Source: an uncultured Gammaproteobacteria bacterium (GTDB lineage Bacteria; Patescibacteriota; Patescibacteriia; Patescibacteriales; WJLG01). From it: 64,000 nucleotides of DNA. The stretch spans positions 64,019 through 128,018 of the forward strand of contig CAYNAR010000001.1 in NCBI GenBank assembly GCA_964395625.1, written 5' to 3'. Positions 1 through 64,000 of the stretch are shown here, one piece after another. Made by a program: the position numbers and the translations under genes. The notes under the pieces were generated by a model. It was not told the DNA's origin. It saw only the letters and a list, made by a program, of their open reading frames with translations, and did no database searches. How positions within the stretch are numbered: the stretch's first letter is position 1; every line of letters starts with the position of its first letter.

Positions 1-1436
1 TCGGTCGTGTGCGTTCTGTCGGCGATGGCATCGCTCGTTTATCTGGTCTTTCCGACGCGATGATGTCGGAGATGCTGGAGTTCAAGACTTCCGCCGGCTC
101 TCGCTATGGTGTGGCTTTGAATTTGGAGGAGGATGGTGTCGGCGCCATAGTTCTCGACGATTGCCAAGATATTAAGGAGGGTGATGAGGTCGTTTCGACC
201 GGCAAGATTTTGGAGGTGCCGGTTTCCGAAAAGATCGTCGGTCGTGTATTGAACGCTTTGGGTAAACCGCTGGATGGTCGCGAACCGATCAAGGCCGACA
301 AATATTATCCGGTGGAGAAGGTCGCTCCAGGCGTCATTACGCGCGAATCGGTGAAGAAGCCTTTGCAGACAGGTATCAAGGCTATCGATGCCATGATTCC
401 GATCGGGCGCGGACAGCGCGAGCTGATCATCGGTGATCGTCAGATCGGCAAGACCGCCATCGCCATCGACACTATAATCAATCAAAAGAACGAGAAGGTT
501 AAATGTATATATGTGGCCATCGGCCAGAAAGAATCTAAAATTGCCAGTTTGGTCGCCAAATTGAAAGAGGCCGGCGCTATGGATTATACGACAGTGATCG
601 TTGCCGGTGCTTCTGACCCAGCCTCTCTTTTGTATCTTGCTCCGTATGCCGGTTGTGCCATGGCCGAATATTTCTTGGATAAAGGTGAGGACGTTTTAAT
701 AGTCTACGATGATTTGACTAAACACGCCGCCGCTTATCGTGAAGTTTCCTTACTGCTTCGAAGACCTCCCGGTCGCGAAGCCTATCCTGGTGATGTCTTT
801 TATCTCCATTCTCGTTTATTGGAACGCGCCTGTAAATTGAATAAAGATTTCGGTGGCGGTTCGATCACCGCCTTGCCGATCATTGAGACGCAGGCCGGTG
901 ATGTGTCGGCCTATATTCCGACCAACGTCATCTCCATAACCGATGGCCAAATCTATTTGGAGCCGGATTTATTCTATCAGGGTAATCGTCCAGCTGTGAA
1001 CGCCGGCATCTCGGTTTCTCGCGTCGGTTCTTCCGCGCAGATTAAGGCGATGAAAAAAGTCGCCGGAAAGATGCGTCTGGAAGTCGCCCAGTTTCGCGAG
1101 CTGGCTGCTTTTGCTCAATTCGGTTCCGACTTGGACGAAGATACTAGGAATAAACTGGAGCGTGGCAAGCGCATCGTGGAGGTTTTGAAACAAGGACAGT
1201 ATGTGCCGATGCCGGTCGAAGAGCAGGTCGCGGTCTTCTTTGCCGTCACCAATGGTTTTATGGATGATGTGGCCATCGAAAAGATAATAGAGTTCGAGGC
1301 GGGGATGTTGGAATATTTGAGAATGAAAGCCGTTGATGCCTTAAAAGAGATAAAATCTAGTGGAGAGTTGTCTGATGAGACTATTGTCAAATTAAAGAAT
1401 TCGATAGAGGAGTATGGAGAAACGGTTGTAAAATAA
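1..1436 (+). CDS. atpA: F1 ATP synthase alpha subunit (5' end outside window)
   Basis: Frame open from window edge; Walker A GDRQIGKT; [21 protein letters not shown] alpha signature; followed by atpG/atpD/atpC. Confidence 0.95.
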
Positions 1437-1441
1437 AAAAA

Positions 1442-1460
1442 AGCAACCTTTTCGGTTGCT
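1442..1460. terminator. Bidirectional hairpin AGCAACC-TTTTC-GGTTGCT
   Basis: 7-bp stem; A-run upstream on + gives a T8 run on the minus strand, directly after the 3' end of minus ORF 1471-1752. Confidence 0.55.
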
Positions 1461-1470
1461 TTGGTATCCA

Positions 1471-1752
1471 TTAAAATGCAATAAGGGTTGTTATTATACT
1501 GACCATGGCTGTAATCGTAAAAACAACCATGGATATAAGGACTTTTTCTTGATTGTTATCTTTCTTTTTTATGTTACACAAAGAGAATGATGCAAGGAAT
1601 TTGCGAGTCGAAAAAAGAAGCATTCCTATTGAAAATAACATGACAACACCAATATCTATTTTAGCCAAGAGCTGTAATTTGTAATGCAGAAAGACGAAGA
1701 AATTCGCATAAATAATTAATAATAGACAGAAGGTAGTGTAGATAAAAGCCAT
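1471..1752 (-). CDS. Small hydrophobic (about 3 TM) protein, antisense between atpA and atpG
   Basis: 93-aa ORF with hydrophobic segments; terminator right after its stop; no homology recognised. Confidence 0.35.
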   Translation of the reverse strand: MAFIYTTFCLLLIIYANFFVFLHYKLQLLAKIDIGVVMLFSIGMLLFSTRKFLASFSLCNIKKKDNNQEKVLISMVVFTITAMVSIITTLIAF

Positions 1753-1821
1753 AAAACAACTCCTTGTTAAGAATATAAAGTACTGTTGATTGTGAAAGTA
1801 TAATTACATCTTTTTACATAA

Positions 1822-4244
<2,423 letters not shown>

Positions 4245-4263
4245 AGCATTAAGATTCAATAAC

Positions 4264-4554
4264 ATGAATAAGTCCATTAACTTCGAAATAGTCACCCCGG
4301 AAAAGACGGTCTTGAAGGAGGAGATCGTTGAAGTGACAATTCCGACAGAGTCGGGCGAGATAACCGTTCTCCCTAAACACGCCCCTTTAGTTTCCGTTTT
4401 AAAGTCCGGAGTTTTGTCTTTTAAAAAAGGGGATGGTTCCTCTTCCGTGGCTTTCGTTTCCGGCGGTTTCGTCGAGGTTTTGAATGACAAAGTAGTCGTT
4501 TTAGCCGACGTGGCCGATCGCGCCGAGGACTTGGATGAGGGTGTCGTTGAATAG
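4264..4554 (+). CDS. atpC: F1 ATP synthase epsilon subunit, N-terminal beta-sandwich part, closed by in-frame TAG
   Basis: NFEIVTPEKTVLKEEIVEVTIPTESGEITVLPKHAPLVSVLKSGVL is typical epsilon; ATG 4264 chosen over track start 4222. Confidence 0.85.
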   Translation: MNKSINFEIVTPEKTVLKEEIVEVTIPTESGEITVLPKHAPLVSVLKSGVLSFKKGDGSSSVAFVSGGFVEVLNDKVVVLADVADRAEDLDEGVVE

Positions 4555-4698
4555 GCGAGAATGCGCGCCGAGGAAGCGATGAAAGGTGTAAGACGTGAGG
4601 ATTCTAAAGAATTTGCCGAGTTGAGCGCCAGTTTGGAGAGGGAATTGGCTAAAAGTCGTACGATTAAAAAATGGAGGAATTTGAATAATAGAAAATAG
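4555..4698 (+). other. In-frame continuation after TAG, encoding an epsilon-like C-terminal helical region
   Basis: Same frame as atpC; 47 codons (ARMRAEEAMKGVRREDSKEFAELSASLERELAKSR...) then TAG 4696-4698; operon terminator follows. Confidence 0.6.
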
Positions 4699-4714
4699 GA
4701 AGATTGAAGATGTG

Positions 4715-4747
4715 AAGACTGCGGTTTGTATCCGCAGTCTTTTTTTG
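4715..4747 (+). terminator. Intrinsic terminator of atp operon
   Basis: AAGACTGCGG-TTTGTAT-CCGCAGTCTT followed by a T run. Confidence 0.85.
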
Positions 4748-4755
4748 TCGAATTA

Positions 4756-4784
4756 TTGACAAAAAATTAAAAATATGCTATCAT
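4756..4784 (+). promoter_or_regulatory. Sigma70-type promoter TTGACA-17-TGcTATCAT
   Basis: Consensus -35, 17-bp spacer, extended -10; about 50 bp upstream of CDS 4832. Confidence 0.6.
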
Positions 4785-4831
4785 TGATTAGACCGAAAAT
4801 TCTATAATTTTCAAATAAACAAGGAGAATCT

Positions 4832-5713
4832 ATGAGCATTCACGAATATTTTTCATTGCTTGGAAGAAATAAGCGAATAATAGCCATTATTATGGTGATT
4901 TTTTTGGGCGCTTCTGTTCTTCTTTCCGCTTCCCAGACTTTTAAGTATAGCGCTAGTGTGAAATTATTGACCATCAATACTTTTAACAACAGCGATCCTT
5001 ATACAGTATCCCGTTCTAACGAATATTTGGGCGGTCTTTTGGCGCAAATCGTCTCTTCCAATTCTTTTTTTGAAAAAGCTAAGAGCGTCAATTCCAGTGT
5101 CGACTTCACTTATTTCGGTGAGACCGATCGTCAGAAGATGAAGAAGTGGGGCAATGCTGTTAAGGCTAGAAGTCTTGGTGATAATGGCGTCATAGCCATC
5201 GAAGTCTATCATCCTGACAAGAGTCAAGCTATCGAGATTGCTCGTGCCGTGGCTTACGTTTTACAGACCGATAATGCTCAATATCATGGTTTTGGTGATA
5301 AGGTTCAGGTTAAAATAATCGATGAGCCTATTGCCTCCAATTATCCTGTTCGTCCGAATTTGTTTTTGAATTTTGGCTTGGCTTTATTTTTTGGCGCTAT
5401 TTTTTCTTTGAGCTATGTCTATCTTTTTCCGGAATCTTCCAGCGCTAGACGTAATGATGTTCAGCATACCAAGAAGAATAAAGTGGAATATGTGAAAGAG
5501 GAGGATGTGGCGGTAAAAAATTCTGCGGTGGAGAGCTTGTATCCGGAAATGTATGATCGCGGGACTTATGTCGAAGAAGATGTTGCGGAGCAGGAGATAG
5601 CTAGCAAAGAGTCGTCCGAAGTCGCCCCGAGCAAGAAAGAAGACTTCAAAGAATATAATGAAGAGTATGATCTTGAAGGTCAAGCCGATATGAGAAACGT
5701 CCTTGGTAGATAA
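4832..5713 (+). CDS. Wzz/CpsC-like polysaccharide chain-length determinant family protein
   Basis: RBS AAGGAG; N-terminal TM after RNKRIIAII; second TM near PVRPNLFLNFGLALFFG; acidic tail. Confidence 0.6.
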   Translation: MSIHEYFSLLGRNKRIIAIIMVIFLGASVLLSASQTFKYSASVKLLTINTFNNSDPYTVSRSNEYLGGLLAQIVSSNSFFEKAKSVNSSVDFTYFGETDRQKMKKWGNAVKARSLGDNGVIAIEVYHPDKSQAIEIARAVAYVLQTDNAQYHGFGDKVQVKIIDEPIASNYPVRPNLFLNFGLALFFGAIFSLSYVYLFPESSSARRNDVQHTKKNKVEYVKEEDVAVKNSAVESLYPEMYDRGTYVEEDVAEQEIASKESSEVAPSKKEDFKEYNEEYDLEGQADMRNVLGR

Positions 5714-5819
5714 ATTTGGATTTTGACATAGAGCCGTTTTAGAAACGGCTCGAGTGAGAGTCCAAAAGGATTCTTGTACTTTAAACTAGAAAATAAACTA
5801 TTAACAAAAGGAGACTTCC

Positions 5820-7622
5820 ATGAGAATGGCGGTTGCGTTTTTTTTAAGTATTTTTGTTTTCGCTGGCAGCGTTAATGCCAATTGGTTAGAAGAAATGTAT
5901 AATTCTGCAAAGAATAAGGTCTTTGGTGTTAAAGCACCGAAAGAAGACAGGGCCACCGTTTGTGAGCAAACTCCTCCTGTACCAGCACCCGTAGAGGAAA
6001 CTTGGTATATGGGCGATACCGTATTTCTTGATAAGTCGATGTTCCCAGTTGATGTCGTTAAGAGGTGTGCTGATTGTCAGTGTGGAAGTGAGATGATGTC
6101 TGTTAGAAAATTCTCCAAGTATAATGATGTGAATCCAACAGAACAGCTTCCTGCTGAAACATGGATTTATATCCCGACTTGCAGTGAGCTGGATGCCTTG
6201 CAGGTAAAAGCACTAAATGCAACGCCTGTTTTATCTTCAACTAAGAAAGGTCCATTTAAATGGGTCGTCGTAGGAGGAGATCCTTTCAATAACAGAGATT
6301 ATGTGAGAGGATTTAGAAAGGCAGGCGTCAGTGAAGAGGTTATTGAGAAGCTGAAAATCTTAGTTGATAACCGAGATTATATCACCTGGAATTTTAGAAA
6401 TGGTGATCGTGCCGAGTGGATGCTGTTTGGTGAGTATAATGTTGTTGGTGTGGGTAATAAATATAAAGGCTTTGAGTATGATGGAGTGGTCGCTGCTTTT
6501 AGGGATATGGTTCTTTTACCAGGACAGATTTATTGTGTTGAAGATAATGGTGTTTTACGCCGTTTCTTTCGTCCTGACATCTGCTTCAATTGGTGCGAGC
6601 TTCCGCCTGTGTCTATTCCACCAAAAGTGGAAAACCCACCTGTTTGGGAGCCACCGGTTGCCGAGCCTACGCCGATACCTGATTCTGTGCCTGAAGAGCC
6701 TCCATTTCCGCCAGCACCTCCAGCTCCTGATATTCCAGATATGGGTCCAAAAGTCTTTCTACGCTTGGATGTATGGCTATCGCACGATATGCCGACCTAT
6801 GGGATGTTTACTCGCTATGGTGCCAATTCTTATGGCACAAAGGGTGATATCCTGTGGAAAGTGAATCGTCATTTAATGCTTGGAGCGACAGCGACGATTG
6901 CCGGTTGGGATGGTGAATCAAGAACCGGTTTCTTTTATAACGGTTTTCAAGCATGTGCCGGTCCTCTTGGATTAATATCTTTTAATAACTATGTCCATTG
7001 GGGATTGGATGTCACTTCCGGAGGGGAATGGGACTGGGGCTGGGGGACCAAGGATTGGAAGTATAGATCTTTTCAATCCGGAGTTCCGCTACGGCTTGGT
7101 ACAACTCTTGATATTGTTGGCAAGAAACTACATTTCTCGTCATGGGGAGGTTATAAGTTCTCTTTTGCGGAAGCGAAGGAATCGAGTATTAATGGTGAGG
7201 TCTTAGATTCTCGTGATGATCAGCCGATTGATAAGGTCGGTGCCGATGGTGGCGCAAGATTGTATTTTTTGGTCGACAAGAAAGTAAATCCGCTGATAGT
7301 GTGGCGGGAGTCTTGGTCCAAGTTTGATGAGTGCCTGTCGACTACAGCCGGTCTTGGAATCAGGTTTTGGGATAGACACGCAGTATTTGAAATCTCTTAT
7401 AAAAACAGAGATAGGTCTATTTACGCCGAAACCAATGGTCATGCCATCGAAGCCCTTTTGAATCTTTCTTGGGGTTTTGGTCGCGGTAGACCGAAGATTA
7501 ATGTCGAAGATCAGACTAAGACGGCCAATACTAACAGCTCATGGTTCGACGAGGAAGATCCTTATGCCGATACTAAATCCTCAACAACAGGAGGCAGTCA
7601 TGCGGAGGATGATACCTGGTAG
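5820..7622 (+). CDS. Secreted protein with Pro-rich linker and W/G/Y-rich beta-rich C-terminal domain
   Basis: RBS AAGGAG; signal peptide MRMAVAFFLSIFVFAGSVNA; PPVSIPPKVENPPVWEPPVAEPTPIP linker. Confidence 0.7.
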   Translation: MRMAVAFFLSIFVFAGSVNANWLEEMYNSAKNKVFGVKAPKEDRATVCEQTPPVPAPVEETWYMGDTVFLDKSMFPVDVVKRCADCQCGSEMMSVRKFSKYNDVNPTEQLPAETWIYIPTCSELDALQVKALNATPVLSSTKKGPFKWVVVGGDPFNNRDYVRGFRKAGVSEEVIEKLKILVDNRDYITWNFRNGDRAEWMLFGEYNVVGVGNKYKGFEYDGVVAAFRDMVLLPGQIYCVEDNGVLRRFFRPDICFNWCELPPVSIPPKVENPPVWEPPVAEPTPIPDSVPEEPPFPPAPPAPDIPDMGPKVFLRLDVWLSHDMPTYGMFTRYGANSYGTKGDILWKVNRHLMLGATATIAGWDGESRTGFFYNGFQACAGPLGLISFNNYVHWGLDVTSGGEWDWGWGTKDWKYRSFQSGVPLRLGTTLDIVGKKLHFSSWGGYKFSFAEAKESSINGEVLDSRDDQPIDKVGADGGARLYFLVDKKVNPLIVWRESWSKFDECLSTTAGLGIRFWDRHAVFEISYKNRDRSIYAETNGHAIEALLNLSWGFGRGRPKINVEDQTKTANTNSSWFDEEDPYADTKSSTTGGSHAEDDTW

Positions 7623-7968
7623 TAGTTTATTTCTAATACTCCTGTTTTCTCTATCTTTTTCTCAGGATAGCCTAAGTAGCGGAGATGCCTTACTTGAGGC
7701 CACTGAAAATTGCGGCATAAATGTCAGCGGTGATCAGTGGTTCTCACTGGCTCTTGTAAAGCTTTTAGCCGATTCTGTTATCAATGTCGGCAAAGAGAAT
7801 CAAGACGCGGAATTCGTTTTTATTCATCATGGGACAAAGAAGACGAAAGTCTCTTATAACGGCAAGACGAAGCGATTCGTCGTTACTAGGAACTATGTTC
7901 CGCCGCCCGTAAAAGGTAAAATGAGGGATCCGGCTACTGGAAAGATAGTGGAAGTAGAATGGGAGTGA
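7600..7968 (+). CDS. Secreted hypothetical protein
   Basis: RBS AGGAGG before ATG 7600 (track start 7477 is inside the upstream gene); signal peptide; terminator at about 7975-8015. Confidence 0.6.
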   Translation: MRRMIPGSSLFLILLFSLSFSQDSLSSGDALLEATENCGINVSGDQWFSLALVKLLADSVINVGKENQDAEFVFIHHGTKKTKVSYNGKTKRFVVTRNYVPPPVKGKMRDPATGKIVEVEWE

Positions 7969-8197
7969 ATTGAAGGTGCTTGGCTTGGCGAAAAAGCCAA
8001 GTCAAGCACCATTTTTATCTTTCATTGACAATAAGTTGAAAATATGCTAAGGTATGGATTGCTTTGATATAAAAAGGCTTTGAAATTGGATAATTTAAGA
8101 AAATATCATTTTCTCAAGTTACGCACTTTCAAAACTTGGCAAAGCGTAAGAAGTGTTTTCAACAATCAATCATAAACTTTTTCGAAGGGAGCTTCAA

Positions 8198-8719
8198 ATG
8201 ATGAAGCGTTTTTCTATCTTTTTTGCACTTGTTGCAATGTTGTCTTCTTCAGTTTTCTCGCAGACGGACTGGGGATGGGGTACGAGCGAATTTCAGCCTT
8301 CTGTCAGTACGAACGGTCTTAAAATCGTTCTTCCCATTTCTGCATGGCAATTAACCAATGCGCCGACTGACACAAAGGATCCAAAAATGCAGTCAAAGCG
8401 TTTTCCGGCCAATGCCAAAATTACGGTAAGTATATATTATGCTTACACCGATGGCGGAAAAACGATCAATGCTGAAAAGCACATCAAGGGCGATATCGAC
8501 TGGGCAAGTCATTCTGTCACAGTTGTGGCAGACATGAATTTACCATCCGCTGGTTCCTTCACTGTAGTCGGGAAAGTTCCTGGTTATAATAAGTCGGAAG
8601 GCGAATCAGTTTTCATTAAGCAGGACGATCCTTATGCCGCTAAAGATGCGGGCGGAAATCCTGTTTACAGGTTTTTTGGAGATTTTCAAAGTTATCGCGT
8701 TGCCAAGTACAAAGGCTAA
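8198..8719 (+). CDS. Secreted hypothetical protein
   Basis: RBS GGGAG; MMKRFSIFFALVAMLSSSVFS signal peptide; terminator hairpin CCCGGAATAA..TTATTCCGGG downstream. Confidence 0.65.
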   Translation: MMKRFSIFFALVAMLSSSVFSQTDWGWGTSEFQPSVSTNGLKIVLPISAWQLTNAPTDTKDPKMQSKRFPANAKITVSIYYAYTDGGKTINAEKHIKGDIDWASHSVTVVADMNLPSAGSFTVVGKVPGYNKSEGESVFIKQDDPYAAKDAGGNPVYRFFGDFQSYRVAKYKG

Positions 8720-8839
8720 GTTTTAATAAGGTTAAACCTTGATAAGACGAGGTCAGCCCCGGAATAAGAAATTATTCCGGGTTTTTTTATACAAAAAAAC
8801 ATGGCTTTCACCATGTTTTTATCCTATGTCGTATGTTTT

Positions 8840-10168
8840 TTATGCTTTCTTCGCCAGTAGTCCGCCGACCAAGGCCCAGAGCGCCCACTGCAGGGCTGTA
8901 TTGGCTAGAATGTTATCCCCTAAACTGATGATGGCGAAACCGGACAACATGGCCAAACAAGCGAAGGTCAAAGATTTCAATCTTGGACGTAATTGTTGGC
9001 GATAGAGGTCGAAGATGGATTTTAGTAGCCAGAAAATCAATGAGCAATAGGCTAGTAGGCCAATGACACCGGCCTCTAACATGACTCTCAAATAGTCGTT
9101 GTGAGCGTCGGAGGAGCCGGCTTCCGGACCACGCTTCTTTAGTATCAACTCCTTGGACGTTCCGGCTCCATAGCCGGTCACCGGTTTATAAGTCGCGTAG
9201 GAAAAGCCGTCTTTCCATAATCCGATGCGCCAGTTTATCGAGCTTCCCGGGTCGCGCGAAGTGAAAGCGTATATTCTTTGATTTATGGCTTGGACCGAGA
9301 AGAAACTAATAGTGATGGCCGTCAAGGAGACGACTAAGAAGAGACGATAACGGCTCACGCCGAGAAGTAGGACGACCAACAACAATCCTAGCCAAGCGCT
9401 ACGCGTGTAAGTGAAGCCGAGGGTGATCAAGAAGACCATGGCGAGAATGCCGAAGATCACTATGGACACTTTCTTCTTGTCGCTGGACAGGAATATCAAG
9501 AAGCAAAGCGTGATAGCCATCAAAAGATAGAAGGCTAGGAGATTGGGGTGGGCGAAGGTACCGTAGACGCGGTTGTAGACGCCTTCCAATGGAATGGTCA
9601 GTCCGGTCTTGGTGAAATATTGCCAGATGGCCAATATCGATGGTACCACTGCCGAGACGATCAGGACTTTAATCAGTTTAGATAGGTCTTTGTTAGTCTC
9701 CGTCAACGTGAAGGCGGCCAGGAATATCAAGAAGATACTGACGAGGCGCATCACTTCTTCCAGTGTCGACGCCGTATTGATCGAGAAGGGCCAACTGACG
9801 GCCATCGCGACTATGAAGGCTAGCCAAGCGCCGATCAACGCGTTCATCTTGAGTTTGTTCCGATGTTGTACCAGAACAGATATGGAGAAAAGGATCGTCA
9901 ACCCGGCGAAGACTCCGGCCGGATTTATTTCCAGTCCTATGACGTTGAGATTATTTTTGGTAAAATAGTCTAAGCAGGGTCTTACCAGTAGAATCAGTAA
10001 TAGTCCGGTGCGCGGTTTTAAGAAGGCTACCAAGAAAAGAGAATAAAAAACGGCGGCCGTCATCGACAGCGTGAAGTTTTCTCCAAAAAGTAGTAGAATA
10101 GAAAATAGGAGTAGCGATGGCAATATCAGTATGACGAATAATTTTCTATTCCTGTTAATAATAGACAT
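8840..10168 (-). CDS. O-antigen ligase/polymerase-like (Wzy_C family) membrane protein
   Basis: Polytopic; YTRSAWLGLL and DAHNDYLRVMLEAGVIGLLAY motifs typical of the O-antigen ligase family. Confidence 0.75.
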   Translation of the reverse strand: MSIINRNRKLFVILILPSLLLFSILLLFGENFTLSMTAAVFYSLFLVAFLKPRTGLLLILLVRPCLDYFTKNNLNVIGLEINPAGVFAGLTILFSISVLVQHRNKLKMNALIGAWLAFIVAMAVSWPFSINTASTLEEVMRLVSIFLIFLAAFTLTETNKDLSKLIKVLIVSAVVPSILAIWQYFTKTGLTIPLEGVYNRVYGTFAHPNLLAFYLLMAITLCFLIFLSSDKKKVSIVIFGILAMVFLITLGFTYTRSAWLGLLLVVLLLGVSRYRLFLVVSLTAITISFFSVQAINQRIYAFTSRDPGSSINWRIGLWKDGFSYATYKPVTGYGAGTSKELILKKRGPEAGSSDAHNDYLRVMLEAGVIGLLAYCSLIFWLLKSIFDLYRQQLRPRLKSLTFACLAMLSGFAIISLGDNILANTALQWALWALVGGLLAKKA

Positions 10169-10190
10169 ATTTTAATCTTCCCATAATTAA

Positions 10191-11162
10191 ATGAAAAAAG
10201 CAACGATAAAAGATATCGTTTTGGCTGTCACATACCGATGTAATTCTCGTTGTCGGATGTGCAGTATATGGAAGATCAACGACCATAGCGACGAGATATC
10301 GCCGGATGTGTTGAAGAATTTACCCCTTGACCTAGAAACATTGAATCTTTCCGGCGGGGAGCCTTTTTTGCGCGCCGATTTGTCGGAGATGATTAAAATC
10401 GCCAAGAAGACTTGTCCGAACATCTCCATTACCATATCGTCCAATGGTTTTGCCACCGACTTGATAATTGAGAGGATGAAGGAGATTCTAAAAATAGATA
10501 GGAATATTTCGGTGGCTATTTCTATTGATGGCATTGGTGAGAAGCATAACGAGATTCGTGGCATACCTGGCGGGTTCGATCGCGCCATCAATACCGTCAA
10601 AAGACTTAAAGAGATGGGGGTTAAAAAATTGCGCCTAGCCTTTACTGCCGCTGATTATAATTTTCAGGAATTGCCGGCAGTATATCAATTGTCGCGCGAA
10701 CTCGGCGTAGAGATGACTTTGGCCGCCGTCCATTCTAGCGATAATTATTTCGGCCAAGAGAACCATATCGTAAAAAATGAGCAGATAGCTTCACAATTAG
10801 AGTGGTTAACTAGGAAAGAATTGTCGTCTTTGCGCCCGAAGAATTGGCTAAGGGCGTATTTCACCTATGGTCTGCAGTATTTTGTGGAAAAGGGGATGAG
10901 GATCCTGCCGGATTATTCCGGCGAGTTGAATTGCTTTATCGATCCGCGTGGCAATATCTATCCTTGTGACGTCTCGACTATCGTTATCGGTAATCTTAAA
11001 AAAGGTTTTGATTTGATTGATGAGAAAGATTATGTCTGCCAGCATAGCTGGATGATTTGCACGGCGCGACAGGCCATTAAAAAACACTGGAAAGAGGCGT
11101 TGTGGTGGGTGATCAAAAGAAAATTAGGCATAGAGTCGCATACAGTCTATCCAAAACAATGA
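10191..11162 (+). CDS. Radical SAM protein
   Basis: CNSRCRMC (CX3CX2C) near N-terminus; LSGGEPFL; ISIDG. Confidence 0.7.
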   Translation: MKKATIKDIVLAVTYRCNSRCRMCSIWKINDHSDEISPDVLKNLPLDLETLNLSGGEPFLRADLSEMIKIAKKTCPNISITISSNGFATDLIIERMKEILKIDRNISVAISIDGIGEKHNEIRGIPGGFDRAINTVKRLKEMGVKKLRLAFTAADYNFQELPAVYQLSRELGVEMTLAAVHSSDNYFGQENHIVKNEQIASQLEWLTRKELSSLRPKNWLRAYFTYGLQYFVEKGMRILPDYSGELNCFIDPRGNIYPCDVSTIVIGNLKKGFDLIDEKDYVCQHSWMICTARQAIKKHWKEALWWVIKRKLGIESHTVYPKQ

Positions 11163-11878
11163 GCAATATTTTATTGAAAATAAAAAAGGCCAACGATTTT
11201 CGGCCTTCTTGGTATTCCATATTCATCAATCCTTATTTTGTCGCCAGAAGGGGACTTTTTTTGCCGATAAGGGATTTCGCTTTTTCTTTCAGGAAGAAGA
11301 GGATTATCGACGTCGGTTGCGGTTCCCGTCCTTATGAGTCGCTTTTTTCCGGAAATGAATACATCGGTATCGATGTCGATGGCGGAGGGCATAAGAAGGA
11401 CGACAAGTTGCCGGATAGTTTCTTCGACGGTCTCAATATTCCTTTCGAGGATAAGTCTTTCGACGTGGCGATTTGTACGGAGGTTTTAGAGCATTCGCCC
11501 GAGCCGGAGAGATTGGTCGCCGATATCGCCAGAGTTTTAAAGCCTAAGGGTAAATTATACGTCAGTGTTCCGTTCGTCTGGTATGAGCACGAGGCGCCGT
11601 ACGATTTTAGGCGTTTCACCAGCTTCGGTTTTAAGAAGCTTTTAGAAGAGGAATTCGTCGTCGAAAGGATAGCCCCGACATCCGGAGTTTTCGGCACCGT
11701 CGGACAAATCATCTCGGCATTCATCATCGAGAATTTCAAGCCGAAGAATTCGATCACCTATCCTTTGGTTTCGGCCTTTGTTTGTGCGCCGATTATGATT
11801 TTTTTCTTGAGTTTGGATAAGATAGTCGGCCGTCGTTATCTACCGCTCGGTTGGACGGCGGTTTGTAAAAAGAAATGA
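11159..11878 (+). CDS. Class I SAM-dependent methyltransferase with C-terminal TM
   Basis: ATGA overlap with rSAM gene; IIDVGCGSRPYE motif I; FDVAICTEVLEH; LKPKGKLYVSVP. Confidence 0.8.
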   Translation: MSNILLKIKKANDFRPSWYSIFINPYFVARRGLFLPIRDFAFSFRKKRIIDVGCGSRPYESLFSGNEYIGIDVDGGGHKKDDKLPDSFFDGLNIPFEDKSFDVAICTEVLEHSPEPERLVADIARVLKPKGKLYVSVPFVWYEHEAPYDFRRFTSFGFKKLLEEEFVVERIAPTSGVFGTVGQIISAFIIENFKPKNSITYPLVSAFVCAPIMIFFLSLDKIVGRRYLPLGWTAVCKKK

Positions 11879-13098
11879 AGATACTTTTGGTCAATAATTA
11901 TCACTATCTTCGCGGCGGCAGCGAGCGCGCTTATTTCGACACTGCCAAAGTCTTGGAGCAGAACGGGCACCAGGTGGCCTTCTTTTCGACCAAGAATCCA
12001 AAGAATAAGCCGACGCCTTGGGATAAGTATTTCATTTCCGATGTCGATTTGGCCTCTCGTCTCTCTTTCTTCGATAAGGCCAAGGCCTTTATCCGTCTTT
12101 TCGCCAATGCCGAGGCCGACAAGAAATTAAGGGAGTTGATCGCCGATTTTAAGCCGGACATAGTCCATCTTCACAATGTCGCCCATCATCTTTCACCATC
12201 GATAATCAGAGTCGTTAAGAGTGCCGGCCTGCCGTTAGTGATGACTTTGCACGACTATCAGTTGATATCACCGAGTCGTAATCTTTTGGTTAGGGGTAGA
12301 GTATGGGAGGAAAGTCGTCCTAATAAATTCTATCGTTGCTTCACCGATCGTTGCATCGGCAACTCTTATTCTAAGAGTTTTGTCGCAATGCTAGAAAGCT
12401 ATTGGCATTATCTTTTTAAATCATATTCCGGAGTGGATTGTTTCGTTTCGCCGAGTGTCTTTTTACTTAAGAAGTTCCATGAATATGGTTTTGATGGCAA
12501 AATATATTATCTACCGAATCCTATATTTGCCGAAGAGATATCGCATATCCTGTCTTGGGAGAATAATCACATACTTTTCTATGGCCGTCTGGATAGCGAG
12601 AAGGGTGTCGACGATCTCTTGACCGCTTATGCGCGCATAGATACCGATGTCAATTTGCATATCGTCGGTGATGGGACGATGGGAGATTATTTAAGGAATA
12701 AGGCTAAGCGTCTTGGCGGTAGGGTGAAATTCTTCGGTCGCTTGGAAGGGGAGAGTCTGTGGCGAATGGTTCGTGGTGCCAGATTCGTCGTCATTCCGTC
12801 GCGCTGGTATGAGAATGCTCCTTACTCCGCGTTGGAACCGATGGCTTTGGGTAGGGCGGTTCTGGCTGCCGATATCGGCGGGTTAGGGGAGATTATCCGT
12901 GATAAGGAGAATGGCTTCCTCTTTAAAGTCGGCGATGTCGACGATTTGGAAAGGAAGATGCGCCATCTGTTGAGTGGCGAAGAGGATTTGAAGAAGGTTG
13001 GTCAGAGGGCCTCTGCCGATGTCCGCGAGAACAATTCCCCGGCCAAGTATTACGATTATCTGATGGAGGTTTATAAGCGTGCCAGGAACGGCGGATAG
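11875..13098 (+). CDS. GT4-family glycosyltransferase
   Basis: ATGA overlap with the upstream gene; C-terminal YENAPYSALEPMALGRAVLAADIGGLGEII (EX7E-type region). Confidence 0.8.
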   Translation: MKILLVNNYHYLRGGSERAYFDTAKVLEQNGHQVAFFSTKNPKNKPTPWDKYFISDVDLASRLSFFDKAKAFIRLFANAEADKKLRELIADFKPDIVHLHNVAHHLSPSIIRVVKSAGLPLVMTLHDYQLISPSRNLLVRGRVWEESRPNKFYRCFTDRCIGNSYSKSFVAMLESYWHYLFKSYSGVDCFVSPSVFLLKKFHEYGFDGKIYYLPNPIFAEEISHILSWENNHILFYGRLDSEKGVDDLLTAYARIDTDVNLHIVGDGTMGDYLRNKAKRLGGRVKFFGRLEGESLWRMVRGARFVVIPSRWYENAPYSALEPMALGRAVLAADIGGLGEIIRDKENGFLFKVGDVDDLERKMRHLLSGEEDLKKVGQRASADVRENNSPAKYYDYLMEVYKRARNGG

Positions 13099-13191
13099 GG
13101 CTTTTTTAAAGAAGAAGATTGAAACAACCCTGATTTAGGGTTGTTTTTGTTTTATATCCAATGTCTTAAGACCTCTCTTTTGTGTCGTTCG

Positions 13192-13220
13192 TTGACATTT
13201 TTACAAAAACGTGCTATCAT
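13192..13220 (+). promoter_or_regulatory. Promoter TTGACA-17-TGcTATCAT
   Basis: Consensus elements 67 bp upstream of CDS 13287. Confidence 0.55.
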
Positions 13221-13286
13221 TATATGATGCCCTGAAAAAGGGCTGTTGATAACTATTATTTGTAATAATATAAGCAAATATTTTAT

Positions 13287-14561
13287 ATGAAAAAGATTGT
13301 AATAATCACCATTCTTTTGTCTTTGGTGGGATCGGCTTTTTTGATAGCCAACCCTGCCAAAAGTAAGGCTAAACCTTATTATTCCGGCGAAGCCACCAGC
13401 TATAATGGCAATGTCTATGTCGGCACCGTGAATAGCGGTAGTTTCGAATTGTTCGCTTTGGAGAATGGCAACTTGTATCGCAAGACTGCTATTCAATCGC
13501 AGGATCGCGAAAGCAAAGAATTCGCCGACCTCCTTTTTTGGAAGGAGAATGGTAAGTTGTTCGTCTTTTTAACTAATGGGCGTTACCTCTACAAGTTCGA
13601 CATCACCAATCCGATCGTGCCGAAGGAGATCTTGAAGATGAAGGATAATTCCTGGGATTGGTTCTTGCGTCTCGATACGATCAATGGAAAATTGGCCACT
13701 ATCGGTTCCAAAGGTATTAAGGTTTGGAATAAGGATATGATTGTGATCGATTCTTATAGCATGGTTAATAATTACAATTTAGGATCAGTTTCTTTTTCTA
13801 AGAATGGCGAGTCGATCTTGAATATGAAGAACGACGCTTTGCGCGTCTATAATACTGCTACTAGGAGTGAAGTTGCTAAGCACTCCGTCGTTTCTAACGA
13901 CGAGAGATCTGTTCGTCAGGCAGTGTTGAATAACGATGGTTCTGTTTATTTCGTGGATGATAAATCTTTGAAGCTTGTCGGCTTGGATGGTCAAACAAAG
14001 AAAGAATTCGAACATATCGCCGACACTGGTTATGACGTGGCTGATTCCATCAACTCCGATTATCTTTATTTTACCGATGGTATCGGTGTAGTGAAGATGG
14101 ATCGTAACACCTTTAAGCCGGTTAAATGGGCTTATTCCTACACCGACACCCCGGCCGGTTCTTGGGCGATGGGTTTGAAGGTTGTCTCCGACGGCTCTAC
14201 TGAAAAGGTTGTCGTCTTTAATGGTTCCAATATTTGGGTCCTTGATAGTAATTTGAAGACTTTGGCTTCCTATGAATCTCGTGAAGAGGACTATCGTCCT
14301 ATCGAGGATTTGTCCTTGGGCATCGATAAGACTTTCGCCGCCGCCGGTTCACAGGTTTCTTTAGTCGGTCAAGGTTTTGGCATCGGTGAGGAAATCAAGA
14401 TCGATTTCGCCGGAGTCAAACAGACTATCGTTAGATCCGACGTCAATGGTCGTTTCTCGACTATCTTGACCGTTCCGACCGTCTTGCCTGGCAATGTCGA
14501 CATCAAAGCCACCGGTCTTTCTACGAAGAGGACTTATAGCATGGCTTTCACTATACAGTAA
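13287..14561 (+). CDS. Secreted repeat (beta-propeller-like) protein with Ig-like C-terminal domain
   Basis: Signal peptide MKKIVIITILLSLVGSAFLIANPA; repetitive beta-strand pattern; fold not verified. Confidence 0.6.
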   Translation: MKKIVIITILLSLVGSAFLIANPAKSKAKPYYSGEATSYNGNVYVGTVNSGSFELFALENGNLYRKTAIQSQDRESKEFADLLFWKENGKLFVFLTNGRYLYKFDITNPIVPKEILKMKDNSWDWFLRLDTINGKLATIGSKGIKVWNKDMIVIDSYSMVNNYNLGSVSFSKNGESILNMKNDALRVYNTATRSEVAKHSVVSNDERSVRQAVLNNDGSVYFVDDKSLKLVGLDGQTKKEFEHIADTGYDVADSINSDYLYFTDGIGVVKMDRNTFKPVKWAYSYTDTPAGSWAMGLKVVSDGSTEKVVVFNGSNIWVLDSNLKTLASYESREEDYRPIEDLSLGIDKTFAAAGSQVSLVGQGFGIGEEIKIDFAGVKQTIVRSDVNGRFSTILTVPTVLPGNVDIKATGLSTKRTYSMAFTIQ

Positions 14562-14616
14562 ATTGAATTTTTATATACCCTCGCTGAAGAAGCGGGGGAA
14601 ATAAGAACTTAATCTT

Positions 14617-15795
14617 ATGAGAATAGCTTTTATCGGACAAAAAGGAATACCGTCGAAATCCGGAGGCGTAGAGAAACACGTCGAGGATTTGGCTGTGCGT
14701 TTGGCAAAGGACGGACACGAGGTTTTCGTTTACACTCGTCCTAATTACACCGATCCAAAAATGACGCAGTATAAGGGCGTTAAGCTTATCTCTTTGCCTA
14801 ATATAGCCACTAAGCATTTGGATGCTATCACTCATACTTTCCGCGCCTGTTTAGATGTCGTGAAAAGAGACGTCGACGTGGTGCATTTCCATTCCATCGG
14901 CCCTTCTTCTCTTATTTGGTTGGTTAAATTGTTGAAGCCTTCTATGCCGGTTGTCTCTACTTTTCATTCTATGTGCTATAAGCATCAGAAATGGGGTGTC
15001 ATTGCCAAGGCTTATTTGAAATTAGGTGAGATGTCTTCTTGTAAGATGGCCGATAAGACCATTACCGTCTCCAAGAATTTGAAGGATTACGCCGCTCGTA
15101 CATACAAGACTTCCGCCGAGTATATACCGAACGGAGTCAGTATTCCGTCCAGTAATTTCTCCGAGAAGGGTATTAAGTATTTCGGTCTCAAGAAAGACGG
15201 ATATATTCTGGCTTTGGGACGTATCGTTAAACACAAAGGTTTACAATATTTAATTAAAGCTTATAAGAACATTAAGACTTATAAGAAGCTGGTTATCGTC
15301 GGAGGCGGAGCTTATACCGATAAGTTCGTCCATAAATTGAAGGACTTGGCCGATGGCGATAAACGGATAATTTTCACCGGACAGCAATCCGGCCCGATAG
15401 TCGACGAATTCTTCGCGAATTGCTATCTATTCGTCCAGCCGTCGGAGTCGGAGGGGCTTTCTATCGCGCTTTTGGAGGCGATGGCTCATGGCAAGACCGC
15501 TCTAGTCTCGGATATTCCCGAGAACAAAGAGGCGATCGGTCATACCGGCTTTACTTTCCGTTCGAAGAATTCCGCCGATTTGATGGGCAAATTGAATTGC
15601 CTGTTGCGCAATCCGGATATCGTCAAGAAGATGGGGCGCATGGAGAGGAATAGGGTTCGCGTCGAGTATAACTGGGCCGACATCGTCAAAAAGATCGAAG
15701 CCTTATACGAGGACGTCATAAAGGAGAAGAAGAACGAGCGTCGTGCCTTGAAGAAGCTCCGATTCGCCCAAAGATTCATGAATTTATTTTTTTAA
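14617..15795 (+). CDS. GT4-family glycosyltransferase
   Basis: MRIAFIGQKGIPSKSGGVEKHVEDLA; SESEGLSIALLEAMAHGKTALVSDI. Confidence 0.8.
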   Translation: MRIAFIGQKGIPSKSGGVEKHVEDLAVRLAKDGHEVFVYTRPNYTDPKMTQYKGVKLISLPNIATKHLDAITHTFRACLDVVKRDVDVVHFHSIGPSSLIWLVKLLKPSMPVVSTFHSMCYKHQKWGVIAKAYLKLGEMSSCKMADKTITVSKNLKDYAARTYKTSAEYIPNGVSIPSSNFSEKGIKYFGLKKDGYILALGRIVKHKGLQYLIKAYKNIKTYKKLVIVGGGAYTDKFVHKLKDLADGDKRIIFTGQQSGPIVDEFFANCYLFVQPSESEGLSIALLEAMAHGKTALVSDIPENKEAIGHTGFTFRSKNSADLMGKLNCLLRNPDIVKKMGRMERNRVRVEYNWADIVKKIEALYEDVIKEKKNERRALKKLRFAQRFMNLFF

Positions 15796-15962
15796 AATAA
15801 GTTTGTAACCTAAGACAAATCCACAATCCTTTTCACTTTTAAAAGGATTATGGGCCGGGATAATCAGCTTTAAGTGGCTGATTTTTCCGGTCTATAACGG
15901 TTCTTTAAAAATTAAAGATACTTAACTATTTTTCATTCAACTTTTCTTAAAGGAGGCCTTTT

Positions 15963-17195
15963 ATGGTCAAGAAGAATTTTTTTTCGCTCGCGTTGGTTAT
16001 TGTCGGTCTGGCCCTTTTTATTTTTAGCTGTGCGGAGAATAATGTCGTTGGTGTCGGTGATGGTTCTGACAATCCGTTCTATGTCGTCGCATCTACTGCG
16101 GAGGAGGATAGTGTCGATACCATACTTATCAATACAACAGTCTTTTTTGTCGTAAAGACGAAGAAGAACTATGCGAATTTCGTTGATTCCATTTTGACTG
16201 TTACGTGGAAGTATAAGGACGGAACAGTCAAAGATGAAAACACCTGCGACAGGGGGCTATGTCAGGGCGAATACAAGTATAAGAAAATGGGTAAACAATC
16301 AGCTCAGATAATAGTATGCATGAAGAGCGGGACGGTATACACGGAAGATGTCTATATCTTCGTAAAAGAGCCCTTGGTGTTTACCGAGGGCGACAAAGAC
16401 TCTCTCTTCAAATGGATTAAATCCGATTCAGTTTCCGGAGTGGCGAATACCTATAAAGTTCGCATTGGTTTTGGTGACGCTGTAATGTCGAAAATAGCCA
16501 GGTTGAAAGGGGTTTCTCTTTCCATTGGGCGCAAAGGACCAACTGGCGACGATTGGACTGGTAGCATTATTCCGGTCACAACAAAAACTTCGGACGATAA
16601 GTTCTATTACTGCGATATTGTTCTGCCAGCAGGCAAGACCTACGATCTTAAAATTTGGTGCAACTCTTCGTCAGATGTCTTTTTGACGAAAGATGAGATG
16701 AGTGGCAACAAATTTTTTGATCAGAATAAGGAGATATTTTCTTTCTCGCTGAAGTACAACGGTCAAGTCGTTCCTAAAACGACTGACTATGGAACACCAA
16801 CAACGCCGATAGACACTACTAATAAGGTGGTTACTACCGATGGTTTGCCAGGTACTAATGGGGATAGCGGATCAAATTGGATTATGCGCTGGTCGTATAA
16901 TTCATTAAAGGACTCCGTTTTCTTCTATTTTCACATGAAAGGAATAGTGCTGTGTGCAACTGAAAGCGCTTGGACGAGAAGTAATATCGGTGGAACGGAA
17001 AACACTAAGACGAATATCGCCATGCTTGGTGACAGTGTTGGTGTGTGGCCTGTCTCACCGTCTCAATTCCCGTCCGGCGGACTGAAGATACTCTCTTATG
17101 GAAGAGGGACTTGCCAATCAGAGTTCGCCAATAGTAGTTATAAGACTACCGATGGGTCTGCATTGATATCTATCAATATAATACCCATCGACTGA
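15963..17195 (+). CDS. Putative lipoprotein, unknown function
   Basis: RBS AGGAGG; LALFIFSCAENN lipobox-like; shares a segment with CDS 17408. Confidence 0.65.
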   Translation: MVKKNFFSLALVIVGLALFIFSCAENNVVGVGDGSDNPFYVVASTAEEDSVDTILINTTVFFVVKTKKNYANFVDSILTVTWKYKDGTVKDENTCDRGLCQGEYKYKKMGKQSAQIIVCMKSGTVYTEDVYIFVKEPLVFTEGDKDSLFKWIKSDSVSGVANTYKVRIGFGDAVMSKIARLKGVSLSIGRKGPTGDDWTGSIIPVTTKTSDDKFYYCDIVLPAGKTYDLKIWCNSSSDVFLTKDEMSGNKFFDQNKEIFSFSLKYNGQVVPKTTDYGTPTTPIDTTNKVVTTDGLPGTNGDSGSNWIMRWSYNSLKDSVFFYFHMKGIVLCATESAWTRSNIGGTENTKTNIAMLGDSVGVWPVSPSQFPSGGLKILSYGRGTCQSEFANSSYKTTDGSALISINIIPID

Positions 17196-17407
17196 TAAGT
17201 TTATCGTTCTTTTTTAAAAGCCTTGGCGCAGAAATGTGTCCAAGGTTTTTTTATTTTTTGTTAATATTTTCTTTAAAATGACATAAAAAATTGTTTTTAG
17301 CAAATTGACTAAAGCCCTCTTGTTTTGTTATAATCTTCTTCTTCCCTGTTATGGGCTTTGCCCGAGAGGGTAATCGTTTTTTTAAAATTTTTTCAAGGAG
17401 GTTCTTC

Positions 17408-17848
17408 ATGAGAGCTTGTTTTTTTATCTTCGTCATGCTTCTTTTTTCTTGCAATAATACCGTGACCGTGACTGATTACGACCAGAAGAAGATGTTCGAT
17501 GTCGAATTCTTGTATTTCGAGGAGACCGACTATGCCAAGGTTCGTTTACTCTTTTCGGTCGATTGCTTCTCTCGCGGTCCGAAGTCTTTCGCTCTCGGGC
17601 CTGTCGATTGGAAGAATTATGTCTTATTGAAAAATTGCAGTAAGACGACCAGAAATGGTGAGGAATACTATTATTATTCCACTACGGTTAGATGTCGAGA
17701 TCTTAAGACGGTTTCCGCGGGATTGGATCTTGATAGAAAGATTTATTTGACCGGAGAGCAGATGGCCGGTTCGCGGTATTTCAACTCTGAAACCGACAAT
17801 TTCGCTTTCGAAGTCACAAGCTACGGTAGTGTTATCGCCGATCCTTAG
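17408..17848 (+). CDS. Putative lipoprotein, paralogous segment to 15963-17195
   Basis: RBS AGGAGG before ATG 17408; MLLFSCNN; LTGEQMAGSRYFNSETDNFAFEV vs LTKDEMSGNKFFDQNKEIFSFSL. Confidence 0.6.
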   Translation: MRACFFIFVMLLFSCNNTVTVTDYDQKKMFDVEFLYFEETDYAKVRLLFSVDCFSRGPKSFALGPVDWKNYVLLKNCSKTTRNGEEYYYYSTTVRCRDLKTVSAGLDLDRKIYLTGEQMAGSRYFNSETDNFAFEVTSYGSVIADP

Positions 17849-17934
17849 AATCAGTTCTTTTTTGATGACCCGGGAATTATTCCGGGTCTTTTATTTTTCT
17901 TGCTAAAATCTTTTTTTCTTGTTATTTTGTCTAT

Positions 17935-18297
17935 ATGATTCTAAATATAGACACTTCCGATAATGAGAATATCAAGCTTTCCTTACAAAGAGAGGACGGT
18001 AAAGTCTTCGATTTGGTTGAGCCGGCTCATCGGCAACAGGGTGAAAAATTATTACCGTCCTTAGAGAAGATGCTAAAGAAGGCTAAAACCAAGCTTTCAG
18101 ATATCAAAGAGGTTCGCGTGGCCAATAGCGGTGGTAGCTTCACTTCTTTGCGTATCGGCGTGACTACAGCGAACGCCTTGGCTTACGCCGTCGGAGCTAG
18201 TATCGGGGCGGATGGTGGGGAGTTGAAGAGTGGGGATTTTGGTGTCGTAGCACCTCTTTATGACCGAGAACCCGATATTGGGGGTAAAAAACAATAA
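17935..18297 (+). CDS. tsaB: TsaB/YeaZ-like protein, short (120 aa, N-terminal domain only)
   Basis: ILNIDTS...; GGSFTSLRIGVTTANALAYAVG matches the TsaB GPGSFTGLRIG region. Confidence 0.6.
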   Translation: MILNIDTSDNENIKLSLQREDGKVFDLVEPAHRQQGEKLLPSLEKMLKKAKTKLSDIKEVRVANSGGSFTSLRIGVTTANALAYAVGASIGADGGELKSGDFGVVAPLYDREPDIGGKKQ

Positions 18298-18420
18298 AAC
18301 TGTGCATTAACTGTTTATAACACTTTTCCACAGGAGACCATAAAAAACAGCAGTTCGCAAGGGCTGTTGTTTTGTTTTTGCTAATATTAGTTTTTGGCTT
18401 AATAAAAAGTGTTAGGGGGC

Positions 18421-18480
18421 GCAGTGGTTGACGGTGGGGCAAAAGTGGTGTATGATATAAGTGTATTGGTGAAAAGTGGG
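18421..18480 (+). promoter_or_regulatory. mraZ promoter (TTGACG-17-TATGAT, 18428-18456) overlapped by AAGTG(G/T) direct repeats (putative MraZ boxes)
   Basis: AAGTG at 18443, 18459 and 18474 (spacing 16 and 15 nt); further GTGG repeats upstream. Confidence 0.5.
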
Positions 18481-18580
18481 GAAGAGCGGTGAACGTCAGG
18501 TTATGGGTCTGGCATTGACCGCAACCCACTTTTGCGGGGAGACAATAAAAAGTCATTGTCTTTCGGCAAAAGCGGGTTTT

Positions 18581-19012
18581 ATGTTCATAGGAGAATATCA
18601 ACACAATTTGGACAATAAGGGGCGCTTAGCCGTACCGGCTAAATTTCGCCAATTACTGGAAGAGGGGGCAGTGGTTACCAAGGGTTTGGATAACTGTCTC
18701 TTTTTATATCCGAAGGACAAGTGGGAAGAGATGGCACATAAATTCGCTAATTTACCGATTAGCCAAGCCAAGGCTCGCGCTTTCGCTCGTCATATGTTGG
18801 CCGGAGCCATGCCTGTAGAATTCGATACGCAGGGTCGCATCACTTTACCGGAGTATCTTAGAAAATTCGCCCAATTGAACAAGGAGACGATTATCGCCGG
18901 CTTGTTCGATCGTTTGGAAATCTGGGATCAAAATAACTGGAATAAATATAAAGAGGATACCGAGAAGGATTCCGGAGAGATCGCCGAAGCTTTGGGTGAG
19001 ATGGGCGTGTAG
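18581..19012 (+). CDS. mraZ: Transcriptional regulator MraZ
   Basis: MFIGEYQHNLDNKGRLAVPAKFR; second half-domain DTQGRITLPEYLR; start ATG 18581 rather than track 18476. Confidence 0.9.
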   Translation: MFIGEYQHNLDNKGRLAVPAKFRQLLEEGAVVTKGLDNCLFLYPKDKWEEMAHKFANLPISQAKARAFARHMLAGAMPVEFDTQGRITLPEYLRKFAQLNKETIIAGLFDRLEIWDQNNWNKYKEDTEKDSGEIAEALGEMGV

Positions 19013-19042
19013 AACGATTAAGGAGATAATGGAAGGAATTTT

Positions 19043-19162
19043 GAAATTTGAATTTGGAAACAAGGTTCTTTGCCAGGGTTTCACCACTGACAATGGCCCT
19101 TGAAGAGGCCCCCGTCTTTTTCTTTTCCCTTGGATAAGGAGAGGATTCCAAATTCAAGTTTC
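19043..19162. repeat. 17-bp inverted repeat arms (19043-19059 / 19146-19162) enclosing about 86 bp between mraZ and rsmH
   Basis: GAAATTTGAATTTGGAA vs reverse complement GAAACTTGAATTTGGAA (16/17). Confidence 0.6.
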
Positions 19163-19245
19163 AGGATTTTTTTCCAATCTTTTGTGGGGTGGGCCGCACG
19201 AGGAGGCGGCTTCACCTTCAAAAGATAATCAAAAGATTTAACTTT

Positions 19246-20172
19246 ATGGATTACGCCCACATCCCCGTAATGCTTAACGAGGCGCTAGATTTTGTTCGGC
19301 CAAAAAAAGGAGGGCGTTATGTCGATTGCACTTTAGGCGGTGGTGGATACACTTCCGTCCTATCGGAAAAATCCGGCAATGACGGATTAGTCGTGTCTTT
19401 TGACCTGGACAAGAAGGCCATAGAGAATTTTTCTAAAAAGAATCCTGGCAACGTTCATCTAGTAAATGATAGTTTCCGCAATCTTGCGGCAAGAGTGGTC
19501 GAAGTGGCTCCTGATGAGCTTTTTGACGGTATAGTGATGGATTTAGGGCTGTCTTCTGCGCAGATAGACGATCCGGAGAGAGGGTTTTCCTTTAAGTTCG
19601 ATTCTTCCTTGGATATGTCGTTTTCCGGAAATTCCGATTTTACCCAGAAGTTGATAAATTACGGCAAGGAAAAGGATCTTTTGAAGATAATTTCCGAATA
19701 CGGAGAAGAGAAGTCGGCCAGAATGATAGTCAAGGCGATAATAGCGAAAAGAGCTGAGGCGCCGATAAAGACGGCTAAAGAATTGTCCAATGTGATAATG
19801 GATTGTCTTCCGGAGAGATTGAAGCACGGGAAGATACATCCGGCCACTAAGACCTTTCAAGCGTTGAGAATGGCTACTAACGACGAGCTGGAAAGCCTTA
19901 AGGAAGTATTGCCCCAAGCTTTGTCGCTTTTAGCTCCCGGTGGTCGTTTGGCGGTTGTTTCCTTTCATAGCCTGGAAGACAGGATAGTCAAAGATTTTTT
20001 TCGCAAAGAGAGCATGGACTGTGTTTGCCCGCCGAGTTTCCCTGTCTGTCGCTGTGGACACGTCAAAAAATTGAAGATAATAACAAAAAAACCGCTTCCG
20101 CCGAGTGTCGAAGAAATAGAGAAGAATGCCCGCTCCCGTAGCGCAAAGCTACGAGTAGCGGAAAAAATATAG
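19246..20172 (+). CDS. rsmH: 16S rRNA m4C1402 methyltransferase RsmH
   Basis: HIPVMLNEAL; DCTLGGGGYT; SFHSLEDRIVK. Confidence 0.92.
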   Translation: MDYAHIPVMLNEALDFVRPKKGGRYVDCTLGGGGYTSVLSEKSGNDGLVVSFDLDKKAIENFSKKNPGNVHLVNDSFRNLAARVVEVAPDELFDGIVMDLGLSSAQIDDPERGFSFKFDSSLDMSFSGNSDFTQKLINYGKEKDLLKIISEYGEEKSARMIVKAIIAKRAEAPIKTAKELSNVIMDCLPERLKHGKIHPATKTFQALRMATNDELESLKEVLPQALSLLAPGGRLAVVSFHSLEDRIVKDFFRKESMDCVCPPSFPVCRCGHVKKLKIITKKPLPPSVEEIEKNARSRSAKLRVAEKI

Positions 20173-20225
20173 ATTATAGCTTTCGAGGAAAAAAAACAAA
20201 AAAGAAATAAAAACAAAAATAAGTT

Positions 20226-20573
20226 ATGACAGAAAGAATTGAAGGCGTTTATTCTTGCGCCCCTATGGTTAATTGCGCTACAAAAAAAATAAGTCTAAAG
20301 ACCGCTAACAAGGTTTTGGCATTTGCATTATTCGTTTGCGGCATCTATTATATAACGACTATAAACGATTTAGTGGTCAAGGGTTTCGTTTTGCAGGATT
20401 TGAAGTCCAAGGCGGGAGTTTTGCGAGAGGATAATCGCAGTATGAATGATCGCGTCGTGGCCCTTAAATCTTGCAACGATTTGTCTTCCAGGATTCAGGC
20501 CCTGGGAATGGTCAGCTCTGATAAGATAGATTATATAAAAGTCGGGAAAGGGGTTTTGGCTTCTTCAAGATAA
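20226..20573 (+). CDS. FtsL/DivIC-like single-TM division protein
   Basis: Position between rsmH and ftsI; one TM (VLAFALFVCGIYYITTI) plus a short coiled segment. Confidence 0.5.
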   Translation: MTERIEGVYSCAPMVNCATKKISLKTANKVLAFALFVCGIYYITTINDLVVKGFVLQDLKSKAGVLREDNRSMNDRVVALKSCNDLSSRIQALGMVSSDKIDYIKVGKGVLASSR

Positions 20574-20574
20574 A

Positions 20575-22629
20575 ATGAGTTTCAAACGCCACAAAGAAAG
20601 AAAGACCGGTGCCAATCGCATTGCCGTACTGACTGCGATTGTTTTTTTATTGGGGCCTATTTTGGGTGTTAAGATGTATTTTCTGCAAGTGGTCAAACAT
20701 GGTTATTATTTTGAGAAGGCTCAGGATCAACATGCCTGGGAAGGGGAGATAATTCCGGAAAGGGGAGAGATATTCTCTTCCGGTAGTGGTGACGAAATCT
20801 ATCCTTTCGCCTCCAATAAGGATTATTATTTGGTTTACGCCATTCCATCCGATATTTCTAATGGAGAAGAATCGCAAAAAATAGCAGATTCTTTGTTTAA
20901 AATTTTTGAAAAAAGCACTGCCGAAGCGGAAATCGACGAATATTTTAAGAAAAAAGACGAGGATGATTTGGCTTACGAATTATCGTTCGCCAAGGGTTTG
21001 TCGGATGATTTAAAGGGCGCCAAAGAAGCCGAGATAAGGAAACGTTTCAATTCTTTAAGGAATGATAAGACTTGGTTGAAGATTAGAGCTGAAGAGAGGA
21101 ATGAAGAGATGGATAAGAAAAGGAAGGAGAAGGAGGTTGATTATTTCGCTAAGCTCAATAAAGGGGATGACCCTTATGAACAGCTTAAGAAAAAAGTATC
21201 GGCTGAGGATCTTGTAGAGCTTTATTCTTTGCTTATGGACGGAATACCTACTTCGTCGATGGAAGTGAAGAATGGCGTCGTCGAAATGACTAATCAGGAT
21301 GGGACAGTGAAGACTGTTAAACCGAAAGGAATCTATCATAGCGTGGAAAAATATCGTTATTATCCGGAAAAGAATATCGGTTCACATCTTTTGGGATATA
21401 TCCGCCTCGAGAAAGAGACCCCGAAGGGATTTTACGGTTTGGAGGGGTTCTTTAATAATGATCTTTCCGGCAAGGTCGGTTATATGAAATCGGAGTTGGC
21501 CGCTCGTCGCAGTATTCAGATTTTAAGCGAACAAGAATATGACAAGGCGTCCAATGGCGTCGACCTAGTTCTGACCATTGATCGTTCCGTGGAGTTCTAT
21601 GCTTGTCAAAAACTCAAAGAGGCTGTAGAAAAGGAAGAGGCGGAAAGCGGTCAGGTGATAGCCATAGACCCTTCTACCGGTGCTATAATCGCCATGTGCT
21701 CTTGGCCTGATTTCGACCCTAATCAATATAATAAAGTCGAGGATATCGCGATATTCAACAATCCGGCCGTCTTTGAACAATATGAGCCTGGTTCGGTTTT
21801 TAAGGTGATAACGATGGCTTCGGCCTTGGATGCCGGCAAAGTGAATCCGGACACTATTTACAAGGACGAGGGGCAGGTTAAGAAGAAAGCTTGGGATCGT
21901 CCAGTCAGTAATTCCGATTTTGCTTCTGTTGGCGGGCATGGTTGGGTAGACATGGTGAAGGTTTTGGAGCTATCCTTGAATACCGGAGCCATATTCGTCA
22001 GAGAGAAGCTTGGGGATAAGGATTTTGTGAAGTATGTAAGAGATTTTGGTTTCGGTGAAAAGACTGGTATAGAATTGGAAGGAGAGAGTTCAGGAAATAT
22101 AGGGAACTTGATCAGTAAGAAGCCTCGAGAGATAGACTTGGACATGGCCTCTTTCGGTCAAGCTATTTCCGTGACTCCTTTGCAAATGGTTATGTCTTAC
22201 GGGGCTTTAGCCAATGGGGGATTGTTGATGAAGCCTTTTCTCGTTAAAAAGATAATCCATGATGACGGAAGTGTGGAAACTATCAGTCCGCGCGAGGTTC
22301 GTAGGGTTATTTCTGACAAAGCGGCCAATCTGGCTTTAGGGATGATGGTTAAAGTCGTAGAGGCCGGGCATGCTAAGAAGGCCAAGATCGACGGGTATTA
22401 TATCGGCGGTAAGACCGGTACGGCGCAAATTCCAGGCCTGGGAGGGTATAGTAGCGATACCATACACACCTTCATAGCGGTCGCTCCGATCGATAACCCT
22501 AAATTCGTCATGTTGACGAAGATCAATCGTCCGAAAAAATCGCAATTCGCCGAAGGCTCAGTTGTTCCACTGTGGCGAGAGATAGCCGATTTTATGATCA
22601 AATATTATCAGATACCAAAGAGTCGTTAA
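20575..22629 (+). CDS. ftsI: Class B penicillin-binding protein (FtsI/PBP2-type transpeptidase)
   Basis: N-terminal TM; SVFK (SXXK); KTGTA; dcw context. Confidence 0.88.
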   Translation: MSFKRHKERKTGANRIAVLTAIVFLLGPILGVKMYFLQVVKHGYYFEKAQDQHAWEGEIIPERGEIFSSGSGDEIYPFASNKDYYLVYAIPSDISNGEESQKIADSLFKIFEKSTAEAEIDEYFKKKDEDDLAYELSFAKGLSDDLKGAKEAEIRKRFNSLRNDKTWLKIRAEERNEEMDKKRKEKEVDYFAKLNKGDDPYEQLKKKVSAEDLVELYSLLMDGIPTSSMEVKNGVVEMTNQDGTVKTVKPKGIYHSVEKYRYYPEKNIGSHLLGYIRLEKETPKGFYGLEGFFNNDLSGKVGYMKSELAARRSIQILSEQEYDKASNGVDLVLTIDRSVEFYACQKLKEAVEKEEAESGQVIAIDPSTGAIIAMCSWPDFDPNQYNKVEDIAIFNNPAVFEQYEPGSVFKVITMASALDAGKVNPDTIYKDEGQVKKKAWDRPVSNSDFASVGGHGWVDMVKVLELSLNTGAIFVREKLGDKDFVKYVRDFGFGEKTGIELEGESSGNIGNLISKKPREIDLDMASFGQAISVTPLQMVMSYGALANGGLLMKPFLVKKIIHDDGSVETISPREVRRVISDKAANLALGMMVKVVEAGHAKKAKIDGYYIGGKTGTAQIPGLGGYSSDTIHTFIAVAPIDNPKFVMLTKINRPKKSQFAEGSVVPLWREIADFMIKYYQIPKSR

Positions 22630-22648
22630 ATAATTTTTCAATAATAAT

Positions 22649-23941
22649 ATGTTTAAGAAGATAGTCGCGGCTAATCTTAGATCACTGGCTAAAGCGATAT
22701 TAAAGAAATATCAACCGAAGATAATCGGCATAACCGGTTCCGTCGGTAAGACTAGCGCTAAAGACGCGGCCTATGCCGTCGTCGCTTCTAAATTCCCATC
22801 TAGGGCGAGTATAAAGAACTATAATAACGAATTAGGCCTCCCGCTTTCCATTATCGGCATGGAGAGTCCTGGTTCGTCCGCCTTGGGTTGGGCCATCGTC
22901 CTATTCAAGGCTTTTATAATCTCTTTAGGGCGCGATAAGGACTATCCGAAAGTCTTAGTCTTGGAAATGGGTGTCGACAAGGCCGGTGATATGGATTTTT
23001 TGAATAGTATAGTGTCTTGCGATATCGGTTTAGTCACTACCATCGGTGTTTCTCATTTGGAACAATTCGGCTCTGTCGATGGGATTCAAAAGGAGAAAGC
23101 CAAAATGATTGCCAACTTGAATAAGGGCGCTTGGGCCATCTTTAATTATGACGACGAGCGCGTCATGACTATGTCTAAATTCAGTAAGGTCAAGATAATG
23201 ACTTATGGTTTCTCGGACGGCGCTGATTTGCGCGCGGAGAATTTGATTTTTAAGTTTGAAGAAACCGGCGATGTGGCTAGCATGGCCGGTGTCTCCTTCA
23301 AATTATCTTATAAGGGTTCTATAGTGCCGGTTGTTTTACCGGATGTCATCGGTACGGCGGCTGTTTATGCCGCTTTGGCTGGCGCAGCCATCGGTATTTC
23401 AATGGGCATGAATTTGGTCGAGGTGGCTGCCGCTTTGGCTAATTTCAAATCTCCGAAAGGAAGGATGAAATTGATCGACGGAATCAAGGGCACTATGATC
23501 ATCGACGATACTTATAACGCCTCTCCACAGTCTTGTTTGGCAGCCATAGATTTTATCGGTCGAATAAATACCGGTAAAGATTTTTCCAAAGTCGCCGTCT
23601 TGGGCGATATGTTAGAGCTCGGATCGGTTAGCGACGAGGCTCACGAGCAAGTCGGTCGTAGTTTGGCCGAGAAGGGTTTCGACCTATTGATAACTTGCGG
23701 AGAGAGGTCTCGCGCCATCGGAGCCGGTGCCTTGAAGGGCGGAATGAAAGAGGAGCAGATATTCCATTTTCCAAATAACGGCGAAGCCGGTCGTTTCGCT
23801 CAAGAGAGAATCAGAAAAGGCGATTTGATATTGGTCAAGGGGTCTCAGGGGGCTCGCATGGAAAAGGTCGTCAAAGAGTTGATGGCTGACCCTCTACATG
23901 CCGAGGATCTTTTGGTGCGTCAGGGTAAGGAGTGGGAATAA
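22649..23941 (+). CDS. murF: UDP-MurNAc-tripeptide--D-Ala-D-Ala ligase
   Basis: GITGSVGKTSAKD P-loop; DDTYNASP; dcw context. Confidence 0.88.
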   Translation: MFKKIVAANLRSLAKAILKKYQPKIIGITGSVGKTSAKDAAYAVVASKFPSRASIKNYNNELGLPLSIIGMESPGSSALGWAIVLFKAFIISLGRDKDYPKVLVLEMGVDKAGDMDFLNSIVSCDIGLVTTIGVSHLEQFGSVDGIQKEKAKMIANLNKGAWAIFNYDDERVMTMSKFSKVKIMTYGFSDGADLRAENLIFKFEETGDVASMAGVSFKLSYKGSIVPVVLPDVIGTAAVYAALAGAAIGISMGMNLVEVAAALANFKSPKGRMKLIDGIKGTMIIDDTYNASPQSCLAAIDFIGRINTGKDFSKVAVLGDMLELGSVSDEAHEQVGRSLAEKGFDLLITCGERSRAIGAGALKGGMKEEQIFHFPNNGEAGRFAQERIRKGDLILVKGSQGARMEKVVKELMADPLHAEDLLVRQGKEWE

Positions 23942-24021
23942 GATAGCCCCCATCTCTTTAAAAGAGCTGTTATATTCGACGTTCTTGACGGTCTTGGTTT
24001 ATTGACCTATCTTATTTGAAT

Positions 24022-24747
24022 ATGAAAGGAATCATTCTTTCGGGCGGCAAAGGCACTCGCTTGCGCCCGCTTACCAAAATAACCTCTAAACAGCTGTTGC
24101 CGGTCTATGATAGGCCGATGATTTATTATCCCTTGAACACGTTGCTCAAGGCCGGCATCAAGGATGTTTTGATAATAGTCTCTCCTGAGTACGCCGATGA
24201 TTATCTGGCATTGCTCGGCTCGGGTCGTGAGTTTGGGGCCAGATTCACCTATGAGATACAGGACGAGCCACGCGGTTTGGCCGATGCTTTTATTTTGGGC
24301 GAGAATTTTATAAACAACGATAATATAGTGATGATATTAGGTGATAATATAATAGAGGATGATGTTTCCGAAGAGATAAAGAATTTTAAAGGAGGTGCCA
24401 AAGTGTTCGCCAAAGATGTCACTGACCCTGAAAGGTTTGGCGTGGTTCGTTTCAATGATGATGGCCGTCCGGTGGAAATAGTCGAGAAACCTAAAGAGAG
24501 AATAAGTAATAGCGCTTTAATAGGTCTGTATATCTACGACAATAGAGTGGTTGAGGTCGCTAAAAATGTCGTTCCAAGCGAAAGAGGTGAATTGGAGATA
24601 GTCGATTTGCATAATTGGTATTTGACTAAAGGAGAATTGGAGGTCGCCAAGATAAAAGGGGAATGGATAGACGCCGGCACTTTCGACAGTCTTTTATACG
24701 CTCAGAATTTCGCCAAAGAGAGAATGAAGGGCAAGATGGTCATATAG
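24022..24747 (+). CDS. Sugar-1-phosphate nucleotidyltransferase (glucose-1-P thymidylyltransferase-like, short form)
   Basis: MKGIILSGGKGTRLRPLT; GDNI; EKPK; ATG 24022 rather than TTG 24016. Confidence 0.85.
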   Translation: MKGIILSGGKGTRLRPLTKITSKQLLPVYDRPMIYYPLNTLLKAGIKDVLIIVSPEYADDYLALLGSGREFGARFTYEIQDEPRGLADAFILGENFINNDNIVMILGDNIIEDDVSEEIKNFKGGAKVFAKDVTDPERFGVVRFNDDGRPVEIVEKPKERISNSALIGLYIYDNRVVEVAKNVVPSERGELEIVDLHNWYLTKGELEVAKIKGEWIDAGTFDSLLYAQNFAKERMKGKMVI

Positions 24748-24769
24748 TCATTTTAAAGTCGTCATTCTT

Positions 24770-25729
24770 ATGGAAGAAGAACAATATAAAAAGATAGTGG
24801 TAGGTTTCATAGTGTTCAACGATAATACCGCCAAGTATTTGCCGGATTTCTTGTCGTCCCTCAAGAGTCAGACCATGCAAGATTTCGACGTCTATGTCTT
24901 TAATAACGGCGATGTGAATGGCGAGAACGTGAAGATGGTTAAAGAGTCTTTTCCGGCCGCCGAGATTTTTGGCGCAGGGGACAATCTCGGTTTTGCCAGA
25001 GGCTACAATCAACTCATTAGAAGAGCCAAAGATGCCGATGCCGATTATTTTTTCATCACCAATCCGGATATGGTTTACAAGGAGGACGCTTTAGAGAAGC
25101 TTGTGGATAGACTTGACGGCGACAATAATTTAGGCGCGGTCTGTCCGAAGTTGTTGCGTTGGGATTTCGAAAAGAAAGACAAGACGGATTTTATCGATAC
25201 GTGCGGTTTGAATTTTAGGGATGGTTTGAAATTCTACGATGTCGGGCAAGGAGAGAAAGACGATTTGAGTTGGCGCTATCCTTATATCGTCGCCCCTGGC
25301 GGAGCTTCCGGGCTTTGGCGTATGAGCGATTTGGAAAGGATTAAGGAGGATGGGGAGTATTTCGATGAAAGGATGTTTATGTATAAAGAGGATTGCGACA
25401 TGGCCTATAGATTTTATCTTTCCGACGGGGAAGTCTCGTTCGTCCCGGAGGCCGTGGGATGGCATGATCGTACGGCGGCCTTGGCCGGCAAGGGCGATTT
25501 GGCGGTCATTAAGGCCAGGCGAAGCAAGTCGGCCAACGTACGACGCTGGTCGGTGGTTAATCAGGAGATTATGTTCAGGAAATATTGGCATTTGCAGACG
25601 AATAAGTCCAAATTCGCTATAACGATATATCGTTTAAAGGTTTTAGCTTGGATTTTACTTATGGAAAGGTTTTTATTGAAAGATTATCTGGCCATTGGCA
25701 AGATAAAGAGATATATTAGGTCTTATTAG
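24770..25729 (+). CDS. GT2-family glycosyltransferase
   Basis: IVVGFIVFNDN..., NLGFARGYN, FITNPDM, MYKEDCDMAYR pattern. Confidence 0.65.
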   Translation: MEEEQYKKIVVGFIVFNDNTAKYLPDFLSSLKSQTMQDFDVYVFNNGDVNGENVKMVKESFPAAEIFGAGDNLGFARGYNQLIRRAKDADADYFFITNPDMVYKEDALEKLVDRLDGDNNLGAVCPKLLRWDFEKKDKTDFIDTCGLNFRDGLKFYDVGQGEKDDLSWRYPYIVAPGGASGLWRMSDLERIKEDGEYFDERMFMYKEDCDMAYRFYLSDGEVSFVPEAVGWHDRTAALAGKGDLAVIKARRSKSANVRRWSVVNQEIMFRKYWHLQTNKSKFAITIYRLKVLAWILLMERFLLKDYLAIGKIKRYIRSY

Positions 25730-25827
25730 CCTCCTCCTTGACTTTTTACGTTTTTTCCTCTAATATATAGGAAGCTTTGTTTTAAGGCTTATTTTTATTT
25801 ATAAAATATTTATAATATTGCAATAAT

Positions 25828-26136
25828 ATGGCTAAAATAGCTGTTATCAAGACTGGCGGCAAACAGTATAAAGTTGCTGAAGGCGATGTGTTGAAAATTG
25901 AAAAATTGGAAAAGAATGCCGGTGAAAAGGTTCAATTCGAGACTCTTTTGATCGCCGACGACAAAGCCATCGAAATCGGTGCCCCTACTTTGGGCGAGAA
26001 GGTCGAGGCTGAAGTCGTCAAAGAGGGCAGGGCCAAGAAGGTTTCTGTCGTCAAATTCAAGAACAAGGTCAGATATCGCCGTAATGTCGGACATCGTCAG
26101 CCTTTCTCTGAAGTCAAGATTATCTCTATCGCTTAA
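25828..26136 (+). CDS. rplU: 50S ribosomal protein L21
   Basis: AVIKTGGKQYKVAEGDVLKIEKL; KVSVVKFKNKVRYRRNVGHRQ. Confidence 0.95.
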   Translation: MAKIAVIKTGGKQYKVAEGDVLKIEKLEKNAGEKVQFETLLIADDKAIEIGAPTLGEKVEAEVVKEGRAKKVSVVKFKNKVRYRRNVGHRQPFSEVKIISIA

Positions 26137-26186
26137 GTTTCTCTATAAAAAATGCCCCCTTCCTTTTTTGGAAGAGGGTGTTTTTT

Positions 26187-26675
26187 TTATATTTCTTTAT
26201 TTTCCCAGCGATGCATACTAAGATGTTCTACCGAGACGGCGCAATTACTATTTCTATAATGGATTGAAATCCATTCTTTAAAAAGTTCGGCCATATAGAC
26301 CGAGCGTTGCCAGCCACCGATGCAACCGAAATATATTTTTAGCTCGTCTTTCGTTTCATTGTTAACAAAGCCACAAACCAGGATGGACACAAGAGAGATT
26401 AGTCCATGCCTTACTTTCTCGCTTTCTTTAGTGAGATAGTTTTTGACTTCCGGGTCAAGGCCGGATTTTTTTAGGGCTAATTTAGAGAAATAAGGATCCG
26501 GTAGGACAGATCGTAAACTTATTATGTGTTGCTCTATTTTTTTACCGGGGTATTGAGGATAGTCTTCTGGGAAATCATGCCCGAAAGAGTAAACGGTTAT
26601 TTTCCTTAACGGTTTTTTCAATTTCAAATCTCCTTGTTGGTAGTTTTGGAAAGAGTGCATTATAAAGGACAACAT
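26187..26675 (-). CDS. Stand-alone RapZ C-terminal-domain-like protein
   Basis: FGCIGGWQRSVYMAE resembles the RapZ GCTGGxHRSV motif; no P-loop N-domain. Confidence 0.4.
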   Translation of the reverse strand: MLSFIMHSFQNYQQGDLKLKKPLRKITVYSFGHDFPEDYPQYPGKKIEQHIISLRSVLPDPYFSKLALKKSGLDPEVKNYLTKESEKVRHGLISLVSILVCGFVNNETKDELKIYFGCIGGWQRSVYMAELFKEWISIHYRNSNCAVSVEHLSMHRWENKEI

Positions 26676-26906
26676 ATCATCTTATTATTTTTGCATATTT
26701 TTGTCAAAGAGCGAAAAAGGCCTTATTTATTTGATTTTTTGCTTGCTTATTGACTTTTGCGGTAAAATAAGCTATACTTACTTATGTGAGTCGTTAAACA
26801 TTTTCCCCCGGATTTCAATAGGAACGAGGGGAAAGAAAATAAGTTAGTTCGAAAATTTTAAAAAACGGTCGAGCTCATATTTAAAAAAGAAAACAAGTTT
26901 TGAAAA

Positions 26907-27209
26907 ATGGCTAAAAAATTATATATCGGCAACCTGTCCTACAGCACTACCGATGAAGGTTTGAAGTCTGCTTGCTCTCAGTTCGGCACCGTCGAGTCTG
27001 CTGTCGTCATCAACGACAAAATGACTGGTCGCTCCAAGGGTTTCGGCTTCGTGGAAATGTCCACTGAAGAAGAGGCTTCTAAGGTCGTTGAGGGTTTAAA
27101 CGGTCAGGAAGTCGATGGTAGAGCTGTCAGAGTCAGCGAGGCCCGTCCTATGGAAGATCGCCCTGCGAGGGGTGGCTTCGGTGGCGGCAATCGCGAGAGA
27201 CGCTGGTAA
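26907..27209 (+). CDS. RRM-type RNA-binding protein with Gly/Arg tail
   Basis: RNP2 LYIGNL and RNP1 KGFGFVEM; C-terminal RGGFGGGNRERR. Confidence 0.9.
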   Translation: MAKKLYIGNLSYSTTDEGLKSACSQFGTVESAVVINDKMTGRSKGFGFVEMSTEEEASKVVEGLNGQEVDGRAVRVSEARPMEDRPARGGFGGGNRERRW

Positions 27210-27346
27210 TTGCTTCATCAATTTCTACATAGAAAACAATCCCGTTAATTCGGGATTGTTTTTGTTTTGAGGGAAGTTTCTTTTTTGTGATGTCGCATTT
27301 AGTTTTTTGACTTTATTTTTTTTATAATTTATAATCTCTTATTATT

Positions 27347-27433
27347 GGTGGGGTGCATGAGTGGTTTAAATGGACAGTCTTGAAAACTGTTGACTCTGAA
27401 AGGGGTCCGTGGGTTCGAATCCCACCTCCACCG
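27347..27433 (+). tRNA. tRNA-Ser (anticodon UGA), type II with long variable arm, no encoded CCA
   Basis: Hand fold: acceptor GGTGGGG/CTCCACC; D stem CAT/ATG; anticodon stem ACAGT/ACTGT with loop CTTGAAA; T arm GTGGG-TTCGAAT-CCCAC. Confidence 0.85.
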
Positions 27434-27471
27434 CATTAAAATAAAAATAACGGCCTAAAGCCGTTGTTTTT
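27418..27471 (+). repeat. Direct repeat copy 1 (tRNA-Ser 3' end plus terminator)
   Basis: 54 bp identical to 27639-27692. Confidence 0.9.
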
Positions 27472-27475
27472 ATTT
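27449..27475 (+). terminator. Intrinsic terminator after tRNA-Ser
   Basis: AACGGC-CTAAA-GCCGTT plus a T-rich run. Confidence 0.75.
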
Positions 27476-27638
27476 TAAGTGATGCAAGGAAAGTGGGATT
27501 CGAACTGGTTGGAAACGAAACAAGACTCGTGAGGGAACGAGCGAGTCGTAGTTGAGTGATCGTCAAGTATTCGGGGAATACTTGACGCCAACCCTGGACA
27601 AGAGAGCGAGGAGCTATTTGGCGACGAGCGAACGCGAA

Positions 27639-27692
27639 AATCCCACCTCCACCGCATTAAAATAAAAATAACGGCCTAAAGCCGTTGTTTTT
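27639..27692 (+). repeat. Direct repeat copy 2 (orphan tRNA-Ser 3' end plus terminator)
   Basis: AATCCCACCTCCACCGCATTAAAATAAAAATAACGGCCTAAAGCCGTTGTTTTT repeated 221 bp downstream. Confidence 0.9.
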
Positions 27693-27784
27693 TATTTTTT
27701 AGCTTTAAATGGTATAATTTAAATAGTATTCGCCGTGTTTTAAAAGTTTGCTTTTTTTATCATTTTGTGTTATAATTTGTTATT

Positions 27785-29134
27785 ATGGCTAGAAATAGCA
27801 AAGATTATAAAAAATACATAGATTCTGACCGTGACGGTCTTACGGACTGGGAAGAGGAGAACGTCTATGGCACCGATCCTCATGATGAGGACACCGACGA
27901 CGACGGCATCGATGATGGCGACGAGGTTTTGCTTGGGCGCAATCCTAATGGCACAGGCTATCTTAAAGACCTTTTTATCCCGCATCGTGGCAATGGATAT
28001 AAGCCGAAGTCTCTACACCACAAGAGGGTGCTTTTTCATGCGATTAGCGCTATTTCTATAAAGATGATAGCCACGGCCTTCGTCTTCTCCTATCCTTTGA
28101 CCGCTTGGCTAACACCTGATTTGGCCGTCGAACAGAGCAAAAAGATAATCTCTTTGACCAATGGCGTTCGTGCTAGTCTTTCTTTGCCGGCTCTGACCGA
28201 GAGTTCAAAATTGAATCAAGCGGCTTTCGCCAAAGTTCAGGACATGTTCGTCGGTCAGTATTTTGCCCATGCTTCGCCAGAAGGGAAGGGTTTGAATTCT
28301 TTTTTGAAGAAAGCAGGTTACGATTATTCCGTAGCCGGTGAGAATTTGGCCATGGGTTTCTCCGGTCCTAATGAGATAGTCGAGGCTTGGAAAAAAAGCC
28401 CCACCCATTATTCCAATTTAGTGGATACTGATTTTAAAGAGATCGGTGTGGCCTTAGCCGATGATATATTCGAAGGTGCTAATACTACTTTGACCGCCCA
28501 ATATTTCGGCTCACCGAATGATGAGGTCAAGCCGGTTCCTGCCGCCAAAGTCGAGCCTAAACCGAAAGCGGATACTATTGTCAAAAAGTCTTCCAATGAC
28601 GTAGTTCTTGGTTCGGCCAGTTCTCAAAACGTTGTCCCGCAAGCCAAAATTGTTGTAGATACTCCTGAAAAGAAGAAGGAGGTCGTGATAAAAGTCGAAG
28701 CGGTTTTGCCTCCAGAAACGAAAGAGGCTTCGGCCTCGGTATTGAATCAGACCGTTCCGCTCGCCAAGACCTACGAAGGTCAATGGCAGGGGAGTAGCGT
28801 TGTTTCAGTGAAAGACCAAGAACCGGTCGTCGTTCCGGCCTCCGTTACGACAGTCGACGAGGGTGGAGAGGTGTCGACCGTGGATTTACCGGCTGAAAAT
28901 ATCTATCCGGTCAAGACTTCTCGTTTGAAGCAGTATTTCATTTTGCGTGACAATCCTAATAAGGTTATGGATAATATAATCAACATCAGTTCCGGTTATT
29001 TTTACTTCATTTTGATTTTGGCGATAATATCACTTGCCCTTAGTATCTTGATCCAGATAAGAAGGCAACATCCGCATATCATCGCTTCCGGCACCGGTTT
29101 AATTATTCTCTTGATTTTGTTGATAGTCTTGTAA
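27785..29134 (+). CDS. CAP/SCP (YkwD-like) domain protein with Asp-rich Ca-binding-type repeats and C-terminal TM anchor
   Basis: DSDRDGLTDWEEENVYGTDPHDEDTDDDGIDDGDE; GENLAMGF...VEAWKKSPTHYSNLVDTDFKEIGVA; hydrophobic C-terminus. Confidence 0.75.
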   Translation: MARNSKDYKKYIDSDRDGLTDWEEENVYGTDPHDEDTDDDGIDDGDEVLLGRNPNGTGYLKDLFIPHRGNGYKPKSLHHKRVLFHAISAISIKMIATAFVFSYPLTAWLTPDLAVEQSKKIISLTNGVRASLSLPALTESSKLNQAAFAKVQDMFVGQYFAHASPEGKGLNSFLKKAGYDYSVAGENLAMGFSGPNEIVEAWKKSPTHYSNLVDTDFKEIGVALADDIFEGANTTLTAQYFGSPNDEVKPVPAAKVEPKPKADTIVKKSSNDVVLGSASSQNVVPQAKIVVDTPEKKKEVVIKVEAVLPPETKEASASVLNQTVPLAKTYEGQWQGSSVVSVKDQEPVVVPASVTTVDEGGEVSTVDLPAENIYPVKTSRLKQYFILRDNPNKVMDNIINISSGYFYFILILAIISLALSILIQIRRQHPHIIASGTGLIILLILLIVL

Positions 29135-29276
29135 TCCAATAATAAATGGCTTATTTTGGTCAAACGATTGGTTTATCGTTTGACTTTTTTGTTATTTTGT
29201 GATATTGTTTGATTGTTCATTGAAAAAGATAAAATCATCAAAAAATAGTCATTCATCAACAACAAAAGGAGAGAGA

Positions 29277-29927
29277 ATGAGAAGTTTTAAAAAGTCCATG
29301 GAGCTTTACAGGGAATTAATGGCTCGCGCCGAAGGAAAGAATTTAGCTGGTGCGGCGCATATTGTTTTCGGCAAAAAGAGGAGGAGTCGGTATTATGAAG
29401 AAAAGATATATGAACTTGGCATCGAATTTAATCGCCAACTCGACATTCTATGCGGTCTTATGCCTGATAGCTGTTCCATTGAAAGAAGGAAGATGTTCAA
29501 GAATAAGGAGTTTAAAGTTATTGCTATGGCTATGTGTCTTGAGAATAAAAAAAGTTTCTTGCCCTTTATTCTTGCCGATGCCTCAATTTTTAAAGCGTTA
29601 ACCGCATTTTGTTTGAAGGACTATATCGAGAATTCTCCGAATGTGATCGGGGAGCAATATGTCATTTTCGATTATAGAGTCGAGAATAAAGCTATTGCCG
29701 ATTACGCGATGATTAAGGAAGGTAAAGAAAATATCCGGTCTCCTTTTTATCTGGCGGAAGAAATCCTTCTGAATAATTGCACAGATGCTTCCGCTGGCGA
29801 GGTTTTTAATGTTCGTTATGGCGTAAGAACCGATTTGAACGGTGGTATCGTCGTTAGTGATTTCGTTAGTGACGATAAAGCAAGACACGATGTCTTTACC
29901 GGAATAAGAGTCGCTTCCTTCGAATGA
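29277..29927 (+). CDS. Hypothetical cytoplasmic protein
   Basis: RBS AAGGAGAG before ATG 29277 (track start 29199 is GTG); terminator-like hairpin downstream. Confidence 0.55.
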   Translation: MRSFKKSMELYRELMARAEGKNLAGAAHIVFGKKRRSRYYEEKIYELGIEFNRQLDILCGLMPDSCSIERRKMFKNKEFKVIAMAMCLENKKSFLPFILADASIFKALTAFCLKDYIENSPNVIGEQYVIFDYRVENKAIADYAMIKEGKENIRSPFYLAEEILLNNCTDASAGEVFNVRYGVRTDLNGGIVVSDFVSDDKARHDVFTGIRVASFE

Positions 29928-30036
29928 TTTTCTTTAATTTCAACTTGCTTGGCATCGCCCGAGCAAGTTTTTTTTAATTTTGGTTGACAATGACGCCTTT
30001 TTTGACTAAAATACTCTAGTAATACCATTATATTTT

Positions 30037-31257
30037 ATGAAAAGATTCGCGTATTTTTTTATCTTCAGTGTGACGATCTCCTCGTCTTTGTTGTCGGGCG
30101 GAGTTTCTGTTTTAGCGGCCGAATACGATTCTTGGCCGGGGCTTTATAGCGGTTGGCAAGATAGTCTGAGCGGTATAGGAGATTCTTCGACGGCTGGTTT
30201 TACTGATTCCTCGGTTATGGCCGGATCATCGAACGATGATTCTTCTATACAGAACTATGGTACGGGCGGCTCTAGTAATCGAAATAATTCCAAAGTAATA
30301 ATAGGCGATGCCGAAACGATTGTTTTTGGTGGGGCGTATCTAAATAATCCGACTGAGGGCAGTGGAGCTATTAATTTTACTGTTGACACTGGTAATTTAA
30401 AAATTGAGAATGCCACGAGTTCATCTTCTGGTGGCTCGTCTTCTGGCGGGTCTTCTGGTGGTTCGTCATCAGGTGGTGGCAGTTCTGGTGGTACTTCATC
30501 TGGTGGAAGTGGCTCTTCTGGTGGTTTGGTGAAAGGTGTACCGATTTTGCCAAATACGGGAAATCCGGATAGTGAAAAGATAACGGAAAATATCGATCAG
30601 ACTATAATAAAAGAAGAGAAGGCTGAAAATGATTTTACTATCAAGGACGATGTGCAAAAAGAAAAAGTCTACGAAAATCTTTATGGTTTGAATAAAGAAG
30701 TGGCGGAATCTATCAGTCGCAAAGAATCTGGTGATGTTTTTGGAAATAAAGAAAGAGTTTCTTTTTCAGGCGGCAATAAGACGGTCTATGATAATTTGAT
30801 AAAAAAATATCCGAAGGCTAGTCAATCGACAAGATTATCAGTCGCTTATTTTATAGAATTCGGTACTCCGACCACCAAGAGATTGGGTTCGGGTGAGCGC
30901 GCCGGAGTCATCAATTCATTTGGCGCGGCCTTCGCCAAAAGCCCCGATAGCGAAGAAGAGTGGCAAGACGTCATCAAGATAGCTAATGGTCGTTGGCCTT
31001 CGGAAAAGTCCGTGACTGCCGAGAACAAGGCTTTGGTGAAATTCAAGAAAGTATATCGCAGGTCTCCAAAGATGACTCAGGCCAATGACAATGCCGCCGT
31101 CACCATAATGGCCTATGGTTTACGCCCGGTTATTAGGAACACGGAAAGCGAGAAAGCCGCCATAAAGTCTTTTAAGTATATTTATGGCAAGAATCCGTCG
31201 ACGGCAGAGGAGTGGGATGTCGTTCGGGCCATTGCTTATTCGGGGGCTAAGAGATAG
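30037..31257 (+). CDS. Secreted protein with Gly/Ser-rich linker
   Basis: Signal peptide; 30418-30525 encodes SSSSGGSSSGGSSGGSSSGGGSSGGTSSGGSGSSGG. Confidence 0.65.
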   Translation: MKRFAYFFIFSVTISSSLLSGGVSVLAAEYDSWPGLYSGWQDSLSGIGDSSTAGFTDSSVMAGSSNDDSSIQNYGTGGSSNRNNSKVIIGDAETIVFGGAYLNNPTEGSGAINFTVDTGNLKIENATSSSSGGSSSGGSSGGSSSGGGSSGGTSSGGSGSSGGLVKGVPILPNTGNPDSEKITENIDQTIIKEEKAENDFTIKDDVQKEKVYENLYGLNKEVAESISRKESGDVFGNKERVSFSGGNKTVYDNLIKKYPKASQSTRLSVAYFIEFGTPTTKRLGSGERAGVINSFGAAFAKSPDSEEEWQDVIKIANGRWPSEKSVTAENKALVKFKKVYRRSPKMTQANDNAAVTIMAYGLRPVIRNTESEKAAIKSFKYIYGKNPSTAEEWDVVRAIAYSGAKR

Positions 31258-31420
31258 GTGTTATCCCTTAATTTATAATACTCGTTTAATATAAGCTTCG
31301 TTTTTAAAATAAAACGGGGCTTTTTTGTTGCCCGTATTGACAGAAGTATAAAAAATGTAATAGTGTGATGAAAAAATCGTACGTTATAAAACACAATACA
31401 ACCCCGTCAAAGGAGATAAA

Positions 31421-32053
31421 ATGGAAACACTTAAACTGATCGATGGTAAAATCTATTGGACAAAAGAAAATATGCTGGAGGATCTGAGAAAAGCCGGCGA
31501 AGATTTGATTAGTGGTGATGGTGAGAAAATCAAAAATTTTAAGTTGGATGTCAATAGCTTAACATTCAAAAAGATAATTTCCGGTGGCGCACCTCTTAGC
31601 ATTATTTCTGGTATTCAGGGGAAAATGGGAGTCTTTATCGTCGAATGGTCTCCTAAAAAAGTAGTACTCTTTTTGCATCAGGAGAATGATGAGTTTGTCG
31701 AACTTTTTTCCCGAGTCTTTGGGCAGGAACACGACAGTCGTGTGTTTAATGACATGATGGGTACTCATGATTTTAAATGGCATAAGGCAATTTCGCCAGA
31801 TGTCGAAAAAAGATTACTTGAGGAGAGAGACTTGGAGATTCCTCGTGAGTTAAAAAGTGAAGAGGGTGTCGAGACTTGTTCGGACGACTCAGGCAGTATC
31901 GTGGTTGAAATTGAGGATGATGGTTTTTCTGATTCCATAATTTCCGACGGCGATGATCTTCAACAGGAGCCATTCGCCAGTTTAGAAGAGTCGGTTCAAG
32001 ATGATGACATGGAGTTGGTTGGAGTTGGCTCTTGGGCTGATGGAGATGAGTGA
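31421..32053 (+). CDS. Hypothetical protein with acidic C-terminus
   Basis: RBS AAGGAG; promoter-like TTGACA about 85 bp upstream. Confidence 0.6.
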   Translation: METLKLIDGKIYWTKENMLEDLRKAGEDLISGDGEKIKNFKLDVNSLTFKKIISGGAPLSIISGIQGKMGVFIVEWSPKKVVLFLHQENDEFVELFSRVFGQEHDSRVFNDMMGTHDFKWHKAISPDVEKRLLEERDLEIPRELKSEEGVETCSDDSGSIVVEIEDDGFSDSIISDGDDLQQEPFASLEESVQDDDMELVGVGSWADGDE

Positions 32054-32177
32054 TTCAAAATAATAAAGAGTTGGGTTATACCAGCTCTTTTTTCTTTGAC
32101 ATTTTTGCATATTTTTGTTAAATTATGATTTGCTTTTAGCACCTTAAAATAGTGAATCTTCAACTAAGGAGGGTTTT

Positions 32178-33431
32178 ATGAGGGTTGTTTTTTCGTCATT
32201 CGCCGTTTTGTTGTTCGTTTCTTGTATGGAGCCTTATAGTTTTCAACCGGATAAAGAGGAATACCCGGAACCTTTAGAGATGAAAGACAGTGTAGATGTT
32301 GTTATTAAAGAGGAATCTCCGATAGCCATCAAAAGCGTCGATACTATAGTTTCGGTAAAAGACACTTCCGCCAGAAATATTGCTATTAAAGAAGAGAATT
32401 TATCCGGTGTTTTCGCCAGAGTTGACCTTGGCAGGTCGGCTAATATTTTTGCCAGTGATTCCCAGTTTTTATTAGCTAAAGCCAAAACAGACAGGTCTTT
32501 GCTGGTGCAATACAGAAAATCAAAAGTCAATTATGTCGAATTCGTTTTTTACGATACGGCGGGTAGGGCCACCAGATTTGTTAGAAAGCAAGATATAAGT
32601 AAAGGTATTTGGGTTGGCGTAGTCATGGTTCCGCCGGGTCTCTACGAAGTCAAGGTGAATCTTTATCATGGACGAAAATTTCCATGGTCGAATTCATGGC
32701 TTTTCGACGAATCTTTCGAGTCGTATGATAGCGTCGATTTGCGTGTTAAAAAAACCGACACCGTGAATTGCGTATTTCGCGAACTGGAATGCATGGATTA
32801 TTTCGTTAAGATGAAGAATGCTCCCGGCAAGTACACGATTGGTAAAAAATACCAAGTAGTGGAGACTACAAGGATGTATTCCAGAGAAAAGGCTTTGTTC
32901 GACAGCAGTGGTGATTTTTGTTATGCCTTGCATTGCACGAATACAAATAAAACGACGGGGACGATGACCGTTTCGTCTGATACCGGGATTAGCTCCTTTT
33001 CGTTTTATTACGATTTAAATACTGTAATGGATGACGATATCGTAGAGGTGAATGGGAGGTATGTCTTGCCATCTTCTAGCGTCTGGGACCATGAATCCCA
33101 GCTTATGGCTACAGGTGTCGTTGTTTATTCCAGTAATCGAGGCTTGTCTGTGAAGTATAATAGAAACACTTTCGTTTATCCGAAACATGAATCTTTTGTT
33201 TTACAGATAATCGGACCATTGCCAAGCGAGATGGATGTTGCCGGAAGTGGAAGTTGGACTTACAACGTTGGGACAATAGATTGGAGTAAAACGATTAACC
33301 TTCCCTTGACTGACGGATCTTATATCATTAAGACTTCCGGGGCGATAGATGAGTATTATAAGAATCTTGCCGATGACGCTTCGTTGCACATTGCTACCGA
33401 ATTCGTTGATACTATCACTATTATAAATTGA
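32178..33431 (+). CDS. Putative lipoprotein, unknown function
   Basis: RBS AAGGAGGG; VLLFVSCMEP lipobox-like. Confidence 0.65.
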   Translation: MRVVFSSFAVLLFVSCMEPYSFQPDKEEYPEPLEMKDSVDVVIKEESPIAIKSVDTIVSVKDTSARNIAIKEENLSGVFARVDLGRSANIFASDSQFLLAKAKTDRSLLVQYRKSKVNYVEFVFYDTAGRATRFVRKQDISKGIWVGVVMVPPGLYEVKVNLYHGRKFPWSNSWLFDESFESYDSVDLRVKKTDTVNCVFRELECMDYFVKMKNAPGKYTIGKKYQVVETTRMYSREKALFDSSGDFCYALHCTNTNKTTGTMTVSSDTGISSFSFYYDLNTVMDDDIVEVNGRYVLPSSSVWDHESQLMATGVVVYSSNRGLSVKYNRNTFVYPKHESFVLQIIGPLPSEMDVAGSGSWTYNVGTIDWSKTINLPLTDGSYIIKTSGAIDEYYKNLADDASLHIATEFVDTITIIN

Positions 33432-33512
33432 TCTTTTTTCTAAGGAGTTCCGCAAAAACGGGACTCCTTTTTTAAAATAAAAAAGAGGTGCTTTAAAAAA
33501 GCACCTCTCTGT

Positions 33513-34586
33513 TCATGGTATCGTTATTTTTCCGTCGATTGCCGTGTCGATGTCTATTTCTATGACATCTATGCATGGCAGTGAATCGTTATAGCTGTTT
33601 GGCTCTATAAGATAGAATAATCCGCCAGCATGCGTTCCTGAAAAATTAGTCAGGACTTTTTCACTGGAGGCGTATATCGGTATATTAAGTTGACGCGATA
33701 AGGCTTCGGCGAAGTTGTTGTTCCTATTTTCTTCATTTTCCATAGCTGTTTCACAAGACAGCATGTAGGACGAACAATTTCTGGAGAACTTTTCGCTAAT
33801 CCTTTTCTGAAATTCACTTGGCCAATAAAAGATATCGCAAACATGATATGATTCTGATTCTCTATTTGGCACGGAAATGGCTTTTTTGTTGCCATGAAAA
33901 GAGAAGATCAGTATTTCAATCGGTTCTTCACAGGATAAATCATTAAGGCAGGAATCTAGTCCCTCTTTCGTTTTTGGCATGTAAAAGAAGATTTCATGCG
34001 TTTGCGGGGCAATCTTCTCTCTGTTGAAGACGACAGGGGACCATCTTTCTTCGAGGATGATATTTGGGTCGTTCAATATAGGACGCCCTTCGCTGATTAT
34101 CAGGGCAGAGGAGTCAAGCATCCTCATGCCGACGTCTCGACCAACAAGGATTAATACTTTTTTCCCTTCCGGATTTCCTATTCTGATGAAATCATAATTA
34201 GGATTTTCCAAGCTATCTTCTATTACCACTTTAACGGTGGTAACTTCGAAGATATTCGAGTTCGAGCGTGAGAAATAGAAGGACAATTCCGAATTATTGA
34301 AGACGTAAAGCTTGTCCTTGACCAATATCTTTTCGGCATTTACCTCGTTTTTATTAGCTACGTAAACTCGAGGTTGGCCTTCTTTGATATTTGTCAGGGA
34401 GATTATTCGTCCGCTGCAATTTTTGCTCCTCTCTATTATTATTTCCTGGTTATCGTCTTTCGCGGAGTCTTCTGTTTTTTCAGTAATCAGAGTGTCGTTT
34501 TTACCGCCCTCTTCGTTCTCATAAAAAGGCGAAGCGCAGAAATTGATAAAAACGAAGGTTGCCATTAGGAAGAAAATTCTAGCCAT
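33513..34586 (-). CDS. Secreted CHAT/caspase-like cysteine protease domain protein
   Basis: Start ATG 34586 (MARIFFLMATFVFINFCAS); FSFHGNK ... YMLSCETA ... FAEALSRQLNIPIYASSEKV fits the CHAT His/Cys dyad layout. Confidence 0.45.
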   Translation of the reverse strand: MARIFFLMATFVFINFCASPFYENEEGGKNDTLITEKTEDSAKDDNQEIIIERSKNCSGRIISLTNIKEGQPRVYVANKNEVNAEKILVKDKLYVFNNSELSFYFSRSNSNIFEVTTVKVVIEDSLENPNYDFIRIGNPEGKKVLILVGRDVGMRMLDSSALIISEGRPILNDPNIILEERWSPVVFNREKIAPQTHEIFFYMPKTKEGLDSCLNDLSCEEPIEILIFSFHGNKKAISVPNRESESYHVCDIFYWPSEFQKRISEKFSRNCSSYMLSCETAMENEENRNNNFAEALSRQLNIPIYASSEKVLTNFSGTHAGGLFYLIEPNSYNDSLPCIDVIEIDIDTAIDGKITIP

Positions 34587-35727
34587 TGGAAATCTCTTTT
34601 CTATTTTTTGTTTTTCTGTAGAGTAATTTGAGGATTTCTGAAAAGCAATCATTTCTTAACTGCTCAACCTCATCTTTAGAGAAAGTTGTGTTGAAATTTT
34701 TTTCCAAAGAGGAAATGAAATTAATGGTCGCTATGCCGTTGATGAAATTTCTTTCAATTGAGTCCAAGAAAAGACTGTCACTTCTTTTTCTGTTGGAATT
34801 CTGCCAAATAAGAAATCTTATCCTTGCTTCATTATTCATTCCTTCCCAGTTTTCCGGTTTCCTTTGTTTTTTCATTTTCGCCGTTATTAATATATTAATT
34901 ATGGCGAAGATGAAGCTCGTGATTAGCACTATTTCTAGGAACAAAAAGCCTTGCCAGGCTCCGAAAGCCTTACCTAGAGTTATCGCTGGAAAGGCTACGG
35001 AAAAGATATAGATCATTGGCATTTTGAAGCTAGCCAGTATACCGACGAGCGAAAGTATTAAAAAAAGCATTATTATCAGTATGCCCATATTATTCCTTAC
35101 CGAGATGTCGGCAGGTATCGTCAATGCACTCATGACAATTATTAATATTGGGTATATCGCCATGATAATAATATCGTTTACCATCCTTTTTTTAATCATG
35201 AAGGCTGTTGCGGTAAACCAATGCAGACATCTTCTTCCATGAAAGAGGAATGAAGCCGAAAGAATGGCTATCAAGGAAATAATAATTCCCTTCCAAATTT
35301 TTCCATAGTGGTTAACGATTGTGCTTTCTTTGAAGATTTTTCTCCATCCGTAGCCTTCATCGAAGTACACCGAATATTTTCTCATTGAAACGCTGTCTCC
35401 AGCTGAAAATAGCGTCCCTATGAAGCGGGAGTCGAGGATGGAGTCTTTGATTGATATAGTGTCTTTTTTGAAGAATGCATCTAATAATTTCTTTTTACCA
35501 ATCCCTTTGGGGTGATTTCCTGATAGACCAAAGACTTTTTTGGTGTTATGGATTCGTCCGTCAGCAATGAAGCTGGAGTCATAATTCTTGGAACAAATGG
35601 CGAAACCGTTTTCCCAGGGGATTATTTCACAACTGGAATAGGTCGTATCTTCCGGCGCTATCTCGCAGAAGCAAGAAAAGGCACAAGAAACAGTAAGTAG
35701 AACGATAAAAGTAGAACGGAATAGCAT
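34579..35727 (-). CDS. Polytopic membrane protein (extracytoplasmic N-domain, about 5 TM, cytoplasmic tail)
   Basis: Signal/TM MLFRSTFIVLLTVSCAFSC; overlaps downstream CHAT-like gene by 8 nt. Confidence 0.6.
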   Translation of the reverse strand: MLFRSTFIVLLTVSCAFSCFCEIAPEDTTYSSCEIIPWENGFAICSKNYDSSFIADGRIHNTKKVFGLSGNHPKGIGKKKLLDAFFKKDTISIKDSILDSRFIGTLFSAGDSVSMRKYSVYFDEGYGWRKIFKESTIVNHYGKIWKGIIISLIAILSASFLFHGRRCLHWFTATAFMIKKRMVNDIIIMAIYPILIIVMSALTIPADISVRNNMGILIIMLFLILSLVGILASFKMPMIYIFSVAFPAITLGKAFGAWQGFLFLEIVLITSFIFAIINILITAKMKKQRKPENWEGMNNEARIRFLIWQNSNRKRSDSLFLDSIERNFINGIATINFISSLEKNFNTTFSKDEVEQLRNDCFSEILKLLYRKTKNRKEISNG

Positions 35728-35867
35728 GTAAGCCTCCTTATTGTTGGTGTTTTTTTGTCAAAGAACTATTATGATATTTAATCATAAAAGTATAAAAAAG
35801 TCAACAGAGGGGGTTGTTTATTATTTATTTAATATTGGCTAAATAAATCTTGTAAAAGGACTTGCTA

Positions 35868-35896
35868 TTGACATATTTTATTTTTTGTGATATAGT
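35868..35896 (+). promoter_or_regulatory. Promoter TTGACA-17-TGaTATAGT
   Basis: Consensus -35, 17-bp spacer, extended -10; no ORF downstream. Confidence 0.6.
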
Positions 35897-35902
35897 ATAG
35901 AC

Positions 35903-35978
35903 ATAGAACACAAAGTTCTAAACAACAAAACCCTTGAGACAGTTCTCGAAAGCAAAGAGAAAAATCTCAAGGGTTTTT
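35903..35978 (+). ncRNA. Candidate orphan small RNA (about 76 nt)
   Basis: Hairpin AGAAC-ACAA-GTTCT, then 10-bp stem ACCCTTGAGA/TCTCAAGGGT plus T5 terminator. Confidence 0.45.
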
Positions 35979-36057
35979 CATAAATACGCCGTCTCGCACC
36001 ACTTTTTGGGAATTTTATGATATAATTTAAAAAGAATTCAAATTAACTCACAAAATT

Positions 36058-36384
36058 ATGTACAAAGAACCAGGATTCGATATGCCGGTCATGGAGAATG
36101 AGACCGGTGAAGAAAAAGAAAAGATGGAGGATTTTCAGATAAGCGGAGTGTTTATGATAGATTACGCCGCTTTCATGCATCATTGCTATGGTGACGTTGG
36201 TGATATAGAGATTCCGGAGGGCGAAATGCAGGACATCCTGTTGGATTTAGTAGATAAGAAAAGAGGTTGGGAGGCAGAAGCTGCTAATCTTAATCCTGAA
36301 AATGACGAGGAAGAGGTTAATGAATTGTTGAAGAAAGTCGATATTGCCAGAAAGATGATTGAGCACTATTCCGAAGAGCAGTAA
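36058..36384 (+). CDS. Small acidic hypothetical protein
   Basis: 108-aa ORF; terminator-like hairpin at about 36410-36440. Confidence 0.5.
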   Translation: MYKEPGFDMPVMENETGEEKEKMEDFQISGVFMIDYAAFMHHCYGDVGDIEIPEGEMQDILLDLVDKKRGWEAEAANLNPENDEEEVNELLKKVDIARKMIEHYSEEQ

Positions 36385-36490
36385 TTGTTTCGCGATAAAT
36401 ATATTTAAAACAGGCCCGCTCGGGTCTGTTTTTTTTGTAATAAAAAAGCCGGTATTTTTTACCGGCCATACTTATTCCCTCTTTTTTGTT

Positions 36491-37150
36491 TTAAGCGCTT
36501 CGCAATTCGCAGGACGGAGCGACGAGATTCTTCTCTCTCGGATCGAATCCGGTGTATGAACCAGAAGCAGAAAGCATTTCTATTTTTCCCTTCTCATTTC
36601 TTCTTAAGAAAGGATGAGCTGTTTTATTGACGTAGGAGCCGGTTGCGAATATTTGGTATTTGCCGAAATAGGGGAATTGAATGAGTAAGCTGACTATTTC
36701 GACGTCCGTCAGACCGAATCTTTTGCGGCTCTGTTTGGCCTTTAGCTCGTCGACACTTTGTCTCTTTTCTATTTCTTCGATTTCAAGACCCAAGAGACAA
36801 TATGGCTTATTCGGGCAGGTTGCAATGTCGGATGTTTCCAATGGGTTGATGTTTTTAGCCAGTGTGCCAAGTGACGACACTTGGTCGTAGATGCTTTTGA
36901 AATTTTTCGGCACGACAAGAAGAAAATTAAATGGCAGATTATCGGTCTTTTTTACCGTATTGACAAACACTTGGTTCACGAACTTGGTTTCGTTTGCGTC
37001 GAAGAAAGAAAGGATTCCCTCCTGATATCCGGCTTGGCGGAGGTTTTCCACCTGTCTTCTTATCTCTTCTCTTATCTCGTCTTTCTCCAATCTATTCTCT
37101 TTTATTTGTTCGCTGGTGATTTCAGTGTGTTTTAAAGGCGTGATCATCAT
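36491..37150 (-). CDS. Hypothetical protein
   Basis: RBS AAGGAG before ATG 37150 (track start 37186 is less likely). Confidence 0.55.
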   Translation of the reverse strand: MMITPLKHTEITSEQIKENRLEKDEIREEIRRQVENLRQAGYQEGILSFFDANETKFVNQVFVNTVKKTDNLPFNFLLVVPKNFKSIYDQVSSLGTLAKNINPLETSDIATCPNKPYCLLGLEIEEIEKRQSVDELKAKQSRKRFGLTDVEIVSLLIQFPYFGKYQIFATGSYVNKTAHPFLRRNEKGKIEMLSASGSYTGFDPREKNLVAPSCELRSA

Positions 37151-37318
37151 CGGTAACTCCTTTTTTAAATAAATATTTGTTTTCAAAGAACGTTTTAATT
37201 TAACAAGAAAAAAGATTTTTGTAAAGCCTTGGGGTCGTATAAAAATTATTCCGGTTAGCGTTATATTAAAAACCCGACAAGCATGTACTTATCGGGTTAA
37301 TAATGACTTCCAATCAAA

Positions 37319-37780
37319 TTAGAAATAAATAATACCACTTCTTCTTATCACGGAATATTTCGCGCAAGAAAAAGAAAGGTCATTCGCCAGGTTGGCATCT
37401 TCCCAGAAAAACGAACCGGCGATTTCGAAATTTTCATCATCGAGTCTGTGCACCATTTTGATTAGCGCATTAACGCAAACGGTTCGATGGAACAATTCTG
37501 AATTTTGGAAGAAGGGGACGTTCTGTATTTCGAATGAGACTCTTCGCTTCCTGTCCTTAATTGAATCAAATAGAGATACAGACAAGTCGAACAGTGACGG
37601 ACCTTTTCCTTGGGTTAGGTGAAATTTGTGTTCGTGGAAGTTGATGCCTGGGTAATAGTAGAGATTTGAGTCGGTGCATTTGTCGACATAGTCCCTCCAA
37701 TTTTTTATTCCCCCCAAATTCTTTTCAAACAACCCTTTGATGAGATCGTCGGTGATGAAATTTTTTTCTTGGCAAGCCAT
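37319..37780 (-). CDS. Hypothetical protein
   Basis: RBS AAGGAGAG; minus-strand promoter TTGACA-17-TGtTATACA about 110 nt upstream. Confidence 0.55.
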   Translation of the reverse strand: MACQEKNFITDDLIKGLFEKNLGGIKNWRDYVDKCTDSNLYYYPGINFHEHKFHLTQGKGPSLFDLSVSLFDSIKDRKRRVSFEIQNVPFFQNSELFHRTVCVNALIKMVHRLDDENFEIAGSFFWEDANLANDLSFSCAKYSVIRRSGIIYF

Positions 37781-38340
37781 ACAGCTCTCCTTTTTTAAAA
37801 AGAACGGCCTCTGTTTTTGGCAAGAGGATTAAGCCCTTATCTGTCTTTTGGACAAACGACCTTGCTCATACAAGCAAAGAATTGTTTTAATTGTATAACA
37901 TTTTTTTAAAGTAATGTCAATTTTAAAAATAATATAAAAAAGTGGATAGTAGGAGACATGCGGAACTTTTGTAAAAATACATGAATTTTTCTAAGTTTTA
38001 AGACGTGCAACTGTTTAAAGGGTGTTTTTAAAATGGTTTTTTTGTTTTTTATATAAAAAAGGATTGAATTATCTTCGATCCTGATATGAAAAATGGTTTA
38101 TCTGGGAATGCTTTTGACTTTTAAATCCAGATTATCTATTTTTCTTCGATTTTCGCTGAAATTGAAAGAATGCCCGCGACCATGGGTCCGGGTTTTTTGA
38201 TATAAAAAGGCTGTTTTCCGATTGTTTGAAGCTTTAAAATGGGGTATTTTTCTTTTTTCTTGGAAAAATTTGACGTCTTTAAAATATGCTGTTATATTAG
38301 TTAGTTATATTTAATATTTTTTAAAAAGCATAATACTTTT

Positions 38341-39288
38341 ATGAACGATTCAGAATTATACCTTTCCGTGGCCGTCCCGGTCTATAATGAAGAAGGGGCG
38401 ATAGCCGACTTGCACGCCAAGATCTTGGCCGCCTGCCAGAAGATAAATAAACCCTTCGAAATCATTTTCGTCAACGACGGATCCAAAGACAAGACTTTGG
38501 AGATTTTGAAGACCCTTAAGCCGGTCAAGGTCGTAAACTTCCGCAAGAATTTCGGCCAGACCGCCGCTATGGATGCCGGTATAAAGGCCGCTAAGGGTTT
38601 CTACGTCGCCACTTTGGACGGCGATGGTCAGAACGACCCGGCCGACATCGAGCGCTTGATCGCTAAATTGGAGGCCGAGGATTTGGATGTGGTTTCCGGA
38701 TGGCGTAAGAACCGTAAAGATAAATTCTTCAAGAAATTCTTTTCGCGCTGCGCCGCTTTTGTTAGAAAAATACTCATCAATGACGGTATTCATGACAGCG
38801 GTTGCTCTCTTAAAGTATATAAAAGGGAATGCTTTAAGCATATCGACCTTTTCGGCGAGATGCATCGTTTCATTCCGGCGCTCTTAAAGGTCAAAGGTTT
38901 TAGAATAGGCGAATTGGAAGTTGCTCATCATCCGCGCACCACGGGAAAGACGAAGTATAATTTCAAGAGGGGATTCAAGGGTATCCTGGATATGTGCTCG
39001 ATCTGGTTCTGGAAGAAGTATAACAGCCGTCCTTTGCACTTCTTCGGGGCCATCGGCTTGGGCTTGGTCTCCTTATCGATTCTCTCCGCCATAATCGCCG
39101 CCTTCAAGAAGATTTTCCAACACCAAGATTTGTCCGACACCTCTTTGACCGTGCTTTCGATGTTCGGCTTCATGATCGGCATCCAGTTCTTCGTCTTCGG
39201 CCTTCTTGCCGACATCCTCTCCAAGACCTACTTCAACGTCACACGCGACAAGGTCTATGATATAAAAGAAACGATAGAGAACAAATAG
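38341..39288 (+). CDS. GT2 polyprenyl-phosphate glycosyltransferase (DPM1/ArnC-like) with C-terminal TMs
   Basis: LSVAVPVYNEE; IIFVNDGSKDKT; LDGDGQNDPADI; two C-terminal TM helices. Confidence 0.78.
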   Translation: MNDSELYLSVAVPVYNEEGAIADLHAKILAACQKINKPFEIIFVNDGSKDKTLEILKTLKPVKVVNFRKNFGQTAAMDAGIKAAKGFYVATLDGDGQNDPADIERLIAKLEAEDLDVVSGWRKNRKDKFFKKFFSRCAAFVRKILINDGIHDSGCSLKVYKRECFKHIDLFGEMHRFIPALLKVKGFRIGELEVAHHPRTTGKTKYNFKRGFKGILDMCSIWFWKKYNSRPLHFFGAIGLGLVSLSILSAIIAAFKKIFQHQDLSDTSLTVLSMFGFMIGIQFFVFGLLADILSKTYFNVTRDKVYDIKETIENK

Positions 39289-39358
39289 CGCAAAGATAGA
39301 ACAGGGTCTTTGTGACAGTATAGAAAACCATTGAACTTTTTCAACACAGGAGGTCGTT

Positions 39359-39988
39359 ATGCTCACTGATTATGCTCTTGCCATTTTTTCATGTAAAAGG
39401 GAGATGATTCGTGCGATTGGACATCTCGAGCGCGCTGGTTTCAAAGAATTATTTCTTGATGGCTCAGGTCTTTACGACAGAGAATGTCTGCGTCGTAAAG
39501 ATTTTGAGGCAGAGAAGGGGAACGATTTTGATTTTGCTATTTGGGGAATAGGGTCATCCTTTCCTCAAATGGAAATACTCAACCATCGCTTTAAGATGAT
39601 GGATGTTATAGAGATGCTTAAGAAGGTCGAAAGCAAAGTTGAAATTGAGAGAGGCTTCGATCTGATGAGTGTTCCAGGCCTTGCAGAAATAGATTTTAAG
39701 GCGTGGATCGGTGATCGTATAATAAGCCAGCAGTACAAGCACGAAGACGAAGTGATAACCGGAATAGAAATGAGTCCCGATGGTCAGATTGGTTATACAT
39801 ATTCGTACTGGATATTTGAAGATTGCGATTCTCACATGGATTGCGAAGGCCATTGGCGTGATTATTATGGTAATTATATAAAGGATTTCGCATTCCTTGC
39901 CAATAGCCCCAGACCCAGAAAGACTCCTAAGACTATGGATATAAAAAGAGATGCATCAGGAAAGATAGTCTCTTTTCTTATCAGCTAA
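39359..39988 (+). CDS. Hypothetical protein
   Basis: RBS AGGAGG; terminator hairpin fused to an R1 right-end fragment. Confidence 0.55.
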   Translation: MLTDYALAIFSCKREMIRAIGHLERAGFKELFLDGSGLYDRECLRRKDFEAEKGNDFDFAIWGIGSSFPQMEILNHRFKMMDVIEMLKKVESKVEIERGFDLMSVPGLAEIDFKAWIGDRIISQQYKHEDEVITGIEMSPDGQIGYTYSYWIFEDCDSHMDCEGHWRDYYGNYIKDFAFLANSPRPRKTPKTMDIKRDASGKIVSFLIS

Positions 39989-40036
39989 CTAGGTATGAAC
40001 AAAAGGGCGTTTTAAAACGTCCTTTTTTATTTTTTT

Positions 40037-40067
40037 AAAGTCTTAATTCCAGACCTGCCCCCAAAAT
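40037..40067 (+). repeat. R1 repeat, right-end fragment (copy 0)
   Basis: AAAGTCTTAATTCCAGACCTGCCCCCAAAAT matches the right terminus of the full copy 47847-47877. Confidence 0.8.
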
Positions 40068-40104
40068 AAAAAAAGGGCCGAAATATTTTCGGCCCATAGG
40101 GAAT

Positions 40105-40347
40105 TTAATGATCTGCCGGCAAGTAGACGCATTTTATGTTGATTTCACTCATCATGCTCTGAATTTCTTCAGACAAACTGTCGATGACAGGTTGGTTGCC
40201 GGCGTTGTTTTTTATCTCTACCATCATAGCCTGTATTTTGGACATTTTTTTTATGTCCGAAGCATGTTTTTGAGCAGTAAAGACAACTATCGCTATGCCA
40301 ACGATTACGAAAATAACGCCGATGCCTATAAGCAGTTTTTTCTTCAT
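40105..40347 (-). CDS. Small single-TM protein
   Basis: RBS GGAGG 5 nt before ATG 40347; MKKKLLIGIGVIFVIVGIAIVVF. Confidence 0.55.
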   Translation of the reverse strand: MKKKLLIGIGVIFVIVGIAIVVFTAQKHASDIKKMSKIQAMMVEIKNNAGNQPVIDSLSEEIQSMMSEINIKCVYLPADH

Positions 40348-40690
40348 TGAAACCTCCAAAATAGTTTTTAGTTATGATTCTCGATTTTTTGACTGAAATT
40401 CCGCGATTTCTTGTTACCAGTTCATTCATTTTTATATCCTTTTTTGGTTGTTAACGAACGTTTTTTATATTAATATTATATCATATTTTATACATATTGT
40501 CAATTTTAGTGATCCGGGTTATGGGGAGAAGGGTTGTAGAGAGCCGGGTCCTGACGAGTATTGGGACCAAAGCGCATGTGAAGATACTTATTACTTTGGC
40601 TGTGAAAAGTTGTATTTAGTAAAAATCAAAGAAGACTATTGAAATTTAAAGGCCCGAGGCGATATGCCCTGGCTTTTTAATATAAGAAGC

Positions 40691-40997
40691 AGGGAGGTCT
40701 GGAATAATGCATCGCATCTGTGGTATAATAGTTAAGTATTGAGTTGTGAGTTTTAAAAATATTTTTCAGTATTCTGCCCGCCGGTAAAGGATTTGGCCGA
40801 CCCTCCTTGGCCTTATTCGATGCCAGTGGACAGAATTCTGCCAAAAACAGGCCTTACAAGGGCTTGTTTTTGGTTTATGGAAGGATTTGGGTGGGTGAGC
40901 GGTATTGTGTAGCGGAAGTGAAGCAAGGCGAGGTGTGTTGGTAAATACTGCCAGTTTTTTGTTTAAAACCTTATAATTAAAGACCTGACCCAAAAAC
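40691..40997 (+). repeat. R1 repeat copy 1 (left TIR-like end, part A, T1 hairpin, right end; promoter region replaced)
   Basis: GGAGGTCTGGAATAAT left end; part A 40751-40870 about 85-90% identical to copies 5 and 8; ends AGACCTGACCCAAAAAC. Confidence 0.85.
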
Positions 40998-41151
40998 AAA
41001 AAGTGTCCTTAAAAAAGTGGCAGTAGTTCACTGATTGGTTTGGCGGTTATCTTCTTGATAGCCGTTTTTTTATTTTTTGTGAGGCACTAATTGTGAGAGT
41101 GTGTTTTCTTGAATAAAAAAGCCCTTCATTTTTTAAAATGAAGGGGTGATT

Positions 41152-41940
41152 TTATAAATTCCAGCCAATAGTATTTAGACCAATAAAGAACGTTGGTTTT
41201 ATGGAGGTATTTGATTCTTTGCCGAGTCGCGTTGTGTGTACCTTTGTCGGGTAAAATATGCCAGCCTCGACTCCGAGAAATTTAGCACTCAAGGAGATTG
41301 GCAAATGATGACTTAAGCTATAAATTGTCCGGTCATCACCATTCGAACTGCAATTCTTTTCTGCTTGAAGATGAAAATAGGAAATAAATCCTTTCACTGA
41401 AAAGTAGTCATTAAAAAGATATTCGACGTATGCCTCTGGAGAGATTGCCAAAAAATTATCAAAATCCGGACTCTTTGTTCTGGGAATTACTCCATTCTTT
41501 TTGAAGGTTGTGTAGTATGGTGTTTCGTAAAAATTCCTTGTCCCAGTGCTATTGCTAACGGGTACCCAATAACCACCGGAATGTCCTTTTTCAGGTATGG
41601 TGATATTCCAGTTTAATCCAACGCCAACACTGACCGGCTCAAGGTCGAAATCAAAACGATGCGACAATTCGATCAACAATCCGCTGCGGGAGCGATATTT
41701 TTCTTTCTCAATAACTTGTGTGCGACTCATGTCGAATTTAATCTCATCATAGTATTTTGGCGGCCAAAGCGAAACAGTTCGAATCTCAAGCGGCATATTT
41801 TTAATAACAAGATCATTCGGTCCGATGTATTTTATCGTGACATTATTACAGAGATAATCACCGCTTTCGCCTTTAAGGTTTTGAGTAAATACAAGAGGAG
41901 TGACAATCGCCATTATTTTGGCGCCGGATAATAACTTCAT
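41152..41940 (-). CDS. Secreted beta-rich hypothetical protein
   Basis: 262 aa; N-terminal hydrophobic segment; alternating beta-strand-like pattern; unknown family. Confidence 0.55.
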   Translation of the reverse strand: MKLLSGAKIMAIVTPLVFTQNLKGESGDYLCNNVTIKYIGPNDLVIKNMPLEIRTVSLWPPKYYDEIKFDMSRTQVIEKEKYRSRSGLLIELSHRFDFDLEPVSVGVGLNWNITIPEKGHSGGYWVPVSNSTGTRNFYETPYYTTFKKNGVIPRTKSPDFDNFLAISPEAYVEYLFNDYFSVKGFISYFHLQAEKNCSSNGDDRTIYSLSHHLPISLSAKFLGVEAGIFYPTKVHTTRLGKESNTSIKPTFFIGLNTIGWNL

Positions 41941-42054
41941 TTAGCACCACCTTTTTGAAAGTTTGGTTTGGAAAAAATGTTAATCTCTAAAATAAATATT
42001 TGATTGTGAAAAAACGAAATCATATTATTATATTTAAAAAACGTCATTTTGTCA

Positions 42055-42290
42055 AAAAATAAGCCTCGCGATGGCTTGTTTTTGGTTTACACAATGGTTT
42101 GGGTTGTGTGGCGGTGATTTATATTATCCTGAAAAATAGGCGGTTTTTAGGGCATTTCAGGGCCTTAAAAACGCTTGCAAATTCTATTTTTTCGTGTTAT
42201 ATTATGGCTTAATCCAAAAATGGCAAATATTGCCAGTTTTTTCGTTTAAAACGCTAAAAGCAAAGACCCGCTCTTAAAGTGATCCAAAAA
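42055..42290 (+). repeat. R1 repeat copy 2 (starts at T1 hairpin; promoter and T2 present)
   Basis: AAGCCTCGCGATGGCTTGTTTTTGGTTT...TATTATCCTGAAAAATAGGCGG...CTTGCAAATTCTATTTTTTCGTGTTATATTATGGCTT...TGGCAAATATTGCCAGTTTTTT. Confidence 0.85.
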
Positions 42291-42331
42291 CCGTGTTCAT
42301 TAAAAAAACTTAAAATGAAAAGGAGTGAAAA

Positions 42332-42826
42332 ATGACAAGGTATTGCTTGGTGTTGTTGTCCATGTCCATAGCTTCCGTGATTTCCGGAATGCTTTACGTC
42401 CAATTTTTCGATTCGTTTAGAAGTAGGAAATTTTTGAAATTATTTCTATATTCAATCGGATTGACTGCTGTCGCCGGAATCTGTTTCACCTTGATGAATG
42501 ATTTTCAGCAAAAACTCGTTCCCATCGACTTTGTGAAAAGCGTAGCGTTCTATGGAGGGATGGTTATCGCTTTGCCGGTAGTTTTTTTCATCGTCTTTTC
42601 TTTGTTCCTTCATCCTTTCCTTGGTTGCAAGCCAGCTATTGGCAACAACCAATTGGCTTATGCCCTTTTATCATGCATAGCGTTTCTTCTTCCGTTGATT
42701 TTTGTAAAAGGAGTGATAATGACCGAGCCTCCAAGTTTCTTCGTTCTACTATTTGGGGTTTGTACTTGCTCCCCGGTCATAATTATCTTATTCGTTGCTA
42801 AAAATTTTAAAAAATCACTTGCTTAA
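42332..42826 (+). CDS. Polytopic membrane protein (about 5 TM), unknown function
   Basis: RBS AAGGAG; hydrophobic throughout. Confidence 0.6.
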   Translation: MTRYCLVLLSMSIASVISGMLYVQFFDSFRSRKFLKLFLYSIGLTAVAGICFTLMNDFQQKLVPIDFVKSVAFYGGMVIALPVVFFIVFSLFLHPFLGCKPAIGNNQLAYALLSCIAFLLPLIFVKGVIMTEPPSFFVLLFGVCTCSPVIIILFVAKNFKKSLA

Positions 42827-42986
42827 ATGGTCCATTTGCGAGGCCTCAAGAATATTTTCTTGAGGCTTTTAATTTAAACTTATAATTTGTATTGTCCTAT
42901 AAAATTATTTGAAAACGCTTACATGGATATGGCGATTCCGAAGATGAAGACCTTTTTGATGATGATTTTTAAGTTTATAATAAAAT

Positions 42987-43256
42987 ATGAATTTCAATAA
43001 ATTAGAAATTGGTAAGCCAATATTAAGTATCACGGGCAGAGCTAGTTATGGAATAATAGGAATAGGGAAGGATGATTCTTGTGTTTATTACAAAAGAATA
43101 AATACTGGATCAGAAGAAAAAATAGAGAAAACAAAACTGGAAGAAATCAAGAGAATGAAAGAGGCTGGGAAAAAGATCAATACAAAAACCATTAAAGAAA
43201 TCGTTCCAAGAAAGCAGTCGCCGGCATTGGCAATACTAAAGAAGCTTGAAGAGTAA
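42987..43256 (+). CDS. Small basic hypothetical protein
   Basis: 89-aa ORF; its last about 8 codons recur as a remnant at 45016-45048. Confidence 0.45.
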   Translation: MNFNKLEIGKPILSITGRASYGIIGIGKDDSCVYYKRINTGSEEKIEKTKLEEIKRMKEAGKKINTKTIKEIVPRKQSPALAILKKLEE

Positions 43257-43285
43257 TACAACAAAGCTTAACCCAAGGCCCGATA

Positions 43286-43418
43286 TTGTTTTAAAGTCTT
43301 TTTTATGCTAAGGTTAGATTTAATAATAAAACAGACAAGTTTGATCACATTCCGGAGGGACTAATGAGATGGACGATAAAGATTTGAACAAGGCAAGATG
43401 TGGCCTTGTTTTTGTTTT
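43286..43418 (+). promoter_or_regulatory. F2 module copy a: promoter TTGTTT-17-TGcTAAGGT, RBS plus 7-codon mini-ORF (43364-43387), terminator (43388-43418)
   Basis: GGAGGG-4nt-ATGAGATGGACGATAAAGATTTGA abuts stem ACAAGGC/GCCTTGT plus T run; 3' ~60 nt identical in copy b. Confidence 0.6.
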
Positions 43419-43436
43419 CTCGTTAATCTTTATAAA

Positions 43437-43895
43437 ATGAATATCATTATCACTAAACCTCAAGATGAGGAAATAGATATAGTTAAAGATGTTACCGAGA
43501 AAGCCTATAAAGAACCGTATCATGAAAACAGTCTAATCACCCAATTCAAGGAAGCCGATGATTTGAGAGAGAAATTCGTTAACGGTGAAATCGGCATAGT
43601 CGTTGCCCGTATTAATGATCAAATAGTTGGCTCGGTTAGATACAAGATAAAAGAAACCGGTGAATTGTATCTATTCAAATTAGCCGTCTTGAAAGAGTTT
43701 AGAAAAAATGGCATAGCTTCGAAGCTTCTATTGGCAATAGAAGAAGAGGCGAGAAGAATTAATATTTTAACAATAAAGCTGGATTGCGCTCAAGAAAAAT
43801 TCCTGCCGCCATTTTATGAAAGACACGGATATAAAATAGATGAAATCAGAGAACACGGCGATCATCATGATGTCTATATGTCGAAAGTCGTTTGA
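43437..43895 (+). CDS. GNAT-family N-acetyltransferase
   Basis: Start MNIIITK; LAVLKEFRKNGIASKLLLAIEEEA (motif A R/QxxGxA); YERHGYK. Confidence 0.8.
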   Translation: MNIIITKPQDEEIDIVKDVTEKAYKEPYHENSLITQFKEADDLREKFVNGEIGIVVARINDQIVGSVRYKIKETGELYLFKLAVLKEFRKNGIASKLLLAIEEEARRINILTIKLDCAQEKFLPPFYERHGYKIDEIREHGDHHDVYMSKVV

Positions 43896-43910
43896 TTATT
43901 TAAATTTTTT

Positions 43911-43985
43911 AGGTAGCCATGAAAACACCCCGCGGGGTGTTTTTTGTGCTTTTAAGGTTTGTTTTTGGTTTAGGGGCGGGCGACT
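43911..43985 (+). repeat. R1-related degenerate fragment (copy 3) with terminator module
   Basis: AGGTAG..GAAAACACCCCGCGGGGTGTTTTTT plus AAGGTTTGTTTTTGGTTTAGGGG. Confidence 0.6.
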
Positions 43986-44119
43986 AAAATAATATTTTAA
44001 AATGTAATTTTGTGATATTATTATTTTAGGAGGGAAACGTAGAAAAATTTTTTTGGCGCATAAAAAGCCGAAATCAACCACTATGCCCCTTTAGGTGGTG
44101 GTATTTTTTTAATTTTTTT

Positions 44120-44752
44120 ATGATTTATGCTTATATAGATGAATCTGGTAATCTTGGCTACAATGAAGGATATTTTATTATTGCCATGTTATCTTCCAAT
44201 AATCCGAAGCGACTAAAAAATATAATAAAATCATTTTGCGCCTATAAATCATTGTCAGAAGTTCATGCAACCGACCTATCTTTCCCTGATAAGCAATACT
44301 TGGTAAACAAACTAGTAAAGCAAAAGGATTACAGCATTTCCTATGTCATTGCCGACAAAATGATGATTGAAAATAAAAAATTATTTGATAATAACAACAT
44401 ACTTTTTAATTATCTTTTCTCTTTTTTAGTTAAAGATATTATTGCTGCCAATACGGGCGATATAGTTTTGCATTTAGATAATAGAACGCAAAAAGTAGCG
44501 TCAGCTAATTCGTTAAAGGATTATATACATATAAAAGCCTTTGCCGAGTGGGGGTTTGATAAAAATCTTGTGATAAGCTATATAGATTCAAAACATTCCA
44601 AGGCTGTGCAAATGGCCGATTTGGTAGCCAACTGCATACATCGCAAGTATCGTCATGGCGTAAGTGATTTTTATTCGCGCTTAAATATTGTGAAGTCCAT
44701 CAAATTTCCAAGTTTAAGTTTTAGAGAAAATTTATTTTTAAAAGATAGTTGA
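44120..44752 (+). CDS. DUF3800-family protein
   Basis: N-terminal MIYAYIDESGNLG; C-terminal Q.ADLVAN region. Confidence 0.7.
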   Translation: MIYAYIDESGNLGYNEGYFIIAMLSSNNPKRLKNIIKSFCAYKSLSEVHATDLSFPDKQYLVNKLVKQKDYSISYVIADKMMIENKKLFDNNNILFNYLFSFLVKDIIAANTGDIVLHLDNRTQKVASANSLKDYIHIKAFAEWGFDKNLVISYIDSKHSKAVQMADLVANCIHRKYRHGVSDFYSRLNIVKSIKFPSLSFRENLFLKDS

Positions 44753-44776
44753 CAAAAAGATATAAATTGATAGTAT
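44749..44776 (+). promoter_or_regulatory. Promoter TTGACA-16-TGaTAGTAT overlapping the DUF3800 stop codon
   Basis: Consensus -35; extended -10. Confidence 0.45.
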
Positions 44777-44782
44777 TATAAT

Positions 44783-44876
44783 ATACATAAATCCTATAGG
44801 GAGCTCTAAGGAGTAAGCGGCGTTTCCGCCGTCGAACTATAGGTAGTTGTGAAAACACCCTGAGGGGTGTTTTTTA
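44783..44876 (+). ncRNA. Candidate small RNA (about 90 nt) downstream of DUF3800
   Basis: Closing helix CCTATAG(44793-99)/CTATAGG(44837-43), inner hairpin CGGCG-TTTC-CGCCG, terminator ACACCC-TGAG-GGGTGT plus T5. Confidence 0.45.
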
Positions 44877-45012
44877 GTATAACCTAAGGCTTGTTTTTGG
44901 TTCCTAGAAGGATTTAGGCAGGGAGGGGGTATTTATATTATCCTGAAAAATAGGCGGTTTTCAGGCTATTTTGGGGCCTGCAAAACGCTTGTAGTTTCTA
45001 TTTTTCATCTAT
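44841..45012 (+). repeat. R1 repeat copy 4 (terminator module, T1 half, part B; promoter degenerate)
   Basis: AAGGCTTGTTTTTGGTTCCTAGAAGGATTT...TATTATCCTGAAAAATAGGCGGTTTTCAGGC...CTTGTAGTTTCTATTTTTCA. Confidence 0.8.
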
Positions 45013-45015
45013 TAC

Positions 45016-45077
45016 AAAAGGGCAATATTGAAGAAGCTTGAAGAGTAATACAACAAAGCTTAACCCAAGGCCCGATA
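45016..45077 (+). repeat. Duplicate of the 3' end and downstream flank of CDS 42987-43256
   Basis: GGCAATATTGAAGAAGCTTGAAGAGTAATACAACAAAGCTTAACCCAAGGCCCGATA vs 43227-43285, nearly identical. Confidence 0.8.
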
Positions 45078-45106
45078 TTGTTTTAAGGTCGTTTTTATGC
45101 TAAGGT
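45078..45106 (+). promoter_or_regulatory. F2 promoter copy c (TTGTTT-17-TGcTAAGGT), no mini-ORF or terminator
   Basis: Same promoter as 43286 and 46064; reads directly into CDS 45144. Confidence 0.55.
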
Positions 45107-45143
45107 TGGATTCAATACAACACCGAATTAAAATAAATAATTG

Positions 45144-46073
45144 ATGAAAAAAATTGAAAGAATAAAAGACATTCTAAGTAGAATTGATAATGATAGTTTG
45201 CTTAGAATCAAGCAGGAAATTAAGGATAAGGAATTACTATTGATATCTTTGGCGGAAAAAGGGGAGATAAGCGACAAAACTTGTGAAGACTCCGTCTTTG
45301 ATTATTTAAAATTGAGTAAAAATCCGCCCCGGCCAAAAAATTTAAACGAGCTCATGGTTCAATTTATCGGTAGTGCGTTCAGTTACAATAGAATAAGAAT
45401 ACAAATGCGCAAGATTCATAGAGAAAGATTTGGCAATCCCGATTTTCCGATAAAAAGCGAGCACAAAAAGATATTGTCATATATTTTTAACGATCAAAGA
45501 TTGAATGACGATTTTTTTTGGCACCCAGAAAGGTTGGGAATTCTAATGGATGAGATTGAGAGTAGGGGGGACTATAATAACCCGATGATTATAACACCGT
45601 ATTGGCTTGGGCGTATAATGTCTACCTTGCTGACAGCGCCGAAAAGAATAATGGAGATTACAGGTGGCGACATATCTGCTTTCTATAAAAAAATCGACGA
45701 AATGTGCAATGACGAATGCCAAGGCGACATCTTTGAAAAATCCAAAAGATTATGGAATTTTGCCAAAGAGATTAGTGTTGGAGTAAAGAATGTAGGCCCC
45801 AATCTGGTTTGTGATTTTTTGAAAGAATCCGGTTTTACAGCCTACGCCAAAATGGATGTCCACCTAATGAGGAGTATGGGGAATTTCTTACATAATTTTA
45901 AAGATGAGAAACTTGATGATTTTGAATCCTTTGTTACCGCGCAGTGGTTTGCCGATAAGATAGGAATGACGCCGTATAGATTTGATAAGATTTTGTTTGT
46001 CTGGGGTATTCAATATCCACAAAAAAATAAAAAAGCGAAGTGCAAGAAAGAAACCACCCAATGTTGTTTTTAA
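45144..46073 (+). CDS. Hypothetical protein with possible HhH-GPD (endonuclease III-like glycosylase) C-terminal motif
   Basis: GVKNVGPNLVCDFLKESGFTAYAKMDVHLMRSMG resembles GVGxKTAxxV...xxVDxHxxR. Confidence 0.35.
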   Translation: MKKIERIKDILSRIDNDSLLRIKQEIKDKELLLISLAEKGEISDKTCEDSVFDYLKLSKNPPRPKNLNELMVQFIGSAFSYNRIRIQMRKIHRERFGNPDFPIKSEHKKILSYIFNDQRLNDDFFWHPERLGILMDEIESRGDYNNPMIITPYWLGRIMSTLLTAPKRIMEITGGDISAFYKKIDEMCNDECQGDIFEKSKRLWNFAKEISVGVKNVGPNLVCDFLKESGFTAYAKMDVHLMRSMGNFLHNFKDEKLDDFESFVTAQWFADKIGMTPYRFDKILFVWGIQYPQKNKKAKCKKETTQCCF

Positions 46074-46198
46074 GCTGTTTTTGTGCTAAGGTTGGATTTA
46101 ACAAAGAAATAGACAAGTTTAATCACATTCTGAGGGGATTAATGAGATGGACGATAAAGATTTGAACAAGGCAAGATGTGGCCTTGTTTTTGTTTTTT
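46064..46198 (+). promoter_or_regulatory. F2 module copy b: promoter, mini-ORF (46142-46165), terminator (46166-46198)
   Basis: -35 overlaps the stop of CDS 45144-46073; mini-ORF MRWTIKI identical to copy a. Confidence 0.6.
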
Positions 46199-46203
46199 AG
46201 TAT

Positions 46204-46380
46204 ATGATAAAAAAGATTTGCACGGATGAAGATAAATTGAGGTGTCCTAATTGTGGTGGTGAATTATATTTTGCTGCAGAGTTTAAGAAAGAAGATGTAA
46301 TATATTACGAATGTCGCAGTTGTGAGAGCGGAAAAAATCAGTCCAAGGTAAGAGTAGTTGGGGGCTTAGTTTGTTGGTGA
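46204..46380 (+). CDS. Small zinc-ribbon protein (58 aa; below ORF-track cutoff)
   Basis: MIKKICTDEDKLRCPNCGGELYFAAEFKKEDVIYYECRSCESGKNQSKVRVVGGLVCW; CxxC...CxxC. Confidence 0.55.
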   Translation: MIKKICTDEDKLRCPNCGGELYFAAEFKKEDVIYYECRSCESGKNQSKVRVVGGLVCW

Positions 46381-46402
46381 ATTTTTAAAATAAAATTAAA
46401 AT

Positions 46403-47269
46403 ATGAAAATTATAGGCATATTAAAAAAAGGTGAAGAAGAAAAGAAAAATATTCTTTACAATCTTTTAAACTCTTACTATTTTGGCAAAATAGAAAGGTG
46501 GAAGAGGAAGGGCGTTTCAGAAGATGATGCTTTTGATAAATATTTAAACTTCTTTATTGCATTGAATATTGCTTATAATCTTTGGGCAAATATAGATAAT
46601 CCAAATTTTAATCCTATTGGAAGCGATGCATCTGCGTTTAAAAAAATAGGCTCCGATTTGTTGAATGATTTAGGTGATGGTGGCAATAGTTACTTGCAGG
46701 GGTTAATTAATATTCTTGATAGTAATCATCTTTTTTTAAATGTTGGCACACAAAATAAAAAAGAAGATATTAAAAATGTTTTCGCAAGAGCTCATGCTAG
46801 TAATGATGTTAAAAAAATAAAAGAAATTGCTTGGGAATCATTTTATTCTGCTAGATGCAATCTAGTACATGGTGTGAAAGGTTATGAAATTTTTCAGGCC
46901 GTGCTTCTTGGATTTATGAACGATGAGCTCTTGAAGCATATAGAAGAAATTATTAAACAGTTAAAAATTTTAAGTGATTTATTAACTATTAATCTGAAAA
47001 TTAAAAAAGATTGTGAGTTTGATAGTGTGGGCGGTGGTGGTAGGTATAAAATTATTAGCAATGACGATGTTGTTGTGAAAATAAAGAGATTGAATGCGGT
47101 TTACGCAGAAAGAGAGTATCCTGTTAAGATGAGTGAGCTTTTGGAAATATTAACAAATTTTTATGGAAAAAGAGGAGAGATAAATACAAGCACCATCGAT
47201 CTGTATGTTTCTGGAAGAGAGTCACTGGCTATGGCAATTTTAAAGCATTGTGAAATTGTAGAAAATTAA
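46403..47269 (+). CDS. Hypothetical protein with RX4H (HEPN-like) motif
   Basis: ESFYSARCNLVHGVKG contains R-x4-H followed by G; N-terminal all-helical pattern. Confidence 0.35.
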   Translation: MKIIGILKKGEEEKKNILYNLLNSYYFGKIERWKRKGVSEDDAFDKYLNFFIALNIAYNLWANIDNPNFNPIGSDASAFKKIGSDLLNDLGDGGNSYLQGLINILDSNHLFLNVGTQNKKEDIKNVFARAHASNDVKKIKEIAWESFYSARCNLVHGVKGYEIFQAVLLGFMNDELLKHIEEIIKQLKILSDLLTINLKIKKDCEFDSVGGGGRYKIISNDDVVVKIKRLNAVYAEREYPVKMSELLEILTNFYGKRGEINTSTIDLYVSGRESLAMAILKHCEIVEN

Positions 47270-47306
47270 TAGTAATTTTTAAAATAATTAGTTTAAAACT
47301 ATATTT

Positions 47307-47534
47307 ATGCAAGAGATAAAAATTGAGGACAAACAAAAATATCTTAATGAACACTATCTTTTTGCGCCTGTTCCTAAGATTGAAGAGAAAATGGTATGTG
47401 CTCATTGTGATTCCGTTTTTACAGTTGGTGATTATAGAGTGTATAAAGATGAAACTGGTTTCGAGGCTATTTGTTGTCCTAATGCACCAGAATGCAAGGG
47501 AACAATTATAGATTGGGTGTCAAAAGAAGAATAA
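47307..47534 (+). CDS. Small zinc-ribbon-like protein
   Basis: CAHC...CCPNAPEC Cys pairs; 75 aa. Confidence 0.5.
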   Translation: MQEIKIEDKQKYLNEHYLFAPVPKIEEKMVCAHCDSVFTVGDYRVYKDETGFEAICCPNAPECKGTIIDWVSKEE

Positions 47535-47650
47535 ATTTTGGGTCAAGTCTTGAATCGTGAATTTTAAAAATATTTTCCAGCACTCTGTCTGCTGGCAAAA
47601 GATCTGGCCAACCCTCCTTGACCTATTTAATGCCAGTGGACAGAATTCTG

Positions 47651-47683
47651 CCCAAAACAAGCCCCTCAAAGGCTTGTTTTGGG
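47651..47683 (+). terminator. R1 internal hairpin T1 (13-bp perfect stem)
   Basis: CCCAAAACAAGCC-CCTCAAA-GGCTTGTTTTGGG. Confidence 0.6.
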
Positions 47684-47771
47684 TTTTGGAGGGGTGAAAC
47701 AGGCTGTCATTGTGTATTTTGTCGCTCAGAAAAAGAGGGGGTTACGAGACTGTTTTAAGCCCCAAAAACAC

Positions 47772-47800
47772 TTGCAAATTATATTTTTTCGTGGTATATT
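47772..47800 (+). promoter_or_regulatory. R1 internal promoter TTGCAA-17-TGgTATATT
   Basis: Conserved in 6 R1 copies (42.2, 47.8, 48.96, 50.7, 52.0 and 54.4 kb). Confidence 0.6.
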
Positions 47801-47812
47801 ATGGCTTAAATT

Positions 47813-47839
47813 AAAAATGGCAAATATTGCCAGTTTTTT
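47813..47839. terminator. R1 internal hairpin T2 (bidirectional terminator)
   Basis: AAAAA-TGGCAA-ATA-TTGCCA-G-TTTTTT. Confidence 0.65.
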
Positions 47840-47923
47840 GTTTAAAAAAGTCTTAATTCCAGACCTGACCCCAAAATTAATTTAAACTTGTAATTTGCAT
47901 ATAGATAATATATGTATAATAGC

Positions 47924-47951
47924 TTGACATACGGATTATTAATGGTATAAT
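47924..47951 (+). promoter_or_regulatory. Promoter TTGACA-16-TGgTATAAT
   Basis: Consensus hexamers plus extended -10 upstream of the NYN leader. Confidence 0.65.
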
Positions 47952-47957
47952 TAATTT

Positions 47958-48019
47958 ATACATCTTCTGTCGCTTCGGTGGCAGAATGCGGGGTTGCAGA
48001 AATGCAACCCTTGCTTTTT
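47958..48019 (+). ncRNA. Structured leader/short RNA ending in a terminator 12 nt before the NYN start codon
   Basis: Hairpin TTCTGTCGC-TTCG-GTGGCAGAA (47965-86); GGGTTGCA-GAAA-TGCAACCC plus TTGCTTTTT (47991-48019). Confidence 0.5.
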
Positions 48020-48030
48020 AAATACGATAT

Positions 48031-48723
48031 ATGCGAGCATGCGTTTATGTTGACGGCTTCAATCTTTTTTACGGAAGCTTGAAAGGGGGTAAATATAAAT
48101 GGCTTGATATCGATAAACTTGTAAAGAATTATTTTCCTTCGTACTCAATAGAAAAAATAAAATATTTTTCCGCTCCGACTAAGGCGCGAAAAAACGATCT
48201 TAATAAACCTGTCCGGCAACAGATGTATTTTAGGGCATTAAGAACAAACCCGAACACAGAAATAATCCTCGGATCGTTTTTGGAAAATGAGGTTTGTTTT
48301 TTTGTTCCATCAAAAACTAAAAATGGCACACAGCAAAAAGCAAAAGTTTCTGTGTTAAAGAACGAAATGAGCTTGCCTTTGGTTGATCCGAATTATTTGA
48401 TAGTCAAAAAAACGGAGGAAAAAGGGTCAGACGTAAATTTAGGAGCTCATTTGGTTATGGATGCGTATGAAAAAAGATTTGACGTAGCTATTGTTGTTTC
48501 CAATGATTCAGATTTAGTTGAGCCAATTAGAATAGTTAACAATATGAACAATCTAAGAGTCAGGTTGTTAAATCCCTACCCTACAACACAAGAAAAGTTA
48601 AAGAAGGTCACGGCGAACACTGGAATAAAATACATAAGACAAAGCGTGCTACAAATTTCTCAATTCCCAGAGAACATGAAAGATATTGTTGGTTGTTTTC
48701 ATATACCGCAAAATTGGAAGTAA
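48031..48723 (+). CDS. NYN (LabA/DUF88-like) domain protein, putative RNase
   Basis: ACVYVDGFNLFYG; EKGSDVNLGAHLVMDA; DVAIVVSNDSDLVEPI. Confidence 0.75.
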   Translation: MRACVYVDGFNLFYGSLKGGKYKWLDIDKLVKNYFPSYSIEKIKYFSAPTKARKNDLNKPVRQQMYFRALRTNPNTEIILGSFLENEVCFFVPSKTKNGTQQKAKVSVLKNEMSLPLVDPNYLIVKKTEEKGSDVNLGAHLVMDAYEKRFDVAIVVSNDSDLVEPIRIVNNMNNLRVRLLNPYPTTQEKLKKVTANTGIKYIRQSVLQISQFPENMKDIVGCFHIPQNWK

Positions 48724-48753
48724 AGAGTAATATGAAATAATGGGTCTTTGTAG

Positions 48754-48990
48754 AAACAAGCCTCTTGGGGTTTGTTTTTGGTTTCTAGAGGGACACAAAG
48801 CATGTCACCCCGAGCGTAGCCGAGGGATCATAATAATTCTTACTCCTTATTATCCTGAAAAATAGGCGGTCTTAAGGCTGTTTTGGGGCTCTAGTTGTTA
48901 TTGCGAGGCCGGTATTTCCGGCCGTGGCAATCCAGTATTAAAATCACCTAAAAACACTTGCAAATTATATTTTTTCGTGGTATATTATGA
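48754..48990 (+). repeat. R1 repeat copy 6 (T1, part B with two small insertions, promoter; T2 and right end absent)
   Basis: AAACAAGCCTCTTGGGGTTTGTTTTTGGTTTCTAGAGGG ... TATTATCCTGAAAAATAGGCGG ... CTTGCAAATTATATTTTTTCGTGGTATATT. Confidence 0.85.
48958..48986 (+). promoter_or_regulatory. R1 promoter copy driving the methyltransferase-rSAM-peptide operon
   Basis: TTGCAA-17-TGgTATATT; no T2 hairpin before ATG 49051. Confidence 0.6.
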
Positions 48991-49050
48991 CTTCCTCAAA
49001 ATCGTTATAAAATAAAATTTATTTTTTGATAGTATGTTAATGCGAGACTT

Positions 49051-49521
49051 ATGAATAATTTTTTAGAAGAATTTATAAAGGAAAAATATGGATCAAACGT
49101 TGGCTCGGCTTTGGATTTTGGCGCCGGTAAAGGTGTTGATGTTCGCGAGCTACAAAAAATAGGCTGGGATGTCAAAGGCCTTGATCTTCCCAGTAATGAT
49201 CTTAACTTTCCTTATAAGACCGATAAACAAGTTGATTTTATTTATTCCATAGCAGTAATCCAGTTTATCAAAGATAAGGAAGTTTTTGTTAGAAATATTA
49301 TCGACAATCTTAAGGATGATGGTTGGTTTTTTATTTTAACCTTTTCTAAGAATGATGTTTTCTTTGGTGAGAAAGGCGGTATGTCAAAAGAAGATTTAGA
49401 AGGTCTTTTTAAAGAATTTAAAAATGTAAAAACCGAAAACAAAGATTTTTTCGATAATGACATAGGGCATAATCATTGGCATAAATTACTTATAGTAACA
49501 GGACAAAAAAGGGGGGAGTGA
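49051..49521 (+). CDS. Class I SAM-dependent methyltransferase
   Basis: ALDFGAGKGVDVRELQKIGWDVKGLDL; DFIYSIAVIQFI; LKDDGWFFILTF. Confidence 0.7.
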   Translation: MNNFLEEFIKEKYGSNVGSALDFGAGKGVDVRELQKIGWDVKGLDLPSNDLNFPYKTDKQVDFIYSIAVIQFIKDKEVFVRNIIDNLKDDGWFFILTFSKNDVFFGEKGGMSKEDLEGLFKEFKNVKTENKDFFDNDIGHNHWHKLLIVTGQKRGE

Positions 49522-50270
49522 TGAGTAGATTTTATTTGCAAATGCACATTACAAATAAGTGTAATAATCGATGCTCGCATTGTTATCAGTCTGACTATGG
49601 CGGAGAAGATATGAGTGTCGATTCGGCAAAGTTGATTTTTAAAGAGCTTTCTTCGATTTGTAAAAAAGTTTCAGTAAGGTCGGAAGTTTCAATTACTGGA
49701 GGTAGTCCCGTATTGGCGGATGGTTTTATTGAAATAGTCGAGACAGCCAGGGAGCTTTGCGATGTCGTAAGGATTCTTGGCAATCCAGAAGGATTGAGTG
49801 ATGAAATAGTTTTGTTTTTAAAAAAGGTCGGAGTGGATGGTTTTCAACTGTCCCTTGATGGCTCAAGACAGACCCACGATTCTTTAAGAAGTAGCGGTAG
49901 TTTTGACAGGACTATAAGTGCTATGAAGAAGCTATCGTCGGAAGGAATTTTAGTTTTTGTTAATTCTACTTTATCTGATAATAATCGCCACGAAATAAGT
50001 CTTATTAATGAAATCGCAGAAGCTAATGGCGCCAGTCATGTTTCTTTTGAAGAGTATGTTCCGTATGGTTTGGATTGTTCCGGAAAATGTAATTGTAGTT
50101 TGGGCTCCGCCACAATGGCCATTTTGCCGGATCTTACAATTATGGCTTGTCGAAGGACTCCGTCTAGTATTCTTGGAAAATGGACCAAGGAGCGTGGATT
50201 ATTTTATCATTTAGCCAAAAATGAAAAAATGATAGAGTATAGGAGAAGGAAGGCGTTGAAAAATGCATAA
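49518..50270 (+). CDS. Radical SAM enzyme with short C-terminal Cys-rich (twitch/partial SPASM-like) region
   Basis: Overlaps upstream stop (GTGATG); CNNRCSHC = CX3CX2C; ITGGSPVL; LSLDG; C-terminal CSGKCNCSLGSATMAILPDLTIMAC. Confidence 0.8.
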   Translation: MMSRFYLQMHITNKCNNRCSHCYQSDYGGEDMSVDSAKLIFKELSSICKKVSVRSEVSITGGSPVLADGFIEIVETARELCDVVRILGNPEGLSDEIVLFLKKVGVDGFQLSLDGSRQTHDSLRSSGSFDRTISAMKKLSSEGILVFVNSTLSDNNRHEISLINEIAEANGASHVSFEEYVPYGLDCSGKCNCSLGSATMAILPDLTIMACRRTPSSILGKWTKERGLFYHLAKNEKMIEYRRRKALKNA

Positions 50271-50306
50271 TATAATCAACCTTAAAAAAGAAAGGAGTAA
50301 GTGCCC

Positions 50307-50414
50307 ATGTCACAAGAGCTTGAACTTCAAAACTTGAAGCTGGCTGGCGTTTTTGATGAAGCTTGTACGCTTTGTATCAATGTCGGCACCGGTGGCGGAT
50401 CGGATAATGATTAA
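50307..50414 (+). CDS. Candidate RiPP precursor peptide (35 aa), not in ORF track
   Basis: RBS AGGAG; MSQELELQNLKLAGVFDEACTLCINVGTGGGSDND; 36 nt after the rSAM stop; terminator follows. Confidence 0.6.
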   Translation: MSQELELQNLKLAGVFDEACTLCINVGTGGGSDND

Positions 50415-50430
50415 TTATCATATCCTCCTG

Positions 50431-50459
50431 GACTACAACGTTCGTTGTAGTCCTTTTTA
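50431..50459 (+). terminator. Intrinsic terminator of RiPP operon 1
   Basis: GGACTACAAC-GTTC-GTTGTAGTCC plus T5. Confidence 0.85.
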
Positions 50460-50530
50460 TTTAGTGATTTAAAATATGGTTGTTGTGAGTAAGACAAAAC
50501 AGTGTTGAGACGGAATCGCTAAAAGTAAAG

Positions 50531-50801
50531 TTCTGATTCCAAAATGCCAAAAATAAGCCTCCTGTGAGCTGCACCCCGTTTAGTAGACACGAATAAAATA
50601 CTAGCGGTTCTCTAAAAGGGTTTAGAAGGGGTCTGGCAATTTGTATTATCCTGAAAAGTAGGCGGTTTTCAGGCCATTTTGTGGCCTTGAAAGCGCTTGC
50701 AAATTCTATTTTTTCGTGGTATATTATGGCTTAAATTAAAAATGGCAAATATTGCCAGTTTTTTGTTTAAAACCTTATAGCTAAAGACCTGGCCCCAAAA
50801 T
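50531..50801 (+). repeat. R1 repeat copy 7 (degenerate left part; part B, promoter, T2, right end)
   Basis: TATTATCCTGAAAAGTAGGCGGTTTTCAGGCC...CTTGCAAATTCTATTTTTTCGTGGTATATTATGGCTTAAATTAAAAATGGCAAATATTGCCAG...AGACCTGGCCCCAAAAT. Confidence 0.85.
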
Positions 50802-50825
50802 TTGAAAACACCCTGAGCAAACTAA

Positions 50826-50850
50826 AAACCAACCCGTTAAGGTTGGTTTT
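50826..50850. terminator. Bidirectional hairpin after the minus-strand HEPN pair
   Basis: AAACCAACC-CGTTAA-GGTTGGTTT. Confidence 0.65.
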
Positions 50851-50861
50851 TGACTAACTAA

Positions 50862-51218
50862 CTATTCAGTATCTTTGGATTTTATTATATTAGCATAATG
50901 CACCGTATTTCCGTTTACCTTTTCATTTTCTATAATCGATCCCGACTTAAATTGCATTAATTCTTGAATAAGGTGTTCGGTCTCGGGGTAAATAGCTATT
51001 CTGGCTATTTCACTAACTTCTTCAGGACTTAATGAGTCAATAATATTTTTGCGAATAATATTGAACACTTCTTCTCTGTTTTCATCATTTGCCCAGGGAG
51101 CACAAAAAACAATCGTCCATTTATCAACGAATTCATCCATTTTGAGTAAAGCAAAAATCGTAACTTCGCTTTTTTCCTCCTCAATTTTTTCTATTATTTC
51201 TTTAAATTTTTCTAACAT
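50862..51218 (-). CDS. Hypothetical acidic protein, downstream partner of the HEPN gene
   Basis: Overlaps the HEPN ORF by 7 nt; no nucleotidyltransferase motif seen. Confidence 0.55.
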   Translation of the reverse strand: MLEKFKEIIEKIEEEKSEVTIFALLKMDEFVDKWTIVFCAPWANDENREEVFNIIRKNIIDSLSPEEVSEIARIAIYPETEHLIQELMQFKSGSIIENEKVNGNTVHYANIIKSKDTE

Positions 51219-51667
51219 ATAATATTTTTCTCTATAAGTGGGATTATTCCATCTGGCTTTTTCGTGAGAAAAGTATATAAATTTTTTGTAATTTTTTCAT
51301 CGAACTGAGTAAGCGTATCATACCTAATGTCAGTCCATCTTCCTATTTTTGAGTATTCTTGTGTGAAACCCGACCAACTACTAGCGCCTTCTCCGGACAG
51401 CTCAAATATTTCAGAAGCGCCGGAAATAGGGAGCAACAAATCAAAATCATGTGTCAAAAAATAACTAGTTATCTTTGGATTTTTAGTTTTTTTTATTTCT
51501 GGATAATTTTTTAAATTAAGCACTTTGCATGCCGATGCCTTCAATATGCATTCTAACACAAACCCCATTAGATATACAGCAACGCCCCATTCCTGATTGG
51601 ATATTAAAATATCGACCGTTTTAAGGCGATTTTTAGCTAAGGTAAGAAAATCATTGCAATTAGCCAT
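51212..51667 (-). CDS. HEPN-domain protein
   Basis: FLTLAKNRLKTVDILISNQEWGVAVYLMGFVLECILKA; THDFDLLL; C-terminal IRYD, matching classical HEPN helix layout. Confidence 0.55.
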   Translation of the reverse strand: MANCNDFLTLAKNRLKTVDILISNQEWGVAVYLMGFVLECILKASACKVLNLKNYPEIKKTKNPKITSYFLTHDFDLLLPISGASEIFELSGEGASSWSGFTQEYSKIGRWTDIRYDTLTQFDEKITKNLYTFLTKKPDGIIPLIEKNIIC

Positions 51668-51792
51668 AATAATTTTAAAATAGCATAAAAATATTATTAA
51701 GGCAAGTTTGCAGAAGTGACCATAAAAACAGATCTTTAACGATATTTACTTGGAAATATTTGTTTTTTTATGTTACGCTAAAGCTTAATATG

Positions 51793-52026
51793 AAAATATT
51801 TTCCAGTATTCTGTCCGCCGGCAAAGAGCTGGCCGACCCTCCTCGGCCTGCTTGATGCCAGTGGACAGAATTCTGCCAAAAACAGGCCTCGCAAGGGCTT
51901 GTTTTTGGTTTCTGGAAGGATTTAATCGTGGTTGTGGTGTTTGTATTATCCTGAAAAATAGGCGGTTTTAAGGCTATTTTGGGGTCTTGAAAGCACTTGC
52001 AATTTCTATTTTTTCGTGGTATAAAA
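51793..52026 (+). repeat. R1 repeat copy 8 (part A, T1, part B, promoter; T2 and right end absent)
   Basis: AAAATATTTTCCAGTATTCTGTCCGCCGGCAAAGAGCTGGCCGACCCTCCTCGGCC...CTTGCAATTTCTATTTTTTCGTGGTATAAA. Confidence 0.85.
51997..52025 (+). promoter_or_regulatory. R1 promoter copy (TTGCAA-17-TGgTATAAA) driving the rSAM-peptide-HExxH operon
   Basis: No T2 hairpin; RBS AGGAGG and GTG 52077 lie 50 nt downstream. Confidence 0.6.
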
Positions 52027-52076
52027 AATAGAAATGTTTTTTGATAGAGCACTTTAAATTTTTACAGGAGGTTTTT

Positions 52077-53384
52077 GTGATTTACAGAAGTTTAACAGCT
52101 CCAATATCTTGCCAAATTGAATTGACAACGGCTTGTCAGCTTAAGTGTGTTCATTGTTATAATCACTGGAGATGCTTAAGTTGCGACAACGATTTGTTTA
52201 TGACCGAAAAAGAGGCGGAGTTTGTCGCTAATCAGATTATTGATGCAAAGGTATTTCAGGTGACTCTAACCGGTGGAGAACCTTTGCTTAACCGCAAGGC
52301 ATTATTTCGTATTCTTGATTTACTGAAAGATGAAAGAATTGAAATCGGGTTAAATTCTAACTTGATTAGTCTGAGTGAGAAGGATGTTGATATTCTGCAT
52401 GCTGGAAATGTTAAATCCGTTTTAACTTCGTTTGCTTCATCTAGCGAAAGTGTGAATGATAGTATAATGAAGCTTGACGGGGCGCAAAAAAGAATAATCA
52501 AAGGGATCGAGTTGGTTGTGGAAACTGGTTTTAGTGTTGGTTGTAGCATGGTTGTCACCAAAATGAATCTTGATGATGTTGTTGAGACCGGATTATTCCT
52601 TCAGAGTCTTGGTGTGACTAATTTTTACGCCACAAAGGGTTCCCCACCGCTAAACTCCAAAGGTTTTGATAACTTTATGCTTTCCGGCGATGAATTGTTG
52701 AAGGTGATGGATGATTTGAGCTTATTAAAGGAAAGACACGGCCTTGAAGTTGGGATTTTGGAATGTTACCCGGTTTGTTTTTATTGTTTCCAGGAAAAAT
52801 ACCCTTTTACTGTCGGTAAGCGTTGTAGTGCTGGGTCGACGGCTTGTGCTATTGGTTCTGCTGGTGACGTTAGGGCTTGTACTCATTCAGACGTTATTTA
52901 CGGTAATATCTTTAAAGGAGGTTTAAAGGAAGCGTGGGGTGAAATGAGGGACTGGAGAGATGGGGCTAGGATTTCCTCGACTTGTAGAACGTGTGTTTAT
53001 TTTCCTGAATGTAGCGGTGGATGTAGAGTTGATGCTGAATTTTGCGGTGGTGCTAAGGATTCCATGGATCCTTATGCTGATAAAAATCAGATAGCAAGTG
53101 TCAGCTTGCTTAAAAAAGATGTATTGGTTGAATTTTCCGAAGAACAAAGATTTTTTGTAAAAAAAATAAAATTTAGAAAAGAGATTGACTCTGTTTTATG
53201 CGCAAGCCTTGATCGCGTGCATAGTCCGGTTTTGTTGACGGTGGATATGTTTGATTTTCTTGTTGAAATGAGTGAAAAGACCTTTACATTGTCGGAAATG
53301 TCAAGTATAATCAACTTGGATATTAATTCTTGTAAGGAATTGTGTTCATGTCTTTTTAAGGATGGATTGCTAAGTGTTCTTTAA
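52077..53384 (+). CDS. Radical SAM/SPASM-domain peptide maturase with C-terminal PqqD/RRE-like extension
   Basis: GTG 52077 with RBS AGGAGG (track TTG 52041 unlikely); CQLKCVHC; TGGEPLL; CSAGSTACAIGSAGDVRAC; CRTCVYFPECSGGC...C (CX2CX5CX3C). Confidence 0.85.
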   Translation: MIYRSLTAPISCQIELTTACQLKCVHCYNHWRCLSCDNDLFMTEKEAEFVANQIIDAKVFQVTLTGGEPLLNRKALFRILDLLKDERIEIGLNSNLISLSEKDVDILHAGNVKSVLTSFASSSESVNDSIMKLDGAQKRIIKGIELVVETGFSVGCSMVVTKMNLDDVVETGLFLQSLGVTNFYATKGSPPLNSKGFDNFMLSGDELLKVMDDLSLLKERHGLEVGILECYPVCFYCFQEKYPFTVGKRCSAGSTACAIGSAGDVRACTHSDVIYGNIFKGGLKEAWGEMRDWRDGARISSTCRTCVYFPECSGGCRVDAEFCGGAKDSMDPYADKNQIASVSLLKKDVLVEFSEEQRFFVKKIKFRKEIDSVLCASLDRVHSPVLLTVDMFDFLVEMSEKTFTLSEMSSIINLDINSCKELCSCLFKDGLLSVL

Positions 53385-53403
53385 AAAGAAAGGAGGTAAT
53401 TGC

Positions 53404-53544
53404 ATGAAAGAGAAGAAGAGCTTCGGATACGTTTCTTTGTTGCTCGATACATCTGTCGAGAATAAAAAAGACGATTCTAAAGCAGCTGTTTCGATGTCTT
53501 GTTACTGCAATTGTAATAGTTGCAATTGTTATGTGACAAAGTAA
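53404..53544 (+). CDS. Candidate Cys-rich RiPP precursor peptide (46 aa), not in ORF track
   Basis: RBS GGAGG; MKEKKSFGYVSLLLDTSVENKKDDSKAAVSMSCYCNCNSCNCYVTK; starts 19 nt after the rSAM stop. Confidence 0.7.
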   Translation: MKEKKSFGYVSLLLDTSVENKKDDSKAAVSMSCYCNCNSCNCYVTK

Positions 53545-53559
53545 AGTTTCTTGTTTTAT

Positions 53560-53578
53560 GGGCATCAATTTGATGCCC
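53560..53578 (+). other. Perfect stem-loop between precursor ORF and HExxH gene
   Basis: GGGCATCA-ATT-TGATGCCC; no clean T run. Confidence 0.6.
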
Positions 53579-53588
53579 TATTATATTT

Positions 53589-54299
53589 ATGCTAAAAAAG
53601 ATAGGTTTAAAATTTGTTTCAAATAAAAATAACGATGTGGAGGAATTTTTTCGTCTCTGGCATGGGCACGAAAATCTTAGAGTTGGCTTAATGGATTTTG
53701 TAAATAACAATTCGAACAATATCATACACCCCGATATTGCCCCGTCGAAAGATATTTTGGCTTTGGCTGTGAAAAGTAGATACGAGATGGATGAGAAAAA
53801 GATCGTTAAAACGTTATTTTTTGCGGAGAACAAATGGTGCGAAATAGAACCGTTATTTTATGATTTAGTCGGCAAGATATTTAAGAAGGATTTTTCCTTT
53901 GATAAAATAATAAAGGTCTATGTTTCAGTGCTTCCGTTTTTTGTAAGAAATTTGGATGAAGGGCGTGTCTCTATTCCGTATAACACAAGCAATGAAAACG
54001 AGCCAGTTTTTGTTTTAGCTCATGAGCTCTTGCATGTTATTTTCTATTCTTACATTCATGATAATTATGAAGAATTAAGAGAAAGTCTTTCTAGTAAGAA
54101 GGTTTGGGATTTTTCTGAAGCTATAAACGTCGTTATACAGGGGCAGGTTGAGTGGGTGAATATTTTTAAAATAGAGCCCAGCTTTTATCCCGAGCACGAA
54201 GCGTTGTACTTAGCACTGAATAAAAAGTGGGAAAAAGATAAAGACATAGATTCTTTGATAAGGGATTTTTTGGTTAATGTGGCAGAACGGCAAAATTAA
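53589..54299 (+). CDS. Putative HExxH zinc metallopeptidase
   Basis: VFVLAHELLHVIFYSY; same operon as rSAM and precursor. Confidence 0.5.
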   Translation: MLKKIGLKFVSNKNNDVEEFFRLWHGHENLRVGLMDFVNNNSNNIIHPDIAPSKDILALAVKSRYEMDEKKIVKTLFFAENKWCEIEPLFYDLVGKIFKKDFSFDKIIKVYVSVLPFFVRNLDEGRVSIPYNTSNENEPVFVLAHELLHVIFYSYIHDNYEELRESLSSKKVWDFSEAINVVIQGQVEWVNIFKIEPSFYPEHEALYLALNKKWEKDKDIDSLIRDFLVNVAERQN

Positions 54300-54518
54300 A
54301 AACAAGCCTTTTGGGGCTTGTTTTTGGTTTCTGGAAGGATTTAATCGTGGTTGCGGTGTTTGTTTGTCCTGAAAAATAGGTGGTTTTAAGGCCATTTTGG
54401 GGTCTTGAAAACACTTGCAATTTCTATTTTTTTGTGTTATATTATGGCTTAATCTAAAAATGGCAAATATTGCCAGTTTTTTGTTTAAAAAGTCTTAATC
54501 ACAAATCCGACCTCAAAA
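54297..54518 (+). repeat. R1 repeat copy 9 (T1, part B, promoter, T2, degenerate right end)
   Basis: AAACAAGCCTTTTGGGGCTTGTTTTTGGTTTCTGGAAGGATTTAATCGTGG...CTTGCAATTTCTATTTTTTTGTGTTATATTATGGCTT...TGGCAAATATTGCCAG. Confidence 0.85.
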
Positions 54519-54528
54519 CAAAGTATTT

Positions 54529-56403
54529 ATGCAACTAATTAAAAAAATTTCGTTAAAAGGTTTGTTTTGTTTTGTAATATTGCCTATTTTTTTAAGTTTA
54601 TTTTCTTTACCAAAAACAGAAACAAGGGAAATAAATATAAATAAAGAAGATTTTCCCTACATACTTAATTATGATTGGGGGAACAACAAGGATGAACATT
54701 CGCTTAAGTATGTGTTTTTAAAGATGTTGGATTCAACATTAAAATTGGAATTTTATAACATATGCTTAAACAATGATTCGTATATAGAGAAAAATGGTAA
54801 AATAATTTTAAGAGATGATTTAGTGCCGCCAATGGGAAATCTAAGCGTTGACGTATATCCTTTAGCTGAAAATTTCAAAATATATAATTACTTTCAATTT
54901 TTAAAATATAGAAACAAGGACTTTATTGATTACAGCGGAAAAGGATTAGAATATAGTAAGACCTTGATTTCGGAGCCCGGGAAAACAAGATGTTTGAAGC
55001 AATTAACAGATGAAGATGGTTTTTTGTTTACTGGCATAAAAATAAAGACTCTTGGCGCCACCTGGATTGGTATTAAGGATGATTCTGGGGGACATTCGGT
55101 GACCGTAGACACTGATACGTATGTGGAATTTTTTGGTAATTCCAAAATATTTATAAAAACAAACTGGTTGGCGTTATTAATTAAATTTTTTATTTTATTT
55201 TTTCTTTTTGAAGGAATAATTCTCATGTTATCGTCTGTGGTAGAAAAAGTAATTAAAAAACAGATAGCACGATTTAAACAAATAGAAAATCCAATGAAAA
55301 AAATCCTAATTCTTAACTACGAATTCCCGCCCTTGGGCGGCGGTGCAGCCAACGCCACATACTACCTATTAAAGGAATTTTCCAAATTCCCGGATTTAGA
55401 ATTGGATTTAGTAACTTCTTCTGTCGATAAGTTTAGAGTCGAGCAATTCAGTGACAATATTCGCATTCATTACTTAGATATAAACAAAAAAGGCAATCTT
55501 CACTACCAAAGCATTAAAGATCTTTTAACTTATTCTTGGAAAGCCTATAAATACTGTAAAGAATTAAAGAAAAAAGAAAAGTTTGATTTGATTCACGCTT
55601 TTTTTGGCATACCTTGTGGTTACATAGCGATGAAATTGAAAATTCCATACATTATAAGCTTAAGAGGTACGGATGTTCCATTTCATAAAAAAAGATTTTA
55701 TTGGCTGGATAAGCTGGTGTTTAAAAATTTAAGCAAGAAAGTTTGGAAAAATGCAAAAGCTGTTATTTCCAATTCTAAGGGGCTTAAAGAACAAGCGCAA
55801 AAAACAAATGAAAAACAAATAATAGATGTTATTTGCAACGGCGTTGACACTGATTTTTTTTGCCCATTATTGAATAAGCAAGTTGGCAACAAAATAAAAT
55901 TAATTTCCGTCGGCAGATTAGCCCCGGAAAAAGGTTATGATTATCTAATTAAAGCATTTGGTGGGCTTAAAGATTTTGAATTAACACTGATCGGCTCCGG
56001 AAAAGCAGAAGAAGATTTAAAAACCCTAGCAAATGAATATAAAGTTAAGGTTAATTTTCTTGGTCGGCAAGAAAAAGAAGTTGTTAAAAAAGAATTTCAA
56101 AATTCAGATATATACATTTTGTCATCACTAAAAGAGGGGATGTCTAACTCCATGATGGAGGGCATGGCCTGTGGCTTGCCGGTAATAGCAACAAACGTTA
56201 GTGGTAGCGAAGAATTAATAAAAGGCAATGGATTTATTGTTGAAAAAGGTGATTCCAAGGCTATTTCTGAAAAGCTTAAGGTTTTTCAAGATGATAAAAA
56301 TTTGATTTTAACAATGGGTAAAATTTCCAGGGATTTAGCGGAAAAAATGAGCTGGAAAAATGTTGCCGATGAATATTTAAATATCTATAATTTAAAACCA
56401 TGA
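54529..56403 (+). CDS. Fusion ORF: N-terminal unknown TM domain plus C-terminal GT4 glycosyltransferase (internal ATG 55294)
   Basis: MKKILILNYEFPPLGGGAANATYYLL begins at residue 256; SLKEGMSNSMMEGMACGLPVIATNVSG. Confidence 0.7.
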   Translation: MQLIKKISLKGLFCFVILPIFLSLFSLPKTETREININKEDFPYILNYDWGNNKDEHSLKYVFLKMLDSTLKLEFYNICLNNDSYIEKNGKIILRDDLVPPMGNLSVDVYPLAENFKIYNYFQFLKYRNKDFIDYSGKGLEYSKTLISEPGKTRCLKQLTDEDGFLFTGIKIKTLGATWIGIKDDSGGHSVTVDTDTYVEFFGNSKIFIKTNWLALLIKFFILFFLFEGIILMLSSVVEKVIKKQIARFKQIENPMKKILILNYEFPPLGGGAANATYYLLKEFSKFPDLELDLVTSSVDKFRVEQFSDNIRIHYLDINKKGNLHYQSIKDLLTYSWKAYKYCKELKKKEKFDLIHAFFGIPCGYIAMKLKIPYIISLRGTDVPFHKKRFYWLDKLVFKNLSKKVWKNAKAVISNSKGLKEQAQKTNEKQIIDVICNGVDTDFFCPLLNKQVGNKIKLISVGRLAPEKGYDYLIKAFGGLKDFELTLIGSGKAEEDLKTLANEYKVKVNFLGRQEKEVVKKEFQNSDIYILSSLKEGMSNSMMEGMACGLPVIATNVSGSEELIKGNGFIVEKGDSKAISEKLKVFQDDKNLILTMGKISRDLAEKMSWKNVADEYLNIYNLKP

Positions 56404-56828
56404 AACACATAATACGTTGCATTTGGTTTATATTTTTTATTAAATCAAAGGTTGTTTTTTTAAGATTGCTCGGGGTAAAAATAGGAACCAATGTGAGAAT
56501 ATATACAAAAATAAGCAATTTAGATTTGCTGTATATAAAAAATTTAAGCATTGGTAATAATGTGACTATAACAAAAGATTGCAAAATATTTGTTCACAAT
56601 GGAGCAGTTTCCCAGTTAAAAAGAATGGGGGTGGAAAAAGACTTGATAGCACCTGTTAAAATAAAGGACGATGTTTTTATTGGTAGCGGTTCTATTGTTT
56701 TGCCGGGCATAGAGATTGGCTCCAATAGCATTATTGGAGCTGGTAGTGTGGTTACGAAGTCGGTTCCTGGTAACTGTATCGTGGCGGGCAACCCAGCAAA
56801 AGTAATAAAAACTTCCGTTGATTATTAA
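56400..56828 (+). CDS. Hexapeptide-repeat (LbH) acetyltransferase
   Basis: IGSGSIVLPGIEIGSNSIIGAGSVVTKSVPGNCIVAGNPAKVIK. Confidence 0.8.
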   Translation: MKHIIRCIWFIFFIKSKVVFLRLLGVKIGTNVRIYTKISNLDLLYIKNLSIGNNVTITKDCKIFVHNGAVSQLKRMGVEKDLIAPVKIKDDVFIGSGSIVLPGIEIGSNSIIGAGSVVTKSVPGNCIVAGNPAKVIKTSVDY

Positions 56829-56838
56829 ATATTAAAAC

Positions 56839-57771
56839 ATGAAGAAAGTTTCCATAGGAATACTAAATAGAAATGGTATTGATAGACTTAAAAAAACCGT
56901 AAACTCAGTGTTGAATCAGGACTATGAAGATCTTGAAGTTGTATTTTTTGACAATGGATCAACCGACCAGAGTATTGATTTTTTGCGTAAATTTGAACAA
57001 ATAAAAATTGTTCAATCAGACAGCAATCTTGGTTATGGGAAAGGAAAGAATAGGTTGGTGGAAAGTTGTTCTGGTGAATACATCTTACTTCTGGATAATG
57101 ACATAGAATTAAGAGATGCAAAAACTATCTCTAAATTACTTAGAGCATGCGAAGAGTGTGGCGGGGAATGTTTTATTTCTCCTTTAGTTTTGGATGATGG
57201 ATCGGACACAACAACAACCGGCCTTTTTTATTCAAAAGTTTCGAAACCACAAAAGCTTAATAAAATAGAAAATTTTGGATTGATTGAAATCGGTGCCTAT
57301 AGAGGAAATACCGTTTTCTTCAAAAAAGATGTTTTTTTGAGGCTTGGAATGTATGATGAGATATACCCTTTTAATATAGATGATTATGACATGAGCGCTA
57401 GAGCAAGTATCAACGGACTAAAAATTTTCACTTACACGGATTGCGTAGTGATACATCACGGAATAGAAAGTCGCATAAACGCCAGTTCTTTGGCTTGGAA
57501 GTATAAATATCATTTTTGTGGATTCTGCAGGATGATGGTAAAAAATTACGCATTAAAAAATTTACTCTTTTGGTTTCCGATTGTTTTTGTTTGGATTACA
57601 ATTAAGGCTATAAGAAATTCTTTTTTATCAAAGAGTTTGAAGCCTTTTTTTTCCCACCTGCTTTCAATCTCTTATTTCATAAGAGATATTAAAAGCTCTC
57701 TAGCTGAGAGAAAAAAAATTCAATCACACAGGAAGAATAAATTAGATTCGTTTTTAGCAATAAAACCTTAA
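56839..57771 (+). CDS. GT2-family glycosyltransferase
   Basis: VSIGILNRNG; VVFFDNGSTDQS; ILLLDNDIE (DxD). Confidence 0.75.
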   Translation: MKKVSIGILNRNGIDRLKKTVNSVLNQDYEDLEVVFFDNGSTDQSIDFLRKFEQIKIVQSDSNLGYGKGKNRLVESCSGEYILLLDNDIELRDAKTISKLLRACEECGGECFISPLVLDDGSDTTTTGLFYSKVSKPQKLNKIENFGLIEIGAYRGNTVFFKKDVFLRLGMYDEIYPFNIDDYDMSARASINGLKIFTYTDCVVIHHGIESRINASSLAWKYKYHFCGFCRMMVKNYALKNLLFWFPIVFVWITIKAIRNSFLSKSLKPFFSHLLSISYFIRDIKSSLAERKKIQSHRKNKLDSFLAIKP

Positions 57772-57777
57772 TAAAAA

Positions 57778-58653
57778 ATGAAAAAAAGAATTTTGTTTAT
57801 AATTAAATTGCTTATATTTTTAGTTATATTTTTTTATTTATTTAAAAAGACAAATTTTAGCGATCTTTTAAATAATTTATCAAAAGTAAAAATTGTATAC
57901 TTAATTTTGTCGATGTTTTTATCTGCGTTTACGACCTTTTTAATGTCCACTAGACAAAGGATGATTTTGGGACTTAAAGGGGTTCGTATTGGAAGACTGA
58001 GAGCCTTTTTGATAAATTATTACGCACAGTTTATAAATAATTTCTTTTTTGGTTTTGTTGGTGGCGATGCCTACACAACCATGTCTATAGAAGGCGATAA
58101 AAAGACTGTTGTTAAGGGTGTTTTATTGGATCGCCTTACTGGAATGTTCGTTTTAATTTTAATGTCAGTTCCTGGTGTTATTTTTTATTTTTTTAATAGA
58201 AATGAATATTCAAATGTTGTGCAAATAAAGATTCCTTTTGCGATTGTCTTGTTTATTTGTTTCTTTTTGGTTGCTGTTTATTTTTTTATTTTTAAAAAAG
58301 ACTTTTTTTTAAGCAAATTAAATAGTATAAAAAAAATACTTCTTCATAGAAATATTTTGTTTTTGGCAATAGCCATACAAATTTTGATGATTTTAAATTT
58401 GAATTTAATTTTTTTATCTCTTGGTTGGCATATATCTTATTTAAATCTTTTTCTTTTTGTTCCGTTAATAAATTTAATAATAACTTTACCAATTAGCATA
58501 AAAGGCTATGGTTTTAGGGAGTTACTAATATCGGTGTTTTTTGGGATAAACATTAGCGAGGTTCTGGTTTTTACTATTGTAAATACAGCCGTTACTATAT
58601 TGCACACTTCAATTGGTGCTAGCTTAAATATCATTAATAATAAAAAAAATTAG
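57778..58653 (+). CDS. Polytopic membrane protein, flippase-like (LPG-synthase TM-region-like)
   Basis: About 8 TM; N-terminal KKRILFIIKLLIFLVIFFYLFKK pattern; weak assignment. Confidence 0.4.
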   Translation: MKKRILFIIKLLIFLVIFFYLFKKTNFSDLLNNLSKVKIVYLILSMFLSAFTTFLMSTRQRMILGLKGVRIGRLRAFLINYYAQFINNFFFGFVGGDAYTTMSIEGDKKTVVKGVLLDRLTGMFVLILMSVPGVIFYFFNRNEYSNVVQIKIPFAIVLFICFFLVAVYFFIFKKDFFLSKLNSIKKILLHRNILFLAIAIQILMILNLNLIFLSLGWHISYLNLFLFVPLINLIITLPISIKGYGFRELLISVFFGINISEVLVFTIVNTAVTILHTSIGASLNIINNKKN

Positions 58654-60593
58654 TTGGTATTATTTGAAAACAGCATAACTCCCTCTTTTTTGTATATTTG
58701 TTCGAGATTGTTGTTTTTAATGAAGTTTATAAAAGCATCATCTTTGTATTGGTTGGTATCTAAAATTAGATATACTTTATCATTCAATTTGTTAAATTCT
58801 ATAGTATTGGCAAAAGGTAGACCATCGTAATAATCAACCTCAACTCCAGCAGCGTTGAAATATATTTTGGAAACTTTTCTTTTGATTGTATAATTAGCGT
58901 TTACTCCGTAGTAACCAGAAATAAGTCCATTTCCGGTTATGATTATTCCCCCCTTTTCCTTATCATTTGTTTCATTGTTAAGATATGCAGATGCTTCTCT
59001 CCATGAGTATCTGTTTTTTTGTAGAGATGAGTTGTAGGCTATTTTGGATGATGGGAGTAAAAAAGCATCCCTTATTGACGAAATTGAAGTTAAAATTAGG
59101 ATTAATGTTATTAAAAAAGCAAGTTTCTTTTTGTTTGTCGAGGATGACGTAAGTAGATACAAGTTTCTTATTCCAAGAATTAACACAACTGGGTATGTAT
59201 ATATTATATATCTCTCAACCTTTGTCACTAACACAAAACTCATAACAAAAAAAGAATACATAACAAATATGAACAATGCTATGCTGATATTTTTTGTTTT
59301 TTTATTATCTCGCAGAGCTAATAAGGGGCTTATTAAGAATAGTAAACTTAAAAATAAAAAATTATTATAAAATAGTTTTACATAAAAAAGCACCCCATTA
59401 TCTAGAAAACTGTATCTAATAGCCTTAAACAGGAAATATATTACTGTTTCATGAAAGAAAAAAAATAGAATTAATATCATTAATACAAAAGATATTAATA
59501 TGCTATTTCTTTTGATTTTACTCATTGAATCCCTTGTCTTATAAATATTAAGACAAACAACGAAAAATACAAACGGTAGTATAACTGATAAAAGTTGATG
59601 GTTTATTACAGATAAGGACGTTGCCGCAATTAATAAGATTAAATTTAGATTATTTTTTTGGTATGTAAAATTGTATAAATAAATTATAATTAAGTGAACC
59701 AATAAAATTGTTAATGCGTAAAATCTAATTTCTCTCGAGTAGTTTATTAACCATAAAGAAAGACATACACCCACAGCTGTTAGTAATGCTATTTTTTTAG
59801 AATTAAATATTTTTTTTACTACTATGTAGTTTACCGGTATTGTTAAAGACCCTATGATTGCGAAAGGAATTCTTGCTGTCAACTCTGACACTTTATTTAA
59901 TAAAAAACTCAACGATAAAATAAAGATGGACGGCAAGCTAAAGAAATAGTTATTCCCAGATGGCAAAGTCATTCCGCTGCCGCTTAAAAAATTTTTTGTT
60001 ACCAGAACTAAAACTACTTCATCATTCCAAAAAGAAGGTAGTCCAAGATTTTTTATTCTCACATAAATACCGGTGATTGTTATAAAAATGAGACTAATTA
60101 TTATTATTGATTTGTTTTTTATTTTTTTGTTATCAAAAGATTGTTTGATGCGATCATTGTCGGTTATTTCAATATCACTTTTTTTATTTGTTGTATTGTT
60201 TTTGAAATAAAAAGTAAAGAGACCAAAGATAATAAAAAGAATTAATAAGTATTCATAGTTTTGTTCTAGAAGAGTTGTTATTTTTAGGATGTGGCTGTTT
60301 TTAATAAATTCAAGACAGTTTTTTGCTATTATGGCTATCGTGAAAAAATAAAAACCAACTTTAAAGATGGTTTTTATTTTTTTATGTATGATTCCTGCGT
60401 TTTGTTTGCTGAAAAAAAATAACCAGGCGAAGAAAAAAATAATATCAAAAGAAATGAGCCAATGACTGTCTGCGAATGTACTAAAAGATGAAATTGATAA
60501 GTAATTTAAAATAGTTAATATAAAACACAGGCAATATAAATTGCCAAAAAATAAAGCAAAAGACAACCTGTTTTTTTTAAAGAAATTTTCCAT
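58650..60593 (-). CDS. GT-C fold (ArnT/PMT-like) membrane glycosyltransferase
   Basis: About 12 TM; SFWNDEVVLV (DE loop motif); large C-terminal soluble domain. Confidence 0.5.
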   Translation of the reverse strand: MENFFKKNRLSFALFFGNLYCLCFILTILNYLSISSFSTFADSHWLISFDIIFFFAWLFFFSKQNAGIIHKKIKTIFKVGFYFFTIAIIAKNCLEFIKNSHILKITTLLEQNYEYLLILFIIFGLFTFYFKNNTTNKKSDIEITDNDRIKQSFDNKKIKNKSIIIISLIFITITGIYVRIKNLGLPSFWNDEVVLVLVTKNFLSGSGMTLPSGNNYFFSLPSIFILSLSFLLNKVSELTARIPFAIIGSLTIPVNYIVVKKIFNSKKIALLTAVGVCLSLWLINYSREIRFYALTILLVHLIIIYLYNFTYQKNNLNLILLIAATSLSVINHQLLSVILPFVFFVVCLNIYKTRDSMSKIKRNSILISFVLMILILFFFFHETVIYFLFKAIRYSFLDNGVLFYVKLFYNNFLFLSLLFLISPLLALRDNKKTKNISIALFIFVMYSFFVMSFVLVTKVERYIIYTYPVVLILGIRNLYLLTSSSTNKKKLAFLITLILILTSISSIRDAFLLPSSKIAYNSSLQKNRYSWREASAYLNNETNDKEKGGIIITGNGLISGYYGVNANYTIKRKVSKIYFNAAGVEVDYYDGLPFANTIEFNKLNDKVYLILDTNQYKDDAFINFIKNNNLEQIYKKEGVMLFSNNTN

Positions 60594-62285
60594 TTATTTT
60601 TTTACTTTAATTTTTATTTTACATAGTTCACCCATACCATAGAGTGAGAGTGTTGTGCTTTTGTTTTCTGTTAGTAATATTTTTTTATCGGAATTTTTAG
60701 AGGCGGAAACCGTTGGTATGATTTTAATGATATTTATTTTCCCTTGTAAATAATTTGCACCGCCATGTTTTGATAATCCAATTGTTAAATCAACTTTATT
60801 GTCGCCATAATCTTTGTAGATTGTTTCATTAGCAAAATATTCACGACCGGCAAAAACGCCATCAACGAAAAGTTCGATGTAGCCGTTAGTTGTTGGTTGC
60901 TGACAAATACTTTCTTCTATAACAACTGGATTCCCGCCTTCGCGGGAATGACAAGCGGAGGATGTTGCCGTAGAAACAGGGGAATAGACGGCAAGGAGGG
61001 TGTGCGGCTTATTAAAGAAAGCTTCGTTTACATTGTAGGATATGCTATATGCTGGTCCAGTTGATGATGACATGCGACCAACTCTAAAATAAACAGCATT
61101 CTCATTCTGCCATATTTCCCAATTGTAGTGGCCAATGATCTGTTGGCCATTTTCGGCCTTTTCCGGCGTCCATTCGGCGTAAACGGTAAAAGGGCCATCT
61201 TCGAATTTATCGGCGGTGTTGGGCATTACAAGGCGTGTAGAACCATCTAGGACGATGGAATCGTCTTTGGTGTCGATCAATGACGGTTTTACGGGGTGAA
61301 ACAAAAAGGATTGGACTGCGGATGTTCTTGATACGCGAAGCGGTGGAAGTGTCATTCCTAGCCATTCTTTGGAGGCTATGGAGGAGTTGGCCTCGCCGTC
61401 GATTTGCGATTTCTCTTCTTTTGCGATGACCATGCTTACAGCCTTGGCGTTCTCGTTCTTGTCGGTAGTAAGGTAAAGGTTTTGGCCGTCGAAAGCGACG
61501 ATGGCTGTTCTTTTCTCTCCAAGGAAATAATCCGGAAGCTGGTATTTAAGAGTTTGATCTTTGTATTTTAAGACCATCTCTTTTTGGTTTTGGGTCAAGG
61601 AGATGTCGCCGGTTAAGAGGGGGACGGATTTTTTGGCCAGCCAGGTCAATTCAAGGGAGAATCCTTGATAGAAGCGCTTCGATTCATAATTGCCAACCAT
61701 GAGAGGTTCGTCGTTCTCTTCATAAGGAAGTTGGGCGCACAACCCATTTCTTTTGCCGACAGCACTGCAATCAATTCCTTTTAGATTGGAATTGATTATC
61801 ACGTTTTTTATCGGTTCCGATTCGGTGTTCTGGAATTTTTCGAAGATTTGTTTTTCGGATAGTTCGGCTTGGAAGTATTGTTCTATGTTCTGGGCGTTCC
61901 AATCGTAGTCCCATTTAACGTCGGTAAGGTCTGGTGGCAAAATGAAAGACACGCCGGAGGAGGCGGTGAGTTCGGCTTCGATGGTGGCATTTCTTAGAAC
62001 GACTTTCGGTTCATAGACCGCATAGGCTAAGCCGTCGAGGTAACGGAAGGTTTGGCCGTCTAATTCTTGTCTGGCACCCAGCGCCGGGCTCATTTCGAGG
62101 CGAAATTCGCCTTTGTCGTCGTTTTTAGCGCCGACATTTATGGTTAGGGTCTTTTGGTAGCCGAAGGGGAGGAAATTGAGGTAGAGGATGGTTAAAAGGA
62201 CCGCGGCGGGGATGACCCAGGCGGCGATCAATATGTAGTTCGGCTTTTTGAGAAGCTCTATGAGTCTATTTAAAAATTGTTTCAT
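60594..62285 (-). CDS. N-terminally anchored LamG/ConA-like lectin-fold protein
   Basis: TM near N-terminus; GYIELFVDGVF...DLTIGLSKHGGANYLQGKINIIKI; carries an in-frame palindromic insert at 60925-60955. Confidence 0.55.
   Translation of the reverse strand: MKQFLNRLIELLKKPNYILIAAWVIPAAVLLTILYLNFLPFGYQKTLTINVGAKNDDKGEFRLEMSPALGARQELDGQTFRYLDGLAYAVYEPKVVLRNATIEAELTASSGVSFILPPDLTDVKWDYDWNAQNIEQYFQAELSEKQIFEKFQNTESEPIKNVIINSNLKGIDCSAVGKRNGLCAQLPYEENDEPLMVGNYESKRFYQGFSLELTWLAKKSVPLLTGDISLTQNQKEMVLKYKDQTLKYQLPDYFLGEKRTAIVAFDGQNLYLTTDKNENAKAVSMVIAKEEKSQIDGEANSSIASKEWLGMTLPPLRVSRTSAVQSFLFHPVKPSLIDTKDDSIVLDGSTRLVMPNTADKFEDGPFTVYAEWTPEKAENGQQIIGHYNWEIWQNENAVYFRVGRMSSSTGPAYSISYNVNEAFFNKPHTLLAVYSPVSTATSSACHSREGGNPVVIEESICQQPTTNGYIELFVDGVFAGREYFANETIYKDYGDNKVDLTIGLSKHGGANYLQGKINIIKIIPTVSASKNSDKKILLTENKSTTLSLYGMGELCKIKIKVKK
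60930..60949. repeat. Small palindromic element ATTCCCGC-CTTC-GCGGGAAT inside a coding sequence
   Basis: 8-bp perfect stem; translates as HSREGGNP in the LamG-like protein. Confidence 0.7.
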
Positions 62286-62449
62286 AATAATACCGGTTGA
62301 TTGGAAAAAAATATGGCCGAAATTGGCCTTTTTGGTTTTCGTTAAATAGTAACTAAAATTTGCTAAAATGTCAATGGTGGTTTGTTCGAATATTCGTTTT
62401 ATGGTAAATTAGACATTAGGGAGGGGAAAATGATAAAAATGCTTTGTAT

Positions 62450-62477
62450 TTGACATTTTTTATCATCGTGTTATAAT
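62450..62477 (+). promoter_or_regulatory. Promoter TTGACA-16-TGtTATAAT
   Basis: Consensus hexamers plus extended -10; upstream gene is divergent. Confidence 0.65.
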
Positions 62478-62483
62478 TATTAT

Positions 62484-62590
62484 ATTGAATCAATCAATTG
62501 ATTGGCAGATTATTGAAGAAAGGCTGAAAAATCCATTGTTTTACTAAATCCCCACCCCATTCCCGCAAGGGAGTGCGGTGGGTTTTTTTT
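62484..62590 (+). ncRNA. Structured leader/short RNA ending in a strong terminator 10 nt before the NYN start
   Basis: Palindrome CAATCAATTGATTG; 14-bp stem CCCACCCCATTCCC-GCAA-GGGAGTGCGGTGGG plus T8 (62551-62590). Confidence 0.5.
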
Positions 62591-62600
62591 GGGGAATTTT

Positions 62601-63164
62601 ATGTCTAAAAAAACAAAAAGAGTGGCTATTTTTATTGATGGAAGTAATTTGTATTATAAATTAAAAGATTTGAAGGTTAAAAATAAAACCAAATTTGATT
62701 ATTTTGGTTTTTGTGGCTTATTGGCTGTTGATAGAGAAATAGTTTTTTGTAAGTACTATGTTGGAGAGGTTAGAGCAAAGAAGGGTGATGAAAAATCTCG
62801 TATAATGTTGTCTATGCAACAAAAGCTATTTAGTCATCTTGTTAAACAAGGAATTGTTGTAGAAAGAGGGTATTTAATGGAAAATGATGGCAAGTTTCAT
62901 GAAAAAGGTGTTGATGTGAAAATAGCGACGGATATAATAATAGGCGCTTATGAAAATATTTATGATGTGGCGATTATAATTTCCTCTGACACGGATTTGA
63001 TCCCTGCCATTAAACAAGCACGAAAGTTAAATAAAACTATTGAGCACATCGGATTTTCTCATGCCCCAACATTTGGCCTGCAAAAACACTCTGATTTTAC
63101 TAGGTTGTTTATTTATAATGACTTGAAAGAGTTCATAGAAGAAGACGATATTGAAGTAAAATAA
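62601..63164 (+). CDS. NYN (LabA/DUF88-like) domain protein, second copy
   Basis: VAIFIDGSNLYYKL; EKGVDVKIATDIIIGA; DVAIIISSDTDLIPAIK. Confidence 0.75.
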   Translation: MSKKTKRVAIFIDGSNLYYKLKDLKVKNKTKFDYFGFCGLLAVDREIVFCKYYVGEVRAKKGDEKSRIMLSMQQKLFSHLVKQGIVVERGYLMENDGKFHEKGVDVKIATDIIIGAYENIYDVAIIISSDTDLIPAIKQARKLNKTIEHIGFSHAPTFGLQKHSDFTRLFIYNDLKEFIEEDDIEVK

Positions 63165-63323
63165 AAAAGGGGCCTTTGATGTTATCGCAGGGACCTTTTT
63201 CGTCTTGATAATTATAGTATATACCGTAGTTGCTCAATTGCCAATAATTTGGTTGCAGATTAATGTGGTAATTTAATTTTACAATGAAAAAAGGAGTTGC
63301 ATTTGGCAACTCCTTTAAAAATG

Positions 63324-63956
63324 TTAGGCGTATTTTTCCTCGTAATAATCAAGGTCGATTGAGGTTCTGAATTCTTTGTTTGAAATGGTTTTAACCTTTT
63401 CAATTTTATTTCCCCAATCGTTTGGCGTATTGGGGTATCTTTCGGAGTGATAATCTTTTTCTTCCTGAAATCTTTTTAAGAAGGCATCAAGAAGAAGTAT
63501 CTTATCTTCGTCTGCACAGGAAACAACTGTAAGAAATACGGCGAAATCCATTATGGCCGGCATAATATCAACAATACCAAAGAGCCGGTAGATGTTGTTT
63601 TTGACGGTTTTCTCATCAAGTATTTCAAAGAAAGTTTCTTCGGCAAGGGTTAGTCGTGCGAATGGCTCGCATCCAAAGTAGCAAGACTTTGAGAATAGCT
63701 CAATTACTAATGAGTGATCACTTACTTCAATCTTCATTCTTCCTGAGCCGGTTGTGTGGGTAAGAATCCCATCCTGTTCATTGTTCCATGGCCCGAAGCA
63801 CGGAAAGGAGTTGTCTTCATCGTTTATTTCGGCAGCGATTACCATTGCCTGATAGAGATCGTCGATTGTGTTGATTTCGTTCAGCACATTAATTTCAGGG
63901 GCGCATCCGTGCCCTAATCTTCTTGAAATTTCTCCGGCGATTCGTGCAAAATTCAT
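63324..63956 (-). CDS. Hypothetical protein
   Basis: 210-aa ORF with AAAGGA RBS-like sequence; hairpin terminator at about 63290-63320. Confidence 0.5.
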   Translation of the reverse strand: MNFARIAGEISRRLGHGCAPEINVLNEINTIDDLYQAMVIAAEINDEDNSFPCFGPWNNEQDGILTHTTGSGRMKIEVSDHSLVIELFSKSCYFGCEPFARLTLAEETFFEILDEKTVKNNIYRLFGIVDIMPAIMDFAVFLTVVSCADEDKILLLDAFLKRFQEEKDYHSERYPNTPNDWGNKIEKVKTISNKEFRTSIDLDYYEEKYA

Positions 63957-64000
63957 TTCCTAATCCTTTGATTGTGTGGAAAAATATTATTTGTTTTTTA

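What the first reader, a model, noticed from the sequence alone, without database searches (positions are those of the whole stretch)
48958..50459. Candidate RiPP operon 1: methyltransferase, 250-aa radical SAM, unannotated 35-aa peptide
The R1 promoter (here without T2) is followed by a class I methyltransferase. An rSAM overlaps it (GTGATG) and has CX3CX2C plus a C-terminal CX4CXC...C auxiliary-cluster-like region. After a 36-nt gap comes an AGGAG RBS and the ORF MSQELELQNLKLAGVFDEACTLCINVGTGGGSDND (50307-50414), then a perfect terminator.

The peptide looks like an acidic/helical leader (ELELQNLKLAGVFDE) plus a core with CTLC and a Gly-rich acidic tail. The gene set fits sactipeptide/ranthipeptide-type thioether formation with an added methylation. 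The peptide is absent from the ORF track.
Basis: partly seen in the sequence, partly recalled or inferred. Interest (0 to 1): 0.75.

Follow-up and report, generated by a model that had tools for sequence, protein, structure and literature searches.

The report
Conserved peptide-modifying radical SAM operon
This is a real three-gene operon (small methyltransferase, unusually short radical SAM enzyme, 35-residue Cys-x-x-Cys peptide) from a widespread, unnamed and unstudied family of peptide-modification systems found mostly in ultra-small (CPR/DPANN) microbes, and its chemistry is still unknown.

Summary

The short ORF is a real gene. An ORF with the motif L-x3-G-[FYMV]...C-x2-C lies beside the rSAM gene in all 7 close relatives (47-57% identity; degenerate in L004) and in about 20 more distant systems. 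Window versus L009 core: 10 synonymous and 1 non-synonymous codon change in 16.

The methyltransferase is a recurrent partner, in about 21 of about 30 systems. It occurs as this 150-170-aa upstream form or a ~205-aa downstream form whose best matches are TehB chalcogen methyltransferases. The two forms are homologous (hhalign 99.3%).

The rSAM belongs to none of the curated families. Its best matches are the uncharacterised ACGX-system enzyme and then SbtM (Cys to thiooxazole). SkfB is the best solved structure. It has lost the second half of the SPASM domain and keeps a twitch-like hairpin with three conserved Cys.

The RiPP reading is strongly supported. The specific sacti/ranthipeptide thioether chemistry is not established, and SbtM-like oxidation of Cys followed by S-methylation is at least as likely. 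I found no literature on this family.

The parts
48958..48986 (+). Sigma-70-like promoter (TTGCAA, 17 nt, TG-n-TATATT). It is part of a 47-nt element repeated 5 times in the 44-56 kb island.
   Evidence: (family D4, copy 48947-48993, 96% identical to the reference copy). Function is inferred from the consensus match only.
49051..49521 (+). Small class I SAM methyltransferase, 156 aa. It has motif I LDFGAGKG and an invariant H140-x-H142-x-H144 near the C-terminus. It is a shortened form of the TehB-like methyltransferase that partners this rSAM family.
   Evidence: Methyltransf_23, 1.7e-14. (alignment A3 of 8 upstream partners). (hhalign against the ~205-aa partners: 99.3%, E 2.9e-20). (the long partners' best hits are TehB).
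49521..50270 (+). Radical SAM enzyme, 249 aa from ATG 49521 (250 aa if GTG 49518). The rSAM cluster motif is C14-x3-C18-x2-C21. A truncated SPASM (twitch-like) C-terminus carries C186, C192 and C210 (conserved) plus C190 (seen only in the window protein among the aligned relatives). There is no N-terminal RRE-like extension.
50293..50297 (+). Shine-Dalgarno AGGAG, 9 nt upstream of the peptide start codon.
   Evidence: An AGGAG/GGAGG-type RBS (GGGGG in L010) precedes the peptide ORF in all 9 loci examined.
50307..50414 (+). Precursor peptide gene, 35 aa. The leader-like part is MSQELELQNLKLAGVFD, with conserved L10 and G14. The core is EACTLCINVGTGGGSDND, with conserved C20 and C23.
50430..50461 (+). 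Intrinsic terminator: GGACTACAACG-TT-CGTTGTAGTCC followed by a T-run. It ends the operon.
   Evidence: A stem-loop plus T-run follows the peptide ORF in the close relatives read (L001, L004, L005, L007); L009 and L012 show an inverted repeat without a clean T-run.

Best explanation
A tricistronic operon for a ribosomally made, post-translationally modified peptide, from an uncharacterised sister clade of the ACGX-system and SbtM radical SAM maturases.

One promoter drives methyltransferase, rSAM and peptide, and the terminator after the peptide gene ends the transcript. These signals are present in the sequence; their function is inferred.

The peptide's N-terminal amphipathic segment (L-x3-G-[F/V]) docks on the enzyme. 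The enzyme has no RRE-like extension, so binding would be direct (inferred).

The rSAM cleaves SAM at the C14/C18/C21 cluster. The resulting radical abstracts a hydrogen in the invariant C-x2-C core. The single remaining auxiliary cluster (C186/C192/C210, with possibly one open iron site) binds or oxidises the substrate (inferred).

The most likely chemistry is oxidation at a Cys beta-carbon, as in the nearest characterised relative SbtM, which turns Cys into a 5-thiooxazole. A short-range Cys thioether is the main alternative.

The TehB-like methyltransferase then methylates the product, most plausibly on sulfur (inferred).

No dedicated protease or exporter is encoded nearby, so the fate of the product is open.
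For: Operon signals: promoter, overlapping methyltransferase stop and rSAM start, RBS, terminator.

Conserved gene order: methyltransferase-rSAM-peptide in 6 of 7 close systems, with 0-2 nt between the methyltransferase and rSAM genes in the four systems checked (L001, L005, L007, L012).

Peptide:
- The family spans 26 sequences with an invariant G and first Cys. L and the second Cys are nearly invariant, and the tails are hypervariable.
- Two tandem copies occur in L001 and L043.
- Purifying selection: 10 synonymous versus 1 non-synonymous codon change.
- Profile hits at E<0.01 occur only next to the rSAM gene, including at least 12 systems not used to build the profile.

Enzyme:
- TIGR04340 ACGX at 146.5 bits and SbtM at 110 bits are the top two of 77 NCBIfam hits.
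- The eight relatives of this family tested, long and short, give the same ranking.
- SkfB is the best solved relative by sequence (4e-18; profile 5.8e-25) and by fold (TMq 0.75).
- The CSLG...MAC hairpin aligns to the CteB auxiliary-cluster hairpin.
- The AF2 model has pLDDT 89.7.

Methyltransferase:
- A methyltransferase is adjacent in about 21 of about 30 systems.
- In the Pfam census of 25 systems, methyltransferase families matched up to 16 of 124 neighbour proteins. TehB matched 8 (best 9.5e-29) and TPMT 3.
- The long partners hit TehB models at 65-112 bits and TehB structures at 7e-17 to 7e-13.
- The window's short form is homologous to them over its whole length.

SbtM chemistry (loss of 4 H, thiooxazole) is taken from PMC11002830.
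Against: - No chemistry can be shown by computation.
- The protein fails every curated family cutoff (146.5 against 400; 110 against 350). Function transfer from SbtM is therefore weak.
- The best structural match, SkfB, is a thioether-forming enzyme.
- A three-Cys auxiliary site resembles CteB, also a thioether former.
- The window methyltransferase itself scores only about 17-18 bits on TehB models. Its acceptor atom is unknown, and its AF2 model was too poor to use (pLDDT 55.7).
- One close relative (L004) lacks the methyltransferase and has C-T-H-S instead of C-x2-C.
- About 9 systems have no methyltransferase within the sequence available.
- No protease or transporter is enriched nearby, which is atypical for secreted RiPPs.
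Confidence: 0.6

Rival explanations
1. The rSAM is a sactipeptide- or ranthipeptide-type enzyme that links a Cys sulfur of CTLC to an alpha, beta or gamma carbon of a nearby residue (-2 Da per link). The methyltransferase adds a separate decoration, for example an O-methyl ester on the acidic tail.
For: - SkfB, a twitch-type sactisynthase, is the best solved relative by sequence and by fold.
- Three conserved Cys in the auxiliary hairpin suggest an open iron site of the kind reported to bind substrate Cys in CteB (alignment; CteB mechanism from my own knowledge).
- The L004 variant keeps Cys1 but has Ser at position 4. This is compatible with position 4 being only a carbon acceptor.
- Many tails end in Asp.
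Against: - SkfB, StsB and PapB models score far below the ACGX and SbtM models and far below their own cutoffs.
- There is no RRE-like N-terminal domain.
- No conserved acceptor residue exists outside the two Cys.
- The partner methyltransferase is TehB-like. It shows no particular resemblance to known RiPP methyltransferases beyond weak hits (for example the daptide methyltransferase model at about 30-38 bits).
Confidence: 0.25
2. The modified peptide is not a secreted natural product. It would be an intracellular cofactor or metal- or chalcogen-binding peptide, analogous to the PQQ or mycofactocin logic, made and used inside the cell.
For: - No peptidase, ABC transporter or other exporter is enriched among 124 neighbouring ORFs of 25 systems.
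- The peptides are very short (27-58 aa), with only about 10-20 residues ahead of the core.
- The partner methyltransferase belongs to the chalcogen-detoxifying TehB group.
- True ACGX loci carry an MDR-type dehydrogenase-like ORF after the rSAM. I assigned that only from its N-terminal sequence; it was not scanned individually.
Against: - Hypervariable core tails and tandem duplicated precursors are typical of antagonistic RiPPs rather than cofactors.
- Some relatives carry MFS plus GNAT genes on a plasmid-like contig (L010), or GNAT genes (L004; 4 GNAT hits in the census). This fits export and self-protection.
- The operon sits in a low-GC accessory island.
Confidence: 0.12
3. The short ORF is incidental. 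On this reading the rSAM and methyltransferase act on a small molecule or another protein.
For: The ORF is only 35 codons and matches no Pfam or NCBIfam model.
Against: - It is conserved in position, strand, RBS and motif across about 28 systems down to 28% enzyme identity.
- Synonymous changes outnumber non-synonymous changes 10 to 1.
- An independent gene caller reported it in several relatives.
Confidence: 0.03

Closest known systems
ACGX system (NCBIfam TIGR04340 rSAM/SPASM protein with ACGX-repeat peptides); curated but, as far as I could find, experimentally uncharacterised
   Same: It is the best-scoring family for the window rSAM and for all tested relatives. Both have no N-terminal extension, an rSAM core beginning at about residue 5, and a short Cys-containing peptide encoded next to the enzyme (ACGX peptides seen in L021, L022 and L024).
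   Different: - Scores are 146 bits (window) and 210-255 bits (long relatives) against a cutoff of 400. A true ACGX enzyme scores 572.
- The peptide has one C-x2-C and an L-x3-G-F leader, not ACGX repeats.
- The window enzyme lacks the CX2CX5CX2-3C...C half of SPASM.
- The methyltransferase partner is absent from the true ACGX loci seen here, which instead carry an HxlR-like ORF upstream and an MDR dehydrogenase-like ORF downstream. Both assignments were read from the sequence and not scanned individually.
SbtM, the thio(seleno)oxazole-forming radical SAM maturase (TIGR04082; Lewis et al. 2021, summarised in PMC11002830)
   Same: It is the second-best family for the window enzyme and for all nine other proteins tested. 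It is the only biochemically characterised member of this neighbourhood. It acts on a Cys (or Sec) of a short peptide.
   Different: - The score is 110 bits against a cutoff of 350.
- SbtM has about 195 extra N-terminal residues and a full SPASM domain; the query aligns only to model positions 199-357.
- No selenocysteine signal was seen in the peptide.
- The thiooxazole product here is inference only.
SkfB, the twitch-domain sactisynthase of sporulation killing factor (PDB 6efn)
   Same: It is the best solved relative by sequence (4e-18; profile 5.8e-25) and by fold (Foldseek E 3e-13, TMq 0.75). It also has a partial SPASM ('twitch') domain with a single auxiliary cluster.
   Different: - Identity is 26%, and TIGR04403 scores 73.6 bits against a cutoff of 300.
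- SkfB is 410 aa with an N-terminal peptide-binding region.
- The sequence alignments stop before the C-terminal Cys region.
- The substrate and operon (skfA-H) are unrelated.
TehB / TPMT chalcogen methyltransferases
   Same: The ~205-aa methyltransferase partners of this rSAM family have TehB as best NCBIfam, Pfam and PDB match. The window's 156-aa methyltransferase is homologous to them end to end, including the C-terminal His motif.
   Different: - All scores are below the TehB cutoffs (65-112 bits against 218-303). The window methyltransferase scores only about 17-18 bits.
- It lacks about 20-35 residues, including the segment between strands 2 and 4.
- The genomic context is a peptide-maturation operon, not tellurite resistance.

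Membership tests
Radical SAM superfamily | CX3CX2C cluster motif and a PF04055 match above the gathering score | tested here: met
   C14-x3-C18-x2-C21. PF04055 scores 64.6 bits against 29.5.
ACGX system rSAM (TIGR04340) | HMM score at or above the curated cutoff of 400 bits | tested here: not met
   146.5 bits. Long relatives score 210-255. A true ACGX control (L021) scores 572.
ACGX system rSAM (TIGR04340) | Adjacent peptide with tandem Ala-Cys-Gly-X repeats | tested here: not met
   The peptide has a single A-C-T-L-C and no repeats. Real ACGX peptides are seen in L021, L022 and L024. The peptide matches no NCBIfam model.
SbtM thio(seleno)oxazole maturase (TIGR04082) | HMM score at or above 350 bits over the full 516-position model | tested here: not met
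   110 bits, matching model positions 199-357 only.
SbtM thio(seleno)oxazole maturase (TIGR04082) | Converts a peptide Cys/Sec to a thio(seleno)oxazole (-4 Da) | not testable with these tools
   Needs in vitro or in vivo reconstitution with MS/NMR.
SPASM-domain rSAM | Seven-Cys C-terminal domain (CX9-15GX4C ... CX2CX5CX3C ... C) and a PF13186 match | tested here: not met
   No PF13186 hit for the window protein, whereas the neighbouring 447-aa rSAM does hit it. Alignment A1 shows the CX2CX5CX2C...C block present in the 334-341-aa relatives and absent in the short clade.
Twitch-type rSAM (SkfB/BtrN/MoaA-like partial SPASM) | Only the first half of SPASM is present: a beta-hairpin flanked by Cys ligands for one auxiliary cluster | tested here: met
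   C186...C192-SLG-x13-MAC210 is conserved. It aligns to the CteB CGSG...PC hairpin. Strands 198-201 and 206-208 appear in the AF2 model. The best fold match is SkfB. Actual cluster binding is not testable here.
Sactipeptide / ranthipeptide maturases | Match to a curated sacti- or ranthipeptide maturase model (SkfB, StsB, PapB and others) above its cutoff | tested here: not met
   SkfB scores 73.6 against 300 and StsB 45.3 against 625. PapB is not among the top 25 hits.
Sactipeptide / ranthipeptide maturases | N-terminal RRE or peptide-binding domain preceding the rSAM core | tested here: not met
   The rSAM core starts at residue 5 and the cluster motif at residue 14. The protein has only 249 aa.
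Sactipeptide / ranthipeptide maturases | Cys sulfur to alpha, beta or gamma carbon thioether in the product | not testable with these tools
   Requires MS/MS and NMR of the modified peptide.
RiPP precursor peptide (generic) | A short ORF co-located with the maturase, conserved across homologs, with a conserved recognition segment and a variable core | tested here: met
TehB tellurite/selenite methyltransferase | HMM score above the curated cutoffs (218-303 bits) | tested here: not met
   The window methyltransferase scores 16.6-18.3 bits. Long partners score 65-112 bits. They are related but not members.
Class I SAM-dependent methyltransferase | Rossmann-type motif I (D/E-x-G-x-G-x-G), an acidic residue after strand 2, and a Pfam methyltransferase match above cutoff | tested here: met
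   LDFGAGKG and D45 are invariant. PF13489 scores 54.3 against 27.

The most novel reading that the evidence does not exclude
This operon represents a new RiPP class that is widespread in CPR bacteria and DPANN archaea. A minimal, RRE-less rSAM of the ACGX/SbtM clade oxidises the Cys residues of a C-x2-C core, for example to 5-thiooxazoles made anaerobically (the counterpart of the oxygen-dependent MNIO route). A dedicated TehB-derived methyltransferase then S-methylates the new heteroaromatic thiol. The product would carry a methylthio-oxazole or a similarly unprecedented S-methylated motif. The 249-aa enzyme would be among the smallest peptide-modifying rSAM maturases known to me.
Probability: 0.2. 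Interest if true: 0.8.

Novelty: new variant of a known kind. Interest (0 to 1): 0.6.

Why it matters
The find defines a three-component system: a peptide with an L-x3-G-F leader and a C-x2-C core, an ACGX/SbtM-related rSAM, and a TehB-like methyltransferase.

- It recurs in about 30 independent loci, mainly from Patescibacteria and Nanoarchaeota.
- It has no name in Pfam or NCBIfam, and I found no paper on it.
- The wider rSAM group that the profile retrieves has 514 representatives at E<1e-30. How many of these belong to this family rather than to ACGX, SbtM or other SPASM enzymes was not determined.

These organisms have tiny genomes and live attached to hosts, so a conserved peptide-modification operon is likely to matter for their interactions.

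The window variant is the most reduced form: a 249-aa enzyme with one auxiliary cluster, plus a 156-aa methyltransferase. That makes it an attractive minimal system for working out the chemistry. It may also help assign a function to the long-curated but unstudied ACGX family.

Tried and rejected
- Exact-sequence look-up of the 250-aa GTG-start product found nothing. Gene callers use the ATG start (P0001).
- NCBIfam and Pfam scans of 8 peptides at E up to 10 gave no family.
- The literature searches gave nothing on this family. Terms were ACGX/TIGR04340, SbtM/thiooxazole, Patescibacteria plus RiPP, selenobiotic, and thiooxazole plus methyltransferase. The original SbtM paper is not held, so its chemistry is cited second-hand from PMC11002830.
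It reached pLDDT 55.7, so I ran no fold search on it.
- The profile search of the peptide family in the protein database returned only 7 unnamed or 'hypothetical' proteins. Small ORFs are rarely called.
- The viral-contig scan found no relatives.
- I looked for a peptide feature that tracks methyltransferase presence, to locate the methyl acceptor. None was found; C-x2-C and acidic tails occur with and without the methyltransferase.
- I considered whether the repeated intergenic modules are integron attC sites. By eye, the inverted repeats do not fit the RYYYAAC/GTTRRRY consensus, and I did not pursue it.
Full report
**1. The observation**

- A sigma-70-like site, TTGCAA-17-TATATT with an upstream TG, lies at 48958-48986. 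It sits inside a 47-nt element present five times between 44 and 56 kb (family D4; alignment).
- ORF 49051-49521 encodes a 156-aa class I methyltransferase (PF13489, 54 bits against a cutoff of 27).
- Its TGA stop (49519-49521) overlaps both GTG 49518 and ATG 49521 of the next ORF, a radical SAM (rSAM) protein (PF04055, 64.6 bits).
- After a 36-nt gap come AGGAG (50293-50297) and the ORF 50307-50414, which encodes MSQELELQNLKLAGVFDEACTLCINVGTGGGSDND.
- A 10-bp stem-loop with a T-run follows at 50430-50461.

Two details need correcting.
- The independent gene call (P0001, 249 aa, MSRF...) uses ATG 49521. An exact look-up of the GTG-start product finds nothing.
- The C-terminal Cys pattern is C186-X3-C190-X-C192-X17-C210, not CX4CXC.

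**2. Is the short ORF real?**

Yes. I fetched the contigs of the seven closest rSAM homologs (47-57% identity, 244-300 aa). In every one, a short ORF with its own RBS follows the rSAM gene on the same strand:
- L007: MFLEMQELKEFGFFDEKCTLCIDVGSEGGSDGN
- L009: MEELKAKGYFGKHCSLCINVGTGGGSDND
- L001: MEELKKAGFFSSQCSICQ...CKICDGSK and MKDLKSAGFFAVNCSICQKTPGDGPGTAD (two copies)
- L005: MKELMKQLKEDGMFELNCCICSSEGGGPAGPGPGDGKK
- L012: MMDELKKAGYFKSDYQICSEE...AQCTICQATPGDD
- L004: a degenerate MKTLKDRGFMNVHCTHSLSGL

In L001, L004, L005 and L007 a stem-loop plus T-run follows the ORF. L009 and L012 show an inverted repeat there without a clean T-run.

Between the window and L009, the 16 core codons differ at 10 synonymous and only 1 non-synonymous position. 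The enzymes of these two loci are only 54% identical.

One scan of species-representative genomes and one of metagenomes gave 44 more loci. A profile built from 13 peptides hit ORFs at E<0.01 only directly beside the rSAM gene, among 4413 ORFs of at least 18 aa. These hits included at least 12 systems not used to build the profile.

In a 26-sequence alignment, the G of the G-F pair and the first Cys are invariant. The L four residues before that G and the second Cys (C-x2-C) are nearly invariant. Everything after the core is hypervariable. This is the leader-plus-core pattern of a RiPP precursor.

Sources label these peptides 'hypothetical protein' or do not call them at all. None matches Pfam or NCBIfam.

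**3. The radical SAM enzyme**

Family placement:
- NCBIfam ranks TIGR04340 (rSAM/SPASM protein of the ACGX system) first at 146.5 bits and SbtM (thio(seleno)oxazole maturase) second at 110 bits. SkfB follows at 73.6 bits. All are far below their cutoffs of 400, 350 and 300.
- The ranking is the same for longer relatives: ACGX 210-255 bits and SbtM 115-176 bits, both over the full length. A genuine ACGX enzyme from a Bacteroidales locus scores 572.
- The family is therefore a sister group of ACGX and SbtM, and a member of neither.

Structure:
- Among solved structures, SkfB is best by sequence (4e-18; profile 5.8e-25).
- SkfB is also best by fold (Foldseek E 3e-13, TMq 0.75, on an AF2 model with pLDDT 89.7).
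- Alignment A1 shows that the 334-341-aa relatives carry a full SPASM domain (...CGLG-x13-C...CX2CX5CX2C...C).
- The window clade has lost a roughly 50-residue insert and the whole CX2CX5CX2C...C block.
- It retains D-C186, C192-SLG and MA-C210. The profile aligns C192...C210 to the CGSG...PC hairpin of CteB.
- So it is a twitch-like enzyme with one auxiliary cluster and three conserved Cys ligands. C190 is specific to the window protein.
- There is no N-terminal extension that could be an RRE.

Abundance:
- An exhaustive profile search finds 514 cluster representatives at E<1e-30, mostly 330-370 aa.
- Only a handful are of the ~250-aa form. The short form is therefore a rare derivative within a large group of related rSAM enzymes.

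**4. The methyltransferase**

- Six of the seven close systems have the same 150-160-aa methyltransferase immediately upstream. In the four systems checked (L001, L005, L007, L012) it lies 0-2 nt from the rSAM start.
- Several full-SPASM relatives also have this upstream form (L014, L019, L031, L039).
- Many others have a ~200-215-aa methyltransferase just downstream of the peptide gene (L025, L032-34, L036, L045, L053, L054) or nearby on the opposite strand (L018, L020, L043).
- In total, about 21 of about 30 distinct non-ACGX systems have a methyltransferase next to the pair.
- The long form's best NCBIfam hits are TehB (65-112 bits). Its best solved relatives are TehB proteins (3m70 at 7e-17, 2xva at 7e-13, aligned over residues 22-178).
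- In the census of 124 neighbouring ORFs, the Pfam TehB model hits 8 and TPMT hits 3.
- A profile-profile comparison shows the window-type short form is homologous to the long form along its whole length (99.3%, E 2.9e-20). This includes the C-terminal H-x-H motif. The short form lacks the segment between strands 2 and 4.
- TehB and TPMT methylate chalcogen nucleophiles (established knowledge). This makes S-methylation the most economical guess, but the acceptor is not shown.
- The AF2 model of the short methyltransferase was too poor to use (pLDDT 55.7).

**5. Context**

- The window is a bacterial chromosome. A PBP2/FtsI-like protein and MurF lie at 20-24 kb.
- GC content falls from about 44% (1-32 kb) to about 33% (42-60 kb).
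- In this low-GC stretch, six copies of a roughly 200-nt module separate small accessory cassettes. Each module is a terminator-like hairpin, a conserved 42-nt element and the promoter-like element.
- The cassettes include GNAT, DUF3800, unknowns, a NYN-domain protein, this operon, a two-gene pair on the minus strand, and a second rSAM/SPASM gene with a 56-aa Cys-rich ORF. Glycosyltransferases follow.
- Short-read contigs of the same strain from three other samples start exactly inside the promoter repeat.
- Relatives come mainly from Patescibacteria (including Moraniibacteriota and Paceibacterota) and Nanoarchaeota. A few come from Spirochaetota, other bins, and one plasmid-like contig (RepA_N, relaxase).
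- None was found in viral contigs.
- Neighbours show no enrichment of peptidases or ABC exporters. GNAT acetyltransferases (4), a second rSAM (3) and MFS transporters (2) recur.

**6. Mechanism**

Shown:
- the gene order;
- the conservation and coding status of the peptide;
- the enzyme's family placement and domain loss;
- the recurrent TehB-like partner.

Inferred:
- The L-x3-G-F segment is the recognition element.
- The C-x2-C is the site of modification.
- The three-Cys auxiliary cluster either binds a substrate thiolate, as reported for CteB (my own knowledge), or acts as the electron sink.

For the chemistry I lean slightly toward hydrogen abstraction at a Cys beta-carbon with heterocyclisation. 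SbtM is the only characterised enzyme in the neighbourhood and is always the second-best model (chemistry from PMC11002830). Such a product also bears a heteroaromatic thiol, which is the kind of nucleophile TehB/TPMT-like enzymes methylate.

It is supported by the SkfB fold match and the CteB-like three-Cys site. The L004 variant (C-T-H-S, no methyltransferase) is compatible with either reading.

**7. Novelty**

The kind, an rSAM-dependent RiPP, is known. This particular family is not described in any paper I could find. Its peptide is in no model library, and its enzyme fails all curated family cutoffs.

The window instance is the most reduced variant: 249 aa, a single auxiliary cluster, no RRE, and a 156-aa methyltransferase. 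I rate it a new variant of a known kind with unknown chemistry.

Its interest is moderate to high for RiPP and rSAM enzymology and for CPR biology. It is not paradigm-changing unless the chemistry turns out to be new.

Noticed in passing
window 44840-45060, 47560-47880, 48730-49050, 50540-50810, 51790-52045, 54280-54530: Six copies of a roughly 200-nt intergenic module separate small accessory gene cassettes in a low-GC stretch (33% against 44%). Each module is a terminator-like hairpin (AAACAAGCC...GGCTTGTTT), a conserved 42-nt element (TATTATCCTGAAAAATAGGCGGTTTTAAGGC...) and a promoter-like TTGCAA-17-TATATT. Short-read assemblies of the same strain break inside it. It looks like a cassette array with portable terminator-promoter junctions. 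How it arises is unexplained.
   Followed up: partly
window 52041-53544 (and 53589-54299): A second candidate RiPP operon. It has a 447-aa rSAM with a true SPASM domain (best NCBIfam hit mycofactocin MftC-like, 86.8 bits, below cutoff). A 56-aa ORF ending ...MSCYCNCNSCNCYVTK overlaps its stop, and a 236-aa protein with no family match follows.
   Followed up: partly
L004 1666-1731 and 1792-2187: This is the only close relative without the upstream methyltransferase. Its peptide is shortened to MKTLKDRGFMNVHCTHSLSGL (Ser replaces the second Cys), and a GNAT acetyltransferase follows directly. It may be a decaying or re-tooled system, and could be informative about which Cys is essential.
   Followed up: no
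L010 221-7867 (and L011): A 37%-identical full-SPASM relative sits on a plasmid-like contig (RepA_N, MobC, relaxase). The peptide MNNKKIKEQIAKLRKDGFIDKKVCSTCFYN lies upstream, and an MFS transporter plus GNAT lie downstream. This hints at an exported product with self-protection.
   Followed up: no
L019 4623-5714; L045 5458-6387: Some relatives carry a second rSAM gene just downstream of the peptide or methyltransferase. The L019 one is a 363-aa rSAM with a SPASM-like Cys pattern. This suggests multi-step radical tailoring in parts of the family.
   Followed up: no
L021 2408-3878, L022 3700-5020, L024 2011-3251: These are genuine ACGX systems in Bacteroidales bins. An HxlR-like ORF is followed by a peptide with ...ACGSACGAGD... 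repeats, the rSAM (572 bits on TIGR04340 for L021) and an MDR-type dehydrogenase-like ORF, with no methyltransferase. The regulator and dehydrogenase labels come from reading the sequences only. The loci served as a control and show how different the curated family's context is.
   Followed up: partly
window 50862-51667, minus strand: Two overlapping minus-strand ORFs (151 aa and 118 aa) lie between the two rSAM operons, with no Pfam hit. The arrangement resembles a toxin-antitoxin or HEPN/MNT-type pair, but this was not tested.
   Followed up: no
window 48031-48723: A NYN-domain (predicted RNase) protein is encoded immediately upstream of the operon, in its own cassette. DUF3800 (44120-44752) and GNAT (43398-43895) cassettes lie further upstream.
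   Followed up: no
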